Virus record (IMG/VR): IMGVR_UViG_3300046012_000561
Span: 1 to 59,134 of that record
Direction: 5' to 3' (one strand)
Origin: a virus
Lineage: Duplodnaviria > Caudoviricetes
DNA length: 59,134 bases
Numbering within the stretch: position 1 is the stretch's first letter; the number at the start of each line of letters is the position of its first letter. The notes under the pieces were generated by a model, which worked only from the letters and a program-made list of their open reading frames with translations, did no database searches and was not told the DNA's origin. The position numbers were made by a program, and so were the translations under genes. Positions 1 to 59,134 of the stretch are shown here, one piece after another.

Positions 1-789
1 GGGCGCGCCCCGGACGCCGCAGATGAAAGCGAGATCGGCGGTCGGGCCGGCCGCCAAGGTCGCCGCTAGTATGGGCAGAATTGGGAGCGAGACGGTCATC
101 AGCCCTTGACCCTTCTCTGTCTGCAAGGTGGCGACGCCATCGCGGACATGCTGGCGGCCGATGGTCACCAAGTCGCCGCGGCGCAGGCCGGTATAAAGCA
201 GGACGTCGAGCCACACTCGTTGCCTGGTGCCGATGGGCCATTTCACCTGGTAGCGGTCCACCTCGTCCTCGGTCCAGATCGGAAAGCCCTGCGTCTTCTT
301 CTTGGGGAAGGCTTTGATGCCGATGGTGGGGTCCGTCTTCACATGCCCGGCCACAACTGCCCAGCGATAGACCGCGCGCATGATGACAAGAAAGCCCTTA
401 GCCTGTGATGGTGTGGCGGATCGGTTGTCGCGACCGCCCACAATGTCGTCCGGGCGTATGTCGGCGACAGCCACACTCCCGCTCTTGGCGATCACCTTGG
501 CCATGATGTTCTCGCGCTGGCGGCGGGTGCTGCGCTTCAGGCCGGTCCAGGCGCCGGTCTCGCGGAACCGATCCCACAGCCATGTCAGAGAGCCGGATGA
601 AGGCTTGGAGCGCGTCGGATGCTTCAGCGGGGCTCCAGCCAGGGCGGCCTGATACTGGGCCTCGAACTCGGGGGTGCCGAATTCGGCGGTTATGCGGGTG
701 CGCGCGCCCTTCCCCTTGCGGAAATACCAGACCAGCTTTCCGTGCTGGGTGCGCTGGCGCTGGAGGTGGGGAGGCCGGGGACGGGGCAT
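1..789 (-). CDS. int: Tyrosine recombinase/phage integrase (C-terminus runs off the left edge)
   Basis: Manual translation: MPRPRPPHLQRQRTQHGKLVWYFRKG...GFPIWTEDEVDRYQVKWPIGTRQRVWLDVLLYTGLRRGDLVTIGRQHV; LLYTGLR box I motif; not in the ORF track because there is no stop in the window. Confidence 0.92.
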   Translation of the reverse strand, partial: MPRPRPPHLQRQRTQHGKLVWYFRKGKGARTRITAEFGTPEFEAQYQAALAGAPLKHPTRSKPSSGSLTWLWDRFRETGAWTGLKRSTRRQRENIMAKVIAKSGSVAVADIRPDDIVGGRDNRSATPSQAKGFLVIMRAVYRWAVVAGHVKTDPTIGIKAFPKKKTQGFPIWTEDEVDRYQVKWPIGTRQRVWLDVLLYTGLRRGDLVTIGRQHVRDGVATLQTEKGQGLMTVSLPILPILAATLAAGPTADLAFICGVRGAP

Positions 790-797
790 TGGCCGGA

Positions 798-986
798 TCA
801 AAGGTCGATTCTCCTGCGCGGGCCAAGCTGCTCAGGGGTTTTCCCGTGCGGATGCACCCCAGCCGGTGTCAGGCGGATGGTGCCGTCCGGCAGGATGTCC
901 ACAGACATTTCCGCCCCCGCCTTGGCGGCGGCGGCGATGGCGCGGCGGATATCGGCCTGGGTGAAGCGGGCAGGGCGGCGGCTCAT
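798..986 (-). CDS. Small basic protein upstream of integrase, putative excisionase/recombination directionality factor
   Basis: MSRRPARFTQADIRRAIAAAAKAG...VDILPDGTIRL, 62 aa; position and sequence typical of alphaproteobacterial prophages. Confidence 0.6.
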   Translation of the reverse strand: MSRRPARFTQADIRRAIAAAAKAGAEMSVDILPDGTIRLTPAGVHPHGKTPEQLGPRRRIDL

Positions 987-1204
987 GTCCCCATCCTGGC
1001 CAGGGCGCATTTCGGGCCGCAGTAACCCTCGATGGCGGCTGTGTTGTCGGCGTTGGACCGGAAATAGAGCGGGGCGCGGATAGTCCATTCGCGGGCTGGG
1101 CGTTCGCCTCTGGTGCGGCTGAACGGCGCCACACCCTCGAAGAAGGGGTGATCGATGCAGGCGGTGGGGACGCCGCAGCCGGCGCAGCGATCGAGCGCCA
1201 TCAT
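983..1204 (-). CDS. Hypothetical Cys-rich protein (CxxC...CxxxC)
   Basis: MMALDRCAGCG...YCGPKCA, 73 aa; 4-nt overlaps with both neighbours. Confidence 0.6.
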   Translation of the reverse strand: MMALDRCAGCGVPTACIDHPFFEGVAPFSRTRGERPAREWTIRAPLYFRSNADNTAAIEGYCGPKCALARMGT

Positions 1205-1470
1205 ATTGGCAGCGCCCCTTGGGCCGGGCCTGGGGGCGTGCCGCGCGGATGACTGGGGCAATGGTCCAGGTCTTCGCCAACGCTGACGGCGCATTGCTTG
1301 CACAGCGGCTTGTCGCAGGTGCCGCTCTTGCGCGTCGGCGTCGGGAAATCGCAGCGCAGAGGCGCCCACCGAACGCAAGGCTTGTTCGAGCAGCGCACGC
1401 GCGGCCGATTGCCAACGCGCGCGAAGCCGGTCAGGCCGTCCGGAGTGGTGAAGGCAATGTCGGGCATCAC
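1201..1470 (-). CDS. Hypothetical zinc-finger-like protein
   Basis: CDFP...TCDKPLCKQCA...DHCPSH Cys/His pattern; coupled to the next gene. Confidence 0.65.
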   Translation of the reverse strand: MMPDIAFTTPDGLTGFARVGNRPRVRCSNKPCVRWAPLRCDFPTPTRKSGTCDKPLCKQCAVSVGEDLDHCPSHPRGTPPGPAQGALPI

Positions 1471-1481
1471 CGCTGCGGCTC

Positions 1482-1730
1482 CTATGCTCGAATGGGTGGA
1501 TGGCGAAGGTCGAAGGCCGCAAGCCGCAGGGTGGCGAACTCCATCGCCAGCCAGAACAAGCGATGATCCTCGCCATGCTCGGTCTTGATGGCGTCCATGC
1601 GCGCCAGGTCTTCGTCCCGGATGCGATCACGGTCCTGCTGGCGCTTCCGCGCGTCGAAGTCGCAGGTGCAGAGGCCATAGGTCTCCACCGTGATAAGCTG
1701 GCAGTCCGCGCGGTGGTCAATCTGTTCCAT
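1482..1730 (-). CDS. Hypothetical protein
   Basis: ORF fits the packed early operon. Confidence 0.55.
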   Translation of the reverse strand: MEQIDHRADCQLITVETYGLCTCDFDARKRQQDRDRIRDEDLARMDAIKTEHGEDHRLFWLAMEFATLRLAAFDLRHPPIRA

Positions 1731-1742
1731 CTTGGCGCTCCA

Positions 1743-1850
1743 CTAGATTTTCCGTTTGCCGCGAAGGCAGCGCCACGCCAGCACAAGGCCGATAAATCCG
1801 CCCACCAGCACTTGCGCCACTTCGGCCCCGATTTTGTGTCTCAGCTTCAC
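1743..1850 (-). CDS. Small membrane peptide (35 aa)
   Basis: Manual: MKLRHKIGAEVAQVLVGGFIGLVLAWRCLRGKRKI, GTG start, fills a gap in the operon. Confidence 0.45.
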   Translation of the reverse strand: MKLRHKIGAEVAQVLVGGFIGLVLAWRCLRGKRKI

Positions 1851-1862
1851 CGTGTCGGCTCG

Positions 1863-2180
1863 CTATTCGCTGGTGGTTTCGGTGACGGGGGGCATCGCCC
1901 ATTCGATCTTGCGCGCTCCGAACTCAATCTTCAGGTCCATCGCCAGCGCAAGGTCCGAAACTTGGTTCATGTCGTTGCCGGTTCCTTCGACAAGATCGTA
2001 AAGCCACTTGCGGACAGTCTCGGTCGGCTCATTCAGCCTGTTGGCTATTTCATCAAACCCCATGTCTTCTTCCGCCATTGCGCGGATGATGACGGACGCA
2101 ACGCGGCGTTTGGTTTTCCTGCGCGCCGACTCGATGGCCTGCGTCGGGATCAATCCTCTGTTCTTTGCCTGCATTGTCAT
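1863..2180 (-). CDS. HTH (XRE-like) DNA-binding protein
   Basis: MGFDEIANRLNEPTETVRKWL helix-turn-helix, followed by QVSDLALAMDLKIEF. Confidence 0.65.
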   Translation of the reverse strand: MTMQAKNRGLIPTQAIESARRKTKRRVASVIIRAMAEEDMGFDEIANRLNEPTETVRKWLYDLVEGTGNDMNQVSDLALAMDLKIEFGARKIEWAMPPVTETTSE

Positions 2181-2186
2181 GGCTCC

Positions 2187-2420
2187 TCAGTCTTCTAGGT
2201 GGAGGTTGACGGACAGCAGGTCCATCTTCCGGCTGCTGTTGCGTTCATTCCACCGCTCAGCGGCGACGTGCGGCTGGTGGCCCGTCACCATCGGGGAGAC
2301 ATGGCAGCTATTATCGCGGCACAGGATTGCGACCTTGGCGGGACCGCCGCCGTGCCATTTCACCATGCGCGGAGTGCTGCCACAGAACGGGCACTTTTTG
2401 ATAAGCCATTTCTTTCCCAT
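2187..2420 (-). CDS. Lar-family restriction alleviation protein
   Basis: KKCPFCG...ILCRDNSC...AAERWNER, the CPFCG/CxxxxC/WNxR signature. Confidence 0.8.
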   Translation of the reverse strand: MGKKWLIKKCPFCGSTPRMVKWHGGGPAKVAILCRDNSCHVSPMVTGHQPHVAAERWNERNSSRKMDLLSVNLHLED

Positions 2421-2433
2421 TCTTGGGCCTCCA

Positions 2434-2685
2434 CTAATTGATTCTGTTGGCGGCGCTGATGCACTCCGCCCAATATGCTATCGCAGCCTTCGCGGCTTGG
2501 CGGGCCATCTCCGCCGCAACCGGGTCGCTGATCGCCAGGCATTGCGCCGGGGTGTAACCATCCGGGCGCGTGATCGTCGGATCCTCGACATGCATCTGCG
2601 CTTCCATGATCCGGCAGGCCAGCTCATCCTCATGGATGGGGATGACGTAGCGGGCCTTAATCTTTTCTGCTTCGGCGCTGTTCAT
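2434..2685 (-). CDS. Hypothetical protein
   Basis: Start MNSAEAEK after a GGAG RBS. Confidence 0.55.
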   Translation of the reverse strand: MNSAEAEKIKARYVIPIHEDELACRIMEAQMHVEDPTITRPDGYTPAQCLAISDPVAAEMARQAAKAAIAYWAECISAANRIN

Positions 2686-2701
2686 CGAAATTGCTCCATT
2701 C

Positions 2702-2989
2702 CTACCAAAGGTCTTCGCTGAAAAGCTGATTGCCGACATTGAGTGCCGGGTGGTCGATCTGCGGTTGTCCAGCAGCCTTCACAACGCGCAGCGCCTTCCG
2801 GCGATTTACAAACCGCCCCCGGCTCGTGACAAAACCTTGCGCGTCGGGTCCGACGAAAATGTCCTTGCTCACCGTCTCCCAAATGTGGCGCATAACGTCA
2901 CAGTGACGCGCGGGGCGCGGCAGGGTGTAAACGACACCCTTAACGCTGACCGCCGCCGTCTCAACCGTTTCGCCTGCGATGGGGGACAT
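2702..2989 (-). CDS. Conserved phage hypothetical protein
   Basis: RH...QGFVTSRGRFVNR...GQ...LFSEDLW motif recurrent in phages; AAGGAG RBS. Confidence 0.75.
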   Translation of the reverse strand: MSPIAGETVETAAVSVKGVVYTLPRPARHCDVMRHIWETVSKDIFVGPDAQGFVTSRGRFVNRRKALRVVKAAGQPQIDHPALNVGNQLFSEDLW

Positions 2990-2996
2990 GGGCTCC

Positions 2997-3218
2997 TTAT
3001 TGGTCAGGCAAGGCACGGATTTCTTTGACACAATCCCGCACATCAGCATTAGTGAAAAACCACTTCCGCATGACGCGGATAATTTCATCCCGCATATCAC
3101 AGCGCCCGGCATGTCTTCCGCGCAAGTAGGCCAATTCTAGCGCGCCAGTAACATTGCGGTCCTCGCGCACCCGGTTTTTCCAAGGGCGCTTCAAGTCGGC
3201 TATGGCTTCACTGCTCAT
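2997..3218 (-). CDS. Hypothetical protein
   Basis: GAGGAG RBS, packed operon. Confidence 0.6.
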   Translation of the reverse strand: MSSEAIADLKRPWKNRVREDRNVTGALELAYLRGRHAGRCDMRDEIIRVMRKWFFTNADVRDCVKEIRALPDQ

Positions 3219-3227
3219 GAACGCTCC

Positions 3228-3425
3228 TCAGAATTTCAGCGTGTAGCCAAGGCGTAAGATTTCCTTGAGCGCATCGGCGGCGTGCATTCGGCCCGCAAAG
3301 TCGGTGCCGTGGTGATCTTGAACGCAGGTATTGAGATATCCGCGCAGTTCGCGGAATAGGCGTTGATGTTCTGCGCCGTCCGTAAGGTCATACGCGCGCG
3401 CCGGGTTGGGATTTGGGTTAGGCAT
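3228..3425 (-). CDS. Hypothetical protein
   Basis: ORF in early operon orientation. Confidence 0.55.
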   Translation of the reverse strand: MPNPNPNPARAYDLTDGAEHQRLFRELRGYLNTCVQDHHGTDFAGRMHAADALKEILRLGYTLKF

Positions 3426-3492
3426 AGGGCTCGTCTCTAATTGGTGGTTTCGGGGACGGGGTTTTCACCGCCGTTCCATTCTGTGAAGCCCT

Positions 3493-3672
3493 TCAGGACG
3501 CATCAGAAGGTTGACGGGGATATTTCGGAACCCTGGCGTTGTGCTGGTCGCGCAACACCTTGTCCGCGCCGTGATAGCGGCCCAAGACATACCCCGCGAT
3601 AAACAGCATCAAGGCCAGAGACGCCGCTACAATCTCGCTGGCCGGGTTATGAAGTGTGAATTGCAGATTCAT
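3493..3672 (-). CDS. Small single-TM protein (59 aa)
   Basis: Manual: MNLQFTLHNPASEIVAASLALMLFIAGYVLGRYHG...; GAGGA RBS; below the ORF-track cutoff. Confidence 0.55.
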   Translation of the reverse strand: MNLQFTLHNPASEIVAASLALMLFIAGYVLGRYHGADKVLRDQHNARVPKYPRQPSDAS

Positions 3673-3681
3673 GATTTCCTC

Positions 3682-3870
3682 TCAAAATTCCGGGGCAACT
3701 GACAGCCGCCATGCCGGTATCCAAACTTCCTTGTGCTCGCCGTTGCACCAATAGGCGCACTGAAATTCCGCCGCGCCTTCGGCCCGATAGAGCGCGCCCA
3801 CCACGACCATTTTGTTGCTCGCGTCTCCGTCCGCGATCACCTTCTGGCCGAAATCGAATTGGTGCTGCAC
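3682..3870 (-). CDS. YodC/DUF2158-like small protein
   Basis: FDFGQKV...KMVV...FQCAYWCNG pattern. Confidence 0.55.
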   Translation of the reverse strand: MQHQFDFGQKVIADGDASNKMVVVGALYRAEGAAEFQCAYWCNGEHKEVWIPAWRLSVAPEF

Positions 3871-3883
3871 CAGATGCTCCTCG

Positions 3884-4174
3884 TCAGTGAACGCCGTTAA
3901 GGCGCATGTTGCGGTTGTGCTGCGACAAGGCGTCAGCCGTCATCTTGCCGAACTCGCATTGGGCCACCAGCATCGGGTGCGAAGCTCTGACCGTTTCGAC
4001 AGCATGGCGGAAATCCATCTCCCCGCGCTCGACCGCACAGTGGATGCCGTAGTCGCTTTCCAGCTCGCCGGTGAAGCAAGTCAGTAGGTTCGGCACATGC
4101 CCGGCGACATACAGCGGGCAATGCTGGATCGCATCCTTGTGGGGGCAGTCAGCGAAGTTCTTTGCGTGGCGCAC
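3884..4174 (-). CDS. Hypothetical Cys/His-rich protein
   Basis: Coupled ORF with CPH/CPLY motifs. Confidence 0.6.
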   Translation of the reverse strand: MRHAKNFADCPHKDAIQHCPLYVAGHVPNLLTCFTGELESDYGIHCAVERGEMDFRHAVETVRASHPMLVAQCEFGKMTADALSQHNRNMRLNGVH

Positions 4175-4380
4175 TATCGACCCCCGCCACGCGCGGCTAG
4201 CGCCGCTTTGCCCGCTTCGTTAATAAAACACAGCGGGCCATCGACCTCGACCAGGGGCGGGTCTTGCATCCCCAACGTGATGAGGTTCTGCCGGTGCGCT
4301 TCGCTGCACCTGCCAAGATCGGCACGGCGCTGTTGCACCGCCGCCAGGCTCGCCCATTCGTGTCGGTTAAGGTTCGGCAT
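4174..4380 (-). CDS. Hypothetical protein (possible small winged helix)
   Basis: LITLG...LVE...FINEAGKAAL; AGGAG RBS. Confidence 0.55.
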   Translation of the reverse strand: MPNLNRHEWASLAAVQQRRADLGRCSEAHRQNLITLGMQDPPLVEVDGPLCFINEAGKAALAARGGGR

Positions 4381-4387
4381 GACGCTC

Positions 4388-4567
4388 CTATTCCTCTATG
4401 CCTTCGCGGCACTCAAAATGACTGTTGCCTTTGCCGACGATGCGGATGCGCGTGGGGTAGCAGGACAGTTTTTCACCGGCCTTCAAAACTGCGAGCTTGT
4501 CATAGCCGCGCACCTTGACCTCCAATTCGGCGGGGCCGTGGTTTTTGATCGTGTGATAGGTGTCCAT
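4388..4567 (-). CDS. Hypothetical protein (59 aa)
   Basis: Manual: MDTYHTIKNHGPAELEVKVRG...; GAGGAG RBS. Confidence 0.5.
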   Translation of the reverse strand: MDTYHTIKNHGPAELEVKVRGYDKLAVLKAGEKLSCYPTRIRIVGKGNSHFECREGIEE

Positions 4568-4578
4568 GAAACGGCTCC

Positions 4579-4767
4579 TCAGGCTGCTGTGACTGTTCTG
4601 GCGTCAAACATAGGATGGCAGGGCGCGTGCCCGACGACGCAGTAGCGAACCTCGCCCGCGTCGTTCACCCATGCGTCACCCGCGAAGGCGTCACCGCGCG
4701 ATATGCGGCGGTCCGCTTCCGGCTGGCGCTTCCAGTTAACGTCTTTGAATGTCGGCCATTTGGTCAT
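4579..4767 (-). CDS. Hypothetical protein
   Basis: ORF in early operon. Confidence 0.5.
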   Translation of the reverse strand: MTKWPTFKDVNWKRQPEADRRISRGDAFAGDAWVNDAGEVRYCVVGHAPCHPMFDARTVTAA

Positions 4768-5042
4768 GGTGGTGATCGCTCGCTATCGGTTGGAAGGTTT
4801 GCGGAAGGAAGGGCGGCGGCATGGCGCAATCAACTGTGCCTTGGTGATCGCCGTCATGTCGTCGGCCGTCATGATCCTGGCAATGATTTCGCGGACAGGT
4901 TCGCGCATCGCCTCGACCTCATCGCGCTCGCGCGAATGGCGATGAGGTGCTGCATGAGCCCGCCGGCGTCGAAACTCGCGTCTTTCAATAGCGGTGTGGG
5001 GCTCGCCCTGGTCGAGGCTTGCGGCGGGACCTTTCTGTGACC

Positions 5043-5393
5043 TCATGGTTGGTCGCCCCCGTCGAACTTGGCCCAATGGGTGATGTTGTCGGCCGCGAGC
5101 TCGTCGCCTTCAGCCGCCCAGCCATAGGCGTGGCGAGTAGGAATCCACCAGACGAAGCCGCGATCATTTTTGCTACGCGTTCGGTACATCTTCCCGTCTT
5201 GGGGGACTGGCGCCAGGGTGATGTCCACCCAGTTGGCGCGCAGGCTGTCATGGACGGCCTGCATCGCCGCCAGTTCCTTGTCGGCGTCTTCCTGTTTCAT
5301 CCGGCCCGACGCCACCCATTTGGGATAGACGTTCTGGCGCATTGCGATCTCGCGCCGGACGCAGCGGATTTGATCGGCGACGGTGACGGTCAC
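5043..5393 (-). CDS. Phage hypothetical protein (helical N-domain plus DUF551-like C-domain)
   Basis: DQIRCVRREIAMRQNVYPKWV...; C-terminal W...P.DG...ITHW. Confidence 0.65.
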   Translation of the reverse strand: MTVTVADQIRCVRREIAMRQNVYPKWVASGRMKQEDADKELAAMQAVHDSLRANWVDITLAPVPQDGKMYRTRSKNDRGFVWWIPTRHAYGWAAEGDELAADNITHWAKFDGGDQP

Positions 5394-5620
5394 GGCAACC
5401 TCCCAAAATAGATGACGCCCCTGGTGAAGAGGCTGTTCGCGGCCTTGGTGCCGACCAGCTTCATGAATTCGCCGGATGTGGTGGCGGCGAGGATTTTTGC
5501 CACCAGGGCCTTGTCCTCATCGGAGGCGCGCGTCTCGTCCATTTGCAGAAGCCCGCGCAGGGCGAAGCAGTTCTGTTCGAGCAGGGTGGGGGCTTGCTGC
5601 GCTTCAGCCAGGGTGGTCAT
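5390..5620 (-). CDS. Hypothetical protein
   Basis: 4-nt overlaps on both sides. Confidence 0.6.
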   Translation of the reverse strand: MTTLAEAQQAPTLLEQNCFALRGLLQMDETRASDEDKALVAKILAATTSGEFMKLVGTKAANSLFTRGVIYFGRLP

Positions 5621-7332
5621 GCTGCCAGCACCTCGCGGGCCCAGGCCGACAGGCTCACCATGCCCGGCGACGGCTTCTCGAACACCGTCAGGGTGCAGAG
5701 CGCGCCGATCAGGTTGTTGAAGCCGCCACTGGTGGGGGAATAGTCAGTGGCGGCGGCGAGATCGTCCCTGCTCATGGGGCCGTCCTCCAGCAGCACCGCC
5801 ACAGCCAGTTTCTGCTGCGGTACCGACAGGACGGACATCACCTTGCCCTTGGCCTCGTTCTGGTTCAGGGCGTCATAGGGTGCGCCTTCCGCCAGGGCGA
5901 CATGTCCCGGCTTGGGGATGGTGATGAGGCCCGCCGTATTGAGCTGGCCCAGGAGATTGTTGAAACCTCCCGACGATGGGCTGTAACCCGCAACGCCTGC
6001 CACCTGTGCGCGGCTGGGCTCGTCCGTCCCGACGCTGGCCCAGAATCCGATCGAGGCCAGGACGCGCCGTTGGGGCTGGGGAAGACCGTCTGCGCTGCCT
6101 GCCGACGCCTGCCGGGGGTTCGCGGGGCGCGGCGGGATGGCTCCGGCGGGCGCTGGCGCCGGGATATGGCGGCTCGACCCGACGTTGACCGCCCGCATTT
6201 TCTGCCCAGGGATTGGCTTCCGAGCCGGAACAAGGGCAGGTTCGAACACCGCGCGCCGCGCCGCCAGAAACTCAAACCCAGCCCTGAAGCTGGCCTGGTG
6301 CTGGGCGTCCAGCATGGCGGGGATGGTGTCGCGAACGGCATTGGCGCCTTCCGCGCGCGCCGCCGCCAGTGCCTTTTCCTGGGCCTTATTGTCGGGGGTG
6401 ATAGCTTTTGCGACCGGCTGGGAGGTTTGCGGCGCCGCCTTGGGCTTGTCCTTCTCGGCCAGCTTGGCGGTCATCTGCGCCACGAAGGCCCCCGCCGCCA
6501 CCGGCTTGCGCTTCTCGGCTCCTGGTACCGCCGCGGCCCGCCTGTCCGGGTGCTGGCTGTTCTTGGCCGGCACCTGCAGATGGACCGGCTTCGTCAGGTC
6601 ATTGATGAAGGCCCAGCACTCGCCGGATTTCAGGCTGGGGAGGCTCTCGGCGATTTTCTTTTCTTCGCCTTCCGACAGGTCCAGCAGCGAGATCCACTTC
6701 TTCAGGTCCAGGATCGTGTTCTTGCCCTTTTGGCGGTGGACGAAGACGTTCGCGCAAAGCTCCAGGACTGACTTGTTGAGGTCGGCGCTGCGCTGGTTGA
6801 TGAGGGTACAGCCGAGCTTGGAATTGCCGCCCATGCGGACCAGCTTTTCCACCGCCGAGAACACCAGCATGTCCTGCGGCCGCTGGGGGACAAACTCGGC
6901 CGCTTCCTCGATGAAGATGTGGCGCAGGCCGTGATCGGCGTTCTCATGCAAGAGAATTTCCACCGTCTCGCGCACGATGCGGCGCCAGTCGGCTTTCGAC
7001 ATCTCGATGCTGAACAGGTCCAGCACCAGGCTGACCCCTGCCTCCATCGCGGCCCTGACGATTGCTCCCGCGTTCTTGATGGTCAGAGGCAAGTCGCCAT
7101 GCTTCCCGCCGGCCACCACCACCGGATAGCCCTTACCCCGTCCTGGAATACGAAGGCTGTGCCAGACCCCAATAGGGTCCAGGGCGATGAATGGCACGCT
7201 CGCGTCGTACAGTTCTTCCGCTGCTTCGGTGGCGGTGTAAGTCTTGCCGGAATCGCGTATGCCGAGAATGGCATTAGCCGAGATGGCGTATTCGCTGAGG
7301 GACCAGCCCTTAACGCCAAGGATCGTGGTCAT
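5617..7332 (-). CDS. HerA/FtsK-like (DUF87-type) P-loop ATPase with two C-terminal winged-helix-like repeats
   Basis: Walker A GIRDSGKT, LDPIG, Walker B IFIEEA, LINQRSA; repeats GYSPSSGGFNNLLGQL and DYSPTSGGFNNLIGAL. Confidence 0.85.
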   Translation of the reverse strand: MTTILGVKGWSLSEYAISANAILGIRDSGKTYTATEAAEELYDASVPFIALDPIGVWHSLRIPGRGKGYPVVVAGGKHGDLPLTIKNAGAIVRAAMEAGVSLVLDLFSIEMSKADWRRIVRETVEILLHENADHGLRHIFIEEAAEFVPQRPQDMLVFSAVEKLVRMGGNSKLGCTLINQRSADLNKSVLELCANVFVHRQKGKNTILDLKKWISLLDLSEGEEKKIAESLPSLKSGECWAFINDLTKPVHLQVPAKNSQHPDRRAAAVPGAEKRKPVAAGAFVAQMTAKLAEKDKPKAAPQTSQPVAKAITPDNKAQEKALAAARAEGANAVRDTIPAMLDAQHQASFRAGFEFLAARRAVFEPALVPARKPIPGQKMRAVNVGSSRHIPAPAPAGAIPPRPANPRQASAGSADGLPQPQRRVLASIGFWASVGTDEPSRAQVAGVAGYSPSSGGFNNLLGQLNTAGLITIPKPGHVALAEGAPYDALNQNEAKGKVMSVLSVPQQKLAVAVLLEDGPMSRDDLAAATDYSPTSGGFNNLIGALCTLTVFEKPSPGMVSLSAWAREVLAA

Positions 7333-7859
7333 GCGGGCTGGGCCTCCCTCGGGGCCTTGGCGGGGCGCAAAAGCCTAGCCTTGATGGGTTCCAGGTCGAA
7401 GAAGTGATCGGCCTGCCGGCGAAGGGCGTCAGCACAGCGAACCTTTACGGTTGCGATAGTCACGCGCTTGCCGTGGCGCTGTAGGGTCTGCACCAATGGA
7501 AGAAATTGCTCATCGCCCGTGCAGAGGATGAGGTGCTGCACGCTATCGGCTATATCGAAGGCAGCGGACGCCAGATCCACCGCCAGGCTGCAATTTCCGA
7601 AGCGGCTATCGCCCCCTCGATCCTGCAACTCCTTCGTCACCACCTCGAAGCCGTGATAGTCGAGGAAGTCGAGCATCTGCCGAAGCGGCCGATATTCGTC
7701 CTGGCCGACAATGTCGATCGAGAAGAAATAGGGCCGGATCAGGTAGCGATCACCTGTCAGCGCCGCCACCAGGGCGAGATAGTCGATTGCCATCCCATCG
7801 CAGCGCAGGGCTGCATGGACGTTCTGGCCGTCGATCAGGATTGCAATGCGTTCTTTCAA
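7329..7859 (-). CDS. NYN/LabA (DUF88, PIN-like) domain protein with an apparently degenerate active site
   Basis: RIAILIDGQN, LDFLDYHGFEVVTK, LCTGDEQF, LQRHGKRV, ADALRRQADHFFDL; TTG start overlaps the ACP stop. Confidence 0.85.
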   Translation of the reverse strand: MKERIAILIDGQNVHAALRCDGMAIDYLALVAALTGDRYLIRPYFFSIDIVGQDEYRPLRQMLDFLDYHGFEVVTKELQDRGGDSRFGNCSLAVDLASAAFDIADSVQHLILCTGDEQFLPLVQTLQRHGKRVTIATVKVRCADALRRQADHFFDLEPIKARLLRPAKAPREAQPA

Positions 7860-8098
7860 AGGGCGCTCTCCACCAGCTTAAACAGGTCTTCGACGGTCAG
7901 GATCGTTGTCACCTGCTCATCAAGCAGGACGACGCCAAAGGCTTCCTCGCAGGCCATGGCGGCTTCCACGATGTCGAGGCTATCCATGCCGAGGTCCATC
8001 ACCAGGTCGTATTCCGGCTTGATGATGCTGCGGTCCCGGCAGGCCTGTTCGGCCAGGATGGTGATGATCTGCTCGCGCAGGTTGGGCTGGCATGTCAT
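7856..8098 (-). CDS. acpP: Acyl carrier protein (phage-encoded)
   Basis: 80 aa, acidic; DLGMDSLDIVE phosphopantetheinylation motif, EEAFGV, ILTVEDL. Confidence 0.88.
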   Translation of the reverse strand: MTCQPNLREQIITILAEQACRDRSIIKPEYDLVMDLGMDSLDIVEAAMACEEAFGVVLLDEQVTTILTVEDLFKLVESAL

Positions 8099-8448
8099 GC
8101 GGCCTCCAGCGCCTTCTCGGCGCGCACTTCGAGGGTGAGGATGCGGATGAGGACGGATGTGCGCGGGCGGCCGATGATCTTGTGAATCTGATATGGGGAC
8201 TTGCCTTCCGCGCCCAGCGCCAGCATCCGGGCGTCTTCTTCGGGGCTGAAGCCGCCACACTCTCGCCGCTTCACTTGGCCCCCGCCCTTCGGCCAGGGGT
8301 CGAGCCCCGCCCGGAGAAGGCGATAATTCACCGCCGACTCCGTAAGGGGAAACCGCGCCACCAGTTGCAGCACCGTCCAGCCTTCATCCTCGAATAGGCG
8401 GATCAGTTCATCGCCCTGTTCGGGCGTGAGCTTCTGGCGGTATTTCAT
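8095..8448 (-). CDS. Tandem Myb-like/GcrA-N-terminal-like HTH protein
   Basis: LTPEQGDELIRLFEDEGWT...SAVNYRL and FSPEEDARMLALGAEGKSPYQIHKIIGRPRTSV. Confidence 0.65.
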   Translation of the reverse strand: MKYRQKLTPEQGDELIRLFEDEGWTVLQLVARFPLTESAVNYRLLRAGLDPWPKGGGQVKRRECGGFSPEEDARMLALGAEGKSPYQIHKIIGRPRTSVLIRILTLEVRAEKALEAA

Positions 8449-8449
8449 G

Positions 8450-10309
8450 TCACCGCGCCTTTTTCTTGGCGGCCTTGGCCTTGGCGAGCTTCGCGGGCTT
8501 CTTGGCGCTGGGACCGGCATAGACCCGCGTCCGCAGCATCGGGGGGAGCCAGCCGGTGGCCTTGATTGCCGTGATGACGGGCAGGGCCAGCTTGGCCTCG
8601 CCGTCGCCCTCATGGGCTTTGCGCTGATCTTCACCAGCAGCTTCGGCCAGGATGCCGAGAAGGTGCTGCTTGCTGGCGCCGGCGACATAGGGCTTCGGGT
8701 CGAACCGCTTGGCCAGGCCAGCCTGCAGGTTCTTCTCGCCCACCAGGTCCACGATGGCCTGCGCGTCTTTGCTGCCGCTGAGATAGCCCGCCACGTTGCT
8801 GACCTTGCCGACCATGATCGCCAGCTTTCCGGCCAGCTTGTCGACCGGCAGTTTCCGCAGGTTGGCAAAAGCGGCGGCGAAGTCCTTGCCAGGGATCAGA
8901 TCGTCGGTGTGATCGTTGATGTCTTCCCAGGCGATGGCGCTGTTCCACCCGCAATGCTCCAGGGCAACCAAGAACAAGGCGAAAGCATCCTTCGGTTTGG
9001 CGGCGATCAAGTCGGCAAGGACGCTGTCCTGGATATCCCCCAGGTCACGCTCGACGGTCCCGCTGATGTCGGGGGTCTTTGGCGGCTCGGGTTCGCGCGG
9101 GACGGAAACGGCGCCAGACTTCTTCTTCGCCGCCGTTTTCGGCTCGACCTTGCGGACCAGGCCGCCGGTGTAGCTGACGGCGCCCTCGGCGGTGAGCATT
9201 GCAATCACGCCGGACTTGGCCTTCTGCTCGCCGGTAAATGATCGCATGTCACACGCCGTTTCGATCCGGCTTTCCTCGTCACTCAGCCGCCGCTCCAGCA
9301 GGTGGTCCTGTTGGTTCCAGGGCAGCTTGTCGTTGGCCTTCGTTGCCGCCTTGATTTCAGCCAGGCGGGACTTTTCTTCGACGGTCCATTTGCGCGCGAC
9401 ATTCAGCCTTCCATAGCCGTGGTGCATGAAGTTCGGGGCCATCTGGGTTTCCACCCAGGACCAGCCCTGACCTTCCAGGTGGGTGGCAAAGCCCGCCATC
9501 TTGTCCTTGGCCAGCTTCTCCAGCAGCTTCATGTCCTTGACGTTGCCGCCCTCGCCAAAGAAGTCTTCCGTCACCTCGCCCCCAGCGGCGCGGTAGGACT
9601 CGACCCCGACAAAGCCCAGCAGGCGCTTCATCTCCGGTTCTTTGTTCCGCATCAGCGAGCGGCGGATTTTGTTGACCTTGAGCATGAAGCCGTTCGCCAG
9701 GCCGTCATTCAGGGCCTTCACCTGGCTTTCGAAATCCGATGCGATGGTGAAGACTTCGACCAGTTCGCGGGTCAGCTTTCCATCCCGCCATGCGGTGATG
9801 ACCTCCGGGGCCAGAGCGGAGCCGAGCGCGATGGCCTGCTTCACCGCCTTGAGAGTCATGCCGCGCGCCTTGGCGATGTCCTCCGGGGGCGTGTCGGCCG
9901 CCAGCCGGGCGAATGTCGCCGCCTGGTCGGCGGGGTGCAACTGCACCGCCTGATTATCGGCCAGGGAGAGAGACAGGGCCTTCTCAACCGGGATCTGGCC
10001 GTGGTCCTTGATTTCGATGTGGTGGTCCTTCGGCAACCTGCCGGCACCGATCAAGCGTTCATAAGCGAGCCGGCGCCGACCACCGCCGAAGACATAGAAG
10101 ACGCCAGCCTTTTTGGGATGGGTTGCGACCAGGAAGGGGCGAAGCTGCCCGTCCTGCTCGGGCATGAGGCTGGCGGCCAGTTCGTCAATCTCGGCGTCGG
10201 TGTAGGTGAGACGGGCATTGATATTGCCGTCTGGATAGTCCTGGCCGGGCTTGAGCTGGGCCAGGGTGGCGACGCCTATGGCGGCAGAAATCTTGGCATG
10301 CGCGTTCAT
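8450..10309 (-). CDS. ParB/RepB/Spo0J-family protein with long C-terminal extension
   Basis: NAR...IDELAASL...GGGRRRLA arginine patch, LHPADQA, HTH PEDIAKARGMT; alternative start at 10375. Confidence 0.85.
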   Translation of the reverse strand: MNAHAKISAAIGVATLAQLKPGQDYPDGNINARLTYTDAEIDELAASLMPEQDGQLRPFLVATHPKKAGVFYVFGGGRRRLAYERLIGAGRLPKDHHIEIKDHGQIPVEKALSLSLADNQAVQLHPADQAATFARLAADTPPEDIAKARGMTLKAVKQAIALGSALAPEVITAWRDGKLTRELVEVFTIASDFESQVKALNDGLANGFMLKVNKIRRSLMRNKEPEMKRLLGFVGVESYRAAGGEVTEDFFGEGGNVKDMKLLEKLAKDKMAGFATHLEGQGWSWVETQMAPNFMHHGYGRLNVARKWTVEEKSRLAEIKAATKANDKLPWNQQDHLLERRLSDEESRIETACDMRSFTGEQKAKSGVIAMLTAEGAVSYTGGLVRKVEPKTAAKKKSGAVSVPREPEPPKTPDISGTVERDLGDIQDSVLADLIAAKPKDAFALFLVALEHCGWNSAIAWEDINDHTDDLIPGKDFAAAFANLRKLPVDKLAGKLAIMVGKVSNVAGYLSGSKDAQAIVDLVGEKNLQAGLAKRFDPKPYVAGASKQHLLGILAEAAGEDQRKAHEGDGEAKLALPVITAIKATGWLPPMLRTRVYAGPSAKKPAKLAKAKAAKKKAR

Positions 10310-10334
10310 GTCGGTGTTCCCTCTTGGTGGTTGG

Positions 10335-11093
10335 TCAGGCGTTGGTGGTGGGGTTGGCGGCGCGGGCGCGTTCATCCAGCCAGTACCGGGCTGTGAACAT
10401 CGCGTCCTCGTCGAAATCCTTGTCGAGCATCCAGCGCAGGAAGCCGCTGTCCACTTCGGACCAGAGCTTCCAGCGTTCCTTGCCTATGTGGCAGCGGATC
10501 AGCAGGGCTGGCTGGCTGCTGCGCTTCACCAGGTGTTCGATCAGCGCGCCGCCGTTCAGCATGTCCCGCAGGTGGAAGGCGGTCACATAGGCGTCGGGCC
10601 CTGCACGGTGGGCGACGCTGGCGATGCTGCGGTCCAGGCCTTCCGGCTTTCGCGAGTAGCGCAGCGCCTGGTTGGAATGGCTGGGGGCGTCCTTCCAGAT
10701 GCGCAGGGCGCATTTGTAGGTGCAGATCCACTGCTTGCCGCCGGTCATCTCGTCCACGATGAAACTGCGTTCGAAACGGGCATTGTGGGCGGCGAAAAGA
10801 TCAACGGATGGATCGTTCAGGACTGGCGACGTTCCGAGATCAAGCATGGGCGCCCCAAAAACATCCTCGTCGATGATGTGATGGATGGCCGAAACTTCGG
10901 GCGGGATCGGGATGCCCGGATTGATGAGGACGGCGTGCGGGGCCTCGACCACCCACCCGCTGGGGCGCTTCACGCCTTCCAGGAAGTCCTCCTGCATTTC
11001 GGTGGAGACCACATCGCACCAGCCGATCTCGCAAATCTTCGCCTCGGGCGGCTCCATGCCAGTGGTCTCAATGTCGATGACGCGGATTCTCAT
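10335..11093 (-). CDS. DEDDh 3'-5' exonuclease (exodeoxyribonuclease X-like)
   Basis: IDIETTG, AAHNARFE, WICTYK, AHRAGPDA; C-terminal IGK...WSEVDSGFLRWML. Confidence 0.9.
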   Translation of the reverse strand: MRIRVIDIETTGMEPPEAKICEIGWCDVVSTEMQEDFLEGVKRPSGWVVEAPHAVLINPGIPIPPEVSAIHHIIDEDVFGAPMLDLGTSPVLNDPSVDLFAAHNARFERSFIVDEMTGGKQWICTYKCALRIWKDAPSHSNQALRYSRKPEGLDRSIASVAHRAGPDAYVTAFHLRDMLNGGALIEHLVKRSSQPALLIRCHIGKERWKLWSEVDSGFLRWMLDKDFDEDAMFTARYWLDERARAANPTTNA

Positions 11094-11530
11094 GCCTTCT
11101 TCCTTCCGAAGCTGGAGCGTTGCGAGACGGGAGGGCACGCGCACTCATCGGCGTACTGACCGCAGCGGCCGCAGCGCGCATGCACGGGGCCGCCCACCGG
11201 CAAAACCAGAGGTTTCTTGTCCACTCGAAACTTCTCGATGCGCCCTGGATTGTTGGCCTTGGCGCGGCGGTTGCTGCTGCTGCCGGCGGTGGTGGCGCCG
11301 TTGCCATTGGTGATGACCTTGTGGCAATCGGTGTGCGAATAGGCACAGTTGTCGGGCTGGTCCTTGCCGCCGATCGCCAGCTCGTGCAGGTGTTCCTTCT
11401 GGACGTTCTTGGCTTTCAGGTCTTCCGCCTTGAAGACGACCCTGCACCGCTTGCATGGGACGATAGCGCCCTGGGCGATCAGGACCGCCAGGACTTCCAT
11501 TTCCCGAAACTGTCGGCGGCTATGCCCCAT
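11090..11530 (-). CDS. HNH-like endonuclease
   Basis: CKRC...EHLHELAIGGKDQPDN...HTDCH. Confidence 0.7.
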   Translation of the reverse strand: MGHSRRQFREMEVLAVLIAQGAIVPCKRCRVVFKAEDLKAKNVQKEHLHELAIGGKDQPDNCAYSHTDCHKVITNGNGATTAGSSSNRRAKANNPGRIEKFRVDKKPLVLPVGGPVHARCGRCGQYADECACPPVSQRSSFGRKKA

Positions 11531-11729
11531 AATAGGTCGCCTCCCGCATCGGCTCCGGGAAATACTTCCGCACCAGGGCGTCAATCCCCAGCTGCGCTTC
11601 CTCGTCGGTGATTTCGATGGTCTTGACGACGCGACCCAGCCGGCACGACATCCTGGGATCGCGCGGCGCGCCATATTCGATGGCATGCATTGGCGTTCCC
11701 ATGTGGAGTTCGCGCTGGAAGCGGGGCAT
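11520..11729 (-). CDS. Hypothetical protein
   Basis: Coupled ORF. Confidence 0.55.
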   Translation of the reverse strand: MPRFQRELHMGTPMHAIEYGAPRDPRMSCRLGRVVKTIEITDEEAQLGIDALVRKYFPEPMREATYYGA

Positions 11730-12253
11730 CAGGCCGACCTCGCCTGGCGCAGGTCTTCGGTCTTCACCCCGATCATGCTGGCGAGAAACGAGAGGACGTC
11801 GTCCTTTGAACTCTGAAAGTCATCCTTTCCCATGCGGGTGGACTGGGATTGCGCGGTATAGACGGTCACTACCGATCCGGCGGGGGGAATATCCACCACG
11901 GCGAACTCATCCAGGCTTCGGGCAAGGGCTGCCACACGCATGGCATCTGCCCTGGTGCCGCATGTCACGACATGGCTGTTGTGCCAGCCGGTGCGGATCA
12001 GGGCGTATTTGCGAAGGTGATCGGAGCTTGGGAATCGCTCGGCCAGGATTTCCGGCAGGTTCTTCCAAGCGCTTTCCACCGAAGCGAAGTAATGATTGTG
12101 GCTTGCGGTGGAGCGGGCTTCCTGCTCGGTGATGTGATAAATCTCGCCGGCAGCCCACCGCTGCTCAGCCCGCTTCGTCCATGCGGCGTTGACGGGACGC
12201 AGTGCCCGATTGGTCGAGTCCCAATACATCTCGATGGGCACGCCGCTGCTCAT
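11729..12253 (-). CDS. NinB/DUF1367-like recombination accessory protein
   Basis: RSTASHNHYFA, HLRKYALI, SQSTRMGKDDF; sits in the recombination module. Confidence 0.6.
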   Translation of the reverse strand: MSSGVPIEMYWDSTNRALRPVNAAWTKRAEQRWAAGEIYHITEQEARSTASHNHYFASVESAWKNLPEILAERFPSSDHLRKYALIRTGWHNSHVVTCGTRADAMRVAALARSLDEFAVVDIPPAGSVVTVYTAQSQSTRMGKDDFQSSKDDVLSFLASMIGVKTEDLRQARSA

Positions 12254-12783
12254 GCCGACCTCGCAAAGTCGCCAAAGTGCAGATTTGCCGCCGCGACATA
12301 AGCCGCATGGGCTAATTCAGGCGTATCAAAAATGCCCAGATGTTTTTGGGTGCCATCAATACAGATCATCGCCTGGAAGCGACCATTCGGCCTGGGTCGG
12401 ACCCCTTTTAGCCCAACCGTATTGCGCTTATTGAGGCGCGAGTTGTGCATATTCGTCGTTTTAGTGGCGCTTCGGAGATTGCACCACTTGTTGTTCAGGC
12501 CATTTCCGTCCCGATGATCGACCAAGGCCGGAGGCCAAGCGCCCGTCATATAGAGCCACGCCAGGGTATGAGCTTCCGTTGTGCGCCCTACAATCGTGAT
12601 CCGCCAATAGGCGCTACCGTCTGGCTTGCTGGACGCCCATCCTGCGGCCTTGCCGGAATACCTCGCGTTCCACTCTTGGCGGGCATTCTGGCGGTGACGC
12701 CATATGAACGCGCCTGTCTCAGGCACATAGGTGAGGATAGATTTCAACGTGGCCTGGTCTAAACGGAGCTTCCATGGGGTCAT
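12250..12783 (-). CDS. HNH homing endonuclease with AP2 DNA-binding domain
   Basis: YVPETGAF, HTLAWLY, VDHRDGNGLNNKWCNLR, GLKGV...HLGIFDTPELAHAAY. Confidence 0.9.
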   Translation of the reverse strand: MTPWKLRLDQATLKSILTYVPETGAFIWRHRQNARQEWNARYSGKAAGWASSKPDGSAYWRITIVGRTTEAHTLAWLYMTGAWPPALVDHRDGNGLNNKWCNLRSATKTTNMHNSRLNKRNTVGLKGVRPRPNGRFQAMICIDGTQKHLGIFDTPELAHAAYVAAANLHFGDFARSA

Positions 12784-13412
12784 GCGGACGCCCCGCAAGC
12801 ATCGCTAAGGCTACGAATCCTTGCTTCCATCTCGGCAAGCTCTTCATTGAAGAGTGAAACGGCTTTCGCCAACGCGGCGATGTATACTTCATCGCGATAA
12901 ATGCGCGCCTTGAACGGCGGTAATTTCGGCCAAGAGACAACCAAGTCGATCCATTCGCGACCTGCCACCCAAAGGCCACCTTGACATTGAGCCTTATGTT
13001 CTGACGGCGCCTCATTCTTGAGCAGAAGGTCGATCACGATGTGAGGCAGAGCGGATTTGAACTCCACCATGCCGTTCTTCCCAATCAAGCCGTCAGGGCT
13101 GCACCCCTTATCGCCGTTCCGGATGAACCCGACCTGAGTGACCGGCTCATCGTTCATGAAAGCGTACAGGGCGCGCGCCTCATCTTCCTGTTCCTTGCCG
13201 CGCTCCATGTGCGCGTTGGAATAGCTTTCCGCGACGGTGCCCGTAATGCGCTCGCCCACCAGTTCCCGCATGTATTTGGCGCGGGTCAGGCTGGGACCGC
13301 CGCCCTTGCCAGACGCCATGACGGTGGAAAACATCGAGGCAGTCGGAAGTCCAAGGCGGGCCGCATGCCATTCCGGCGTTCCCTGTTCACAATCGAAAAT
13401 CTGGAGCGGCAT
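12780..13412 (-). CDS. YqaJ/lambda-exonuclease-family protein
   Basis: EQGTPEWHAARLG.PTAS, MERGKEQE, CSPDGL, VEFK, QCQGGLWV. Confidence 0.9.
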   Translation of the reverse strand: MPLQIFDCEQGTPEWHAARLGLPTASMFSTVMASGKGGGPSLTRAKYMRELVGERITGTVAESYSNAHMERGKEQEDEARALYAFMNDEPVTQVGFIRNGDKGCSPDGLIGKNGMVEFKSALPHIVIDLLLKNEAPSEHKAQCQGGLWVAGREWIDLVVSWPKLPPFKARIYRDEVYIAALAKAVSLFNEELAEMEARIRSLSDACGASA

Positions 13413-13419
13413 GTTTTCC

Positions 13420-14328
13420 TCAGTAGGAAATTGCGACGGCGGGAATGGCCTTCTTGGCGATCAGGATCACCACCTGCTTTGCGATTTCCTCGCTCAGCCC
13501 CCCTGCTATGAAGGCAGCGACGGCAGCGCGATTGATTGCAGCCCTGCGGGCGACTTCAGGATCAGGGGCGGGCGCGGGCGGCGCTGCAGCGGGCGCCGAA
13601 GTGGCCGCGGGCTGTTGCTGGCTGGACGCCGGCGGTTCTGGCGCTGCCTCCTGCGGTTTGGCAGCTTCTTCTTCGAGCTCGCGCACCACTGCGGCCTGAC
13701 GATCCGCTTCCGCGCGATCGGCGGCTTCCTGGCGCAGACGGGCCAATTCTGCCCGATCTGCTTCAAGAGTGGTGGCACCGGCCAGGGCTTCGGTCAGAGA
13801 GGCGTGGGCCGCATCCTTCGCCCGCTGGTATTCCGCCTCGAATTCCTCGCAAGCCGGGCCGACTTGGACGCTCTCGACATAGGCCAGGCTTTCTTTCAGG
13901 CCTGCGATGTCCCGCCCGGCGGCATTGCGCGAGAGCTCGTTCAGGAGCGTCAGGGCGTCGGTGTGCTTCTTGACCCGCGCTTCCTCGGCAGCCTCAAAAT
14001 CTGTCAGCGGTTTGCGGACTTCATCCCGCCAGGCATCGAGCGTGTCCTTGATCTTCTTCCGGCAGGCGTCGATCTTTTTCGGGATTTCCTTCTGCTCGTC
14101 GGCCAGGGTCTTGCCGACACCTTCCAGATAGGTTTTGGACTGCGCCACCTTGTACGCCATCGAGGCAATCGCCTTGCGGCTGGCGGCCGTGGTCATGTCG
14201 GGCACGAAGGCCTCAATCTCGGCGCGGATCATCGCGAGGTAGGGATCAATCGCCTTGTCGGTAGTGAAAACCGAGAAGGCGGATTCCTTCGGGATGGTGA
14301 CGAGCTGGGTGGGGGCTTCCGCGTTCAT
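13420..14328 (-). CDS. Coiled-coil phage protein associated with the recombination module
   Basis: RKAIASMAYKVAQSKT...RKPLTDFE; long Ala/Glu-rich helices. Confidence 0.75.
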   Translation of the reverse strand: MNAEAPTQLVTIPKESAFSVFTTDKAIDPYLAMIRAEIEAFVPDMTTAASRKAIASMAYKVAQSKTYLEGVGKTLADEQKEIPKKIDACRKKIKDTLDAWRDEVRKPLTDFEAAEEARVKKHTDALTLLNELSRNAAGRDIAGLKESLAYVESVQVGPACEEFEAEYQRAKDAAHASLTEALAGATTLEADRAELARLRQEAADRAEADRQAAVVRELEEEAAKPQEAAPEPPASSQQQPAATSAPAAAPPAPAPDPEVARRAAINRAAVAAFIAGGLSEEIAKQVVILIAKKAIPAVAISY

Positions 14329-15155
14329 TTGCCGGTTCCTGTCTGGCCCGCCTTGGAGCCTTTGAGATTGAGGTTGGTGATGGCCTTCTCGTAGTCCTTG
14401 GCCAGAATGTCGGGCACGCTGTCGGCACCCATGAATTTGCAGAACAGTTCGGGGTCTGCCTTCACGCGCGCGATCAGGTCGTTGACCTTTTCCACCTGTT
14501 CGGCGGTCAGCTTCCCGGGATCGCCGCCGGTCTTGCCGTCGTCGTCCTCGCCTTTGAAGTGGAGATTGAGCAATGCCCCGGCGGTGTAGCGCTTGCCATA
14601 AGCGATGCTGGAACCAGTGGCCTGGACATTGTTCTTGCTGCCGGACGTATCCAGCGGCAGCGCCATGACGGATTCTTCGCAATGTCCCAGCTCGTGGGTG
14701 ACCACTGCCGTCACCAGCACTTTGCCGTCTTCCAGATAGCCGGTCTTGTGCGTGAGGGTGAAGCCGTGCCGGTTGAGGATGGGCGTGATCGCCGCGTCAA
14801 TATCCTCCCACTTGGGATAGGGCGTGGTCTGGATCAGGTATGCGTCTGTCTTTTCCTTGCCCTTCTCGTGAATCTTGATGAGGCCGCGCTTCTCGATGAT
14901 CGGAAGTTCCAGCTTCACCTTGAGCATTTCGCGGGTGTAGGCGGCCTTGGCCTCGTCCGCCTTCACCGAGCGGGCCAGGTTGACCAGGGTGGTGATTTTC
15001 TCCGCGCTCACATTCGGATCGAAGGCGGCGCGCTCGATGATGTTCAGCAGCGTTCCAGTTTCGGTGGTCGGCACGGCAGGCAGAGCGGCGGGCACCTGTT
15101 CGGATGTTGGGGCCAATTCGGTCTTCGGCCTTTCGACCAGGGCGGTCTCGCTCAT
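14325..15155 (-). CDS. erf: ERF-family single-strand annealing protein
   Basis: HELGH, NNVQATGSSIAYGKRY, EDDDG motif. Confidence 0.88.
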   Translation of the reverse strand: MSETALVERPKTELAPTSEQVPAALPAVPTTETGTLLNIIERAAFDPNVSAEKITTLVNLARSVKADEAKAAYTREMLKVKLELPIIEKRGLIKIHEKGKEKTDAYLIQTTPYPKWEDIDAAITPILNRHGFTLTHKTGYLEDGKVLVTAVVTHELGHCEESVMALPLDTSGSKNNVQATGSSIAYGKRYTAGALLNLHFKGEDDDGKTGGDPGKLTAEQVEKVNDLIARVKADPELFCKFMGADSVPDILAKDYEKAITNLNLKGSKAGQTGTGK

Positions 15156-15421
15156 GTCGTCTCCTTGGTGGTGTTGAAATGATCCCGCCCGATAGCGACG
15201 GCGGCGCAATAGGTGATCGGGCTTGCGGGCTTGCCGTAGGTGAAGGGCTGGCCTGCCATGGGCTTGAAGCCGTCCCGGCGCAGGCGGAGCCTGACCAAGG
15301 CAGACGGCGGCGCGGTCAGGACGATGCGGGTTCGGTGGCGACCATCCATGATCGCCATGCCCTCGTATTGCTCGATGAGCCTGGGCGGTTCTTCCGGGGT
15401 CTGGATGGTGCGACGGATCAC
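15152..15421 (-). CDS. Hypothetical protein
   Basis: GTG start overlapping the upstream stop. Confidence 0.5.
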   Translation of the reverse strand: MIRRTIQTPEEPPRLIEQYEGMAIMDGRHRTRIVLTAPPSALVRLRLRRDGFKPMAGQPFTYGKPASPITYCAAVAIGRDHFNTTKETT

Positions 15422-15618
15422 AGCTGCGGCGCCTGCCAACCGGCGAGAGCCATCAGCCCGCCGCAGACCAGGGCGAGGATTCCCAGCGTCACCAGGACGG
15501 GCAGCACCCACTCCCGGTGCTTGAGATAGACCCGGCGGCGGGTGCCGCTGTGCGTCGCGGGCGGGACGTAGGGCGGCTCGTAGATGGGCTGGAACCTGCC
15601 CTTGAAAGTCGGCGTCAT
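15418..15618 (-). CDS. Small membrane protein
   Basis: WVLPVLVTLGILALVCGGLMALAGW TM segment; AGGAGG RBS. Confidence 0.6.
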   Translation of the reverse strand: MTPTFKGRFQPIYEPPYVPPATHSGTRRRVYLKHREWVLPVLVTLGILALVCGGLMALAGWQAPQL

Positions 15619-15631
15619 TGAAGCCTCCTGC

Positions 15632-15952
15632 CTAGCAATCGTTGATCTGCACCAGTTCTTGGTGCTGCCGAACGCGCTCAAGCTGATCCGCGAAGTCGGG
15701 CTGGAAATGCTCGGCTACAGGCCCACGCCCGACGCCGCTGACGGTCTGTGTCCCGCAGCCAGGGCATTCCCAAAGATCGCCCGACCACAATTTGTACGGC
15801 TTCCAGAAAGCCACTTCCGATTTGCCGGGCACTGCCATATGGCGGTCTTGCGTTCCGCACGCAGGGACTTCGGTCGGCATAGCTTCGATAAAGAAGTGGC
15901 CGTTCTTCTTCACTCGGTAGAATCTTTGGCAAGCAATGCAGACAGGTTTCAT
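15632..15952 (-). CDS. Zinc-ribbon protein
   Basis: CIAC...PYKLWSGDLWECPGCG. Confidence 0.7.
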   Translation of the reverse strand: MKPVCIACQRFYRVKKNGHFFIEAMPTEVPACGTQDRHMAVPGKSEVAFWKPYKLWSGDLWECPGCGTQTVSGVGRGPVAEHFQPDFADQLERVRQHQELVQINDC

Positions 15953-15953
15953 T

Positions 15954-16100
15954 TCAAAACTCCCCCCTGATTTCCTTGGCGATCTGGCGAAGACGGTCAG
16001 CGACCGAGCCGCGCTTGCCCTTGGCGATGCGGTCCAGCCAGGACGCATAGCTTTCGCGTTCGGCGCCGGTCATGCAGGGCAGCAGCTCGCGGTCCATCAT
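15954..16100 (-). CDS. Hypothetical protein (48 aa)
   Basis: Manual: MMDRELLPCMTGAERESYASWLDRIAKG...; coupled start. Confidence 0.5.
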   Translation of the reverse strand: MMDRELLPCMTGAERESYASWLDRIAKGKRGSVADRLRQIAKEIRGEF

Positions 16101-16351
16101 GGCGCGTCGGCCTCGGACTCGCTGGCGTCGATAAAGGCTTGCTGTTCCGGCGTGGGCGTCCAGTCGCGCGGCATCTGGCGCACGGCATCCGCGATCCTGT
16201 CCTGGCGCTCGTCCTCGCGTTCCTCACGATGGCGGCGGCAAAGGCAAATCCATTCTTCCCGCTTCCGCATGTCGGCGATCTGGACGTAGGCCTCTGGCTC
16301 GTCGTCGGTGTCCACCAGGTCGCCGCACCTGGAACAGCGATCAATGCTCAC
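16097..16351 (-). CDS. Hypothetical CxxC protein
   Basis: CSRCG...CLCRRH; coupled. Confidence 0.6.
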   Translation of the reverse strand: MSIDRCSRCGDLVDTDDEPEAYVQIADMRKREEWICLCRRHREEREDERQDRIADAVRQMPRDWTPTPEQQAFIDASESEADAP

Positions 16352-16545
16352 TTCATGCCTCCCGCGCCGACGTCATGTTCCAGGACAAGATGTTTTGCGA
16401 TTGCCTGGGCCAGCACCGGATTGTCGTAGGGGCCAATCTGGACGCCCTGGAAATTTCCAGCGATGAAGGCGCGCAGGACCGGGATGGGCGCAGCGGTCAG
16501 CGGCATCTCCTGGTCGTCGTCGAGGGTGATGGTGGGGGCTCTCAT
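16348..16545 (-). CDS. Hypothetical protein
   Basis: ATGA coupling. Confidence 0.5.
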   Translation of the reverse strand: MRAPTITLDDDQEMPLTAAPIPVLRAFIAGNFQGVQIGPYDNPVLAQAIAKHLVLEHDVGAGGMK

Positions 16546-16925
16546 GGCGCCACCGCGCAGCTGCTGCAGACGTTCGGCGCGGCCCAACTGCAGCCGCCAG
16601 GGCAAGCCCTGTCTTCCGTGCAACCGCACTTGATGCACATTTCAGGCAGGTGGCGCAGGGCATCGCGGCCGGTGACGGTCAGCTTCAGGCGCTGCTTAAA
16701 GCCGGTGCCGACGACCACAAGCTCTGGTGTCGTGCCTGCGAGCAGCTTGCCCACGGCGCTGCCGGAAAATGTGGTGCTGACCGTGACTGACACTTGGCCG
16801 GTGTTGAAGCGATTACGGACTGACGGGCTTCTGGTGGCGCGCCAGCTACGGCCTTCGCGCACCAGCGGATGCCGTGCGGCCTGCAGGAGGCGCGCCATCT
16901 TGGCGGTATAGCGGGCCTGGCTCAT
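16542..16925 (-). CDS. Phage protein with C-terminal Cys-rich domain
   Basis: CIKCGCTEDRACPGGCSW...CSSC motif recurrent in phages. Confidence 0.7.
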   Translation of the reverse strand: MSQARYTAKMARLLQAARHPLVREGRSWRATRSPSVRNRFNTGQVSVTVSTTFSGSAVGKLLAGTTPELVVVGTGFKQRLKLTVTGRDALRHLPEMCIKCGCTEDRACPGGCSWAAPNVCSSCAVAP

Positions 16926-17365
16926 GCCGCACCGTCCGGGCCGTGGAAGTGGTCGCAATGGCGGCAGCAGCCGCGCCCATCGCTCTGGAAATTTTCACAG
17001 ACGGGCTTGCCCGGGCCTTCAATGCCGGTCAGGGCGCGAGCCTTGGTGATCAGGCTGCGCAGCGTGTCCTGGGCGTCGTCGTCGGATTGCTGTAAGGCTT
17101 CCAACCCGCCTTCGCCATCATCTTGCGCCTCGCCGTCCAGCAGTAGGCGGGCGACCAGGGCGGCGAAAGCGTTCAGGCCTTCATGGGCCTGGCCCATCTT
17201 GAGCAGCGCGTCCCGGTCTGCCTCGGTGTGACAGCGCGCGACTTCGCGCCCATCCCTGCCGGCGATGATGCCGAAATCGCCGCTGCCATGACGGGCCGGA
17301 AACCAGCCCTCCCGGTCCCTGCGCTCGATGTCGGCGCCGGCCGCCGCAAGGCGAGGGCTGGTCAT
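16922..17365 (-). CDS. Hypothetical protein
   Basis: GGAGG RBS, coupled. Confidence 0.6.
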   Translation of the reverse strand: MTSPRLAAAGADIERRDREGWFPARHGSGDFGIIAGRDGREVARCHTEADRDALLKMGQAHEGLNAFAALVARLLLDGEAQDDGEGGLEALQQSDDDAQDTLRSLITKARALTGIEGPGKPVCENFQSDGRGCCRHCDHFHGPDGAA

Positions 17366-17727
17366 CAGCCGACCTCCCCAAAATCTGCCGGGACAGTGAC
17401 GACAATGCGCTGGCGCAGTTCGCTGACCAGCTTGAGCGCCTTACAAAGTTCAGCCTCAGCATGGGTCAGGCTGCGCTCGACAAATTCGCGGGAAGATTTG
17501 CGCGCTTCCAAAAGCTCCGAGACAGCGCGATTGATCGCTTCCAAAGCGTCGGCCTGCATTTCAGCAAGCTGACCATCGGCGGCGATGGGGCATTCACCGG
17601 CCCACATATTCGGGCGACCAGGCCAGAACTTGGGGGCCTGAGCGTTCTTGTCTCCGCTCATGCGCCGGAGCGTCAGCCTGTCTTCGGCAGCCTTGGACCA
17701 GGTCGGGATTTCGGCCGCGCTGCTCAT
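17365..17727 (-). CDS. Hypothetical protein
   Basis: Coupled ORF. Confidence 0.55.
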   Translation of the reverse strand: MSSAAEIPTWSKAAEDRLTLRRMSGDKNAQAPKFWPGRPNMWAGECPIAADGQLAEMQADALEAINRAVSELLEARKSSREFVERSLTHAEAELCKALKLVSELRQRIVVTVPADFGEVG

Positions 17728-17966
17728 GGCGTCACCGCCTTGAACGGGCCCATGTGGAGACCCAGCAGATGCCCGCAGGTGCAATACTGATCTACCGGGA
17801 AATAGGCCTGGGCGCGCGGCCTGGGATTGCCACACGGCCTTCTGCCATAGGCCGTCGCATAGGGGTTGCGCGGCTGCAGGGGCAGGGGAGGGGAGAGTTT
17901 GGCGGCGCGCTGGTCGGCGGCATCGAAGGCGGCCTGGAGGCGTGTCTGGCGGTCTGTGGCGGGCAT
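17724..17966 (-). CDS. First gene of the leftward operon, hypothetical
   Basis: Immediately downstream of the PL-like promoter. Confidence 0.5.
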   Translation of the reverse strand: MPATDRQTRLQAAFDAADQRAAKLSPPLPLQPRNPYATAYGRRPCGNPRPRAQAYFPVDQYCTCGHLLGLHMGPFKAVTP

Positions 17967-18022
17967 ATTCCCCATCCTTCTCAAGGGCTGGCCCGGCAAC
18001 CCGGGCTCAAATCAGCCATGGG

Positions 18023-18066
18023 ACGATAGTGGGACGTATCCCATCCTTCAATGGGACAAATCCCAT
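18023..18066 (-). promoter_or_regulatory. PL-like promoter with two repressor operators (OL)
   Basis: Minus strand TTGAAG-17 nt-TATCGT; operators GTGGGACGTATCCCAT (18029-18044) and ATGGGACAAATCCCAT (18051-18066). Confidence 0.75.
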
Positions 18067-18130
18067 TTTGTTGGGAAATGCGACCGTGCGACCCTCACGA
18101 CCGGGGACCAATCCTGGAAAGGCTTTTGAA

Positions 18131-18367
18131 ATGAGGGTGATCGGCGTGGCGGTTTTGTCCGCTCTTAGCCTGTCGGGATGCTCTTCAGGGGTGGCAGAAT
18201 ATGCCGGTCAGCCCGGCGCCCAGGCGGCTTATGACAAGTGCTGGGAGAAGGCGTACGCATTGCCCATCACCCAGCAAGCGGGCAGCAGCCCATTTTTGGT
18301 GGCAGCCATGGAAGGCGATTATGTGGATCAGTGCATGAGAGCGGCTGGTTTTCGACCAGGCAGCTAA
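18131..18367 (+). CDS. Small lipoprotein (immunity-region moron)
   Basis: MRVIGVAVLSALSLSGC lipobox; C...CMRAAGF. Confidence 0.75.
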   Translation: MRVIGVAVLSALSLSGCSSGVAEYAGQPGAQAAYDKCWEKAYALPITQQAGSSPFLVAAMEGDYVDQCMRAAGFRPGS

Positions 18368-18552
18368 GGGACTGGTGCCGGCAAAGAAGCCTCTCGCACC
18401 CGATAACAGCCGGTTCTTGGCGTTGCACACAGCCAAACCGTCCCAGTGATTCGATTGATCACCCAAAAGCGGCCACCGGCCGGTATCCCAGTATAAATAC
18501 CGCCTAAAAATACGGCAGCCAGCAGCGCCAGGCCCCCGATTGCCATCAACAC
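18364..18552 (-). CDS. Small membrane/exported protein downstream of cI
   Basis: AIGGLALLAAVFLGGIY TM, then INRITGTVWLC; start uncertain. Confidence 0.55.
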   Translation of the reverse strand: MLMAIGGLALLAAVFLGGIYTGIPAGGRFWVINRITGTVWLCATPRTGCYRVREASLPAPVP

Positions 18553-18592
18553 CCGGCCGTCGCCTATCGTGCCCCAGCAGCGTCGGACAGCT

Positions 18593-19270
18593 TCAAACAC
18601 CGTAAAGCTCTCCCCAAGGCACGACCCTGTGGATTGCTTGAATGTCCTTCCGTTGGAAGGCCAATGTCCGCTTGGGCTCAAACTGTTGGAGCGTGATAGT
18701 TTTAGAATTCACAGCGATAAGTTGCTTTATGAAGGCCCGCGGCGCCTCGCCAGCCTTTTGGGGCCGCATCTGGACCACCACAAAGTCCTCGATTTGATAT
18801 GGTTGTCCGGGATGGACGTACACGGGCGTTCCGCTTTTTGCCCACGGCCACATGGAGTTACCGACCACATAGAGGGCATAGGCCTCCCGAATCCCGTAAA
18901 GGCGAGGAGGCCGTTTGACGTAATCTATAGGCCCACTATTGAACTCGAATTCGCCATCGTCTCCGCATTGAGCCGCTCCAAGAACCGGCATATCGCGCGG
19001 CATCAGGTCAAAGCGAGGCATGTCGCGCAAATCTGGGCGGTCGCCACCAGGCGAGGCAGATCCCGGCGGAGGCTCAAGAAACCAATCCGTTATCGGGATT
19101 CCCAAGGCGTTTGAGAGCTTCTCGGCATTGGGAATTTGAGGGGTTACACCCCTCTCAAGAACATCGCGTAAGAAGGTTGAATTGAGCTTTCCGCGCCGGG
19201 CAATCGGTGCCCATTCCTTCCCAGCGACCAGTTCTCGCAGCAAGTCTCGCCAGTTAGCCCGAATCTTCAT
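18593..19270 (-). CDS. cI: CI-like repressor (HTH + S24 autopeptidase)
   Basis: N-terminal HTH; AQCG cleavage-site region, VVGNSMWP catalytic Ser, FIKQL catalytic Lys. Confidence 0.9.
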   Translation of the reverse strand: MKIRANWRDLLRELVAGKEWAPIARRGKLNSTFLRDVLERGVTPQIPNAEKLSNALGIPITDWFLEPPPGSASPGGDRPDLRDMPRFDLMPRDMPVLGAAQCGDDGEFEFNSGPIDYVKRPPRLYGIREAYALYVVGNSMWPWAKSGTPVYVHPGQPYQIEDFVVVQMRPQKAGEAPRAFIKQLIAVNSKTITLQQFEPKRTLAFQRKDIQAIHRVVPWGELYGV

Positions 19271-19285
19271 GGTGGTTGGACGGTA

Positions 19286-19353
19286 ATGGGCTCCGTCCCA
19301 TGGGCGAAAAGGGAAGTGTCCCATTGACAAATGGGACAAATCCCACCCATCTT
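19286..19353 (+). promoter_or_regulatory. OR region: three operators and a PR-like promoter
   Basis: ATGGGCTCCGTCCCAT (19286-19301), AAGGGAAGTGTCCCAT (19309-19324), ATGGGACAAATCCCAC (19331-19346); TTGACA at 19324-19329. Confidence 0.8.
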
Positions 19354-19356
19354 GGG

Positions 19357-19608
19357 ATGATGTCGGATCACCAGCCAAAATCGCTACTCCAGGAAATCGA
19401 GGAATTTCTCAGTCGGCAAGATTTGGGGATGACCGAAACTGCATTCGGCATTGCAGCCCTGAAAGACGGCAAGCTCATCCCAAATCTGCGCAATGGTCGG
19501 CGCCTTTGGCCTGAGACCGAAGCCAAAGTCAGAAATTTCATCGCTAGTGAGATCAAAAGGCTGAGCGAAGAGGCGCCGGAAAAGCGGCGCCGAGGGGCCC
19601 TCGCATAA
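19357..19608 (+). CDS. cro: Cro-like repressor
   Basis: LLQEIEEFL...GMTETAFG...DGKLIPNLRNGR; divergent from cI, apparently leaderless. Confidence 0.8.
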   Translation: MMSDHQPKSLLQEIEEFLSRQDLGMTETAFGIAALKDGKLIPNLRNGRRLWPETEAKVRNFIASEIKRLSEEAPEKRRRGALA

Positions 19609-19672
19609 TGACGGCGCTGGGGGCCCTGAAGATTGCAGCCGAGCTTCGCCGTCATGCGGGGGCGCCACGCCC

Positions 19673-19795
19673 ATGACGCTGCTGGGGGCTGAACAAATCC
19701 TTGCATTCACCTTCGCCGCGCTGTTGCCGCTTTCCGGCGTGGCCACGATCCTCGCCGTGATCTGTGATGCTTTTCGTCATCGGGTGCGGCCATGA
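19673..19795 (+). CDS. Small membrane peptide (40 aa)
   Basis: Manual: MTLLGAEQILAFTFAALLPLSGVATILAVICDAFRHRVRP; ATGA-coupled at both ends. Confidence 0.45.
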   Translation: MTLLGAEQILAFTFAALLPLSGVATILAVICDAFRHRVRP

Positions 19796-20244
19796 GGGGG
19801 GGGCCTCGCGGCGGCGCGCGTCAGACAGAAACGCTGGAATTCATCCGCGCCCATCTCAGAGCGCATGGCATCGGCCCATCGCTGGACGAGATCGCTTCCG
19901 CCATCGGCTATGCTTCCAAGTCCTGTGCCCATCGCGTCGTGGACAAGCTGGTCCGGGACGGCCGCATTGTCAGATTGACCAACAGGGCGCGCGGGATCGA
20001 CTTGGTTGAGTCCGAACAGGATCACCTTGCCGATTGTGCATGTGGTCGGTGTGAGGAGCGCCGCTATCTCGCTGGTCTCAAGCTCGTGCAGAGCCTGAAA
20101 GTCGAGCCGCCAGTCGCGGTCCGCATCGCCTTCTGCACCAACATTCGCCCCCTTCCCAATTCCACGCGCGCTGCCTTCCTCGGTAGCGATTGCCGTGGAG
20201 CCGCCCCGCGCACGCGAGCGGCTGTTCCCCGGAGCGCAAAGTGA
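19792..20244 (+). CDS. LexA DNA-binding-domain protein (no peptidase domain)
   Basis: RQTETLEFI...GIGPSLDEIASAIGYAS...RARGI. Confidence 0.8.
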   Translation: MRGGPRGGARQTETLEFIRAHLRAHGIGPSLDEIASAIGYASKSCAHRVVDKLVRDGRIVRLTNRARGIDLVESEQDHLADCACGRCEERRYLAGLKLVQSLKVEPPVAVRIAFCTNIRPLPNSTRAAFLGSDCRGAAPRTRAAVPRSAK

Positions 20245-20398
20245 TGGGCCGCGCCCGCGCTTCGCTTCGGGGCCTTCATTCCGGGGAGGGCGCATTCGCG
20301 TCTGCCTCGAATAGCGAGCGCCAGGACAATGAGCCTGGCGCCAGGGGTTTGGTGAAACAAGCCATGCGGTTGCGTGGCGGAACCGAGGGTGAGTTCCA

Positions 20399-20812
20399 AT
20401 GGTGAGACAGGCAACGAAGCGGAACGGGACAACTGGTGCACCTTCAACAACTAGTGTCCCGGTCAACGAGCGCGATGCCGCGCTCGAATTTTCCGCCGTG
20501 ATTATCCCCTTCAGCTACGGGGAGTTAGCCAGCGCTTCCAAGCGCGGCAAGGAAGCGGCGAAGAAGTGGAAGGAAGGGCGATCCCTGCCTTCCGCCTGGT
20601 CGATGCTCAACATGGCCAGGGACATCCCCGCCGTGCGCGCCTGGATGATGGCGAAGCTGGGCGACACCCCGCACATGCAGTTCAACAGCGCCCAGGGAAT
20701 CGATGTGCTGGCGCGCGCCATGCAATCCCTTGCCCATCTGCCTGGGCCAGACGGCGATGCCATCCGCGCCCTCATGCAGGGCGCCCAGATCAAGCCGGGC
20801 GGTCGCGCATGA
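20399..20812 (+). CDS. Putative CII-like/HTH regulator
   Basis: ELASASKRGKEAAKKWKEGRSLPS; position after cro. Confidence 0.5.
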   Translation: MVRQATKRNGTTGAPSTTSVPVNERDAALEFSAVIIPFSYGELASASKRGKEAAKKWKEGRSLPSAWSMLNMARDIPAVRAWMMAKLGDTPHMQFNSAQGIDVLARAMQSLAHLPGPDGDAIRALMQGAQIKPGGRA

Positions 20813-20873
20813 TCGGCGCGAAGGTACATCTGTTGGGCGTCCAGCCCACAACATGCTTCCCGGTGCGGCGCCC

Positions 20874-21155
20874 ATGATGCGCTTCACACCGGCCAAGCCG
20901 CACCGCCCCTTCCACCAGCCGCCGGGGCGGGAGAATGCGAGGGGCTTCACCGAATACGCGATGGTCAGGGCCATCGTCGCCCAAGTCACCGAGAGGGCGC
21001 TGCTGCTGACCAACGAGAGCGTGACGGTCCCGGTGTGGGTGCCCCGCTCCAGACTTCAGTCGGGCTCCAGGGCCATGACGATGGGCGCAATCCGGGGACA
21101 GGAAATCGCCGTGCAGGTCGAGCTTCAATTCGCGCTGGATCAACGCCTGGTCTGA
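20874..21155 (+). CDS. Hypothetical phage protein
   Basis: TERALLL...VWVPRS motif. Confidence 0.6.
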   Translation: MMRFTPAKPHRPFHQPPGRENARGFTEYAMVRAIVAQVTERALLLTNESVTVPVWVPRSRLQSGSRAMTMGAIRGQEIAVQVELQFALDQRLV

Positions 21156-21229
21156 ATTCAGCCGCAGGGGCGCGCGGCAGTAGCAGCGCCTCAGACATTT
21201 ATCCGCAGCACGCGGGGAGGGTAAGCAGA

Positions 21230-21874
21230 ATGGCAAAATCCAAAACGGCCGGGACGAGGGCGGGGCGCGCTCGAAGGGGCAAAGGCGAATCCATGACCGA
21301 GGCGAAGGCGTCGGCTGTGGAAGTCCGCGTGCCGGTAAACCAAGGCGATCTTATGTTGCCCGCGCCGGACGATTACCAGCATCACAAGAAGTCGATCTTG
21401 GGCGCGCTGGAAAAGAAGGAAACGGCAAATTCCTTTTATCGAAACTGCCTGAAGAGGGCTCAGCAGGCGGGCGTGGATACCGACGCACTCTTGGAAGCCC
21501 ATCGCATCGTCCGCGCCAACGATCCGCGCGCCACAGCCAACAAACTCAACCAGTTGGCCTTCGCGCTGGAACAGGAGGGTTTCTCCATCCACATCACCGT
21601 TCACGACACGCTGGCGGGAGACGAAATGGATTTGATTTATCGCCGATTCTATCAGGACGGTAAGGCCGGCAAGAGCCTCGATTGCCGCTATCCTGTCGGA
21701 AGCGATCTGGCGACCCAAGCGGCCCGCGCTTGGCGTCATGGCATGGCACTGAACGCCGGGACCAGCATCGAGGACTCCAACACGGTGGTGGACGAAGACA
21801 CCGCCGCCCAGGAAGCCAAGCTCCCGCCGCCGCCGAAGATGGTCACCACAGAAGGGCAGGCTCTGCACTCCTGA
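21230..21874 (+). CDS. GapR(DUF2312)-like N-domain plus RMF-like C-terminal motif protein
   Basis: EKKETANSFYRNCLKRAQQAGVDTDAL resembles the GapR core; YQDGKAG...CRY...AWRHG. Confidence 0.5.
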   Translation: MAKSKTAGTRAGRARRGKGESMTEAKASAVEVRVPVNQGDLMLPAPDDYQHHKKSILGALEKKETANSFYRNCLKRAQQAGVDTDALLEAHRIVRANDPRATANKLNQLAFALEQEGFSIHITVHDTLAGDEMDLIYRRFYQDGKAGKSLDCRYPVGSDLATQAARAWRHGMALNAGTSIEDSNTVVDEDTAAQEAKLPPPPKMVTTEGQALHS

Positions 21875-21876
21875 CC

Positions 21877-22116
21877 ATGCTGACCAGCGCCGCCATCTCC
21901 GAGGTTTTCGAGGAAGTCTGCCGCCGCTATTCGCAGGCCGTGAGGGATCACGACCGGACGCGAGGTGGGATGGGCTCCGTGGAACGCGGAGAGGCGGCGC
22001 TGGCCACGCGCCAAGCCATCGAGGCCGAGTTCAAGCGCTGCTTCCGGCCCATCGCAATCTTCGATTGGGACCGCGTGGAGCGCGCCGCCAAGGGCGATCT
22101 GGGGGATTTGCGATGA
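21877..22116 (+). CDS. Hypothetical protein
   Basis: Packed in operon. Confidence 0.55.
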   Translation: MLTSAAISEVFEEVCRRYSQAVRDHDRTRGGMGSVERGEAALATRQAIEAEFKRCFRPIAIFDWDRVERAAKGDLGDLR

Positions 22117-22604
22117 CCCATAGCTTCACCATTCCCGGCAGGTTGATCGGAAAGGGCAGGCCGAAGTTTTCCAAGGCGGGGGGTTTCGTGCGCGTCTATA
22201 CGCCCGAGAAGACCCGCAACTGCGAAGCGATGGTCCGCAGCTTCGGCTTGGAGGCGATGGGCCATACCCCGCCGCTGGCCGGCCCCGTCTGGCTGTCCGT
22301 CCATTCCAGCATCATCCCGCCGCCGTCCTGGTCGAAGAAGAGACGCGCTGCCGCCACTTTCGTCACCGGCAAGCCAGACCTAGACAATGTGCTGAAGCTG
22401 GTGGGCGATTCTCTCAACGGCGTCTGCTGGGTGGATGATAGCCAAATCAGCGCCGTGTTCTTCGTGCGCACCTACACGCTCGACCAGGCCGAGATGGTCA
22501 AGGTGCAATTCGGCGAGATCACCGACGATCACAACGCCGTCGCCTTTGAGCGCCCGGCAGGCATTCCCGAAGAGATGCCGCTTTTTGCAGGGGCGGGACC
22601 ATGA
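22113..22604 (+). CDS. rusA: RusA-family Holliday junction resolvase
   Basis: GKGRP, YTPEKT, KPDLDNVLK..GDSLNG..WVDDSQI. Confidence 0.9.
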   Translation: MTHSFTIPGRLIGKGRPKFSKAGGFVRVYTPEKTRNCEAMVRSFGLEAMGHTPPLAGPVWLSVHSSIIPPPSWSKKRRAAATFVTGKPDLDNVLKLVGDSLNGVCWVDDSQISAVFFVRTYTLDQAEMVKVQFGEITDDHNAVAFERPAGIPEEMPLFAGAGP

Positions 22605-23875
22605 GCAAGCTCGTCGCGCTCGCCACCCTCCAATTCGAAGTCCCGCCCACGCCATCGAAAGACCTGGGCAAGCGGGGCGAACTCCGGTGGATCCCGCTGT
22701 CGCGGCTGATGGTGGACGAGACCTATCAGCGCCCCATCGAGGCCGCGGGCAAGAAGAACATTCGCCGGATCATCGAAGAATTCCACTGGACCAAATTCGG
22801 CCCGCTGATCGTCTCCCCCAGGCATGGCGGGGTCTATGCCATCATTGACGGCCAGCACCATGCCGTCGCCGCTGCACTTCATGGCGGCGTGCCGGAAGTG
22901 CCGTGCTGGGTTCTGGATTGCACGCCCGAGGAAGAGGCGCGCGCCTTCTCCACCATCAACGGCATCGTGACGCGCGTTCACCCGCAATATCTGTTCCGGG
23001 CCAGGATCGACTCTGGGGATGCTGGCGCAGTCGCGGCCGACGAGGCCGCCTGCGCCGCTGGCGCCCGCATCATGCCGTACCCGCAGGCCTCGCATCAGCT
23101 CAAGGTCGGTGAAACCCTCGCAGGCAGGACCATCGAGCTTGCCCTGGGCCGCTATGGCCGAGAGGCGGTGGTGACCGCCATGGAATTGATCACCAGGACG
23201 GGCGATGGCAATCCCGGCATGTTGCGCGCCGATCTAATCGACGGCTTCGCGGAATGCCTTTTCACCCATCCGAAATGGCTGGCCAACAAGACGGGCATTC
23301 GCCTTAGCGTCGAAGCCCGAGGTCTGCGTACCATTTATGCCGACGCGATGAAGGCCTGCGCTTCGCTGACGTGGCGCACCATCAAATCGCAAGTCTCGTC
23401 CGGCCTGGCTGAGCTGCTGCATGAACGGCATGGCGACGGAGGGAAAGCCTCCACGCCGCAAAAAACCCTGGGGGTCCAGGTCCGCGAGCAGGCCCGGCGG
23501 GAACACGATCAGCAGTCGCGGCCGACGAGGCCGCCTGCGCCGCCGGCTGAACCTCCCCAACCGCAGCACGCGCCGCTGGCGGCTTCCACGGCCCAGCCGG
23601 AAGCGAAGAAGCATTATCCCGCCGTCATCCGTCGCCCCATGCCCATCTTCGCGCCCACAAGCAACGAACAGGAACGGGTCGGCGTGGACCTGGACCATCA
23701 GGGTAAGTTCAAGATCACCACCTATCTGCTCCGCAAGGGCCACATGGCTACTGCGCAGGGCGTGGGCTACCGCATCGACGGCCGCTATCACGATCTGGAC
23801 GAAGCGCTGGAAGTGGTCAATCGCCATCGCGCGAAAGCTGATCTGCCTGACCTCAAAAGAGGGGGCGTGGTCTGA
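22601..23875 (+). CDS. ParB/Srx-like N-terminal domain protein (DUF6551-like)
   Basis: VDETYQR, FHWTKFG, AIIDGQHH, EEARAFSTIN. Confidence 0.75.
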   Translation: MSKLVALATLQFEVPPTPSKDLGKRGELRWIPLSRLMVDETYQRPIEAAGKKNIRRIIEEFHWTKFGPLIVSPRHGGVYAIIDGQHHAVAAALHGGVPEVPCWVLDCTPEEEARAFSTINGIVTRVHPQYLFRARIDSGDAGAVAADEAACAAGARIMPYPQASHQLKVGETLAGRTIELALGRYGREAVVTAMELITRTGDGNPGMLRADLIDGFAECLFTHPKWLANKTGIRLSVEARGLRTIYADAMKACASLTWRTIKSQVSSGLAELLHERHGDGGKASTPQKTLGVQVREQARREHDQQSRPTRPPAPPAEPPQPQHAPLAASTAQPEAKKHYPAVIRRPMPIFAPTSNEQERVGVDLDHQGKFKITTYLLRKGHMATAQGVGYRIDGRYHDLDEALEVVNRHRAKADLPDLKRGGVV

Positions 23876-24510
23876 TGGACTGGCAGTTCGGCGCCCTCAA
23901 GATGTTCGGCTATGACCTGATCGTGGCGGACCCGCCCTGGCGCTTCGATCTTTTCCGCGAGGAGACAGGCAGCGAGAAGGGGCCGGCGCATCATTACGGG
24001 ACGATGGCGCTGGAGGACATCAAGGCCCTGCGCGTGGGCGACTTGGCGGGGAAGGATTGTCTCCTGCTGCTCTGGACCTGCGGGTGGGCGATGGCGACGG
24101 GCCAGGCCCAGGACGTAGCGCGCGCCTGGGGCTTCCAGCCGAAAAGCGAAATCATCTGGAACAAGCGCACCGCGACCGGGAAGTGGCGGCTGGGGACGGG
24201 TTATCGGGTCCGCACCATGCACGAGCCGATTTTGCTCTGCACCGTCGGCAACCCGATCCACGCGGCTTTTCCATCTGCCTTTGATGGCCTGGCGCGCGAA
24301 CATTCTCGCAAGCCCGAAAAGTTCTACCAGCTGATCGACAAGCACGCGCCGTTGCTGAAGGGCCGGGCCGATCTTTTCAGCCGCGCCACGCGCAAGGGAT
24401 GGGATGGCTGGGGCTTCGAAGTCGGGAAGTTTGACGCGCCGCCAAAAGAGGCAGGGAAGCCGTCGCCCCCCCCCGCATCAGCCTCCCGTTCGGATAGGCG
24501 GGCAGCATGA
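23875..24510 (+). CDS. MT-A70 family adenine methyltransferase
   Basis: ADPPW catalytic motif, HYGTM, WGF, HSRKP, LFSR, GWDGWG. Confidence 0.92.
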   Translation: MDWQFGALKMFGYDLIVADPPWRFDLFREETGSEKGPAHHYGTMALEDIKALRVGDLAGKDCLLLLWTCGWAMATGQAQDVARAWGFQPKSEIIWNKRTATGKWRLGTGYRVRTMHEPILLCTVGNPIHAAFPSAFDGLAREHSRKPEKFYQLIDKHAPLLKGRADLFSRATRKGWDGWGFEVGKFDAPPKEAGKPSPPPASASRSDRRAA

Positions 24511-24598
24511 AAAAGATTACGCCCAATTCCGCCCATTTCCGCCTACCGGACCGAGCCGGCGGCGGCGATGGTGGCACGGTATTTTACGGAGGGGACAC

Positions 24599-25174
24599 AT
24601 GTTCATAGTTGAATATGACGACGGCCTGAATTTGCTGGTGGGGCCCAAGGGGGATTGGCGGCGCTTCGAGTATGGCGGGTTCGACTTTTACGCAGTGGTC
24701 GCATTGTCAGATTGGGAGCCCGTCGTTCGCCTGATCGCTGAGCGGATCGGCCTGGATGTCGATCTTTGCATTGCTCGGATCGGTGAAGGCCGACGCGATC
24801 AAGCGGAATTCGTCGGCTTTTTGGACGAATTGGAGGCCGACAGGAATGCCCTCTACTACGACATCGAGCGCAATGTTTACGCGATTGCTGAAATTCGTCG
24901 GATTGCTGCTGACTATCGCAACGTAAAAGCCGCGCGAGAAGCGAAGAAGATTCATACTCAGCGCCGGCGTGCGCAGTTCGACCGTGTGCGCGACGATCTT
25001 GTTCTGAAACTGCTGGCTGCTGGCCGGGCTTACGTCTGTACCAAGGATGGGTGCGCGGTGAACAACAACCTCACCGTCGATCACATCACAGCGCTCAGCA
25101 AAGGCGGGACCGACGATCTGGTCAACCTTCAGTTCCTGTGTGCTCCGCACAACAGCGAGAAAGGCGACCGCTAG
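24599..25174 (+). CDS. HNH endonuclease
   Basis: C-terminal LTVDHITALSKGGTDDLVNLQFLCAPHNSEKG; GGAGG RBS. Confidence 0.85.
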   Translation: MFIVEYDDGLNLLVGPKGDWRRFEYGGFDFYAVVALSDWEPVVRLIAERIGLDVDLCIARIGEGRRDQAEFVGFLDELEADRNALYYDIERNVYAIAEIRRIAADYRNVKAAREAKKIHTQRRRAQFDRVRDDLVLKLLAAGRAYVCTKDGCAVNNNLTVDHITALSKGGTDDLVNLQFLCAPHNSEKGDR

Positions 25175-25179
25175 AAAAA

Positions 25180-26130
25180 ATGGCGCGCAAGACCGACAAT
25201 TACCGCTACGCGATCATCCCTGCCGGCGCCATCACCGATGCGCGGGTTGAACCGCGTGCGCTTCAGGTCCTGTGCCTCTTGGGTCGCCATGCCAATGACA
25301 ATGGCTGGTGCCGGCGCAGCCAGGTCAAGATGGCCGAGGAGCTGAATTGCGGGCGCACCACGATCAATCGCGCCATCGATCTGCTGGTGGAAACTGGCTA
25401 TGTCGAGCGGAAGGAAGAGGGGCGCGGAAGCGCAAAACCCCAGCCTGGCAAGCAGCCTTTCGCGGCATACTCATATCGGGTCCGGCTCGACCGATCCGAC
25501 AAGGAAATTCAAGACGTTACGGAGGGGGGTGTCTATGAGCGGACACCTGATGGGGGGTGTCAACCAGTGGACAGGGGGGTGTCCACCCAGGCGGACACGG
25601 GGGTGTCCACATCACGGACACCCTTAACAGAACATACCCCTTCTAAAGATGCCCCTGTTGAACAGGAAGAGGGCCGGGCTTCGCCGGCCCCCGAAGCGGT
25701 CCAAGCCGATCTTCTCGGTGACGATCCTTCCAAGCCCCTTTCCCCAGCTGAGACCTTGAACGCGGCCTATGCCGCCTACGAGGAAGCCCGTCAGCGCACC
25801 GGCTGGTCGAAGGTCCAGATGCGGACGGGCGCCCGCGATGCTGCCTTGCGAGCCCGGCTGAAAGAAGCGGGTGGCCTGCAGGGCTGGCACGCCGCCATCG
25901 CCAGAGCCGAGGCCAGCGATTTCTGTTGCGGGCGGGCGCCGCCTGGGCATGGACGCACCAAGGCGTTCATGGCCGATTTCGACAAGCTGACGCAGCAATC
26001 ATTTTTCGTGAAGTTGATGGAGGGCAAGTATGACAACCGCGAAGGTGGCAAAGGGCCAAGCGGTGGCGGTGGCGGAATCCTCGAAGTCGCTGCCCGCCGA
26101 GCAGCCGATCGCGCTGCCGCCGGTTCTTAG
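25180..26130 (+). CDS. Phage replication initiator (HTH N-domain)
   Basis: SQVKMAEELNCGRTTINRAIDLLVETGY HTH; internal iterons; C-terminal ADFD.L...KLMEGKYDN. Confidence 0.8.
   Translation: MARKTDNYRYAIIPAGAITDARVEPRALQVLCLLGRHANDNGWCRRSQVKMAEELNCGRTTINRAIDLLVETGYVERKEEGRGSAKPQPGKQPFAAYSYRVRLDRSDKEIQDVTEGGVYERTPDGGCQPVDRGVSTQADTGVSTSRTPLTEHTPSKDAPVEQEEGRASPAPEAVQADLLGDDPSKPLSPAETLNAAYAAYEEARQRTGWSKVQMRTGARDAALRARLKEAGGLQGWHAAIARAEASDFCCGRAPPGHGRTKAFMADFDKLTQQSFFVKLMEGKYDNREGGKGPSGGGGGILEVAARRAADRAAAGS
25524..25623. repeat. Iterons (origin of replication) inside the initiator gene
   Basis: Four units of GGGGGTGTC-N7-9-GGACA, each with internal dyad symmetry. Confidence 0.75.
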
Positions 26131-26767
26131 CGAGGAACGGCGCACCGATGGATTCCGCTCTCGCATGTGGGGCGTGCGGAAGCTGAAGCCTGGCGAAGAG
26201 GTGCCGGTGAAGTGGGCCCTGGCGCATCTGGAAATGCGCGATGTTCCCACGACCTCCACACAAATCGACTGGCATATCGGAAGGCTGCTCAGCCATTGGG
26301 ACAACAGCCGGACCACCGCTGCCGTCCAGAACGAGCAGCTGGCGGACTGGGAGATTGACCTGGCCCCCTATGCCGAAGCGCACATTGCCGAGGCCTGCGC
26401 GATTTGGCGGCGGACGCAGGTTTTCAAGCCAAAAATTGCCGAGATCATCACCCTGGTCGAGAACTTCCAGTTTCGAGACAGGGAAAATGCCCGGCGCTGC
26501 CGCGTCCTTCTCGGTCTGCAGGAGCCGAGGTCTTTTGAGAGAATCCCGCCAGCTTCCAAAAATTCTCCAGCCGATCCATCCAAGGCCGCGGCAATAATGG
26601 AAAAGCTCAGCGCGCTCTTTCCCTCTCGACGCAAGCCGGAGCCGGCGCCGCGCGTGCCGATCGACAGAAGCGCGATCAAGAAAGACCTGGACAGCCGCGA
26701 TCCTGTTGCCGTCGAGAAGCTGAGGGCATTTCGCCCGGCAGCAGCACCAGCCGAGAAAAACCCATGA
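26030..26767 (+). CDS. Putative helicase loader (P-like position)
   Basis: Overlaps the initiator end; DWEIDLAPY...ACAIWRR...KPKIAEI. Confidence 0.55.
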   Translation: MTTAKVAKGQAVAVAESSKSLPAEQPIALPPVLSEERRTDGFRSRMWGVRKLKPGEEVPVKWALAHLEMRDVPTTSTQIDWHIGRLLSHWDNSRTTAAVQNEQLADWEIDLAPYAEAHIAEACAIWRRTQVFKPKIAEIITLVENFQFRDRENARRCRVLLGLQEPRSFERIPPASKNSPADPSKAAAIMEKLSALFPSRRKPEPAPRVPIDRSAIKKDLDSRDPVAVEKLRAFRPAAAPAEKNP

Positions 26768-27459
26768 CCGACACCGGTCGAAAGAATTTGATTACCATCG
26801 GCGAGCGCGCCATCTATGAGTTGCAGCGCAAATTGCAGCCGGAAGCAGTAAAGCTCACGCCTTGGCAGCTCGCCGCGGCCGTGGTGGATTCCATACCAGG
26901 CCGCAAATGGTATGCCGTCGCGTGCAAGGAATTCCAGGAGCGCCGGGCTGCCTCCGAGCTGGGGGAGCGCAAGGTCGAGTTCTACCGGCCCAAATTCTTT
27001 CGCCACCCCGATGATGAAGACTACCATTTGGGCGCGATGGGCTTCCGCTTCACTGGATATGTCCTGGTCCATATCGATGTGCGCGCCGGAGAGCATACCG
27101 TCGTCAAGCACACGCCGGGGGTCGATGATTTTGTGAAGGGGGCGACGGGCGGCGGCGACACGCTCTATCCCCTGCCGGCAGATGCCGTGCTGCTCTTTCG
27201 GCAATTCGAGGAGGGCGACTTTGACCGCGTGACGCTGAAGAAGCCCGGCCAACGCGAAGACCTCTATCCGGGCTGCCAGGTGCGGGTGGACGATGAAACC
27301 CACCACCTGCATGGCCACCAAGGCACCCTCATGGTTCTGGACCGTCACGCCGCAAAAATCATGATCGGTCTGTCGAGCATTGATTGGACCCTCGACCCCG
27401 CCATTCTGAGAAAAGTTGAGGCGCCGAAGCCGGCGAAGAAGGGGGAGAAGGCGGCGTGA
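26764..27459 (+). CDS. NusG-family late antiterminator
   Basis: KWYAV...QE, FTGYVLV, TPGV..FV NGN domain; KOW-like PGCQVRV...LHGHQG. Confidence 0.85.
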   Translation: MTDTGRKNLITIGERAIYELQRKLQPEAVKLTPWQLAAAVVDSIPGRKWYAVACKEFQERRAASELGERKVEFYRPKFFRHPDDEDYHLGAMGFRFTGYVLVHIDVRAGEHTVVKHTPGVDDFVKGATGGGDTLYPLPADAVLLFRQFEEGDFDRVTLKKPGQREDLYPGCQVRVDDETHHLHGHQGTLMVLDRHAAKIMIGLSSIDWTLDPAILRKVEAPKPAKKGEKAA

Positions 27460-27587
27460 GCATCAAGCCCCCAATCTGCCGGGTCTGCAAAGTCGCGGAA
27501 TACAATCACCGCTGCATGGGCGCGCTGGAGATCAAGACAAAGGCTCCGGCGCCGAAGGCTGCCAAAAACAAAAAGCCGCGCGCATGA
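27456..27587 (+). CDS. Small zinc-finger peptide (43 aa)
   Basis: Manual: MSIKPPICRVCKVAEYNHRC...; 4-nt overlaps both sides; similar to 29989-30219. Confidence 0.6.
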   Translation: MSIKPPICRVCKVAEYNHRCMGALEIKTKAPAPKAAKNKKPRA

Positions 27588-27811
27588 TCTTCACCGGCCG
27601 CTGGTTCACTGACCTGATGAAGTGGATGTTCGGCCGCGACTGGCCTTCCGAGGCTGGGCGGCGACTGGGCCTCAACCGCAATACCATGATGCGGTGGGGA
27701 AAGTCGGGGCCGCCCAAGGGGAAACTGCCGGCGGTTCTGCAGATGCTCGAGGATCATATTGGCTTGGGCGGCACCTATTACGACCAGCTCAGGCGCCACA
27801 TGATGGACTGA
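27584..27811 (+). CDS. Small HTH protein
   Basis: FGRDWPSEAGRRLGLNRNTMMRW. Confidence 0.65.
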   Translation: MIFTGRWFTDLMKWMFGRDWPSEAGRRLGLNRNTMMRWGKSGPPKGKLPAVLQMLEDHIGLGGTYYDQLRRHMMD

Positions 27812-27862
27812 AATCTGTGGCTCTGGTGCTACATTGAAAACGCGGTTTTTCCACCCCTCCTA

Positions 27863-27892
27863 TTGACGGCAGAATCAAAAAGCTGAATACCT
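27863..27892 (+). promoter_or_regulatory. Candidate late promoter
   Basis: TTGACG -35 in the AT-richer gap after the NusG gene; -10 weak. Confidence 0.35.
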
Positions 27893-27947
27893 GTCCGCAC
27901 ATAGCCGATTTGCGCGGGCGTTTTCGAGAACCCCGATTGCCGGAGGC

Positions 27948-28289
27948 ATGGTGAAATCATCTCAGCCCAATCTCATAAGCCTAGATCAGGCAAAGAGAAT
28001 CTCGCATCCGATCATCTATGCCCTCTACGATGGGGCCGGCATGTTTTATGTTGGCAAGACGATGATGCCGTGTTCCCGTTTCTACCAGCACCGCACGGAG
28101 CCCTCGAACAACCAGCACCTGAGGCGGCGCATTAAGGCTGCCGGCGATGCACTAAGGGTGGAAATTCTCGCCCATCGGCCGCCGGACCTGAGCCAAGCGA
28201 AAGCGGGCTTCTGGCAGTACCGGGGAAGTACAACCCGCGAAATCAGCGGCTTCGGCGGGAATAATCGGATCGGTAGCTCAGCCGGATAG
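27948..28289 (+). pseudogene. GIY-YIG endonuclease, probably truncated
   Basis: IIYALYD...FYVGKT...RFYQH; no clear downstream catalytic Glu/Asn motifs. Confidence 0.55.
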
Positions 28290-28327
28290 AGCGCTCCCAC
28301 ACTCCCACAATCGCCATTCCTGATCCC
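28267..28327 (+). pseudogene. tRNA-like remnant (acceptor stem plus D-arm only)
   Basis: GGATCGG TA GCTC AGCCGGATA GAGC...CTGATCC; no anticodon or T arm. Confidence 0.4.
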
Positions 28328-28375
28328 GCCTTGCGGCCGGATGCTTGCCCTTCTTGGGCTTTTCCTCCCCCAACT

Positions 28376-28410
28376 TGGCCCGGCTGGTTTCGGCTTGCCG
28401 GGCCACTTTT
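28376..28410 (+). terminator. Hairpin/terminator upstream of the packaging genes
   Basis: TGGCCCGGC...GCCGGGCCA followed by CTTTT. Confidence 0.5.
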
Positions 28411-28426
28411 CCCAAAGGAACGCCGC

Positions 28427-28786
28427 ATGGATCCCGCCCAGATGACGCCGCCTGCCGATGGCACGGATGCGCCCGCACCTCCCGATTCCGACATGGCCCC
28501 CAAGGTTGTCGCCACCATCCTCGACAATGGCGATGGCACCTACCAGCTCGTGAAGGGCGAATACGGCGCCGAGCCGATGGAGGGCGCCGCTCCCGGTGGC
28601 GAGGATGCAGCCCCGGCTGGCGAGACTTTCGACAGCATCGGCGCCGTCCTGAAAGGCGTCATGGACTGCCTCAAGGAAAACGACGGCACCGGCGAAGGCA
28701 AGGCCCAGGCCAGCTTCAACGAGGGCTTCAACGGCTTCGGCCAGACCGGCGATTCCGGCTCCGAGCCTAATCCCCCAAACCCCTGA
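28427..28786 (+). CDS. Acidic hypothetical protein
   Basis: AAGGA RBS, GC3-rich codons. Confidence 0.7.
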   Translation: MDPAQMTPPADGTDAPAPPDSDMAPKVVATILDNGDGTYQLVKGEYGAEPMEGAAPGGEDAAPAGETFDSIGAVLKGVMDCLKENDGTGEGKAQASFNEGFNGFGQTGDSGSEPNPPNP

Positions 28787-29001
28787 TGGGCCTTCACCGG
28801 CTGCCAGGCGATGCAGAGCCGCACCGGATTTACGGCTGCGAGCGCTTCGGCCCACCGCTTCCCGGTTCCGGACCCATCCTCAGCCTCGTGCAATGGGATG
28901 GCGGTCTCGTCGCTGTCCGGCAAACCAACTCATTCCCGCCTTATGCCGCCTACATCTGGCACCACGGCGATACCGAATGGGACCGAATCTGGATCCACTG
29001 A
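28786..29001 (+). CDS. Hypothetical protein
   Basis: TGATG coupling on both sides. Confidence 0.55.
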   Translation: MGLHRLPGDAEPHRIYGCERFGPPLPGSGPILSLVQWDGGLVAVRQTNSFPPYAAYIWHHGDTEWDRIWIH

Positions 29002-29441
29002 TGGAACACACCCGCCTCAAGCCCGCTTCCGGCGTAAATCATGCCGTACATGCGGCCCAGGCTGTTGCCGATGACGGCGGTTCCCCCCGCCAACAGATCG
29101 ATGCGGCCAGGGCGGTATCCGGCCAGCGCCTCGGCTATCTCCCGCACCAGGGATCGCGCCAGAAGGCCAGAACGTTGGCGCGGATGCAGGCCGCCCACGA
29201 GAAGGCCGCTCCCATCGCCACCCACCCCTTCCAGCTTCTGCACAGCATGGGATGCGGAAACCCGGCCTTCTTCCTCACCACCATGCCGGGGGCCGGCGAT
29301 CCCATTTCATCCGCCGATTGCCTCTTCCCGAATGGCGAACGTCCGCAACGCGAAACCGCGATCACCTGCGGCTCTTGCGGCGAGGTCATGCCCATCATTG
29401 ACGTTTGCCGCGCCAACATCACCCACCGCCAGCCGTCGTGA
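29001..29441 (+). CDS. Hypothetical protein with Cys motif
   Basis: Coupled; GCGNPAF...CGSCG. Confidence 0.55.
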   Translation: MEHTRLKPASGVNHAVHAAQAVADDGGSPRQQIDAARAVSGQRLGYLPHQGSRQKARTLARMQAAHEKAAPIATHPFQLLHSMGCGNPAFFLTTMPGAGDPISSADCLFPNGERPQRETAITCGSCGEVMPIIDVCRANITHRQPS

Positions 29442-29992
29442 CACCAAAGCCGCCCGTAAAGGCCGGCACCAGCAAGTCCGCCGCCGCCAAGCGCTGCCAA
29501 GCCTTCATCAACGCCTATCTGACCAATGGCCGGAACGGCACTCAGGCCGCAATCAGCGCTGGTTGTCCGCCTGCTGGCGCTGCCGTCCAAGCCGCCCGCT
29601 GGCTTAAGGATGATAAGATTGCCGCCCAGGTGGCGGAACGCACACTGGAAGTCCAAGCAATCTCGGGACTTACGGCAGAGCGCACCCTTCAGGAAATCGG
29701 GCGCCTGGCCTATTTCGACAGCCGGAAGTTGTTCCGCGCCGACGGCAGCATGGTTCCCGTCCACGAGATGGACGACGACACCGCCGCGGCCGTCGCCTCA
29801 GTTGAGCACGAGGACATCACGCTCAAGGAAGGTGAGAACGCCCGCGTCATTGGCAGCACCAAGAAGCTGAAGCTGCACAGCAAGACCGCAGCCTTGGAAA
29901 TGGCCATGCGCCACCTGGGCCTTTACGAGAAGGACAACCGCCAGCGTGGGCCTGACTTGGCGTTGCAGGTTGTTTTGATGGGGCCCGAATGA
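29438..29992 (+). CDS. terS: Terminase small subunit
   Basis: FINAYL...NGTQAAISAG, ERTLQEIGRLAYFD, KLHSKTAALE. Confidence 0.88.
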   Translation: MTPKPPVKAGTSKSAAAKRCQAFINAYLTNGRNGTQAAISAGCPPAGAAVQAARWLKDDKIAAQVAERTLEVQAISGLTAERTLQEIGRLAYFDSRKLFRADGSMVPVHEMDDDTAAAVASVEHEDITLKEGENARVIGSTKKLKLHSKTAALEMAMRHLGLYEKDNRQRGPDLALQVVLMGPE

Positions 29993-30219
29993 AGCCGCCG
30001 AAATGTCGGACCTGTGGCAAGGAAGAGTGGCAGCATACTTGCGGGCCGGCGATCGTTCTGCCCCGGGCCAGTGCCGGCGTGATCGTCGGTGTTACGATTG
30101 GAGACGGGGCAATCGTAACGCAGCCTGCCGGAAAGCCACGCGGCCATAGATCGCGCGTCCACAAATCTGGTGCGGATCGACAGAAGGCCTACCGCTCCCG
30201 CAAGGCTTCCAAGGCATGA
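29989..30219 (+). CDS. Small zinc-finger protein
   Basis: KPPKCRTCGKEEWQHTC; C-terminal ADRQKAYR. Confidence 0.65.
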   Translation: MKPPKCRTCGKEEWQHTCGPAIVLPRASAGVIVGVTIGDGAIVTQPAGKPRGHRSRVHKSGADRQKAYRSRKASKA

Positions 30220-31568
30220 CGGCGGTCCTGGCCCCGGCCCCGCCCGAAGTCCTGAAGATCAACATCCCCCGCCGCTTCGGCTTCCTGCTGGAGATGCACG
30301 ACTACAAGGTCCTGTATGGTGGCCGTGACGGGCTGAAGTCCTGGAACGTGGCCAACGCCATCCTGGCCCTGGGCGCAAACCAGAAGCTTCGCATCTTCGT
30401 CGGCCGCGAGGTGATGAAGTCCCTGGCGGATTCGGCGCACAAGCTGCTCTCGGACCGAATTGAAGCGCTGGGCCTGGCTGGCTTCTACACCATCTTCGAG
30501 AACAAGATCCGGGGCCGCAACGGCACCGAGATTAGCTATGTCGGGATGAGCGATCTCACCGACGACAACCTCAAATCCCTTGAGGGCGCGGACATATTCT
30601 GGGCGGAAGAGGCCCAAGGCGTCAGCGAGGGAAGCTGGCGCAAAGTGCTGCCGACCATTCGCAAGCCGGGATCAGAGGTCTGGGTATCGTTCAATCCCGA
30701 TATGTTGGACGGCGCCACCTATCAGCGTTTCGTGGTCAATCCACCGCCTGGCACCATCGTGGTCAAGACCGGCTGGGAATACACCAAGGCCTGCGGCTTC
30801 TTCACCGACAAGATGGAAACCCTCCGGGCCCACGACGAAAAGACCCTTCCGCGAGAGGATTACGACAATATCTGGGGCGGAAAGCCCCGTGTGGCGGTCA
30901 AGGGCGCCATCTACAGCCGCGAAGTTGTCCAGATGGTCGAGGAACGGCGGTTTCGGCCCACGCCCTATGACCCCCGCTTTCCGGTGGATGTGATCTGGGA
31001 CTTGGGCTGGAACGACGCGATGGTCCAGATATTCGTCCAGAAGGTCTCGCCCACGGCCCTCAACGTCATCAACTACCGGGAAGACAGCGGCCGCCGGTAT
31101 GACGAACTGATCGAGGAGCGCCGGGCCTTCCGTTACCGCTATGGCTGGGACTGGCTGCCGCACGATGGGGCCCACGCCAATCCCCAGACCGGTAAGACCG
31201 CCAAGCAGACGCTTCAGGGTCTTGGGTGTTGCGCCAGGGTGTTGGAGCGGACAGGCACCGAGCCCCGCATTAAAGCCGCCCGCCAGATGTTCCCGCGCAT
31301 CTACATCGACGACACGGCGCGCGAAGTCTCAACCGGCTTTCTCGGCGCTGCCCGCCTGATGGAATGCCTGAAGAAATACCGGCGCAATGTTCCAGAAACC
31401 ACGGGCGAGCCCGGCACTCCGGTGCATGACGAATTCAGTCACGGGTGCGATGCTTTCGGCGCGGTTGCCGAGATCGTGGACAAGATCAGCAGCGAATTTG
31501 TCATGGCTGCGCCGCCGCCTCTCCCCGCCTTCCACAGCACCGATGCTGCGATGGGGCCATTAGGCTAG
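30216..31568 (+). CDS. terL: Terminase large subunit (PBSX/Terminase_3-like)
   Basis: YGGRDGLKS, FWAEEA, PTIRKPGSE, WDLG, HD..SHGCDAF. Confidence 0.93.
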   Translation: MTAVLAPAPPEVLKINIPRRFGFLLEMHDYKVLYGGRDGLKSWNVANAILALGANQKLRIFVGREVMKSLADSAHKLLSDRIEALGLAGFYTIFENKIRGRNGTEISYVGMSDLTDDNLKSLEGADIFWAEEAQGVSEGSWRKVLPTIRKPGSEVWVSFNPDMLDGATYQRFVVNPPPGTIVVKTGWEYTKACGFFTDKMETLRAHDEKTLPREDYDNIWGGKPRVAVKGAIYSREVVQMVEERRFRPTPYDPRFPVDVIWDLGWNDAMVQIFVQKVSPTALNVINYREDSGRRYDELIEERRAFRYRYGWDWLPHDGAHANPQTGKTAKQTLQGLGCCARVLERTGTEPRIKAARQMFPRIYIDDTAREVSTGFLGAARLMECLKKYRRNVPETTGEPGTPVHDEFSHGCDAFGAVAEIVDKISSEFVMAAPPPLPAFHSTDAAMGPLG

Positions 31569-31595
31569 GCCCGCGCAGCCAAAAGCGGAGTTCAC

Positions 31596-32222
31596 ATGAG
31601 CAAAGTCACCTATCAGAGCTACACGAACACTGCCCTGGACGCGAAGGGCATTGCCGATGACGTCGCCTATGCTGGCGGTGGCTATGTCCTCACCACGAAC
31701 GGCGCGGCCGACAATCTGGGCCACCTGATCACTATCCTGGGCAACACCGCGACCGACCAAAGCGGCAAGACTTTCACGGTCACCGGTACCGACGCCAATG
31801 ACCGTCCGATGACCGAGGGCATTGCCGGTCCCAACGGCAACGTCACGGTCACCACCACGAAGTATTTCAAGACCGTCACCAGCGTGACCGTCAGCGCAAC
31901 GACCGGCGCTGAGACCTTCGACATCGGCTGGACGGCTGCTGCCGTCGGCGCGGAAATCGCCCTCGATTACACCCGCGATCCCGTCATCAACACCGGAGTT
32001 TTCTGCCGCGTCCCTTCCGGCACACCGGGTTACGGTCTCGAATTCACGGGGGACGCGACACCGGCCGGGCTCGATTCCACCTCATGGCTTGCCCACGCCA
32101 CGATCGCGGGCAAGACCGCGACATTCGCCGGTGCGATCACCACCCCGGTGCTGGCCATCCGCCTGAAATTCTCCACCGCCGGGCCGGTCAACATGACCGT
32201 CATCGAACCGTTCAGGTCTTAG
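31596..32222 (+). CDS. Thr-rich virion (head decoration-like) protein
   Basis: TVTGTDANDRPMTEGI...KYFKTVTSV motif. Confidence 0.6.
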   Translation: MSKVTYQSYTNTALDAKGIADDVAYAGGGYVLTTNGAADNLGHLITILGNTATDQSGKTFTVTGTDANDRPMTEGIAGPNGNVTVTTTKYFKTVTSVTVSATTGAETFDIGWTAAAVGAEIALDYTRDPVINTGVFCRVPSGTPGYGLEFTGDATPAGLDSTSWLAHATIAGKTATFAGAITTPVLAIRLKFSTAGPVNMTVIEPFRS

Positions 32223-32228
32223 CCGACC

Positions 32229-32687
32229 CTACGAATGAGAACGCAGGTATTCGATAGCCGCCGCGAGCAGTTCTATCTGGTGCCGGAACATCCCGATCCC
32301 GCGATTGCAGTCGTTGCAAAGCAGTCCTCTCGTCTTGCCAGTCTCGTGACAGTGGTCGAGGTCCAAGCGCCGCCCCTTTGGGGTCTTCGTCGTTTTACAA
32401 ATCGCGCACTTCCCGTTTTGTGCTGTGTGCATCGCAGCGTAAGTGCCAATCGGAACGCCGTAATTATGCAGCAGCATTTTATCCGCAGCCCTCTCCGGGT
32501 AGAGCTTGCGGAACGCCTTCTGCCGCGCGCTCGCTCTTTTGTTGTAGTCCTCAAGATTGCGAAGTCGCCACTTTCGCTGTGTTTCTCGATTATATGCGCG
32601 GTGGCAGGGAACGCACACAGTCGTGCTCCTAGTCCACCTAAAATCGTCGAGTGGCCGAGATTCTTTGCATTTAGAGCAAACGCGCAT
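32229..32687 (-). CDS. Endonuclease VII-domain (homing-like) endonuclease, antisense to the late operon
   Basis: CSKC...QNGKCAIC...DHCHETGKTRGLLCNDCNRGIG. Confidence 0.88.
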   Translation of the reverse strand: MRVCSKCKESRPLDDFRWTRSTTVCVPCHRAYNRETQRKWRLRNLEDYNKRASARQKAFRKLYPERAADKMLLHNYGVPIGTYAAMHTAQNGKCAICKTTKTPKGRRLDLDHCHETGKTRGLLCNDCNRGIGMFRHQIELLAAAIEYLRSHS

Positions 32688-32753
32688 CGTGATTACGCGT
32701 GTGCACTGCGTCTACGCGTAATGTCAACTCCATTCAGGTCTTAGGAGTTCCCC

Positions 32754-33638
32754 ATGACCGTCCCTCCCTTCAGAGCCTTCCGCTCCACGGTGACACCGCC
32801 CAACGAGCGGAACATCAACCCCACCGACAAGTGGCTGGTTGACCCGCGCACGGGCTGCCCGGTCGGCCTGCTCAATCCCATGGCCAATGGCGCCGACGCG
32901 CGTTTCACGCCGGTGAACCTGACCGCGGCCCAAATCGCGACCCCCACCTCCCTCATGCTGGTTGACCTGGATGCCACCTATCGTCTCGAATCCGCGCCCT
33001 ATACCCGCTACATGTCGAACGGCACGGCCCTGGTCAGCCGGGACAATTCCACCCAGGTGCAGAGCGTTACCCTTCGGGCTCCTCTCCCCGCCGATGTCGA
33101 GGCGATTGTCGAGGCGGTCACGCCCAGCAATGTCGCCCTCACCATCGCCGCCCAGCCCGTCCATGCCCGCAAGCTGCAATATGACATCGTCATCGGCACG
33201 GCCACGACCACCAAGATCACGGCCGGTACCCTGACCACGGTCGGCTTCGACCAGGATGGGAACGCGATCACCGAGGTGATTTCCCTGATCACGCTCGACA
33301 GCGTGAACATCCCGTCCGCCTATGCCTGGAGTTCTGTCACTTCCTCGACCGTGGCAGGATATGTCGCCTCTGGCTCGGGGACGGGCAATACCCTCAGCGT
33401 CGGGTTGACCGATGATTTCGGGATGCCGACGGGCAGGGGCACGGTCAACAGCTTCGAGGCTGTGGCCATCACCACGACCACCACCGACTTCACCGGCGGC
33501 ACCGTGGTTTCGGCTCCCGATGATGTCTCGGCCGCCACTGTGGATGCCACGGCCAGGACGATTGCCCCGGATACCGCCCCCGACGCGGACGGCCTGATCG
33601 ACTTCCAGTTCACCTACGCCTTCTCCTTCACGGGCTAA
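32754..33638 (+). CDS. Thr-rich virion protein, partial paralog of 31596-32222
   Basis: TTVGFDQDGNAITEVI...AWSSVTS motif; AGGAG RBS. Confidence 0.6.
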   Translation: MTVPPFRAFRSTVTPPNERNINPTDKWLVDPRTGCPVGLLNPMANGADARFTPVNLTAAQIATPTSLMLVDLDATYRLESAPYTRYMSNGTALVSRDNSTQVQSVTLRAPLPADVEAIVEAVTPSNVALTIAAQPVHARKLQYDIVIGTATTTKITAGTLTTVGFDQDGNAITEVISLITLDSVNIPSAYAWSSVTSSTVAGYVASGSGTGNTLSVGLTDDFGMPTGRGTVNSFEAVAITTTTTDFTGGTVVSAPDDVSAATVDATARTIAPDTAPDADGLIDFQFTYAFSFTG

Positions 33639-33643
33639 CCCCG

Positions 33644-33931
33644 ATGGATTTGCCCTTCGTCCGCCAGTATCCCAACGGGCGACGCGCGCTGGCGACCATC
33701 AGCGTGGCGGATGACGTTGGCCACCTGGGCAAGAAGTTCATCGCCCTGGGGGGCGCCTATGTCTGCGAGATTCTGCCGAGCGGGTATGCCCGCATAGCGG
33801 CCTGCCTCGAAGGCAAGGACGGCAAGCAGCAGGATGTTGAGCAGGACGCCTGCGAGAATGGGCCCGGCCTTCCCGAAGCGGTTGAGCGCCTGGTTCGGGC
33901 CTCCGTCCAGCACATCGAGACGCACGGGTGA
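33644..33931 (+). CDS. Hypothetical protein
   Basis: PFVRQYPNGR; coupled to portal. Confidence 0.65.
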   Translation: MDLPFVRQYPNGRRALATISVADDVGHLGKKFIALGGAYVCEILPSGYARIAACLEGKDGKQQDVEQDACENGPGLPEAVERLVRASVQHIETHG

Positions 33932-36375
33932 GAGATGACCTTCAGGACTTGCCCGATGAAGTGAGAGACGAAATCGCCCCCCACATGGACGGGGACGGCG
34001 AGAATTCAATCCTGGATTTGCTGAGCCAGGCCATTGCCGCCAAGCGCGACGAAGCCAAGAAAGCGCGCCTGACTTCCGGTATCGAGATGGCCTGGAAGGA
34101 ATGCGAGGAGGCTTACGCGGGGATCGACGACGCCAACCGGGCGGAATTCGCGGGCGCCAACTGGTCCAAGCCGATGGCTTTGCAAGGCCCGGTCACCACC
34201 GGCCGGCGCGATCCCAGTCCCGACGTCAAATCCACGGCTTTCGTTCCTATCACCGCAAGATATGTGGATGCGGGCGCGGCCAAGCTGGGGGAAATCCTTC
34301 TGCCGGCCGACGACAAGGCCTTCAGCTTTACCGAAACCCCCGTTCCCGACCTGATCCGCGGCAAGGAAGATACCCGCCAGGTTCTCCACGACGGGATGGG
34401 CAATGTCCCGCTCACCCGCAACGCCAAGCCGGGCGAGGCCGTTCCTCAGGTGGGCGCTCCCATCCCTGCCGGTGTCGCATCCGCGGCTTTGCCCACATCG
34501 CTTTCAGGCATGATGGCCGCCCAGGCCCAGCCTCCGCAGCCCCAGGACCTTCGGGCTGGTCTTCCTGGCCAACCTGGTCAAGCAGGACCGCCCCAGGTCC
34601 CCCTCACGGTCAAGGACCTGGCCGAAGAAGCCATCGAGTTCGCGCGCAAGAAGGCCAAGAAGGCTGAGACGCGCATCTATGACTGGATGGTGGAGTGCCA
34701 GTACGCCGCTGAAATGCGGAAGGTGATTTTCGATTCCGCCCGTATCGGCGTCGGTGTGCTGAAGGGTCCGTTCCCCAAGGCCGTGCGGAATGTGGCGCTG
34801 TCCACTTCGTCCGCCTCGTCCATCGAAATCGAGATTTCCAACCGGCTGCTGCCCGCCTGCAAATGGGCTGACCCCTGGAATATCTTTCCAGATCCCGCCT
34901 GTGGAGAAAACATCCACGACGGCGACTTCATCTTCGAGCGGGACTTCCTTTCCCCGCGCCAGGTCCGCGACCTGAAGAATGAGCCGGGCTATATCGCTGC
35001 CCAGATCGACAAGGCCCTGGAAGAGGGGCCCCAGGGCAACGTCACCGACACTGAAAGGCCCTCGACCACCACCGACCCCGGCAAGTCCATGAAGGGGCGC
35101 TTCGAGGTCTGGTACTATTACGGCACGATTTCACGGGAGCAGATGGGCTGTGCTTGCAGCGCGGCCGGAAAGCCCCTCAGCACCAAGGAATTGCCGCCGG
35201 ATCGCAACGAAGTCTTTGTCATCGTCACCTTGATCAACGACAAGGCGGTCAGAGCTACCTTCAACCCGCTGGATTCGGGATCGTTCCCCTATCATTCGGT
35301 CCCCTGGCAGAGGCGCGCTGGTTACTGGGCCGGCAAAGGCGTTTCCGAGCAAATCCGCACCGCCCAGCGGATGGTCAATGCCGCCACCCGAGGGATGCTC
35401 AACAACGCGGGCTTCAGCGCCGGTGTTCAGGTGGTCATCGACCGAAGCTGCATTTCCCCGGCGGATAGCGTCTGGATCATCACGCCCAACAAAATCTGGA
35501 ACAAGACCGGGGACAGCCCCGGCGATGACGTCCGCAAGGGCTTCAGCCTCTTCAAGATACCGAACTGCACCCCGCAGCTTATGTCGATTGTGGAATATGC
35601 CCTGAAGCTGGCGGAGGAATCGACCTCGATCCCGCTTATTACCCAGGGACAATCCGGCCCCACCACACCGGACACTTTCGGCGCCGCCCAGTTGCAGAAC
35701 AACAACGCCAACCAGCTTCTGCGCTCCATCGGCTATACCTTCGACGACTTCATCACCGAGCCCGTGGTGCGGCAGTACTACGAATATCTCCTGCTTGATC
35801 CCGATGTCCCCGACGACGAGAAGGGCGACTTCACGATCAACGCGCATGGGTCGGTTGCCCTGGTTGAAAGGGCCATTGCCGACCAGACGATTGCCCAGCT
35901 TCTGCCGCTCTCGCTCAATCCGGCCTACGGCCTGGACCCGAAGCGGGCTATGAAGCAGACGATCAAGTCCAAGCGGCTCGATCCAATGGAATTTGAATTC
36001 ACGCCAGAGGAACAGCAGAAGATCGACAGCCAGCCGCCTCCTCCTCCTCCCGCCGTCGCTGCCGCCCAAGTGCGCGCCGCCTCGGACGAGAAGATCGCCG
36101 CCGAAGACCGGCAACTGGACGAGAAGGAATTGCTGTCCGGCTCGACGGTTGAGCTTCACGCCCTCGACCTGAAGCGGGAACTGGCGATGCTCGATTACGC
36201 AAATCGAAACAACATGAACCTGGACTCCGTGAAATCCGAGCTGGCCAGGACCGCCATGACACTGAAGGCCCAGCAGCAGATGAGCGATGATGGGCGGCAC
36301 AGGGCACCCCAAGTAGCGAATCCTGCCGCCGAACCTCCCGGCCGCGCCCCTAACGGCAAAGCCTTCCAGCAATGA
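33928..36375 (+). CDS. Portal protein (podovirus type)
   Basis: 815 aa after terL; GVGVLKGP, DPWNIFPDP, YWAGKGV..QIR..Q..VN. Confidence 0.88.
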   Translation: MRDDLQDLPDEVRDEIAPHMDGDGENSILDLLSQAIAAKRDEAKKARLTSGIEMAWKECEEAYAGIDDANRAEFAGANWSKPMALQGPVTTGRRDPSPDVKSTAFVPITARYVDAGAAKLGEILLPADDKAFSFTETPVPDLIRGKEDTRQVLHDGMGNVPLTRNAKPGEAVPQVGAPIPAGVASAALPTSLSGMMAAQAQPPQPQDLRAGLPGQPGQAGPPQVPLTVKDLAEEAIEFARKKAKKAETRIYDWMVECQYAAEMRKVIFDSARIGVGVLKGPFPKAVRNVALSTSSASSIEIEISNRLLPACKWADPWNIFPDPACGENIHDGDFIFERDFLSPRQVRDLKNEPGYIAAQIDKALEEGPQGNVTDTERPSTTTDPGKSMKGRFEVWYYYGTISREQMGCACSAAGKPLSTKELPPDRNEVFVIVTLINDKAVRATFNPLDSGSFPYHSVPWQRRAGYWAGKGVSEQIRTAQRMVNAATRGMLNNAGFSAGVQVVIDRSCISPADSVWIITPNKIWNKTGDSPGDDVRKGFSLFKIPNCTPQLMSIVEYALKLAEESTSIPLITQGQSGPTTPDTFGAAQLQNNNANQLLRSIGYTFDDFITEPVVRQYYEYLLLDPDVPDDEKGDFTINAHGSVALVERAIADQTIAQLLPLSLNPAYGLDPKRAMKQTIKSKRLDPMEFEFTPEEQQKIDSQPPPPPPAVAAAQVRAASDEKIAAEDRQLDEKELLSGSTVELHALDLKRELAMLDYANRNNMNLDSVKSELARTAMTLKAQQQMSDDGRHRAPQVANPAAEPPGRAPNGKAFQQ

Positions 36376-36593
36376 CCGACAAAATCTCCGACCCCTTCGT
36401 TCTGTCCCCGGCAGAGCGAGCCAGCCCGCTTTGGCATCGGCTTCTTGAACACCTCGAAACCGAGCTGAAGAACAAGCGCGGCAAGAACGACGGGATCGAC
36501 AACACCGAACAGCAGACCGCGGCCCTTCGCGGTCACATCACATGCCTTCGGGGGCTTATCGCCCTTGGGGATGATCCGCCGCTCGTCGAGTGA
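36372..36593 (+). CDS. Small conserved protein following portal
   Basis: TAALRGHI..LR.LI; position typical of podoviruses. Confidence 0.7.
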   Translation: MTDKISDPFVLSPAERASPLWHRLLEHLETELKNKRGKNDGIDNTEQQTAALRGHITCLRGLIALGDDPPLVE

Positions 36594-36650
36594 CGGAAGG
36601 ACAGTACCGGCCACGGCAACGCGCGTCGGACTTAAGGAGCACACCAGTCA

Positions 36651-37517
36651 ATGAACCCTGAAGATGTGGAAGACGTTGAAGATTCCGCAGCGCTGGACGC
36701 AATGAATTCCGGCTTTGACCAACCCGCCACCCCAGACCCGACGACACCGCCGGCAAAGGAAGTGAAAGGCGGCAAAGCCCCAGAAGTACCGGCCAAGGTG
36801 GAAACACCCCCGGCCACTCCCGCGCCCGAATATGTGCAGATCACCAAGGAGCAGTTCGCGTCCTTCGAGTCCGCCGCCGCCAAGGTGACGGAATTCGGGC
36901 CGAAGCTGGACCGGGCCCTGGGCACATTCGGCAACGTCCAACAGATCGTGAAGGACTTGCAAGCCGCCACCCCCAAGGGAATGGAGATCGAGCTACCGCC
37001 CGATGTCGTTTCCGAAATGGAGGCGGAATTCCCCGAAATCGCTGACCATCTCCGCAAGTCCCTGGCGAAAGCCTTGAAGGGGCTACGCGGAACGGGCGGC
37101 GAAAAGGGTGCGGGCCTGGATCAGGACGCAATCAACAAACTGGTGAGTGAAGGGCGCAGCGCCTACGAAGTCGAAGCGCTGGAAGACGCCCATCCCAAAT
37201 GGCGTGAAATTGTCGGGGCGGTGGATGCGGCGGGAAACCCCGACGCCAACCACCCTTTCAGGAAGTGGCTCGCGGAACAGCCGGCCGAGTATCAGCAAAA
37301 GATCAACTCGACCCACAACGCCGCGATCATCTCCAGGGCCATCGACAAGTTCCAAGCCGCGATCAAGACGCCTCCCGCCAAAGAGCCAAAGCCCCCCGAG
37401 GGCAACTCTCGTCGGGAAGTTCTCCGCGCCGCCGTCCAACCGAAAGGCGACGGTGGCCAATCCCCACCCGCCAACTCAGCCGAAGACCCCTTCCTCGAAG
37501 GGTTCAAGTCGGGCTGA
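36651..37517 (+). CDS. Scaffolding protein (putative)
   Basis: Acidic/Pro-rich; HPKWREIV...FRKWL; directly before the capsid gene. Confidence 0.7.
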   Translation: MNPEDVEDVEDSAALDAMNSGFDQPATPDPTTPPAKEVKGGKAPEVPAKVETPPATPAPEYVQITKEQFASFESAAAKVTEFGPKLDRALGTFGNVQQIVKDLQAATPKGMEIELPPDVVSEMEAEFPEIADHLRKSLAKALKGLRGTGGEKGAGLDQDAINKLVSEGRSAYEVEALEDAHPKWREIVGAVDAAGNPDANHPFRKWLAEQPAEYQQKINSTHNAAIISRAIDKFQAAIKTPPAKEPKPPEGNSRREVLRAAVQPKGDGGQSPPANSAEDPFLEGFKSG

Positions 37518-37557
37518 CGCGGCCTTTTGCGCTTAACCGCGCACACGGAGCACCCCC

Positions 37558-38628
37558 ATGGGTATTCAAACCTTTAGCCTGGACCCCGCGCGAATCGGGA
37601 AGTTCAAGGGCCAAATCCTGAAGCATGCCGTTCCGTTCGAAGTTCTTGGGCGCGCCGGCCGTCAGGTCCAGATGCCCAAGAACAATTCCGACACCTATGT
37701 CGCCCGCCGCTGGCTGCCCTATGGCGCCACCGCCACTACCGCATCGTCCCAGAACCAGTTCTTCCAGAACGCGGACGGTGATCGTGGTCAGGCGATGGTG
37801 CAGGCCAACCAGGCCCAGGAAGGCGTCACCCCGGCGCCGGACAGCATCGCGCCGATCGACATCACCGTGGTGATGCAGCAGTACTCCTGCCTCTACGGCT
37901 TCACCGACAAGACCTACGACCTCTACGAAGACGATATCCCCAAGGCGATGATCGAGCAGGTTGGCGAGCGCGTCACGCTGGTCAACGAGATGATCATCTA
38001 TGGGGCGCTCCGGGCCTGCACGAACCAGTATTTCGGCGGGACGGGCACCACGGTCGCCACGGTCAACGGGGCCATCTCCCTCGGCCTGGTCCGCAAGATC
38101 GCCAAGAACTTGCAGGCCAACCACGGCAAGCCGGTCAACAAGATGCTGAAGGCCGGGGCGAACTTCGACACCAGCGCCGTGGCGGAAGGCTTCACCGTCT
38201 ATTCGCACACCGACCTGGAGCCGGATATTCGCGACCTGCCGAACTTCACCCCGGTTGAGAAATATGCGACCGGCACCGCGATGCCCAACGAGATCGGCAA
38301 GTGCGAGCGGTTCCGCTTCATCACGTCGCCTGATCTGCCGTCCCTGCAGAACGCGGGCGCGGCTGTGGGCGCCACCGGCCTCTACTCCACCACGGGCGCT
38401 CTGATCGACGCCTATCCCTTCATCGTGACGGCCCAGGATGCCTGGTCCCAGATTGCGGTGCGCGGGCTGAAGTCGCTCGACCCCACCTTCCTGCCCCCCG
38501 GCGAGAAGTCCAAGTCCGACCCCCTTGGCCAGCGCGGCTACTGCGGTTCGATCTGGTGGAAGGCCGTCATGATCGAGAATCCCGGCTGGATGGCCGTGGG
38601 TTTCGTCGGCGTCCGGACGCTCTCGTAA
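37558..38628 (+). CDS. Major capsid protein, N4-gp56 family
   Basis: MPKN.S, EGVTP, HTDLEPDIR, EIGKCERFRFI, SDPLGQRG. Confidence 0.9.
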   Translation: MGIQTFSLDPARIGKFKGQILKHAVPFEVLGRAGRQVQMPKNNSDTYVARRWLPYGATATTASSQNQFFQNADGDRGQAMVQANQAQEGVTPAPDSIAPIDITVVMQQYSCLYGFTDKTYDLYEDDIPKAMIEQVGERVTLVNEMIIYGALRACTNQYFGGTGTTVATVNGAISLGLVRKIAKNLQANHGKPVNKMLKAGANFDTSAVAEGFTVYSHTDLEPDIRDLPNFTPVEKYATGTAMPNEIGKCERFRFITSPDLPSLQNAGAAVGATGLYSTTGALIDAYPFIVTAQDAWSQIAVRGLKSLDPTFLPPGEKSKSDPLGQRGYCGSIWWKAVMIENPGWMAVGFVGVRTLS

Positions 38629-38666
38629 CAGGGCGATGGCCTAACCTCTAAGGAAAGGACATCTCC

Positions 38667-39191
38667 ATGTTCCTCTACGACACCCTGGTGCATGGGCTGG
38701 AAGGAATCGCCAATTCCACCACCCAGTACATCATCCGCAATCTGTTCTTCCCGCTCTTTGCTCGCCAGACCTCCCGCGCCCTCAACAGCGCGGGCCTGGT
38801 GATCAAGACGGGGGGCAGCGCCGTCGCCAAGACGGGTTCCGCCGCCTGCTACCTGCTTGCCAATGGCATCCTGCAAAAGATCGCGGCTGCCACGGACATG
38901 CCGGCGCTGTCGGGGACTGTGGCCAACGCCGCCTTCAACGTCTTCTGCTTCTTCATCGACTCCGCGGGGACCGTCACCTCGCAGATCGGGACGGCAGGAG
39001 CCACGCTGGCGGCGGTGCAGTTTCCGCAGTTCGCCGTCAAGCAGGCGTTGGTCGGGTTCATCGTCATCAACCCGACGGGCACCGGCGATTTCGTGGGTGG
39101 CACAACCGCTCTCGACGATGGGACGGTTGTTCCCAACGCGGCCTATGTCAGCGCCATTGGCGGCTTCGACCCCTACTGCCTGCTCGGCTGA
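38667..39191 (+). CDS. Capsid-associated (cement/decoration-like) protein
   Basis: Follows the MCP; similar to the next gene (VGFIVI...FVGGTT). Confidence 0.65.
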   Translation: MFLYDTLVHGLEGIANSTTQYIIRNLFFPLFARQTSRALNSAGLVIKTGGSAVAKTGSAACYLLANGILQKIAAATDMPALSGTVANAAFNVFCFFIDSAGTVTSQIGTAGATLAAVQFPQFAVKQALVGFIVINPTGTGDFVGGTTALDDGTVVPNAAYVSAIGGFDPYCLLG

Positions 39192-39239
39192 TCGCCCTCC
39201 AGGCTTCCCCCTCACCTCTCTTTTGAAAGGACCATCCAG

Positions 39240-39728
39240 ATGGATGTTCAATCCGCCGCTCCTCAGACTCTGTGCCTGAGTTACATCACGCTCGCCGCCG
39301 GTTCGACCTCGACGCTCTCGAATACCGGCACCACCACCTACGGCATCCTGGGCAAGGCCTACACCAAGGCGGCCATGTCCAATGCTACCACGCCCACCAC
39401 GGACGCCGCGACCGGCCTGGCCTTCCTGCCCGTGCCGGCCAACTACGGCTCGATCTTCATGATCGGGTTCAATGCGGCGGCCGCTCTCAAGTGCGTCCAG
39501 GGCACTGTCGTGCCCCTGAACAATCTCGGCGCCTTCATCAATGCCCCGAATTGGGGCGCCGTCCCGAATGACTTCTGCCCGGTGGGCTATGTCGTCATCA
39601 AGGCGGGTGCGACCGCCAGCTCCGCGCCGGGCTGGCTGTTCGGCACCAACGACATGGCCTCGGTGACGGGAATTACTTATACTTTTGGGAATCTGATCGG
39701 TATTACTGGTCGGCCCCAAATCGCGTGA
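39240..39728 (+). CDS. Capsid-associated (cement/decoration-like) protein
   Basis: CPVGYVVIK...WLFGT; followed by a hairpin. Confidence 0.65.
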   Translation: MDVQSAAPQTLCLSYITLAAGSTSTLSNTGTTTYGILGKAYTKAAMSNATTPTTDAATGLAFLPVPANYGSIFMIGFNAAAALKCVQGTVVPLNNLGAFINAPNWGAVPNDFCPVGYVVIKAGATASSAPGWLFGTNDMASVTGITYTFGNLIGITGRPQIA

Positions 39729-39734
39729 AGAAAT

Positions 39735-39769
39735 CGGCGGCGGTGGAGAAATCTGCCGCCGCCGTCTTT
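39735..39769 (+). terminator. Hairpin terminator after the head genes
   Basis: CGGCGGCGGTGGA-GAAA-TCTGCCGCCGCCG then TCTTT. Confidence 0.6.
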
Positions 39770-39809
39770 GCCTCCCCTCAAAATCGAAACCTGAAACCAG
39801 GAGCCTCCC

Positions 39810-40319
39810 ATGGGCCGCCAAGCCGTCAAGCACGTCCACACCGATGACATCAAGATCGACCAGTTGCCGGACACTTCCGCCGACCTGAAGAACCGGGAGC
39901 CGGAAATCATCCAGTGCGATCCCGCCGTCATCGACAAGGATTACATGGCGGAACTGGCCTTCAACGAGGAGCGGGTGACCATCCGCATCGAGCCTTCCTC
40001 CGAGAAGAACGCCCCCACCGCCATCTTCTGCGCCGTCAATGGCAAGGGCTGCGAAATCTGGGACTATCGCCGTGGCCAGTGGGTCGAGAAGCAGTACATC
40101 CCAATCGGCATCGAGGTCACCGTCAAGCGCAAGTATGTGGCCGTCCTCGCCAGCGCCAAGAGCACCAACGTCACCACCAAGCATGACGACATCGGCGCCG
40201 AGATCATCCAGAACCGCGAGACGCGCATTACCAGCGGCCTCTGCACCTTCTCGGTGACGGAAGACAAGAGCCCGAAAGGCCACGCTTGGTTGACCGCGCT
40301 ACGGCAGCGCAACTTCTGA
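39810..40319 (+). CDS. Conserved podovirus late protein
   Basis: LAFNEERVTI, VNG, VKRKYV.VL, KGHAWL. Confidence 0.7.
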   Translation: MGRQAVKHVHTDDIKIDQLPDTSADLKNREPEIIQCDPAVIDKDYMAELAFNEERVTIRIEPSSEKNAPTAIFCAVNGKGCEIWDYRRGQWVEKQYIPIGIEVTVKRKYVAVLASAKSTNVTTKHDDIGAEIIQNRETRITSGLCTFSVTEDKSPKGHAWLTALRQRNF

Positions 40320-40366
40320 TCCCGACCTTCGTGCCCCCCACCGCCATCATCCCAATGGGGTAGCCC

Positions 40367-41080
40367 ATGGATTTCCTTTCCCTGGGACAGCAACTCGTCC
40401 TCCAGTGCGGCATCTCCGGCAGCCTCAGCACCATGCAGAACCAGACCGGCGAATTCGGCCGGGTGGTGAACTGGATCGGGCGGGCCTGGAACGAACTCCA
40501 GACCAAGCACGATGACTGGGACTGGATGCGGTCGAGCAATCTACTCGGGGCTGGCGTCAGTTTTGTCACGGTGGCGGGTCAAGCGGTTTATCCGTTGGGG
40601 GTTGCTCCTGGGAATGTCGGTATTACCGCTGCCGTCTTCGGCAAATGGGACGAGACAACATTCCGGGCCTTCACCACCAGCGTGGGTTTTCAGGACGAAA
40701 CCTTCCTCGATCCCATCGACTATGATGACTGGCGCGACGCCTACATGTACGGGGCGATGCGGACGGTCCAGACAAGGCCTGTTGCGGTCGCGATAGGGCC
40801 GAACAAGTCGGTCTGCCTGGGGCCTCCATCGGACGGTACCTACACTGTCACCGGGGATTATTTCACCGCGCCAACTGCCATGTCGGCCGACAATTCAGAA
40901 CCGACGGGCCTCCCCGCACAATTCCAAATGCTCATCGTCTATAAGGCGATGCAGTATTACGCCGCCTACGAGTCCGCGCCCGAAGTGCAGGCGGCCGGAG
41001 ACGCTGGCTGGAAAACTCTTCTTCCCCAGCTTGAATCCATCCAGGCCGTGCGTGTCGGCTTTGCCGGTGCGCTGGCGTGA
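40367..41080 (+). CDS. Head-tail adaptor / tail tubular protein A-like
   Basis: Position; DWDWM, GPPSD.TY, P.QFQMLIVY.A. Confidence 0.65.
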   Translation: MDFLSLGQQLVLQCGISGSLSTMQNQTGEFGRVVNWIGRAWNELQTKHDDWDWMRSSNLLGAGVSFVTVAGQAVYPLGVAPGNVGITAAVFGKWDETTFRAFTTSVGFQDETFLDPIDYDDWRDAYMYGAMRTVQTRPVAVAIGPNKSVCLGPPSDGTYTVTGDYFTAPTAMSADNSEPTGLPAQFQMLIVYKAMQYYAAYESAPEVQAAGDAGWKTLLPQLESIQAVRVGFAGALA

Positions 41081-43185
41081 GACCTTCCAGCTACGCGCCC
41101 GTCAAGCCCAGCCTGACCAGGCTCGGCGGAGGAGTCACAGGCCAAGGCATTGCCTATCCGGGTGGTCTGGACCAAACCACGCCAAGCCTTTCGCTTCAGC
41201 CTGGGGCGCTTCGCGGCGTCATCAACTTCGAGTGCAGCCAGGCCGGGGGATATGCCCGCATCCAGGGCTATGAGCGTTTCGATGGCCAGCCCGCGCCCAG
41301 TGCGGCTCTCTACACCATCGTCCAGGTCACAGCTTTCACCAATATCCCCGTACTGGGACAGACCCTCACACAGGCCACTTCGGGAGCCACTGGCGAAATC
41401 ATAGCCGTCAACAACGTGGCAGATGCCTATTACGTTGCACTGACCAAGGTCACCGGCGGCTTCGATTACACACATGCGGTATCGGTTGGGGCTACCCCGA
41501 TAGGGAACGCAATCGCCCCCACGGTCTCGATCACCCCTCTGGTCAACGCGCAGTATCTGGCTCTGGCCGCTGATGTGTACCGGGCCGATATTGGAGCGGT
41601 CCCAGGCTCGGGAGACATTCTCGACGTCTTCACGATGGCCTTCAGCAACGTGGATCGGGTCTATGCCTTTCGGGCCAATTCGGGTGGTACCGCGGTCGAT
41701 CTGTACAAGAGTACCGCTCTAGGATGGGTCCAGATTCCGTTCTACGACACGGTGTCCTTCAGCAGCGGGGGAACAGTCATCCCGCTCGACGGCGCGACCC
41801 TGACGCAAAGCGGGGTAACCGCCACGGTCAAGCGGGTCATGACCGCATCGGGAGGTTGGGCCGGATCCGATGCTGCTGGGGCATTTGTCATTACCGCCCC
41901 GGTCGGGGGCAATTTCACCGGCGGGAGTGCAACGCTTTCTGGAGGAGCCGCCGTCACCCTCGACGGCGCGGAAACCGCCATCACCATGCTTCCCGGCGGG
42001 ACATTCGAACACGCCAAGTACAATTTCTCGGGCCAGTCCACCACGCGCCGGGTCTATGGCTGCGATGGGGTGAACAAGGCTTATGAATTCGACGGCGATA
42101 CGCTGGCTCCAATCACCACCAGCTTGAGCCCTGATCAACCTTCACACATCGCCTGCCACAAGAACTTCCTCTTTCTCGCGCAGGACAGCTCGATCATCTA
42201 CAGCGCCGTGGGTCTTCCCTTCTTCTGGGGGACAGGAGCGGGTGAAATAGCTGCGGGCGATATTGTGACAGCGATGATCACGCTCCCCGGCGATCAAAGC
42301 GCGGCAACGCTGTCGGTCTTTGGCCAGGGCAACACCTACATGCTGTATGGGACAGGGCCCAGCGATTTCAACTTCGTCACCTTCAATACCGGGACCGGAG
42401 CACTTCCCCGCAGCGTCCAGAATCTATTCGACACCTTCGTGTTCGACTATCTGGGTGTGCTCACACTTCGGACCTCGCTCAACTTCGGCAACTTCGCGCC
42501 CAACACCCTCACCAAGAACATCCTGCCGTTCATCCTGGCGCAGAGAACCAAACTGGTCTGTTCCAGCATCCAGCGCAGCAAGAGCCAGTATCGCGTCTTC
42601 TTCAGCGATGGGTATGGCCTGTGGCTGACGGCGGTGAACCAGCAATATCTCGGGGCGACGGTCGTCTCGTTTCCAAATCCCGTTTCCTGCTGCGATGAAG
42701 GCGAGACCATTTCCGGAAATGAGGTTTCCTATTTTGGCTCCAGGGATGGGCTTGGTTACATCTACCAGATGGATTCGGGACCATCCTTCGACGGGGCCAA
42801 TCTCGACGCCTATGTGACCCTGGCGTGGGATGCGCTCAAGAGCCCGAGGCTTCTGAAGCGCTTCCGCCGCGCCAGCATCGAAATGCAGGGCACCGGCTAT
42901 GCTGCCATCAACTTCGGCTATCAACTTGGATATGGCTCAGCCGACATCGGCCAACCGAACGACACCTCCTATCCCTCCAACTTCTCAGCGCCCTATTGGG
43001 ATTCCTTCGTCTGGGATGCGTTCGTGTGGGACGGGCAGACCTTGATGCCGACGGATGTTGGCATGACGGGAACTGCGGAAAACGTCCAGGTCACGATCCG
43101 GTCCACCACCAATTACATCGAGGCCTACAATCTGAATTCGCTGATCTACCAGTACAGCGACAGACGCCAGATGCGTTCAGGCTGA
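41077..43185 (+). CDS. Tail tubular protein B / nozzle-like protein
   Basis: 702 aa, beta-rich; GGLD, GGYARIQGYERFDG, KSQYRVFF, WDSFVWDAFVWD. Confidence 0.7.
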   Translation: MRPSSYAPVKPSLTRLGGGVTGQGIAYPGGLDQTTPSLSLQPGALRGVINFECSQAGGYARIQGYERFDGQPAPSAALYTIVQVTAFTNIPVLGQTLTQATSGATGEIIAVNNVADAYYVALTKVTGGFDYTHAVSVGATPIGNAIAPTVSITPLVNAQYLALAADVYRADIGAVPGSGDILDVFTMAFSNVDRVYAFRANSGGTAVDLYKSTALGWVQIPFYDTVSFSSGGTVIPLDGATLTQSGVTATVKRVMTASGGWAGSDAAGAFVITAPVGGNFTGGSATLSGGAAVTLDGAETAITMLPGGTFEHAKYNFSGQSTTRRVYGCDGVNKAYEFDGDTLAPITTSLSPDQPSHIACHKNFLFLAQDSSIIYSAVGLPFFWGTGAGEIAAGDIVTAMITLPGDQSAATLSVFGQGNTYMLYGTGPSDFNFVTFNTGTGALPRSVQNLFDTFVFDYLGVLTLRTSLNFGNFAPNTLTKNILPFILAQRTKLVCSSIQRSKSQYRVFFSDGYGLWLTAVNQQYLGATVVSFPNPVSCCDEGETISGNEVSYFGSRDGLGYIYQMDSGPSFDGANLDAYVTLAWDALKSPRLLKRFRRASIEMQGTGYAAINFGYQLGYGSADIGQPNDTSYPSNFSAPYWDSFVWDAFVWDGQTLMPTDVGMTGTAENVQVTIRSTTNYIEAYNLNSLIYQYSDRRQMRSG

Positions 43186-43385
43186 TGGCCTGCGAACCGC
43201 TCCCGCTGTGGGACCAGATCGAATGGGACAATTTCCAGTTTGATGCGCCGGTGCTTGCGAGCATGGCCTGGGACGAATTCGGCTGGGACGGATTTGTCTG
43301 GGACGACTTCAGCATCGTGCAGCCGGATTGGGACAATTTCTCCTGGGATGGTTTCGCCTGGGACAAAGAACTCGTGAGGTGCTGA
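43185..43385 (+). CDS. 66-aa Trp-Asp repeat peptide
   Basis: ATG overlaps the upstream TGA; three [WF]D triplets with a 20-residue period. Confidence 0.65.
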   Translation: MACEPLPLWDQIEWDNFQFDAPVLASMAWDEFGWDGFVWDDFSIVQPDWDNFSWDGFAWDKELVRC

Positions 43386-43386
43386 A

Positions 43387-44973
43387 GTGAGCAACGATTT
43401 CTATGAGGCTTCTGGCGCGCCCGGTACGGGCTCGGCGGGTTCATCCTCGGTCATGCGCGCCGAATTCCAACTTATTCAGGACGGCTTCGACCTGATGCCG
43501 GGATTGACGGCGGGTACCGCTGTCATCGTCAATCCCGCAGGAACGGGCCTGACCAATACCGTTGGCACTTTGCTGCTGGCCGGCAACCTGGCTCTCACCG
43601 GTGCCTTCAACACCACCTTCGTCCAGCAGGCGACGGGAATTTTCACGCTTCCCGCTGCGACCGACACTTTGGTGGGACGGGACAGCACGGACACGCTCAC
43701 CAACAAGAGCATGTCGGGCAGCGACAACACCTTCACCAACCTTCCGGCCAGTGGAGTGACCGGTGTGCTTGCGGGGGCGAATGGCGGCACTGGCGTCGCC
43801 AACAGCGGCAAGACCCTGACCATTGGTGCCTCGTTCACGCTCAATGGAGGAGGCACCCTATCGGTCGCGTCGGGAAAATCGCTCACAGCATCCAACACGC
43901 TGACATTTACCGGCACGGATAGTTCCAGTGTGGCTTTTGGTGCTGGCGGCACAGTTTCCTATACCGCAAGCTCAGTCGCGTCCATCACCGGTACCGCGAA
44001 CGAAATCACCGCGTCAGCATCAACCGGAGCGGTCACGCTTTCTCTGCCATCATCTCTGACATTCACCGGCAAGACCGTGACAGGTGGCACGTTTGCCAAC
44101 CCAACTCTTACGACACCGGCTCTTGGCGTGGCGACAGGAACGACGCTTGCGCTCAACGGTGCTTCTGTTGTTTCTAATTCTGATCTTACAGCCGCGAACA
44201 ACATCACTGTTGGCGGCAATGTTATCAGTAATGGCCTTGTTGCTGGACCTACTGGCGGCCTGATTGTTACGACCAGCAGCACGGCTCCGCTTAGAATTAA
44301 ATACACCAGCGGCGGCTCAGACGCCAAGGACTACCGTTGGATCGCTGATACTAGCAGCCTTGCGTTCACGCTTGTTAATGACGCGGGCAACCTAACCAAT
44401 CCGGCGCTGACATTCACGCGCAGCGGAACGACCTTGACGGGCATTACGATTCAGTCCGGCTCCACGCTGACGTATGGCGGAAAAACCATCGGAGCGACAC
44501 CAACCGGCACCGGCAATATGGTGCTGAGCGCCAGCCCGACATTCACAGGCACTCTCGCGGCGGCGGCAGCGAATTTCAGTGGCAATGTCGGGGTTGGCGG
44601 CGATGGCTTTGCCGTCTCGAATTACAACACGCTGTCGCTGAACCCTGGCACCACCGGCAGCGTCATCAACTGGATGCGGAGCGGCGCAGCCACGGCGCAG
44701 ATTTACGAAAACGCCACCAGCTTCAACATAGGGTCGGCGGCAGCTATTCCGGTTAACATTGTCGTTGGTGGCAGCGTTTATGCCACTTTTACTACCGGCG
44801 GCTTTGGTTTTGGCACGGCAACATTCGGCACCAGCGCGGCTAACGTGTTGGCAATAGCGAATGGAACGGCTCCGGCCAGCAGCCCCACCGGCATCGGCCA
44901 ACTCTATGTCGAAAGCGGCGCGCTGAAATATCGCGGCAGCAGCGGCACAGTCACAACTCTGGGAGTGGCCTAA
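43387..44973 (+). CDS. Tail fiber / receptor-binding protein
   Basis: N-terminal RAEFQLIQDGFD anchor; TLTNK, ANGGTG and Gly/Thr-rich beta repeats; LYVESGALKYRGSSG end. Confidence 0.8.
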   Translation: MSNDFYEASGAPGTGSAGSSSVMRAEFQLIQDGFDLMPGLTAGTAVIVNPAGTGLTNTVGTLLLAGNLALTGAFNTTFVQQATGIFTLPAATDTLVGRDSTDTLTNKSMSGSDNTFTNLPASGVTGVLAGANGGTGVANSGKTLTIGASFTLNGGGTLSVASGKSLTASNTLTFTGTDSSSVAFGAGGTVSYTASSVASITGTANEITASASTGAVTLSLPSSLTFTGKTVTGGTFANPTLTTPALGVATGTTLALNGASVVSNSDLTAANNITVGGNVISNGLVAGPTGGLIVTTSSTAPLRIKYTSGGSDAKDYRWIADTSSLAFTLVNDAGNLTNPALTFTRSGTTLTGITIQSGSTLTYGGKTIGATPTGTGNMVLSASPTFTGTLAAAAANFSGNVGVGGDGFAVSNYNTLSLNPGTTGSVINWMRSGAATAQIYENATSFNIGSAAAIPVNIVVGGSVYATFTTGGFGFGTATFGTSAANVLAIANGTAPASSPTGIGQLYVESGALKYRGSSGTVTTLGVA

Positions 44974-45125
44974 TGGAAATCGAAGCCCAGGACTACATCA
45001 ACGCCATCACGGCCCAGCGCAATGAACTGCATGAGCAGGTCGCCATGCTCCGCGCCTATGTGGCGAAGCTGGAGCGCAAGGTGATGGAACTCATCACCCC
45101 CGCAGCCGATCCCAAACCGGAATAG
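44973..45125 (+). CDS. Small coiled-coil protein, putative fiber chaperone (50 aa)
   Basis: Manual: MEIEAQDYINAITAQRNELHEQVAMLRAYVAKLERKV...; TAATG coupling. Confidence 0.6.
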   Translation: MEIEAQDYINAITAQRNELHEQVAMLRAYVAKLERKVMELITPAADPKPE

Positions 45126-45129
45126 CAGC

Positions 45130-46581
45130 ATGACGGCTACCCAGACCATCCCCCCACCTCCCACGATGCCGCCCCTGGCTCCTCCGCCTGGGCTGATCAA
45201 CGCCGCCCCCGGCGTGAGCACGACCGTGCCGGGGACTTCTCCGGTCGGAGCACCAGGCTCCGGCGCTCCCGTCACCAGCTATAATCCCGCCAGTGCGACG
45301 GCAACGGACGCGACCGCTTCGGCCTATACGCCCAACGATTACACGGTCAACCCGAACCAGACCGTCGCCAGCCAACTCAAGGACATCATCGCGTCAGGTT
45401 CCCCCCTGATGCAGCAGGCGGAACAGAGAGCGCGCGAGCAGATGAACTCGCGCGGCCTGATCAATTCCTCCATAGGAATCCAGGCCGGGCACGAGGCGGT
45501 CATCTCGTCCGCCCTTCCCATCGCCACCGCCGACGCGGCCACCTATGACCGTGCCGCGACGAATACCGTGGCAGGGCAGAATGCGGCGCTGGCTGCGAAG
45601 GCGGCGGCGGAGAACACCGCCTCCATCAACAATTCCGGTTTGGATACCCAGACCAGCCAGGTCAACGCTGGCGCCGCGAACGCGGCCATGGGCAAAGCCG
45701 CGGATGCTTCCAATACGGTTGCTCTCACGGCCCAGCAGATTCAGGGCTCGACCAACATCGCGGAAATCCAGTCCGCGACCAGCAAGGCGATTGCCCAGAT
45801 TCAGTCGGATACCACCCTCTCTGCCCAGGACAAGCAGAACCAGAGTTCGCAGTTGATCGCCGCTATCCAGTCCAACACCACGCTCTCGGTGCAGGACAAG
45901 CAGGACCTGACCCAGCTTGCCCTTCAGTCCTCCCAGGCCAATTTGCAGACCTATCTCGGCCAGCTTTCGGCCAATACTCAGCTCACCGCCCAGCAGATTT
46001 CCACCGAGGCTTCCAAGGCCATCGCGGACGCCAACAATCTCACCCAGCAGGCGATTGCCAGGGTCCAGGCCGATTCCTCGCTTTCTATTGAGCAGCAGAG
46101 GGAAATTTCCGCCCAGCTTCTCGCCTCGATGAACAACGACAATGCGGTGAAGGTCCAGCAGCTTCAGAACGCCGGCAACATTGCCAGCCTCAATGCCGAT
46201 GGAACCGTGAAGATGGCGCTGGCCAATCTCACCGCCGCCAACAATACCCTCCTGCGGACATCACAGGGGGCAGCCGATATTTACAGCCAGGGCCTGGCCT
46301 ACATGTCCAGCATCCTCACCAACACGAACATGTCGGCGGATCAGAAGCAGATAGCCCTTAATAATGGCGTCCAGCAAATGAACGACGCGCTTTCGGTGAT
46401 GAGCAAAATTGCGGGGATTCCCGAACTGACCTCTACCCTGGTGTTCGGCCCCCTCACGGGAGCATCCGCTACCGACACCACGGGACCGCAGCCCAACGAG
46501 AACGGCCTGATCGACAAGGGCGATGGTACATTCACCAACGCAGAAGGTGTTCCGACCGACGCCAACGGCAGACCGCTCTAA
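45130..46581 (+). CDS. Internal virion / ejection protein
   Basis: Ala/Gln/Asn-rich helical; RGLINSSIG motif. Confidence 0.7.
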   Translation: MTATQTIPPPPTMPPLAPPPGLINAAPGVSTTVPGTSPVGAPGSGAPVTSYNPASATATDATASAYTPNDYTVNPNQTVASQLKDIIASGSPLMQQAEQRAREQMNSRGLINSSIGIQAGHEAVISSALPIATADAATYDRAATNTVAGQNAALAAKAAAENTASINNSGLDTQTSQVNAGAANAAMGKAADASNTVALTAQQIQGSTNIAEIQSATSKAIAQIQSDTTLSAQDKQNQSSQLIAAIQSNTTLSVQDKQDLTQLALQSSQANLQTYLGQLSANTQLTAQQISTEASKAIADANNLTQQAIARVQADSSLSIEQQREISAQLLASMNNDNAVKVQQLQNAGNIASLNADGTVKMALANLTAANNTLLRTSQGAADIYSQGLAYMSSILTNTNMSADQKQIALNNGVQQMNDALSVMSKIAGIPELTSTLVFGPLTGASATDTTGPQPNENGLIDKGDGTFTNAEGVPTDANGRPL

Positions 46582-46584
46582 GGA

Positions 46585-46959
46585 ATGGAGCGGGGCGAAC
46601 TTCTCGACATTCTCTGGACCCAGGCCGAGCCGATCCTATTCATCACCCGCGAAGAATTCGACGCCGCCAAGATGGGCTGGGATATTCGGGGTTTTGAGAT
46701 CGACGGGCAGCTTGCCATCATCACCGTCCAGAAAGGCCCGGAATTCCACTTCACCACGCTGGGGACCGGCAAGAAAATCCCGCTGCGGATGATGAAAGAA
46801 TTTCTCGTTCCCATCATACAAGAGCATGGTTTTGCTTTCACCCGTACTCCGCACGAAGACACCAGACAGCAGCGCTTCAACCGCCGCTTCGGCTTTGTCC
46901 AAGTTGGCGAAGATGCGCTCGACATCCACTACCGCCTCGAAAGGCTTCCCCATGCCTAA
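46585..46959 (+). CDS. GNAT-fold-like virion assembly protein
   Basis: EFHF, RFNRRFGF; sits among ejection genes. Confidence 0.6.
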   Translation: MERGELLDILWTQAEPILFITREEFDAAKMGWDIRGFEIDGQLAIITVQKGPEFHFTTLGTGKKIPLRMMKEFLVPIIQEHGFAFTRTPHEDTRQQRFNRRFGFVQVGEDALDIHYRLERLPHA

Positions 46960-46974
46960 CGGAAGGGATTCCAC

Positions 46975-47994
46975 ATGCCCGTCATAGCCATTGTCGCCGC
47001 CGTCGGCTCTCTTGCTCTGGGAGGGGCGACTGCTATTGGCGCCGTCCTGGCCGGTACCGCCACGTTGGGCATGACGCTCACAGCCGTCGCTACGGTTGGA
47101 GCAACCTTGGGCGCCATCGGCGCCATCACGCACGACAAAACCTTGAGTACCGTCGGCATGGTGATGGGCGGGGTTGGTGGTATCGGATCTCTCGCTGCAA
47201 ATGCGGGTCTGTTCGGGGCCAGCGCCACCACGGAGAGTTTGTTCGGGAGCGGGGCCGACCTCGCGGACGTTACCAGCACCCCAATGAATGCTGGTATGGC
47301 TGCTGAATTCGCCGCCGATCCCCTGGCTCCCGTCATGAGTACTCCCGTCGCAAGCGGAGTTGCATCCTCGGTCGGCTATTCCGGTCTCGCCGCAAATTCC
47401 GGCGCCTATACCAACATCATCGACACGCTTGGCAATGTGAACGCGCCCGTGCCTGACGTGGCCGCGCCCATCAATGCGCCAGACCCCTCTGCCATCCCCG
47501 GCACGACGCCGAATCCCACCAGCGTTGACACCAGCGTGGTCAATCCCGGCGCTCAGGCCGGCATGATCAACACGCCAACGCCCGAAACCGTCACGGCGTC
47601 AGCGCCGAAGATTACTGGCGCCCCCGCTGATCCCCTGGCGCCGGTCGTTTCGACACCGATGAATGCCAAGATGGCGGCCCTGCAACCGCGGTCTTACCTT
47701 CAAGAACTTGGCGACTTTGTCCGCGACGACAAGAGCGGCATGGTGAAGTACGGGTTGATCCAAGCCGGATCCTCCCTCATCAGCGGCATGTTCGACCAGG
47801 TCGAGCCCGCGCAGATCGAGGCCTTGAACGCCCAGGCCGCTGCGAACCGGGCCGTCGCCAGCATGAGCCAGCTTCAGCAGGACAATTTGAAGCAACCCCT
47901 CCCCACCGCTCGGCGCATCACGCCCGCGCCTGTAACGGGAGCCCCCGCAACCGGCATGATCAATTCTCCTGTGACGGGCCAGGTGGCGGCATGA
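46975..47994 (+). CDS. Ejection protein with N-terminal glycine-rich hydrophobic helices
   Basis: MPVIAIVAAVG...GAIGAIT pattern. Confidence 0.65.
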   Translation: MPVIAIVAAVGSLALGGATAIGAVLAGTATLGMTLTAVATVGATLGAIGAITHDKTLSTVGMVMGGVGGIGSLAANAGLFGASATTESLFGSGADLADVTSTPMNAGMAAEFAADPLAPVMSTPVASGVASSVGYSGLAANSGAYTNIIDTLGNVNAPVPDVAAPINAPDPSAIPGTTPNPTSVDTSVVNPGAQAGMINTPTPETVTASAPKITGAPADPLAPVVSTPMNAKMAALQPRSYLQELGDFVRDDKSGMVKYGLIQAGSSLISGMFDQVEPAQIEALNAQAAANRAVASMSQLQQDNLKQPLPTARRITPAPVTGAPATGMINSPVTGQVAA

Positions 47995-48533
47995 GCCTGA
48001 TCAACAGTCCTCTCAAGAACAATGTCCTGAAGGCCGCCGAGGCGAAGCTGGAAAGCCAGATTCCGCCGAAGCAGCGCGACAACTTCCTGAAGGTGGTCGT
48101 GTCGGGAATGCGCGTGGGCCTCCAAGGCGGGGACAAAAGCATCCTGGCCGGACTGAAGCAGAGCAAGGATCCGATCAAGGATTGCGCGCTGGGTGCCGTC
48201 AATCTCGTGACGCTGCTGTCCAAGCAATCGCGCGGCACCATGCCGGTGGAAGCGGCGATTACGGGAGCCATGGCCCTCATGCTTCAGGCCCTGGACTTCG
48301 CGGACAAGGCCGGAATCGCCAAAGTCGGGAATGAAGAACTGGTGCAGGCCACCAAGTACTTCACCGACTTCATCATGGAGCGTCTTGGCATCAGCAAGCA
48401 GATGCTGGCCCATGCCGCGCAGAAGGTCACCGCCATGACCAAGAACCCGGAGCAGATGCAGAAGATCAAGCTCGCCGCCGGTGTTGAGAAAGCCCCAGGG
48501 GCGCAATCCCCCACCCCAGGACCCGCACAATGA
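47991..48533 (+). CDS. Hypothetical virion-associated protein
   Basis: Coupled, helical. Confidence 0.7.
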   Translation: MSLINSPLKNNVLKAAEAKLESQIPPKQRDNFLKVVVSGMRVGLQGGDKSILAGLKQSKDPIKDCALGAVNLVTLLSKQSRGTMPVEAAITGAMALMLQALDFADKAGIAKVGNEELVQATKYFTDFIMERLGISKQMLAHAAQKVTAMTKNPEQMQKIKLAAGVEKAPGAQSPTPGPAQ

Positions 48534-49330
48534 CCGGCCTCATCAACAGCATTGGGCGCGGCCTTTCCAAGATGGGCGGGGCCATAGCTGCTTCCGCAGG
48601 CGCAGCGGCCCTCGAAGCCCAGCGCGAATCCCTGGAGCAGGACCGGTTGAAGCTTGCTGACCAGCTTTCTGGCGCGCGTGAAAGTGCCGGACGGATTCAA
48701 GAGGATAGCCTGATCGGTGCCCGCGAAAGCAAGGGGCGCAAGGAGACGGACACCTATCTCGCCAGCAGCCAGCAGCGCCAGGCAGATTTCGACACTGCCA
48801 AGGATGCCCGCACCCGGCAGGACCGGTTGGATGAAATCCAGGCCCAGGGCGATGAATCCCGCAAGACGGATCGGGAACAACACGGCCTCAGCGCCAACGA
48901 CGTTACCAACTACCAGGTCACGGATGATGGTGAAGTTGTCGGCTTCACCCGTGGCGGCAAATCCGTGAAGACGGGCGTCAACACCGCGTCCATGACCAGC
49001 GCGGACAAGCTCCTGTTCAACAGCCTGTTGGCCAGCAACACGACAAAGACAAAATCCACCAACCCTCTTGAAGGCGACACGGTTTCGGAGACGGTCAATA
49101 CCGTCGGGCTTGCAAAGGCGCTGAAGAATAGTGGCTCGCCAGCCCTGCAAAAGATCGGAAGCCGTCTCGATACCGGGCCGAAGGATTCATCCATGCCGAC
49201 CAAGCCCAAGGGCTCCGGCACCAAGGCCGACCCCTTCCAGGCTTCCAGCCAGCACGAAGTGGACTGGTTCAAGAACAGCGCGCCAGCGGGGACCATCATC
49301 TCCGTCGATGGAACCCTCTACACGAAGTAG
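48530..49330 (+). CDS. Putative ejection protein
   Basis: Gly/Ala N-terminus, coiled coil, C-terminal PAGT..SVDG motif. Confidence 0.6.
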   Translation: MTGLINSIGRGLSKMGGAIAASAGAAALEAQRESLEQDRLKLADQLSGARESAGRIQEDSLIGARESKGRKETDTYLASSQQRQADFDTAKDARTRQDRLDEIQAQGDESRKTDREQHGLSANDVTNYQVTDDGEVVGFTRGGKSVKTGVNTASMTSADKLLFNSLLASNTTKTKSTNPLEGDTVSETVNTVGLAKALKNSGSPALQKIGSRLDTGPKDSSMPTKPKGSGTKADPFQASSQHEVDWFKNSAPAGTIISVDGTLYTK

Positions 49331-49339
49331 GAGCGGCCA

Positions 49340-52300
49340 ATGGCCCTTGATCTGGCTGGCCTTAAGCCAGTTGGCGATGCGCCGCGCTTCGATGTGGGCG
49401 GCCTAAAGCCGCTCGATGTAGCGCCGGATCGCTCCTTCGCTGATGTTCGGCAAGGCTCGATTGACGATAACGAGGCAGACCGCTTCCGCGCCGTGAAAAC
49501 GATGGCCGCGGCGGCGTCGCCCAATGAGAGCGACTGGCTCGATCTGGGCAAGAAGGCGCTGGAAAACGGCTGGACCAGCTTTCGCCAGGCGGCGGGCGGT
49601 ATCGCCCAATATGCCGGCGAGAACATGCCGGCCCCTTACGGCGCCGATGTCCCGATGGGCTTTGCCGAGAGTGCCCAGGCGGAGAACCTTTCCAAGGCCA
49701 TGAAGGGGAGCGTCGCGATTTCTGGATCGCCCGCCAATATCGGAAAGGCGATTTATGACGCCGCCACTGCCGACATCAAAGCCAATGCCCCCAAGCTGAA
49801 CGAAGGCAGCGCGAAGGATTACGCTTATCAGGCCGGCACATCGCTTGTGCAGATGATTCCGACTTTGGCGGCGTCTCTCGCCACGGGAAGCCCGGCACCC
49901 GGCTTGGCGCTGATGGGTGGCCAAGTCGCCGGCCAGCAATACGGGCAGGCCCGCAATGAGAGCGGTCGCAGCCCCGACCAGGCCGGCGTCGATGCCATGT
50001 TCTACGCCTTGGCCGAGACCATCCCCGAACAAATCCCCCTCGGCATCCTGATGAAGCCAGGCGGCAAATTCCTGCCCAGGCTGCTCAAGACGATGGGCGC
50101 CGAGGGCCTTCAGGAAGCCTTCACCCAGGTTCTGGAATCCGGGTACGACAAGGGCACCGTCAGCCCCGACATGACATGGGGCGATGCGTTCCGGCAAGTT
50201 CGGGACGCGGGCATTGTCGGCGCTGTCATGGGCGGCGGCTTGGGCGCAGCGGCCCACCCCTTCACGCGGGGAGGGGCCGAGGAGCCCAAGCCCGAACCGG
50301 AAGCGCCGCCTGCGGCCGAACCCGGCCCGCAGGTCGAGCCCCTTTCCACCCAGGGCCTGACGCCCCTAGAAGCGCCTCCCGAGGCTGCTCCCGTCCCGAC
50401 CGCGGCAAAGGTCATCCCCAACGAAGAACCCCTATACGACGCCACTGGGGAGTCCCAGATCGGCTGGCATGATCGGGCGACCGGCCGCATCCGCATGCTG
50501 GAGAAGCAGCCGGAGGAGGTGGCCAGGGCTGTCATGGACGCGCCCAGCCTGCACGATGCCATTGCCACGGCGGAGGCAGAAGCGTTTGCGCCCGTGCACG
50601 GCCTGCCGGAAGACGTCGCGCCGCCGGTGGAGAGCGATCTCGTTGTGCCGCCCGCGCCGCTGGAGCGCGTCGAGCCGGTGCCGCTGGCGCCCGTCTCCAG
50701 CCTCGAAACCCCGGCGGTGGCCAGCGCCGGCGAAATGCCGCCCGCCGCCCGGGCCCCCGAGGGGATCACCCCTGCCGCCAGTGAAATCAATGCCTTGGCC
50801 GAAGAACAGCCCCAGGAGGAGATCACCCCCCCGCCAGCCCGCACCGGCCGCGTCCGTGGCCTTCCCCGCCGGCTGACCAAGGGCCCCGAAGACGCCGCCA
50901 TGTTCCTGGCTTCCCAAGGCGGCATCCGAAACGACGAAGGCCATGACCTTGTTAAGGGGCGGGGCCTGCAACAGTTCGTGCCCGGGCTTGGCCCCCTGAT
51001 CCGCCCCAAGGGCATGACCATAGACGCCGCCGGGCAAAAGCTCTGGGAAGCCGGGTTCTTTGGCCAGGTCGATCATGGGGAAGGCGTCAGGGAGGCCAAC
51101 GGGCCAACCGAGGCCGATGTCCTGGAACTGTTGGAGCGCACCGGCCGGGGTGGTGACGGCCGCCCCACAAAGGTCTTCCGCCCTGGTGACGCCGCGGACA
51201 TCGAAATCGCGCGGGAGGGCGAGCGAGTGGCCGAGGCCAATGCCAGCGTCCTGGAAGACGTTCACAACTACGCCAAGAGCCTGAGCGAAACCCTGACGGA
51301 AGCCGAGGCGGACCAGATTGTCAGCGACATGGTCGCCCACGGCATCGATGCCGAATCCGCCGTGGTCGAACACCTTGAACGCAAGGCTATCCAGGAGGAC
51401 AATGAGGACCATGCAGATGCAGCAATCCAGCCCGCGCCCCAGGCCCACCCTGTCGTTGAAAGAGCGCCAGGCGTTGATCGAGCGGCTGGAAGCGGGGTCC
51501 AAGAACCCGAAGCTGTCCCCGGAAACGAGGGCGGCCCGCAAATCGAGAGCGAACCAGCTCAGGCGGATTCAGGAACTTCGGATCAGCCAGAAGCGGAAGT
51601 AGCCTCCCAGCCAGAGGGTATTCCGCCGCTACCGCATGGCAATGGGTCCTGGGTCATTGTGGACCGCGCCACCGGGCATGCCGCCGCCGAGATTTTCAAG
51701 GGCGACAAGGCGATCAGCCGCGTCAACCTGGAACGGTACAAGGCCGTCCCCGCCGGGGAATATCTGGCCAGCCTGAATAAGGCCAAGGCCCTCACCATCC
51801 CGTCCGAACTGAAGCCGCTGGCCACCGAACCGGGTGCGCTCGACGGGCAGGGCAGAGCCGTTCCCCAGACCATCGCTCCCGGCGCAGACCGCAGCGCTAT
51901 CCAGCTTTCAGCGGCGCGTGAAGCCGCCGGTCATGGACTCTCCACCACCAAGGTCCAGCAGAAAGACGCTGGCGGCATGTTCGCGGCGCCGGAGGAAAAG
52001 GCCACGGACCTGTTCGAGGCGTCCCCCAAGGTGGAACAGGCCGACAATGAACGCCCGATGGCGCAACGCCGGGAAACGGTTTTTGACTGGGGCAACGAGG
52101 GCGGCGGCTCACGCGTCACCAAGATCGGCCCCACCGAAATCACCTATGGCATCGGCAAGGACAAGACGGCAGAACTGACGCTGGTCCGAACCGCCAAGGG
52201 AAGTCGAAAGCAGGGCGCGGCGCGCGCCGCAGTCGAGCAATTCTTGCGTGAAGCTGACGCGCGCGGATATGCCGTTCACCTCACCGCCGATCCGATGGAG

Positions 52301-55300
52301 CCCACCGTCAGCCGCAGTCGGCTGAAGAACTTTTACAAAACGCTGGGTTTCGTCGAGAACCGTGGCCGAACCCGCGACTTCAGCACCCGGGCGGGAATGA
52401 TCCGCGAGCCGCAAAGCGCACCTCTTCCGCAGCGCCCCACTCCCCGGATCACCGACACCTTCACTCCTGAATTCAAGGCCAAGCGCCGTGAGGTGGAGAA
52501 GGAACTGCGGGCTCGGCTGGAAAAGCTAGGGCTCCATGACATCGGCCTCAGGATTTCCGACGCCACCGCTATCGACGGCGAGCCCGTCAACGGCCATTAT
52601 TACCGCAAGGTGATTGCGGTCGCTCTGGATGCTCCCAATCCCATCGGCACCTTCAACCATGAGGCCGTGCATGCGACACGCGCCCTGGGCCTTTTCACAA
52701 AGTCCGAATGGTCTATGCTGGCCAATCGCGCCGCAAAGGACTGGCACTCCCGCTTCGACATCGGCAACCGCTATAGCGAATTCTCGGAAGACCAGCAGAA
52801 TGAAGAGGCTATTGCAGAAGCTTTTCAGGCTTGGACCAAAGACCAAGGCACCCAGAAAGGCACCATCGCCCGAATCTTTCACAAAGTGCGGGACGCCCTA
52901 TCTGCAATCGGGAACGCGCTTAAGGGCCAAGGCTTCGACACCACCGACCGCATCTTCCAGCGGCTCGACACCGGAGAAGTAGGAAGCCGCGAGCGGCCAA
53001 GCACCAAGCCGCCTGAAGCATCCGGCCCGGTGGCCGAGCGCCGCCGCGAGACCGGCCCCTTCAGCCGTCTCGGCGTCGAACCCAACGAAGGCATTTCCGA
53101 TTACCTGACCGATTCCTCGCTGTCCCTGGCTGAAAAGCTGAAGGGCGCGGCATCGCCGCAAGTTCTCAGCGAAAGCGTGGACCGCTGGCGCCGCCTGTTC
53201 CAGGACCGGTTTATTCCTCTTCTCCGCACCCAGCAGGCCATCGAGAAGCAGACCGGCAAGAAGCTGGCTTTGGAGAGCAATCCCTATCTCGCTGAGGAAC
53301 TATCCTCCGGCCGCAAGGGTGCGAAGCTGGAAGACCTGTCGGAGAAGATGGTTCGGCCTCTCATGGCCAACATGGCATCGCGCAATATCACGCTGCCGGA
53401 ATTGGAAACTTATCTCTACGCGCGCCACGCCCCAGAGCGAAACTCTCACATCGCCCAGATCAATCAGGAATTTGCGGGCGATATGCTGAAGGAAGAAGGC
53501 GCCGGATCCGGCATGACCAACGCCGACGCCGCGCAAATCATGCAGGCGGTGAAGGCTTCCGGCAAAGAGAAAGACCTGAAGGCCTTGGCCGGCATGGTGG
53601 ACAAGATTCTCGACTTTGGCCTGAGAGAGCGGGTTTCCGGCGGGCTCATGTCACAGGACCAGGCCGATACCTGGCGCGCGACCTTCCAGAATTATGTCCC
53701 GCTGCGGGGTAAGGCCGAAGTGGACGGTTCGGAAATTGATCGGCCGCGCTTTGGCCGCGGCATCAATATCCGGGGCGCGGAAAGCCAAAGGGCATTCGGC
53801 AGAAACTCGAAGGCCAAGGACATTCTCGCCTATTCGATCATGCAGGCGGAGGAAGCCATTGTCCGGGCCGAGACCAACAAGGTGGGCCAATCCTTCTACG
53901 AACTGGCGAAGGAAAATCCCAATCCGGACTTCTGGAAGGTGGACAAGATCACCGAGCGCCCGGTCTGGAACGAGGCCAAGGGACAAGTCGAATATCGTCC
54001 CGTTGATCGCCTCCTGGCCGAGGACAAGGACTACACCGTCTCCCTGAAGATCGACGGCACCGAACACCGCGTCACCCTCAACCGCGACAATCCCAATGCG
54101 GTGGAACTGGCCAAGTCCATGCGGAACCTCGACAGCGACAAGATGGGTGCGCTCCTTCGCGCCTTCAGTCACGTCAATCGCCTTCTCAGCCATGTGAACA
54201 CGACTCTCAACCCGGAATTCGTCATCACCAATGCCTTCCGCGACGCACAGACCGCGCTCACCAATCTGGCAGGGGAGGAGCAAAAGGGCATCATCTCTGG
54301 AACGCTGAAGGATTATCTGCCGGCGGTGAGGGCCGCCACGCGCGGCGCCTTCGGCAAGACCGATGGCGACTGGGGCAAGTGGTACAATGAATTCCGGGAG
54401 AATGGCGGCCGGGTCTATTTCAACTCGACCGACAATGTTGCCGAAATCCGGGACCGGATCGAGCATGATCTGTCGCGGCTCGCGGCTGGGAAATCTCCCC
54501 AGAGCACCCTTACGGCCATCAAAAATTTCATCGGGAAAACCAATCTGGGTGTCGAAAATGGAATCCGACTCGCGGCCTTCAAGAACGCCCGCGAGCGGGG
54601 AATGTCACCAGAGGAAGCCGCCAGCCTCGCCAAGAACCTGACCGTCAATTTCAACCGGCGCGGCGAACTCGGCCCGCTGATGAATTCGCTCTATCTGTTC
54701 TACAACGCCTCGGTGCAGGGAACGGCGCGGCTCCTGCTGGCCATGAAATCCCCGCGCGTCCGCAAGGTGCTGTATTCCGCTGCAATCATGGGCGCCACCC
54801 TCGACATCCTGAATTCTCTCACCAGCGGAGATGATGACGACGGCGAGAAGTATTACGACAAGATCAGCGACTTCGAGAAGCGCCACAACCTCATCATCAT
54901 GGACCCGACCTCGGACAAGGGGCGCTATTTCAAGCTGCCGCTGCCCTATGGGTACAACGTCTTTTTCGGCATGGGCCGCAATGCCTCCGAAATCTTCCGC
55001 GGCAAACCGGTTACGCGGGCTTTCACCGATCTGGCAGTGACGGCGGTGGACGCCTTCAACCCGATTGGTGGAACCGAAAGCCTCCTCAATCTCATCGCGC
55101 CCACAGTGCTTGATCCCATTGTGGACCTGTCCAGGAACAAGGATTACACCGGCAGGCCCATCATGCCGGATCAACCGCAATACGGTCCGAAGGAAGCAGA
55201 GCACAATCGCTATTGGGGAACGGTTTCTCCCTTGGCTAAACACATCACCGATTTCCTCAATCAGGCCTCTGGTGGCGACGATGTTGTTCCGGGGAAAATC

Positions 55301-55807
55301 GACGTATCCCCCGAAGTGCTGGACTATCTCTTCGGCCAGGTGACGGGTGCGGCAGGAACCTTCTACAGCCGCCTGGCCAATCTCGTTCCAAGGCTGGCGG
55401 ACCCCACTTCCACCGTCTCCTACAATGACATTCCGCTCGCAAGGAAAGTCTCGGGTGGCAAGCCCATCTGGTACGACAAGCAAATGTTCTATGAGCGCGC
55501 CGATTCCATCGAGGAAGCCTATCAGCGGGCTAAGGATTATGGCCTTAAGGGAGATGGTGAAGGCCGACGCGAGTTCATCCAGGAAAACCGGGCCGCGATC
55601 ACCATGCGGCCCTACGCCGAGCGGGCCCGGTCTGCCCTGGCCGATGTGCGGAAGAAGCGCAACGCCTTGGCCATGCTCTCAGAACGCGGCGGAATCGGGA
55701 AAGACGCCTACAACACCCGCGTCAATGCCCTTCAGGACAAAGAGCAGGCCATCATCAGCCAGTTTAACAAGGTCTATCTGGGGAAGGGCCTTCCCTCGGA
55801 GCCTTAG
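49340..55807 (+). CDS. Giant polyvalent DNA-ejection protein (GNAT, zincin-like metallopeptidase, LPD38-like C-terminus)
   Basis: RKQGAAR...LKNFYKTLGF (GNAT); HEAVH...EEAIAE (zincin); LTVNFNRRG, LPLPYGYN, NKDYTGRPI. Confidence 0.85.
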   Translation: MALDLAGLKPVGDAPRFDVGGLKPLDVAPDRSFADVRQGSIDDNEADRFRAVKTMAAAASPNESDWLDLGKKALENGWTSFRQAAGGIAQYAGENMPAPYGADVPMGFAESAQAENLSKAMKGSVAISGSPANIGKAIYDAATADIKANAPKLNEGSAKDYAYQAGTSLVQMIPTLAASLATGSPAPGLALMGGQVAGQQYGQARNESGRSPDQAGVDAMFYALAETIPEQIPLGILMKPGGKFLPRLLKTMGAEGLQEAFTQVLESGYDKGTVSPDMTWGDAFRQVRDAGIVGAVMGGGLGAAAHPFTRGGAEEPKPEPEAPPAAEPGPQVEPLSTQGLTPLEAPPEAAPVPTAAKVIPNEEPLYDATGESQIGWHDRATGRIRMLEKQPEEVARAVMDAPSLHDAIATAEAEAFAPVHGLPEDVAPPVESDLVVPPAPLERVEPVPLAPVSSLETPAVASAGEMPPAARAPEGITPAASEINALAEEQPQEEITPPPARTGRVRGLPRRLTKGPEDAAMFLASQGGIRNDEGHDLVKGRGLQQFVPGLGPLIRPKGMTIDAAGQKLWEAGFFGQVDHGEGVREANGPTEADVLELLERTGRGGDGRPTKVFRPGDAADIEIAREGERVAEANASVLEDVHNYAKSLSETLTEAEADQIVSDMVAHGIDAESAVVEHLERKAIQEDNEDHADAAIQPAPQAHPVVERAPGVDRAAGSGVQEPEAVPGNEGGPQIESEPAQADSGTSDQPEAEVASQPEGIPPLPHGNGSWVIVDRATGHAAAEIFKGDKAISRVNLERYKAVPAGEYLASLNKAKALTIPSELKPLATEPGALDGQGRAVPQTIAPGADRSAIQLSAAREAAGHGLSTTKVQQKDAGGMFAAPEEKATDLFEASPKVEQADNERPMAQRRETVFDWGNEGGGSRVTKIGPTEITYGIGKDKTAELTLVRTAKGSRKQGAARAAVEQFLREADARGYAVHLTADPMEPTVSRSRLKNFYKTLGFVENRGRTRDFSTRAGMIREPQSAPLPQRPTPRITDTFTPEFKAKRREVEKELRARLEKLGLHDIGLRISDATAIDGEPVNGHYYRKVIAVALDAPNPIGTFNHEAVHATRALGLFTKSEWSMLANRAAKDWHSRFDIGNRYSEFSEDQQNEEAIAEAFQAWTKDQGTQKGTIARIFHKVRDALSAIGNALKGQGFDTTDRIFQRLDTGEVGSRERPSTKPPEASGPVAERRRETGPFSRLGVEPNEGISDYLTDSSLSLAEKLKGAASPQVLSESVDRWRRLFQDRFIPLLRTQQAIEKQTGKKLALESNPYLAEELSSGRKGAKLEDLSEKMVRPLMANMASRNITLPELETYLYARHAPERNSHIAQINQEFAGDMLKEEGAGSGMTNADAAQIMQAVKASGKEKDLKALAGMVDKILDFGLRERVSGGLMSQDQADTWRATFQNYVPLRGKAEVDGSEIDRPRFGRGINIRGAESQRAFGRNSKAKDILAYSIMQAEEAIVRAETNKVGQSFYELAKENPNPDFWKVDKITERPVWNEAKGQVEYRPVDRLLAEDKDYTVSLKIDGTEHRVTLNRDNPNAVELAKSMRNLDSDKMGALLRAFSHVNRLLSHVNTTLNPEFVITNAFRDAQTALTNLAGEEQKGIISGTLKDYLPAVRAATRGAFGKTDGDWGKWYNEFRENGGRVYFNSTDNVAEIRDRIEHDLSRLAAGKSPQSTLTAIKNFIGKTNLGVENGIRLAAFKNARERGMSPEEAASLAKNLTVNFNRRGELGPLMNSLYLFYNASVQGTARLLLAMKSPRVRKVLYSAAIMGATLDILNSLTSGDDDDGEKYYDKISDFEKRHNLIIMDPTSDKGRYFKLPLPYGYNVFFGMGRNASEIFRGKPVTRAFTDLAVTAVDAFNPIGGTESLLNLIAPTVLDPIVDLSRNKDYTGRPIMPDQPQYGPKEAEHNRYWGTVSPLAKHITDFLNQASGGDDVVPGKIDVSPEVLDYLFGQVTGAAGTFYSRLANLVPRLADPTSTVSYNDIPLARKVSGGKPIWYDKQMFYERADSIEEAYQRAKDYGLKGDGEGRREFIQENRAAITMRPYAERARSALADVRKKRNALAMLSERGGIGKDAYNTRVNALQDKEQAIISQFNKVYLGKGLPSEP
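51411..51602 (+). CDS. Nested +1-frame gene encoding a 63-aa basic helical protein
   Basis: AGGAGG at 51393-51398; in-frame ATGs at 51402/51411/51417; GC3-rich codons in this frame. Confidence 0.6.
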   Translation: MQMQQSSPRPRPTLSLKERQALIERLEAGSKNPKLSPETRAARKSRANQLRRIQELRISQKRK

Positions 55808-55896
55808 TTCGGCCGGAACACCGCCGCCACGAAGCTGACGGCCGCATAGAGCAGCACCAGGAACAGCCCGACAGTTTCAGTCCGTGGTTTCGGCAT
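55804..55896 (-). CDS. 30-aa membrane peptide
   Basis: Manual: MPKPRTETVGLFLVLLYAAVSFVAAVFRPN; GAGGGG RBS. Confidence 0.5.
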   Translation of the reverse strand: MPKPRTETVGLFLVLLYAAVSFVAAVFRPN

Positions 55897-55902
55897 GGCC
55901 CC

Positions 55903-55983
55903 TCAGTAGAAAACAACAAAGTGAATGAAGGCGAGGAGAAACACCGCGCCGGTTGCAAACTCGATCCAAAATCCTCGCGGCAT
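55903..55983 (-). CDS. 26-aa membrane peptide
   Basis: Manual: MPRGFWIEFATGAVFLLAFIHFVVFY. Confidence 0.45.
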   Translation of the reverse strand: MPRGFWIEFATGAVFLLAFIHFVVFY

Positions 55984-56020
55984 GCGCCCTTTTACCCCAA
56001 CCCAGCCCAAAGGTGAACCT

Positions 56021-56387
56021 ATGGACGGCCACCAATATACCGCGCATTTCGAGGCTACGGGCGGCAAGCCCATTCTCAAGGCTTACCCATACCTGCTTCC
56101 GCGGAGCAGATCGCCAAGGCCATCTTCCGGGCTGCCGACAAGAAGGCCAAGCCCAAGAAACCCAAGCCAAAGCCCGCTCACTGAGGGTTCTGTCTAGTTT
56201 CGTATATAATTCCCCTTTTAATTTAGGGCAATCGCGCCTCGCCGGCTTTCACAACATGCTGGACGCGATCCGTGCCGCAGACTGGCAGCGCGCGCATGAT
56301 GAACTGCTTGACAGCGATTATGCCCGGCAGACCAAGACGCGGGCGCAGACGAACGCGAAAGTCCTGCTGACAGGAGAATGGCCGTGA
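56021..56387 (+). pseudogene. Disrupted T4-like (GH24) lysozyme endolysin
   Basis: N-terminus MDGHQYTAHFEATGGKPILKAY (56021-56086) and C-terminus FNLG..RLAGFHNML.AI...DWQRAHDELLDS.YARQ...RA are in different frames; middle replaced. Confidence 0.75.
56087..56214 (+). mobile_element. Remnant end of a probable IS1595-family element
   Basis: Foreign segment encoding PIPASAEQIAKAIFRAADKKAKPKK* and ending GTATATAATTCCC (reverse complement GGGAATTATATAC, IS1595/ISNwi1-like terminus). Confidence 0.5.
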
Positions 56388-56602
56388 AGCTGGTTGATGA
56401 CGCGAACACGCTCTGGAAACGCTGGTCCACCCGAATAGCAGCTTCACAAGCTGGCCTCATGCTGTTCTGGCTGGGCTTGCCGGATGACTGGCGCGAGGCG
56501 GTCCCCCGCTGGGGAATTGCCGTGGTGGTGGCGCTGTTCGCCTTCGCCTTCATCAGCGCGCAGGCGGTAAGCCAGCCCAAGCTCAGGAAGGACGGGCAAT
56601 GA
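56384..56602 (+). CDS. Holin-like membrane protein
   Basis: KLVDD...WKRWS, two TM segments, SQPKL end; follows the lysozyme remnant. Confidence 0.7.
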   Translation: MKLVDDANTLWKRWSTRIAASQAGLMLFWLGLPDDWREAVPRWGIAVVVALFAFAFISAQAVSQPKLRKDGQ

Positions 56603-56777
56603 CCTATCAAATCACCAACGAGCCGCCGCACGAGATTAAGGGGGGGGAACCTTATTTCCTGTTTCACTTTAGAAAATGACGCGGGCGCTCGCTATCACAT
56701 CCGCGCCGATGAGCTGTGCTGGTTTCTCATGGCGGTGCTGGATAAGCGCCTGGCCGCCTTGGAAGGGGCGTAGGATC

Positions 56778-57317
56778 ATGGAGATCAGTGGCCCCGCCTG
56801 GTGCGCGATGTTTCCCACCAGCGAAAGCCTGGAAGACCTCTGCCCGGCCTTCCGGTCTGATGTCGCAGGTTTCATCGGCGCGTTGCGCGCGGGTGGAGCT
56901 TCGGTGTCGATTGCCGCCACCTATCGCCCACCGCAGCGGGCCTATCTCATGCACTGGGCCTGCATGATCGGCACGGGTGGGCAAGACCCGGCTGCGATAC
57001 CGGTGATGCCCGGCGTGGAAATCGACTGGACCCATGGCGGTGATCGTGTGTCCGCCAAGGCTGCGGCCAAGGCGATGATGGCCGGGTATAATATCGCGTT
57101 CCCCGCCGCCCTGGTCAGCCGCCACACCCAGAGGCGGGCGATCGACATGACCATCCATGTCCCTGCCGGTGCCACCATCATCCCCCATCTGGGCTTGCCT
57201 GTTCGCTTCGCGGAATCCTGCGACGGCATGGATCCACGCCTCCATGCCATCGGCAAGACCTTCGGCGTCATCAAGCTGGTATCCGACAGGCCGCATTGGT
57301 CTGACGATGGGCATTGA
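56778..57317 (+). CDS. Peptidase M15-like endolysin
   Basis: TYRPPQR, SRHTQRRAID (SxHxxxxAxD) and DRPHWS zinc-ligand motifs. Confidence 0.8.
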   Translation: MEISGPAWCAMFPTSESLEDLCPAFRSDVAGFIGALRAGGASVSIAATYRPPQRAYLMHWACMIGTGGQDPAAIPVMPGVEIDWTHGGDRVSAKAAAKAMMAGYNIAFPAALVSRHTQRRAIDMTIHVPAGATIIPHLGLPVRFAESCDGMDPRLHAIGKTFGVIKLVSDRPHWSDDGH

Positions 57318-57329
57318 CGGGGGACAACC

Positions 57330-57599
57330 ATGAGCGACGGCGGCGTTCCAAATCTCACCAGCCTGAAGATCGAGAACCCGAAGCTGCGGGATGTCGCCGC
57401 CTTCATCGGTGAGGTCGCGCGGCCGTTCGCCATCATCATCACCGCCGGCTGCGCGGGATGGTCTTCGATCACCCTGGCGCTGAAGGTCAACAGCACAGAA
57501 GCAGCGGTCTTCATCGGCGCGGTCTATCTCGGTGTGGGCTCGCTCTACATCGGCAAGGCCTGGGAAAAGGTCACGCAGATCAAGCAGGGAGGTTCCTGA
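57330..57599 (+). CDS. Second holin-like membrane protein
   Basis: ARP followed by two TM helices, basic tail GKAWEK. Confidence 0.7.
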   Translation: MSDGGVPNLTSLKIENPKLRDVAAFIGEVARPFAIIITAGCAGWSSITLALKVNSTEAAVFIGAVYLGVGSLYIGKAWEKVTQIKQGGS

Positions 57600-58090
57600 T
57601 GGCCGGACCACTGGGACTTGCGGAAGAGGCTGCCGAAGTCGCCATGCCGGGCCTCAAGATCGGGAAGTGGATCGTGGTCGGCATCGTGGCGCTGATTCTG
57701 GCCGGGCTTGCCGGATGGGTAATCTGGAAGCTGTTCTTCGCCCAACACGCGGCCGAGCAGAAATCCGCCATCGTCCAGGCCCAAGGCCAGGGCGAAATCG
57801 ACAAGGCCGGTGCGCTGGCCGGACAGGATGCCGTCCCCATCATCGTCAAGAACTACAACACCGGCGCCGCCATCGACGCCAAAACGCAGGAGGCCATCCG
57901 TGACATTCTCAAAGCCCAGGGCGCAGCGCAGGCTATTGATCCTGCTGTCGCTGACCTTGGTCGCCGCGCTATCTGCCTGCGTACAAGCGCCGCCGGTCTT
58001 CTTGAATGCCAACACCTGTTCGAGCCTGATACCGGAGGACTGGTACATGACGGGGATTCCCAGCCTTCCCCCGCCGCAGAAAGGCGATGA
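57599..58090 (+). CDS. i-spanin (Rz-like)
   Basis: N-terminal TM, periplasmic helical part, C-terminal Cys pair; overlapped by a lipoprotein gene. Confidence 0.7.
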   Translation: MAGPLGLAEEAAEVAMPGLKIGKWIVVGIVALILAGLAGWVIWKLFFAQHAAEQKSAIVQAQGQGEIDKAGALAGQDAVPIIVKNYNTGAAIDAKTQEAIRDILKAQGAAQAIDPAVADLGRRAICLRTSAAGLLECQHLFEPDTGGLVHDGDSQPSPAAERR

Positions 58091-58253
58091 CACGGCGGGG
58101 GCCTGGATTTCCTTCGGGGTCGGTGAAAGCGGCCAGCTTGACAAGGCAAACGGGCAGACGCGCGATGCGGTCAGCATCGTGAAGAAATGCGAGGCGCGGG
58201 ACCAGGCGGCGGCTGACGCCATGAAGCCGAAGCCCTGGTTCCAGTTTTGGTGA
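57900..58253 (+). CDS. o-spanin (Rz1-like lipoprotein)
   Basis: AGGAGG RBS, GTG start, lipobox LSAC, Pro-rich; +1 overlap with the i-spanin. Confidence 0.75.
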   Translation: MTFSKPRAQRRLLILLSLTLVAALSACVQAPPVFLNANTCSSLIPEDWYMTGIPSLPPPQKGDDTAGAWISFGVGESGQLDKANGQTRDAVSIVKKCEARDQAAADAMKPKPWFQFW

Positions 58254-58624
58254 GCGGCATCGATCCGCGGGAAGGGCTGCCGATGCCGGATGATGTACAG
58301 CGTGCCCTTGGCCGCATCGAAGGAACGCAGAGTCAAATTCTTGCGGAGCTAAAAAGTCTCCGATCCGATTTTTGCGAGCACAAGAATGATGACCAGAGAA
58401 ATTTTTCCGGCGTGCGAAAACTCTTCTTCGAAAAGCTGGAAGAGCAGAACAAGACCCGTGAAAACCATCTGGGCGAACAAGACCGCAAGCTGGATGCGCT
58501 GAAGCAGGATTCAGACCGTGCCAAGGGCGCGGGTTGGGTAATCCTGGGCCTGCTTGGCGGCTTGGCGACTTTCGTGGGCGGGGCCGTGCTGGCCGTCATC
58601 AGCGGGTGGATCAAAGTGCATTAG
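58250..58624 (+). CDS. Coiled-coil protein with C-terminal TM (XhlA/DUF1515-like)
   Basis: ALGRIEG, coiled coil, GAGWVILGLLGG. Confidence 0.65.
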   Translation: MSGIDPREGLPMPDDVQRALGRIEGTQSQILAELKSLRSDFCEHKNDDQRNFSGVRKLFFEKLEEQNKTRENHLGEQDRKLDALKQDSDRAKGAGWVILGLLGGLATFVGGAVLAVISGWIKVH

Positions 58625-58647
58625 CTGATTGCCGAATCGATAGATTG

Positions 58648-58682
58648 AAAGCCCTGCCGGGGAAGCCCGGTGGGGCTTTTTT
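58648..58682. terminator. Rho-independent terminator ending the late operon (likely bidirectional)
   Basis: AAAGCCCTGCCGGG-GAAG-CCCGGTGGGGCTTTTTT. Confidence 0.85.
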
Positions 58683-58686
58683 CGTT

Positions 58687-58896
58687 TCAGGGCGGCAGGA
58701 TGTCGGCAGGCCAGCATTTCGAGCAGAAGAACCGCGTCGGTTCGTGCCAGCTTCCAGAGACCGCCCAGACCGTCGTCTCGTAGCAGGTGAAGCCGCAACG
58801 GCAGGTTGGCTTCGGCGCCGCCGGCCGGGCCTGCTCAGCCTCCTGTGACGCCCTGATCCTTGCGAGCTTTTCCTGGTGGGGGCGGGGATTGGACAT
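58687..58896 (-). CDS. Small Cys-motif protein at the prophage end
   Basis: CRCG...FFCSKCWP; converges on the terminator. Confidence 0.55.
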   Translation of the reverse strand: MSNPRPHQEKLARIRASQEAEQARPAAPKPTCRCGFTCYETTVWAVSGSWHEPTRFFCSKCWPADILPP

Positions 58897-59075
58897 GGCG
58901 CGATTCTCTTGGGCCTGGGCGGGCCGGGTTCGCAGCCGGTAGCGGTATATAGAGCGGGGAACAGGGCGAGAACAACGGGTGAGGGGGCCGAAAGGAATTG
59001 CCTTTGCGGTTCAAAGGGCCCGAAAACGCCCTCACCTTTATGTAAGTCGTTGAAATCCTAGGTCAGATGGCAAAA

Positions 59076-59090
59076 CCCTAGGGCGCACCA
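59076..59090 (+). other. Candidate attR core: duplicated tRNA 3' end (Glu-like)
   Basis: CCCT AGGGCGC A CCA reads as T-stem strand, acceptor strand, discriminator and CCA; preceded by TAAGTCGTTGAAAT. Confidence 0.55.
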
Positions 59091-59134
59091 TTCAATTTCT
59101 AGGCGCCTGAAATCGTTGCTGAAATCTGCCTTTC

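What the first reader, a model, noticed from the sequence alone, without database searches (positions are those of the whole stretch)
51393..51602. Overprinted gene hidden inside the giant polyvalent ejection protein
Seen: a perfect AGGAGG followed by in-frame ATGs opens a +1-frame ORF (MQMQQSSPRPRPTLSLKERQALIERLEAGSKNPKLSPETRAARKSRANQLRRIQELRISQKRK). By hand count 54 of its 63 codons end in G/C, as in real genes here, while only about half do in the host frame over the same stretch, which reads as a featureless acidic linker. The peptide looks like an amphipathic helical hairpin and stops just before the next domain of the host protein. Inference: selection acts on the nested frame. It may be a separately expressed inhibitor/immunity factor or chaperone for the GNAT/peptidase cargo, or a gene engulfed when the polyvalent protein grew by read-through.
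Basis: partly seen in the sequence, partly recalled or inferred. Interest (0 to 1): 0.8.

Follow-up and report, generated by a model that had tools for sequence, protein, structure and literature searches.

The report
Conserved small gene inside phage giant gene
A 63-codon gene for a small, very basic two-helix protein is written in a second reading frame inside the linker of a phage's giant virion-protein gene, and it is kept by selection in several distant phages and once as a free-standing bacterial gene.

Summary
AGGAGG (51393-98), in-frame ATGs (51402/51411/51417) and a TAG (51600-02) bound a +1-frame ORF inside the 2155-aa LPD38 polyvalent gene (49340-55807). Host-frame GC3 falls to 0.48-0.49 there against 0.76 elsewhere, the deepest dip among 11,215 windows in this phage.

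ORF openness, the ATG and the SD are largely by-products of the acidic linker's composition. The peptide sequence is not. A profile built from independent small proteins finds a +1-frame ORF at the same place in divergent homologous giant genes. In 6 of 7 loci the real sequence beats all 1000 synonymous reshuffles that keep the host protein. Under a stricter shuffle it is reached 0-1 times in 1000.

The reverse test finds no position-specific constraint on the host frame beyond staying open. One homologue (46% identical) is a free-standing 58-aa gene beside a serine recombinase in a bacterial MAG.

Best reading: a genuine dual-coding region with a conserved, separately translated small protein of unknown family. 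Translation and function are unproven. A predicted complex with the upstream domain gave weak support only.

The parts
49340..55807 (+). Host gene: 2155-aa phage-type polyvalent protein, lying downstream of the portal and major head genes.
   Evidence: ORF. Pfam LPD38 at residues 1838-2016, E 3.5e-42, 145 bits against a cut-off of 27. A weak GNAT match at 940-1004, E 0.028, is below the cut-off. Portal/adaptor at 33928-36375 and major head at 37558-38628 by PHROGs.
50843..51409 (+). Conserved host-frame domain of no known family (GGIRNDEGHDL..GRGLQQ) that always precedes the nested gene.
   Evidence: Alignment A1: 10 rows, 36 invariant columns. No Pfam match at E <= 1 for the window's copy, and no PDB sequence or fold match of note. 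AF2 mean pLDDT 72.
51393..51398 (+). AGGAGG, a Shine-Dalgarno-like hexamer 12 nt before ATG 51411.
   Evidence: It is also the host codons for Q-E-D, so it is partly compositional.
51404..51407 (+). GAGG, a second SD-like motif 9 nt before ATG 51417.
51411..51602 (+). Nested gene in the +1 frame: 63 codons plus TAG. It encodes a basic (pI 11.9) two-helix protein. The start is assigned by homology; ATG 51402 and ATG 51417 are alternatives.
51456..51500 (+). Predicted helix 1 of the nested protein (residues 16-30), holding the invariant Leu26.
51519..51596 (+). Predicted helix 2 of the nested protein (residues 37-62), holding the invariant Ala47.
51410..51604 (+). Host-frame acidic linker (residues 691-755, pI 4.1) read from the same bases. 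It shows no position-specific conservation of its own.
51611..52018 (+). Next host-frame segment conserved in homologues (residues about 758-893).
   Evidence: BLASTP to P0004, P0020, P0021 and others.

Best explanation
Bases 51411-51602 code for two proteins at once. In the host frame they give an acidic, sequence-unconstrained linker of the giant LPD38 polyvalent virion protein. That frame only has to stay open. In the +1 frame they give a conserved 55-65-aa basic protein with an N-terminal tail, helix 1, a short loop and a long basic helix 2. This nested frame is the one under sequence-specific purifying selection.

Inferred: the small protein is made by internal initiation on the late mRNA at ATG 51411 or 51417, helped here by AGGAGG or GAGG. 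Further inferred, at low confidence (about 0.3): it acts with the giant protein, most likely by binding the conserved domain encoded just upstream. It could be a chaperone, a co-packaged partner, or a cis-encoded inhibitor in the manner of a toxin-immunity cassette.

The module most likely arose when a polyvalent ORF came to read through a pre-existing small gene in another frame (about 55:45 over birth in the linker followed by escape).

Shown: the overlap, its conservation, the synonymous-site constraint, the free-standing homologue. Not shown: translation, binding, function, direction of origin.
For: (1) Family. phmmer of the peptide against 1.84 billion representatives found four small proteins of 58-96 aa, E 3.6e-7 to 5.1e-4. 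They align without gaps over the core. Four of the five rows have a Met at the same point; P0026's first Met lies further upstream.

(2) Same place in distant homologues. A profile of those four, run on six-frame translations of 13 loci plus the window, put its best hit of each locus in the +1 frame just after the domain in L007/8/9, L012, L002 and L003/4, with a weaker domain hit in L013. L005 was added by eye.

(3) Synonymous shuffles that keep the host protein. The observed +1-frame score was reached by 0 of 1000 in WIN, L002, L013, L012, L009 and L003, and by 19 of 1000 in L005. Permuting codons only within the region gave 0, 0, 0, 0, 1, 1 and 61 of 1000.

(4) Free-standing P0026 alone as query. 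WIN 0/0, L012 0/0, L002 2/0, L013 0/38, L009 4/25 of 1000 under the two nulls.

(5) The host GC3 dip recurs: 0.49/0.76, 0.39/0.68, 0.36/0.63, 0.50/0.76 and 0.39/0.59 (region/rest). It is at or below nearly every resampling (0 of 1000 reach it in four of these loci, 2 of 1000 in L003). It is weaker in L013 (56 of 1000) and L009 (221 of 1000).

(6) Reverse test. Keeping the nested protein and permuting its synonymous codons does not lower the host-frame score: 241, 308, 746, 817, 58 and 679 of 1000 reach it. Such permutations close the host frame in 0-79% of cases. By my multiplication's figures, all seven frames staying open has P of about 0.003. So both frames are kept.

(7) P0026 is a stand-alone 58-aa gene with GGAGAG 9 nt upstream. 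It lies between a TPR protein gene and a serine recombinase gene, and the 10-kb locus has no giant-protein homology.

(8) The third frame is non-coding-like while both other frames look coding. There is no Rfam match.

(9) Partner hint. Complex prediction of domain (A1) with peptide (A3) gave weak support: score 0.59, best of 3 controls 0.04. That mark was reached by 58 of 80 solved complexes and 2 of 110 mismatched pairs. At 0.60 or under it was reached by only 7 of those 80 and by both mismatches that passed. The runs agree in at least 96% of contacts and the partner's pLDDT is at least 80.
Against: - No evidence of translation.
- ORF openness, ATG availability (P 0.6-1.0) and much of the SD are expected from the host's acidic composition.
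- An SD-like motif at 8-12 nt was seen in 4 of 7 loci only; none was seen in L002, L009 or L003.
- L005 and L003 are weak members.
- Three of 9 distinct homologous loci (L006, L010, L011) show no such ORF. They also lack the C-terminal half of the domain.
- Per-position conservation counts depend on which frame guided the alignment, so they are not counted as evidence.
- Codon log-likelihood does not consistently favour the nested frame: the host frame scores better in L002 and L013.
- The free-standing homologue is not next to the domain, which weakens a dedicated-partner role.
- The family is rare: 1 convincing hit in 401 genomes of that class.
- The family has no Pfam, PHROG, PDB or fold relative.
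Confidence: 0.8

Rival explanations
1. The +1 frame is reached by programmed ribosomal frameshifting from the host frame. This would give a truncated N-terminal product of about 690 aa ending in the basic two-helix tail, as with the phage tail-chaperone G/GT pairs (recalled), rather than a separate small protein.
For: In the window the +1 frame is open from 51297, which is 38 codons before ATG 51411. L002, L009 and L003 lack a convincing SD. An SD-like element close upstream can stimulate +1 shifting, as in prfB (recalled).
Against: The free-standing homologue starts at its own ATG with its own SD. In L005 and L003 a +1-frame stop lies only 2 and 8 codons before the Met. I saw no shared slippery motif, but I ran no formal scan. 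Most family members (all but P0026 of the A2 rows and the divergent L003) have a Met before helix 1.
Confidence: 0.06
2. The nested ORF is a relic: a once free-standing gene engulfed by the giant ORF whose coding signal has not yet decayed. It is no longer expressed or useful.
For: A free-standing homologue exists. ORF openness needs no selection. There are no expression data.
Against: The position-specific signal at host wobble sites persists in lineages whose conserved domain is only 33-50% identical. Unselected synonymous sites would be saturated at that distance.
Confidence: 0.05
3. The constraint is on the nucleic acid, for example an RNA structure or a protein-binding or packaging site, and not on a second protein.
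For: Synonymous-site constraint alone cannot tell RNA from protein.
Against: The conserved signal is readable as a protein profile built from other sequences, including a gene in a different genomic context. There is no Rfam match at E <= 1. The third frame looks non-coding while the nested frame looks coding.
Confidence: 0.03
4. It is a compositional artefact. An acidic Gly/Ala/Pro-rich linker automatically yields an open, Lys/Arg-rich +1 frame, and such peptides resemble each other.
For: Openness, the ATG, the basic charge and the high nested GC3 all follow from host composition. A host-guided alignment can make the host frame look the conserved one.
Against: Reshuffles that keep the host protein, and even the local codon set, lose the similarity. 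The GC3 dip is unique in this phage, and another linker of like composition in the same gene lacks it.
Confidence: 0.04

Closest known systems
Rz/Rz1 embedded spanin genes of lambdoid phages (recalled, not tested here)
   Same: A small gene lies wholly inside a larger phage gene in the +1 frame, is translated from its own start, and (for Rz1) its product binds the product of the gene it sits in.
   Different: The nested protein has no signal peptide, lipobox or Cys (sequence) and is not in a lysis cassette. The host gene is a virion polyvalent protein. The overlapped host stretch is an unconstrained linker, not a functional domain.
Overprinted genes of small viruses, e.g. phiX174 E in D and B in A (recalled; review PMC8227390 seen only as a search listing and the start of its abstract)
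   Same: Two proteins are read from one stretch in different frames. One frame carries the sequence constraint and the other is compositionally odd.
   Different: It is found in a 59-kb dsDNA phage with no obvious pressure on genome size. The small gene also exists free-standing. The constrained frame is the nested one.
Phage-type polyvalent proteins with LPD38 (Iyer et al. 2017, PMC5512222, passages read; phi24B gp47 preprint 10.64898/2026.04.10.717836, passages read)
   Same: [quoted passage not shown] A 2811-aa LPD38 protein of phi24B was detected in virions by proteomics, and its authors propose it is an ejection protein.
   Different: The main text of Iyer et al. has no occurrence of 'overlap', 'alternative frame' or 'internal start'. 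The domain next to the nested gene matches no Pfam family.
Toxin-immunity cassettes of polymorphic toxin systems (recalled; Iyer et al. note cassette-like ORFs near polyvalent genes)
   Same: A small gene sits immediately downstream of a conserved domain. The domain and the small gene travel together as a module among otherwise different giant proteins.
   Different: No toxic or enzymatic activity is known for the domain. The small gene overlaps the continuing ORF instead of following a stop. The free-standing homologue is not beside such a domain.

Membership tests
Out-of-frame overlapping (dual-coding) gene | The alternative frame is open in homologues. | tested here: met
   It is open in 7 of 7 loci analysed. 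This is uninformative, because 28-100% of host-preserving resamplings are open too.
Out-of-frame overlapping (dual-coding) gene | There is purifying selection on the alternative frame, seen as constraint on host synonymous sites. | tested here: met
   The observed profile score was reached by 0 of 1000 resamplings in 6 of 7 loci and by 19 of 1000 in L005. The stricter permutation gave 0, 0, 0, 0, 1, 1 and 61 of 1000. With the free-standing protein alone as query, 5 of 7 loci gave <= 4 of 1000 under gene-wide resampling.
Out-of-frame overlapping (dual-coding) gene | The nested gene has its own start codon and ribosome-binding site. | tested here: inconclusive
   An ATG is present in all 7, but it is expected with P 0.6-1.0 in the six loci where this could be computed. 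SD-like motifs at 8-12 nt occur in WIN, L013, L005 and L012 only.
Out-of-frame overlapping (dual-coding) gene | The product is translated. | not testable with these tools
   No RNA or ribosome data. Only the probable source DNA run holds the stretch.
Out-of-frame overlapping (dual-coding) gene | The host frame is also maintained. | tested here: met
   The host ORF is continuous in all 7 loci. Nested-synonymous permutations close it in 706, 212, 792, 733, 730, 101 and 0 of 1000.
LPD38 phage-type polyvalent protein (host gene) | A Pfam PF18857 match above the gathering score, in a very large multidomain phage protein. | tested here: met
   E 3.5e-42, 145.1 bits against a cut-off of 27; 2155 aa.
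Rz1-type embedded o-spanin | A lipoprotein signal with a lipobox Cys, and a location in the lysis cassette. | tested here: not met
   The 63-aa sequence has no Cys and no hydrophobic leader. The gene lies in the structural module.
Programmed-frameshift extension (G/GT-like) | A conserved slippery site and an alternative frame open from the shift site in all members. | tested here: inconclusive
   Stops lie 2 and 8 codons before the Met in L005 and L003. No formal search for slippery motifs was run.
Toxin-immunity or antitoxin families | A sequence or fold match to a known antitoxin or immunity family, next to a toxin domain. | tested here: not met
   1 of 11 members touched PF09720 at E 0.13. 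There was no PHROG, PDB-sequence or Foldseek match (best E 3.0). The PADLOC library was not searched.

The most novel reading that the evidence does not exclude
Polyvalent virion proteins can be assembled by letting one long frame read through intervening small genes. The engulfed gene survives as a hidden, separately translated partner whose sequence dictates the 'linker'. Here the basic two-helix protein would bind the conserved upstream domain, as a cis-encoded inhibitor or chaperone that is made in the producing cell and co-packaged or left behind at ejection. If this is general, 'featureless linkers' of giant phage and conjugative-element proteins would be a reservoir of unannotated immunity or chaperone genes.
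Probability: 0.2. Interest if true: 0.8.

Novelty: new member of a known kind. Interest (0 to 1): 0.62.

Why it matters
Gene callers do not report genes nested out of frame, so a conserved phage protein family has stayed invisible. It surfaced only as a few small ORFs: at least two (P0024, P0027) on contigs of 1.1-1.7 kb, and one annotated in a MAG.

It shows that a 'disordered acidic linker' in a giant virion protein can be the passive shadow of another gene. That affects domain parsing, structure prediction and the engineering of polyvalent proteins. It also gives a concrete, testable case of how such multidomain genes may grow by read-through.

The shuffle design used here keeps the host protein and scores the other frame against an independent profile. 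It can be applied to other giant phage genes.

Tried and rejected
Per-position nucleotide conservation on a codon alignment looked decisive when guided by the nested peptide (z = 6.4, 11.3 and 0.5 for nested positions 1, 2 and 3). In the same register the frame-wise BLOSUM scores were +0.60 for the nested frame and -0.18 for the host frame. A host-guided alignment (gappy, 25 columns) reversed the picture. I rejected both as biased by the guiding frame.

ORF length, ATG presence and the SD were rejected as evidence. Codon log-likelihood as an 'older frame' test gave mixed results across loci, so the direction of overprinting is left open.

Function searches gave nothing usable:
- Pfam, PHROGs, PDB sequences and Foldseek-PDB for the peptide.
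- The Atlas, with best score 0.82, below the tool's own lead level.
- Pfam, PDB and Foldseek for the upstream domain.
- The profile search among longer proteins of 169-2000 aa found none, which the tool itself calls weak evidence.

The 1270-aa hit P0022 (E 1.4e-21 from 14 weak repeats) I take as a repeat artefact. The G374 hit is a 29-residue match inside a 531-aa open frame that I take, by eye, to be a sensor protein, and is probably chance.

Searches for more DNA:
- Single-sequence scan of viral contigs: one irrelevant locus, L001.
- Genome contigs with A1: none.
- Metagenome contigs: one locus, L013.
- Viral contigs with A2: none.
- tblastn of the peptide against phages and plasmids, and of P0026 against plasmids: no match. 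blastn of 51000-52000 against phages: no match.
- Domain against phages: one uncultured record, covering the N-terminal half only.

Sequencing runs: no RNA holder is listed. The only holder is the probable source sample, kept as contigs.

Literature:
- 'polyvalent protein' + 'overlapping gene' gave 1 paper, irrelevant on reading its passages.
- The LPD38 and polyvalent terms gave 72 papers, of which 25 were listed.
- The overprinting terms gave 21 papers, of which 19 were listed.
- None that I saw describes a nested gene in a polyvalent protein.

The supplements of Iyer et al. 2017 (domain architectures) could bear on whether the upstream domain is one of their LPDs.
Full report
**What is there.** The window is a 59-kb virus record of about 62% G+C. 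It has portal/adaptor and major-head genes at 33928-36375 and 37558-38628. Further downstream is a 2155-aa ORF at 49340-55807 whose C-terminal part matches Pfam LPD38 (E 3.5e-42). A weak GNAT match (E 0.028) is below the Pfam cut-off.

Iyer et al. [quoted passage not shown] A 2026 preprint detected a 2811-aa LPD38 protein of phage phi24B in virions by proteomics and proposes it is an ejection protein (passages).

Inside this gene, offset +1, the sequence shows AGGAGG at 51393-98, ATGs at 51402, 51411 and 51417, and TAG at 51600-02.

**Checking the numbers.**
- Third-position G+C is 0.86 in the nested frame and 0.48 in the host frame over this stretch. It is 0.75 for the giant gene as a whole.
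- Among 11,215 sliding 64-codon windows in 47 gene-like ORFs of the phage, 13 have GC3 <= 0.50. Eleven of them, including the minimum, start at 51401-51458.
- An upstream Pro/Ala/Glu-rich linker in the same gene has the same high GC1 but keeps GC3 at 0.73-0.87. Linker composition alone therefore does not explain the dip.

**What is not evidence.** The nested frame's third position is the host's first position. Its high G+C follows from a host stretch rich in Glu, Asp, Ala, Gly, Pro and Gln.
- Stops in the +1 frame need host codons with T in the second position, which a hydrophilic linker lacks. Only 96 of 1000 host-preserving resamplings closed the frame in the window, and 0-715 of 1000 in the homologues.
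- An ATG is available with P 0.6-1.0.
- GAG-GAN codons make SD-like strings by themselves.
- The basic charge of the peptide (pI 11.9) against the acidic linker (pI 4.1) is also largely a property of the genetic code.

**Relatives of the peptide.** phmmer against 1.84 billion representatives returned four small proteins (P0023-P0026, 58-96 aa, E 3.6e-7 to 5.1e-4). It also returned a 1270-aa repeat protein that I regard as an artefact of 14 weak repeats.

The four align with the window's peptide without gaps over the core, and four of the five rows have a Met at the same point. The N-terminal extensions of P0023 and P0024 resemble the window's +1-frame translation upstream of the Met. I infer from this that they too lie inside homologous giant genes.

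**Relatives of the host gene.** Twenty proteins of 1337-3557 aa (the window's own P0001 among them) share the segment 500-900. Among them Pfam finds SLT, peptidase M15 and ParB-like domains, several LPD-type domains, and an intein or helicase in some.

They share a conserved domain (residues about 502-690; A1, 36 invariant columns) and a second conserved segment from about residue 758. An acidic stretch that aligns poorly lies between them.

Using A1, I obtained DNA for 11 viral loci and 1 metagenome locus. Genome contigs gave none.

**The nested ORF recurs.** A profile built only from P0023-P0026 was run on all six frames of 13 loci plus the window.
- The best hit of each locus fell in the +1 frame, just after the domain, in L007/8/9, L012, L002 and L003/4.
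- L013 gave a weaker domain hit at the same place.
- L005 has a candidate that I picked by eye.
- After merging near-identical loci, 6 of 9 distinct homologous loci have a candidate.
- L006, L010 and L011 do not. In those the domain match stops at residue 116-133 of 189.

**Decisive tests.** For the window and six loci I kept the host protein and redrew every synonymous codon from the gene's own usage. I then scored the +1 frame against the independent profile.
- The real sequence beat all 1000 redraws in six cases. In L005, 19 of 1000 reached it.
- Permuting synonymous codons only within the region keeps the local codon set and the GC3 dip. This gave 0, 0, 0, 0, 1, 1 and 61 of 1000.
- With the single free-standing protein P0026 as query, the window and L012 gave 0 of 1000 under both nulls. 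L002 gave 2 and 0, L013 0 and 38, and L009 4 and 25. L003 and L005 were not significant.

The choice of synonymous codons in the host gene therefore carries conserved, position-specific information that reads as this peptide. This holds in lineages whose adjacent domain is only 33-50% identical.

**The reverse test.** I kept the nested protein, permuted its synonymous codons, and scored the host frame against a profile of host linkers from 11 homologous giants.
- The observed score was ordinary: reached by 241, 308, 746, 817, 58 and 679 of 1000.
- L002 is excluded because its own protein, P0014, is in the profile.
- The same permutations close the host frame in 706, 212, 792, 733, 730, 101 and 0 of 1000. 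My product of the complements gives about 0.003 for all seven staying open by chance.

Both frames are therefore maintained, but only the nested one has its sequence constrained.

**A control that failed.** Per-position conservation looked striking on a nested-guided codon alignment. It reversed on a host-guided one. I do not use it.

**A free-standing copy.** P0026 maps to a Rhizomicrobium MAG contig (L014).
- It is a 58-aa gene at 5001-5177 with GGAGAG 9 nt upstream.
- It lies between a TPR protein gene (3022-4941) and a serine recombinase gene (5237-6016; Pfam Resolvase, E 8e-28).
- Six giant proteins gave no tblastn hit on the locus.
- NCBI annotates it as a hypothetical protein.

The peptide therefore belongs to a family that also lives as an ordinary gene.

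The family is rare. The A3 profile hit 2 of 401 genomes sampled from that class. One is the MAG itself. The other is a partial match inside a 531-aa open frame that I take to be a sensor protein, and I take it as chance.

**Structure and partners.** AF2 predicts a tail and two helices (16-30, 37-62; pLDDT 85.9). Foldseek finds nothing better than E 3.

Complex prediction of the upstream domain with the peptide returned weak support. The score was 0.59 and the best of 3 controls 0.04. That mark was reached by 58 of 80 solved complexes and 2 of 110 mismatched pairs. At 0.60 or under it was reached by only 7 of those 80 and by both mismatches that passed. The runs agree in at least 96% of contacts and the partner's pLDDT is at least 80. 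I treat this as a lead only.

**How it most likely works.**
- Shown: dual coding, with selection on the nested protein and on host-frame continuity.
- Inferred: internal initiation at 51411 or 51417 on the late transcript. The product is a small basic helical protein that works with the giant protein's neighbouring domain, since the two travel together as a module among otherwise different giants. It could be a chaperone, a co-packaged partner or an inhibitor.
- A DNA-binding role is an alternative, suggested by the charge and by the recombinase neighbour of the free copy.

**Origin.** The free-standing copy and the unconstrained host linker favour read-through across a pre-existing gene. Codon statistics are mixed, so I put this at about 55%.

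**Comparison and novelty.** It works like Rz1 in Rz or the phiX174 overlaps (recalled). It is not a spanin: it has no Cys, no leader, and sits in the wrong module.

I found no description of a nested gene in polyvalent proteins in the searches. The main text of Iyer et al. has no occurrence of 'overlap', 'alternative frame' or 'internal start'. Supplements were closed.

I rate it a new member of a known kind (out-of-frame nested phage genes), with a new protein family and an unusual host. Interest is 0.62.

Noticed in passing
window 50843-51409 (host frame): A strongly conserved domain of about 190 aa (invariant G-G, E-x-H-D-L, G-R-G-L-Q-Q) is shared by polyvalent proteins of very different architecture. 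It has no Pfam, PDB-sequence or Foldseek relative. The AF2 model has pLDDT 72.
   Followed up: partly
L014 5001-6016: The free-standing homologue of the nested peptide sits about 60 nt upstream of a serine recombinase ORF. Judged by eye only, it is close to what look like a tRNA-like stretch, an HU gene and a lon gene. This may be the edge of an integrated element.
   Followed up: partly
host-frame linkers of P0007, P0009, P0004, P0011, P0010, P0012, P0014/L002, L013 (print-out): A short aromatic-acidic host-frame motif (Y/F-x-D/E-I/V-P-F/Y-D/E) lies at the start of the linker in most homologues, over the N-terminal tail of the nested ORF. The window's copy lacks it.
   Followed up: no
window 51611-51800: The segment IPPLPHGNGSWVIVDR...YKAVPAGEYL that follows the nested stop is shared with only some homologues (P0004, P0020, P0021). 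It is absent from L002 and L013, where the nested ORF runs straight into the EGLPQT..PGAE motif.
   Followed up: no
window about 52560-52600 (host residues about 1075-1090): An H-E-x-x-H string (NHEAVHAT) in the giant protein suggests a metallopeptidase-like site. Pfam gave no match there.
   Followed up: no
window 14107 and 21053 (+ strand ORFs): These are the only other two 64-codon windows with GC3 <= 0.50 in the phage. They may be mis-chosen shadow ORFs or further frame anomalies.
   Followed up: no
L010 about 4816 and L011 about 5191: In these two viral loci the ORF carrying the N-terminal half of the domain ends soon after it. A separate gene of about 850-910 aa follows in another frame, so the 'giant' is split there.
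   Followed up: no
window 50432-51541 (- strand): A 369-aa antisense ORF, and other long shadow ORFs, overlap the giant gene. These are ordinary for a G+C-rich sequence and were not examined further.
   Followed up: no
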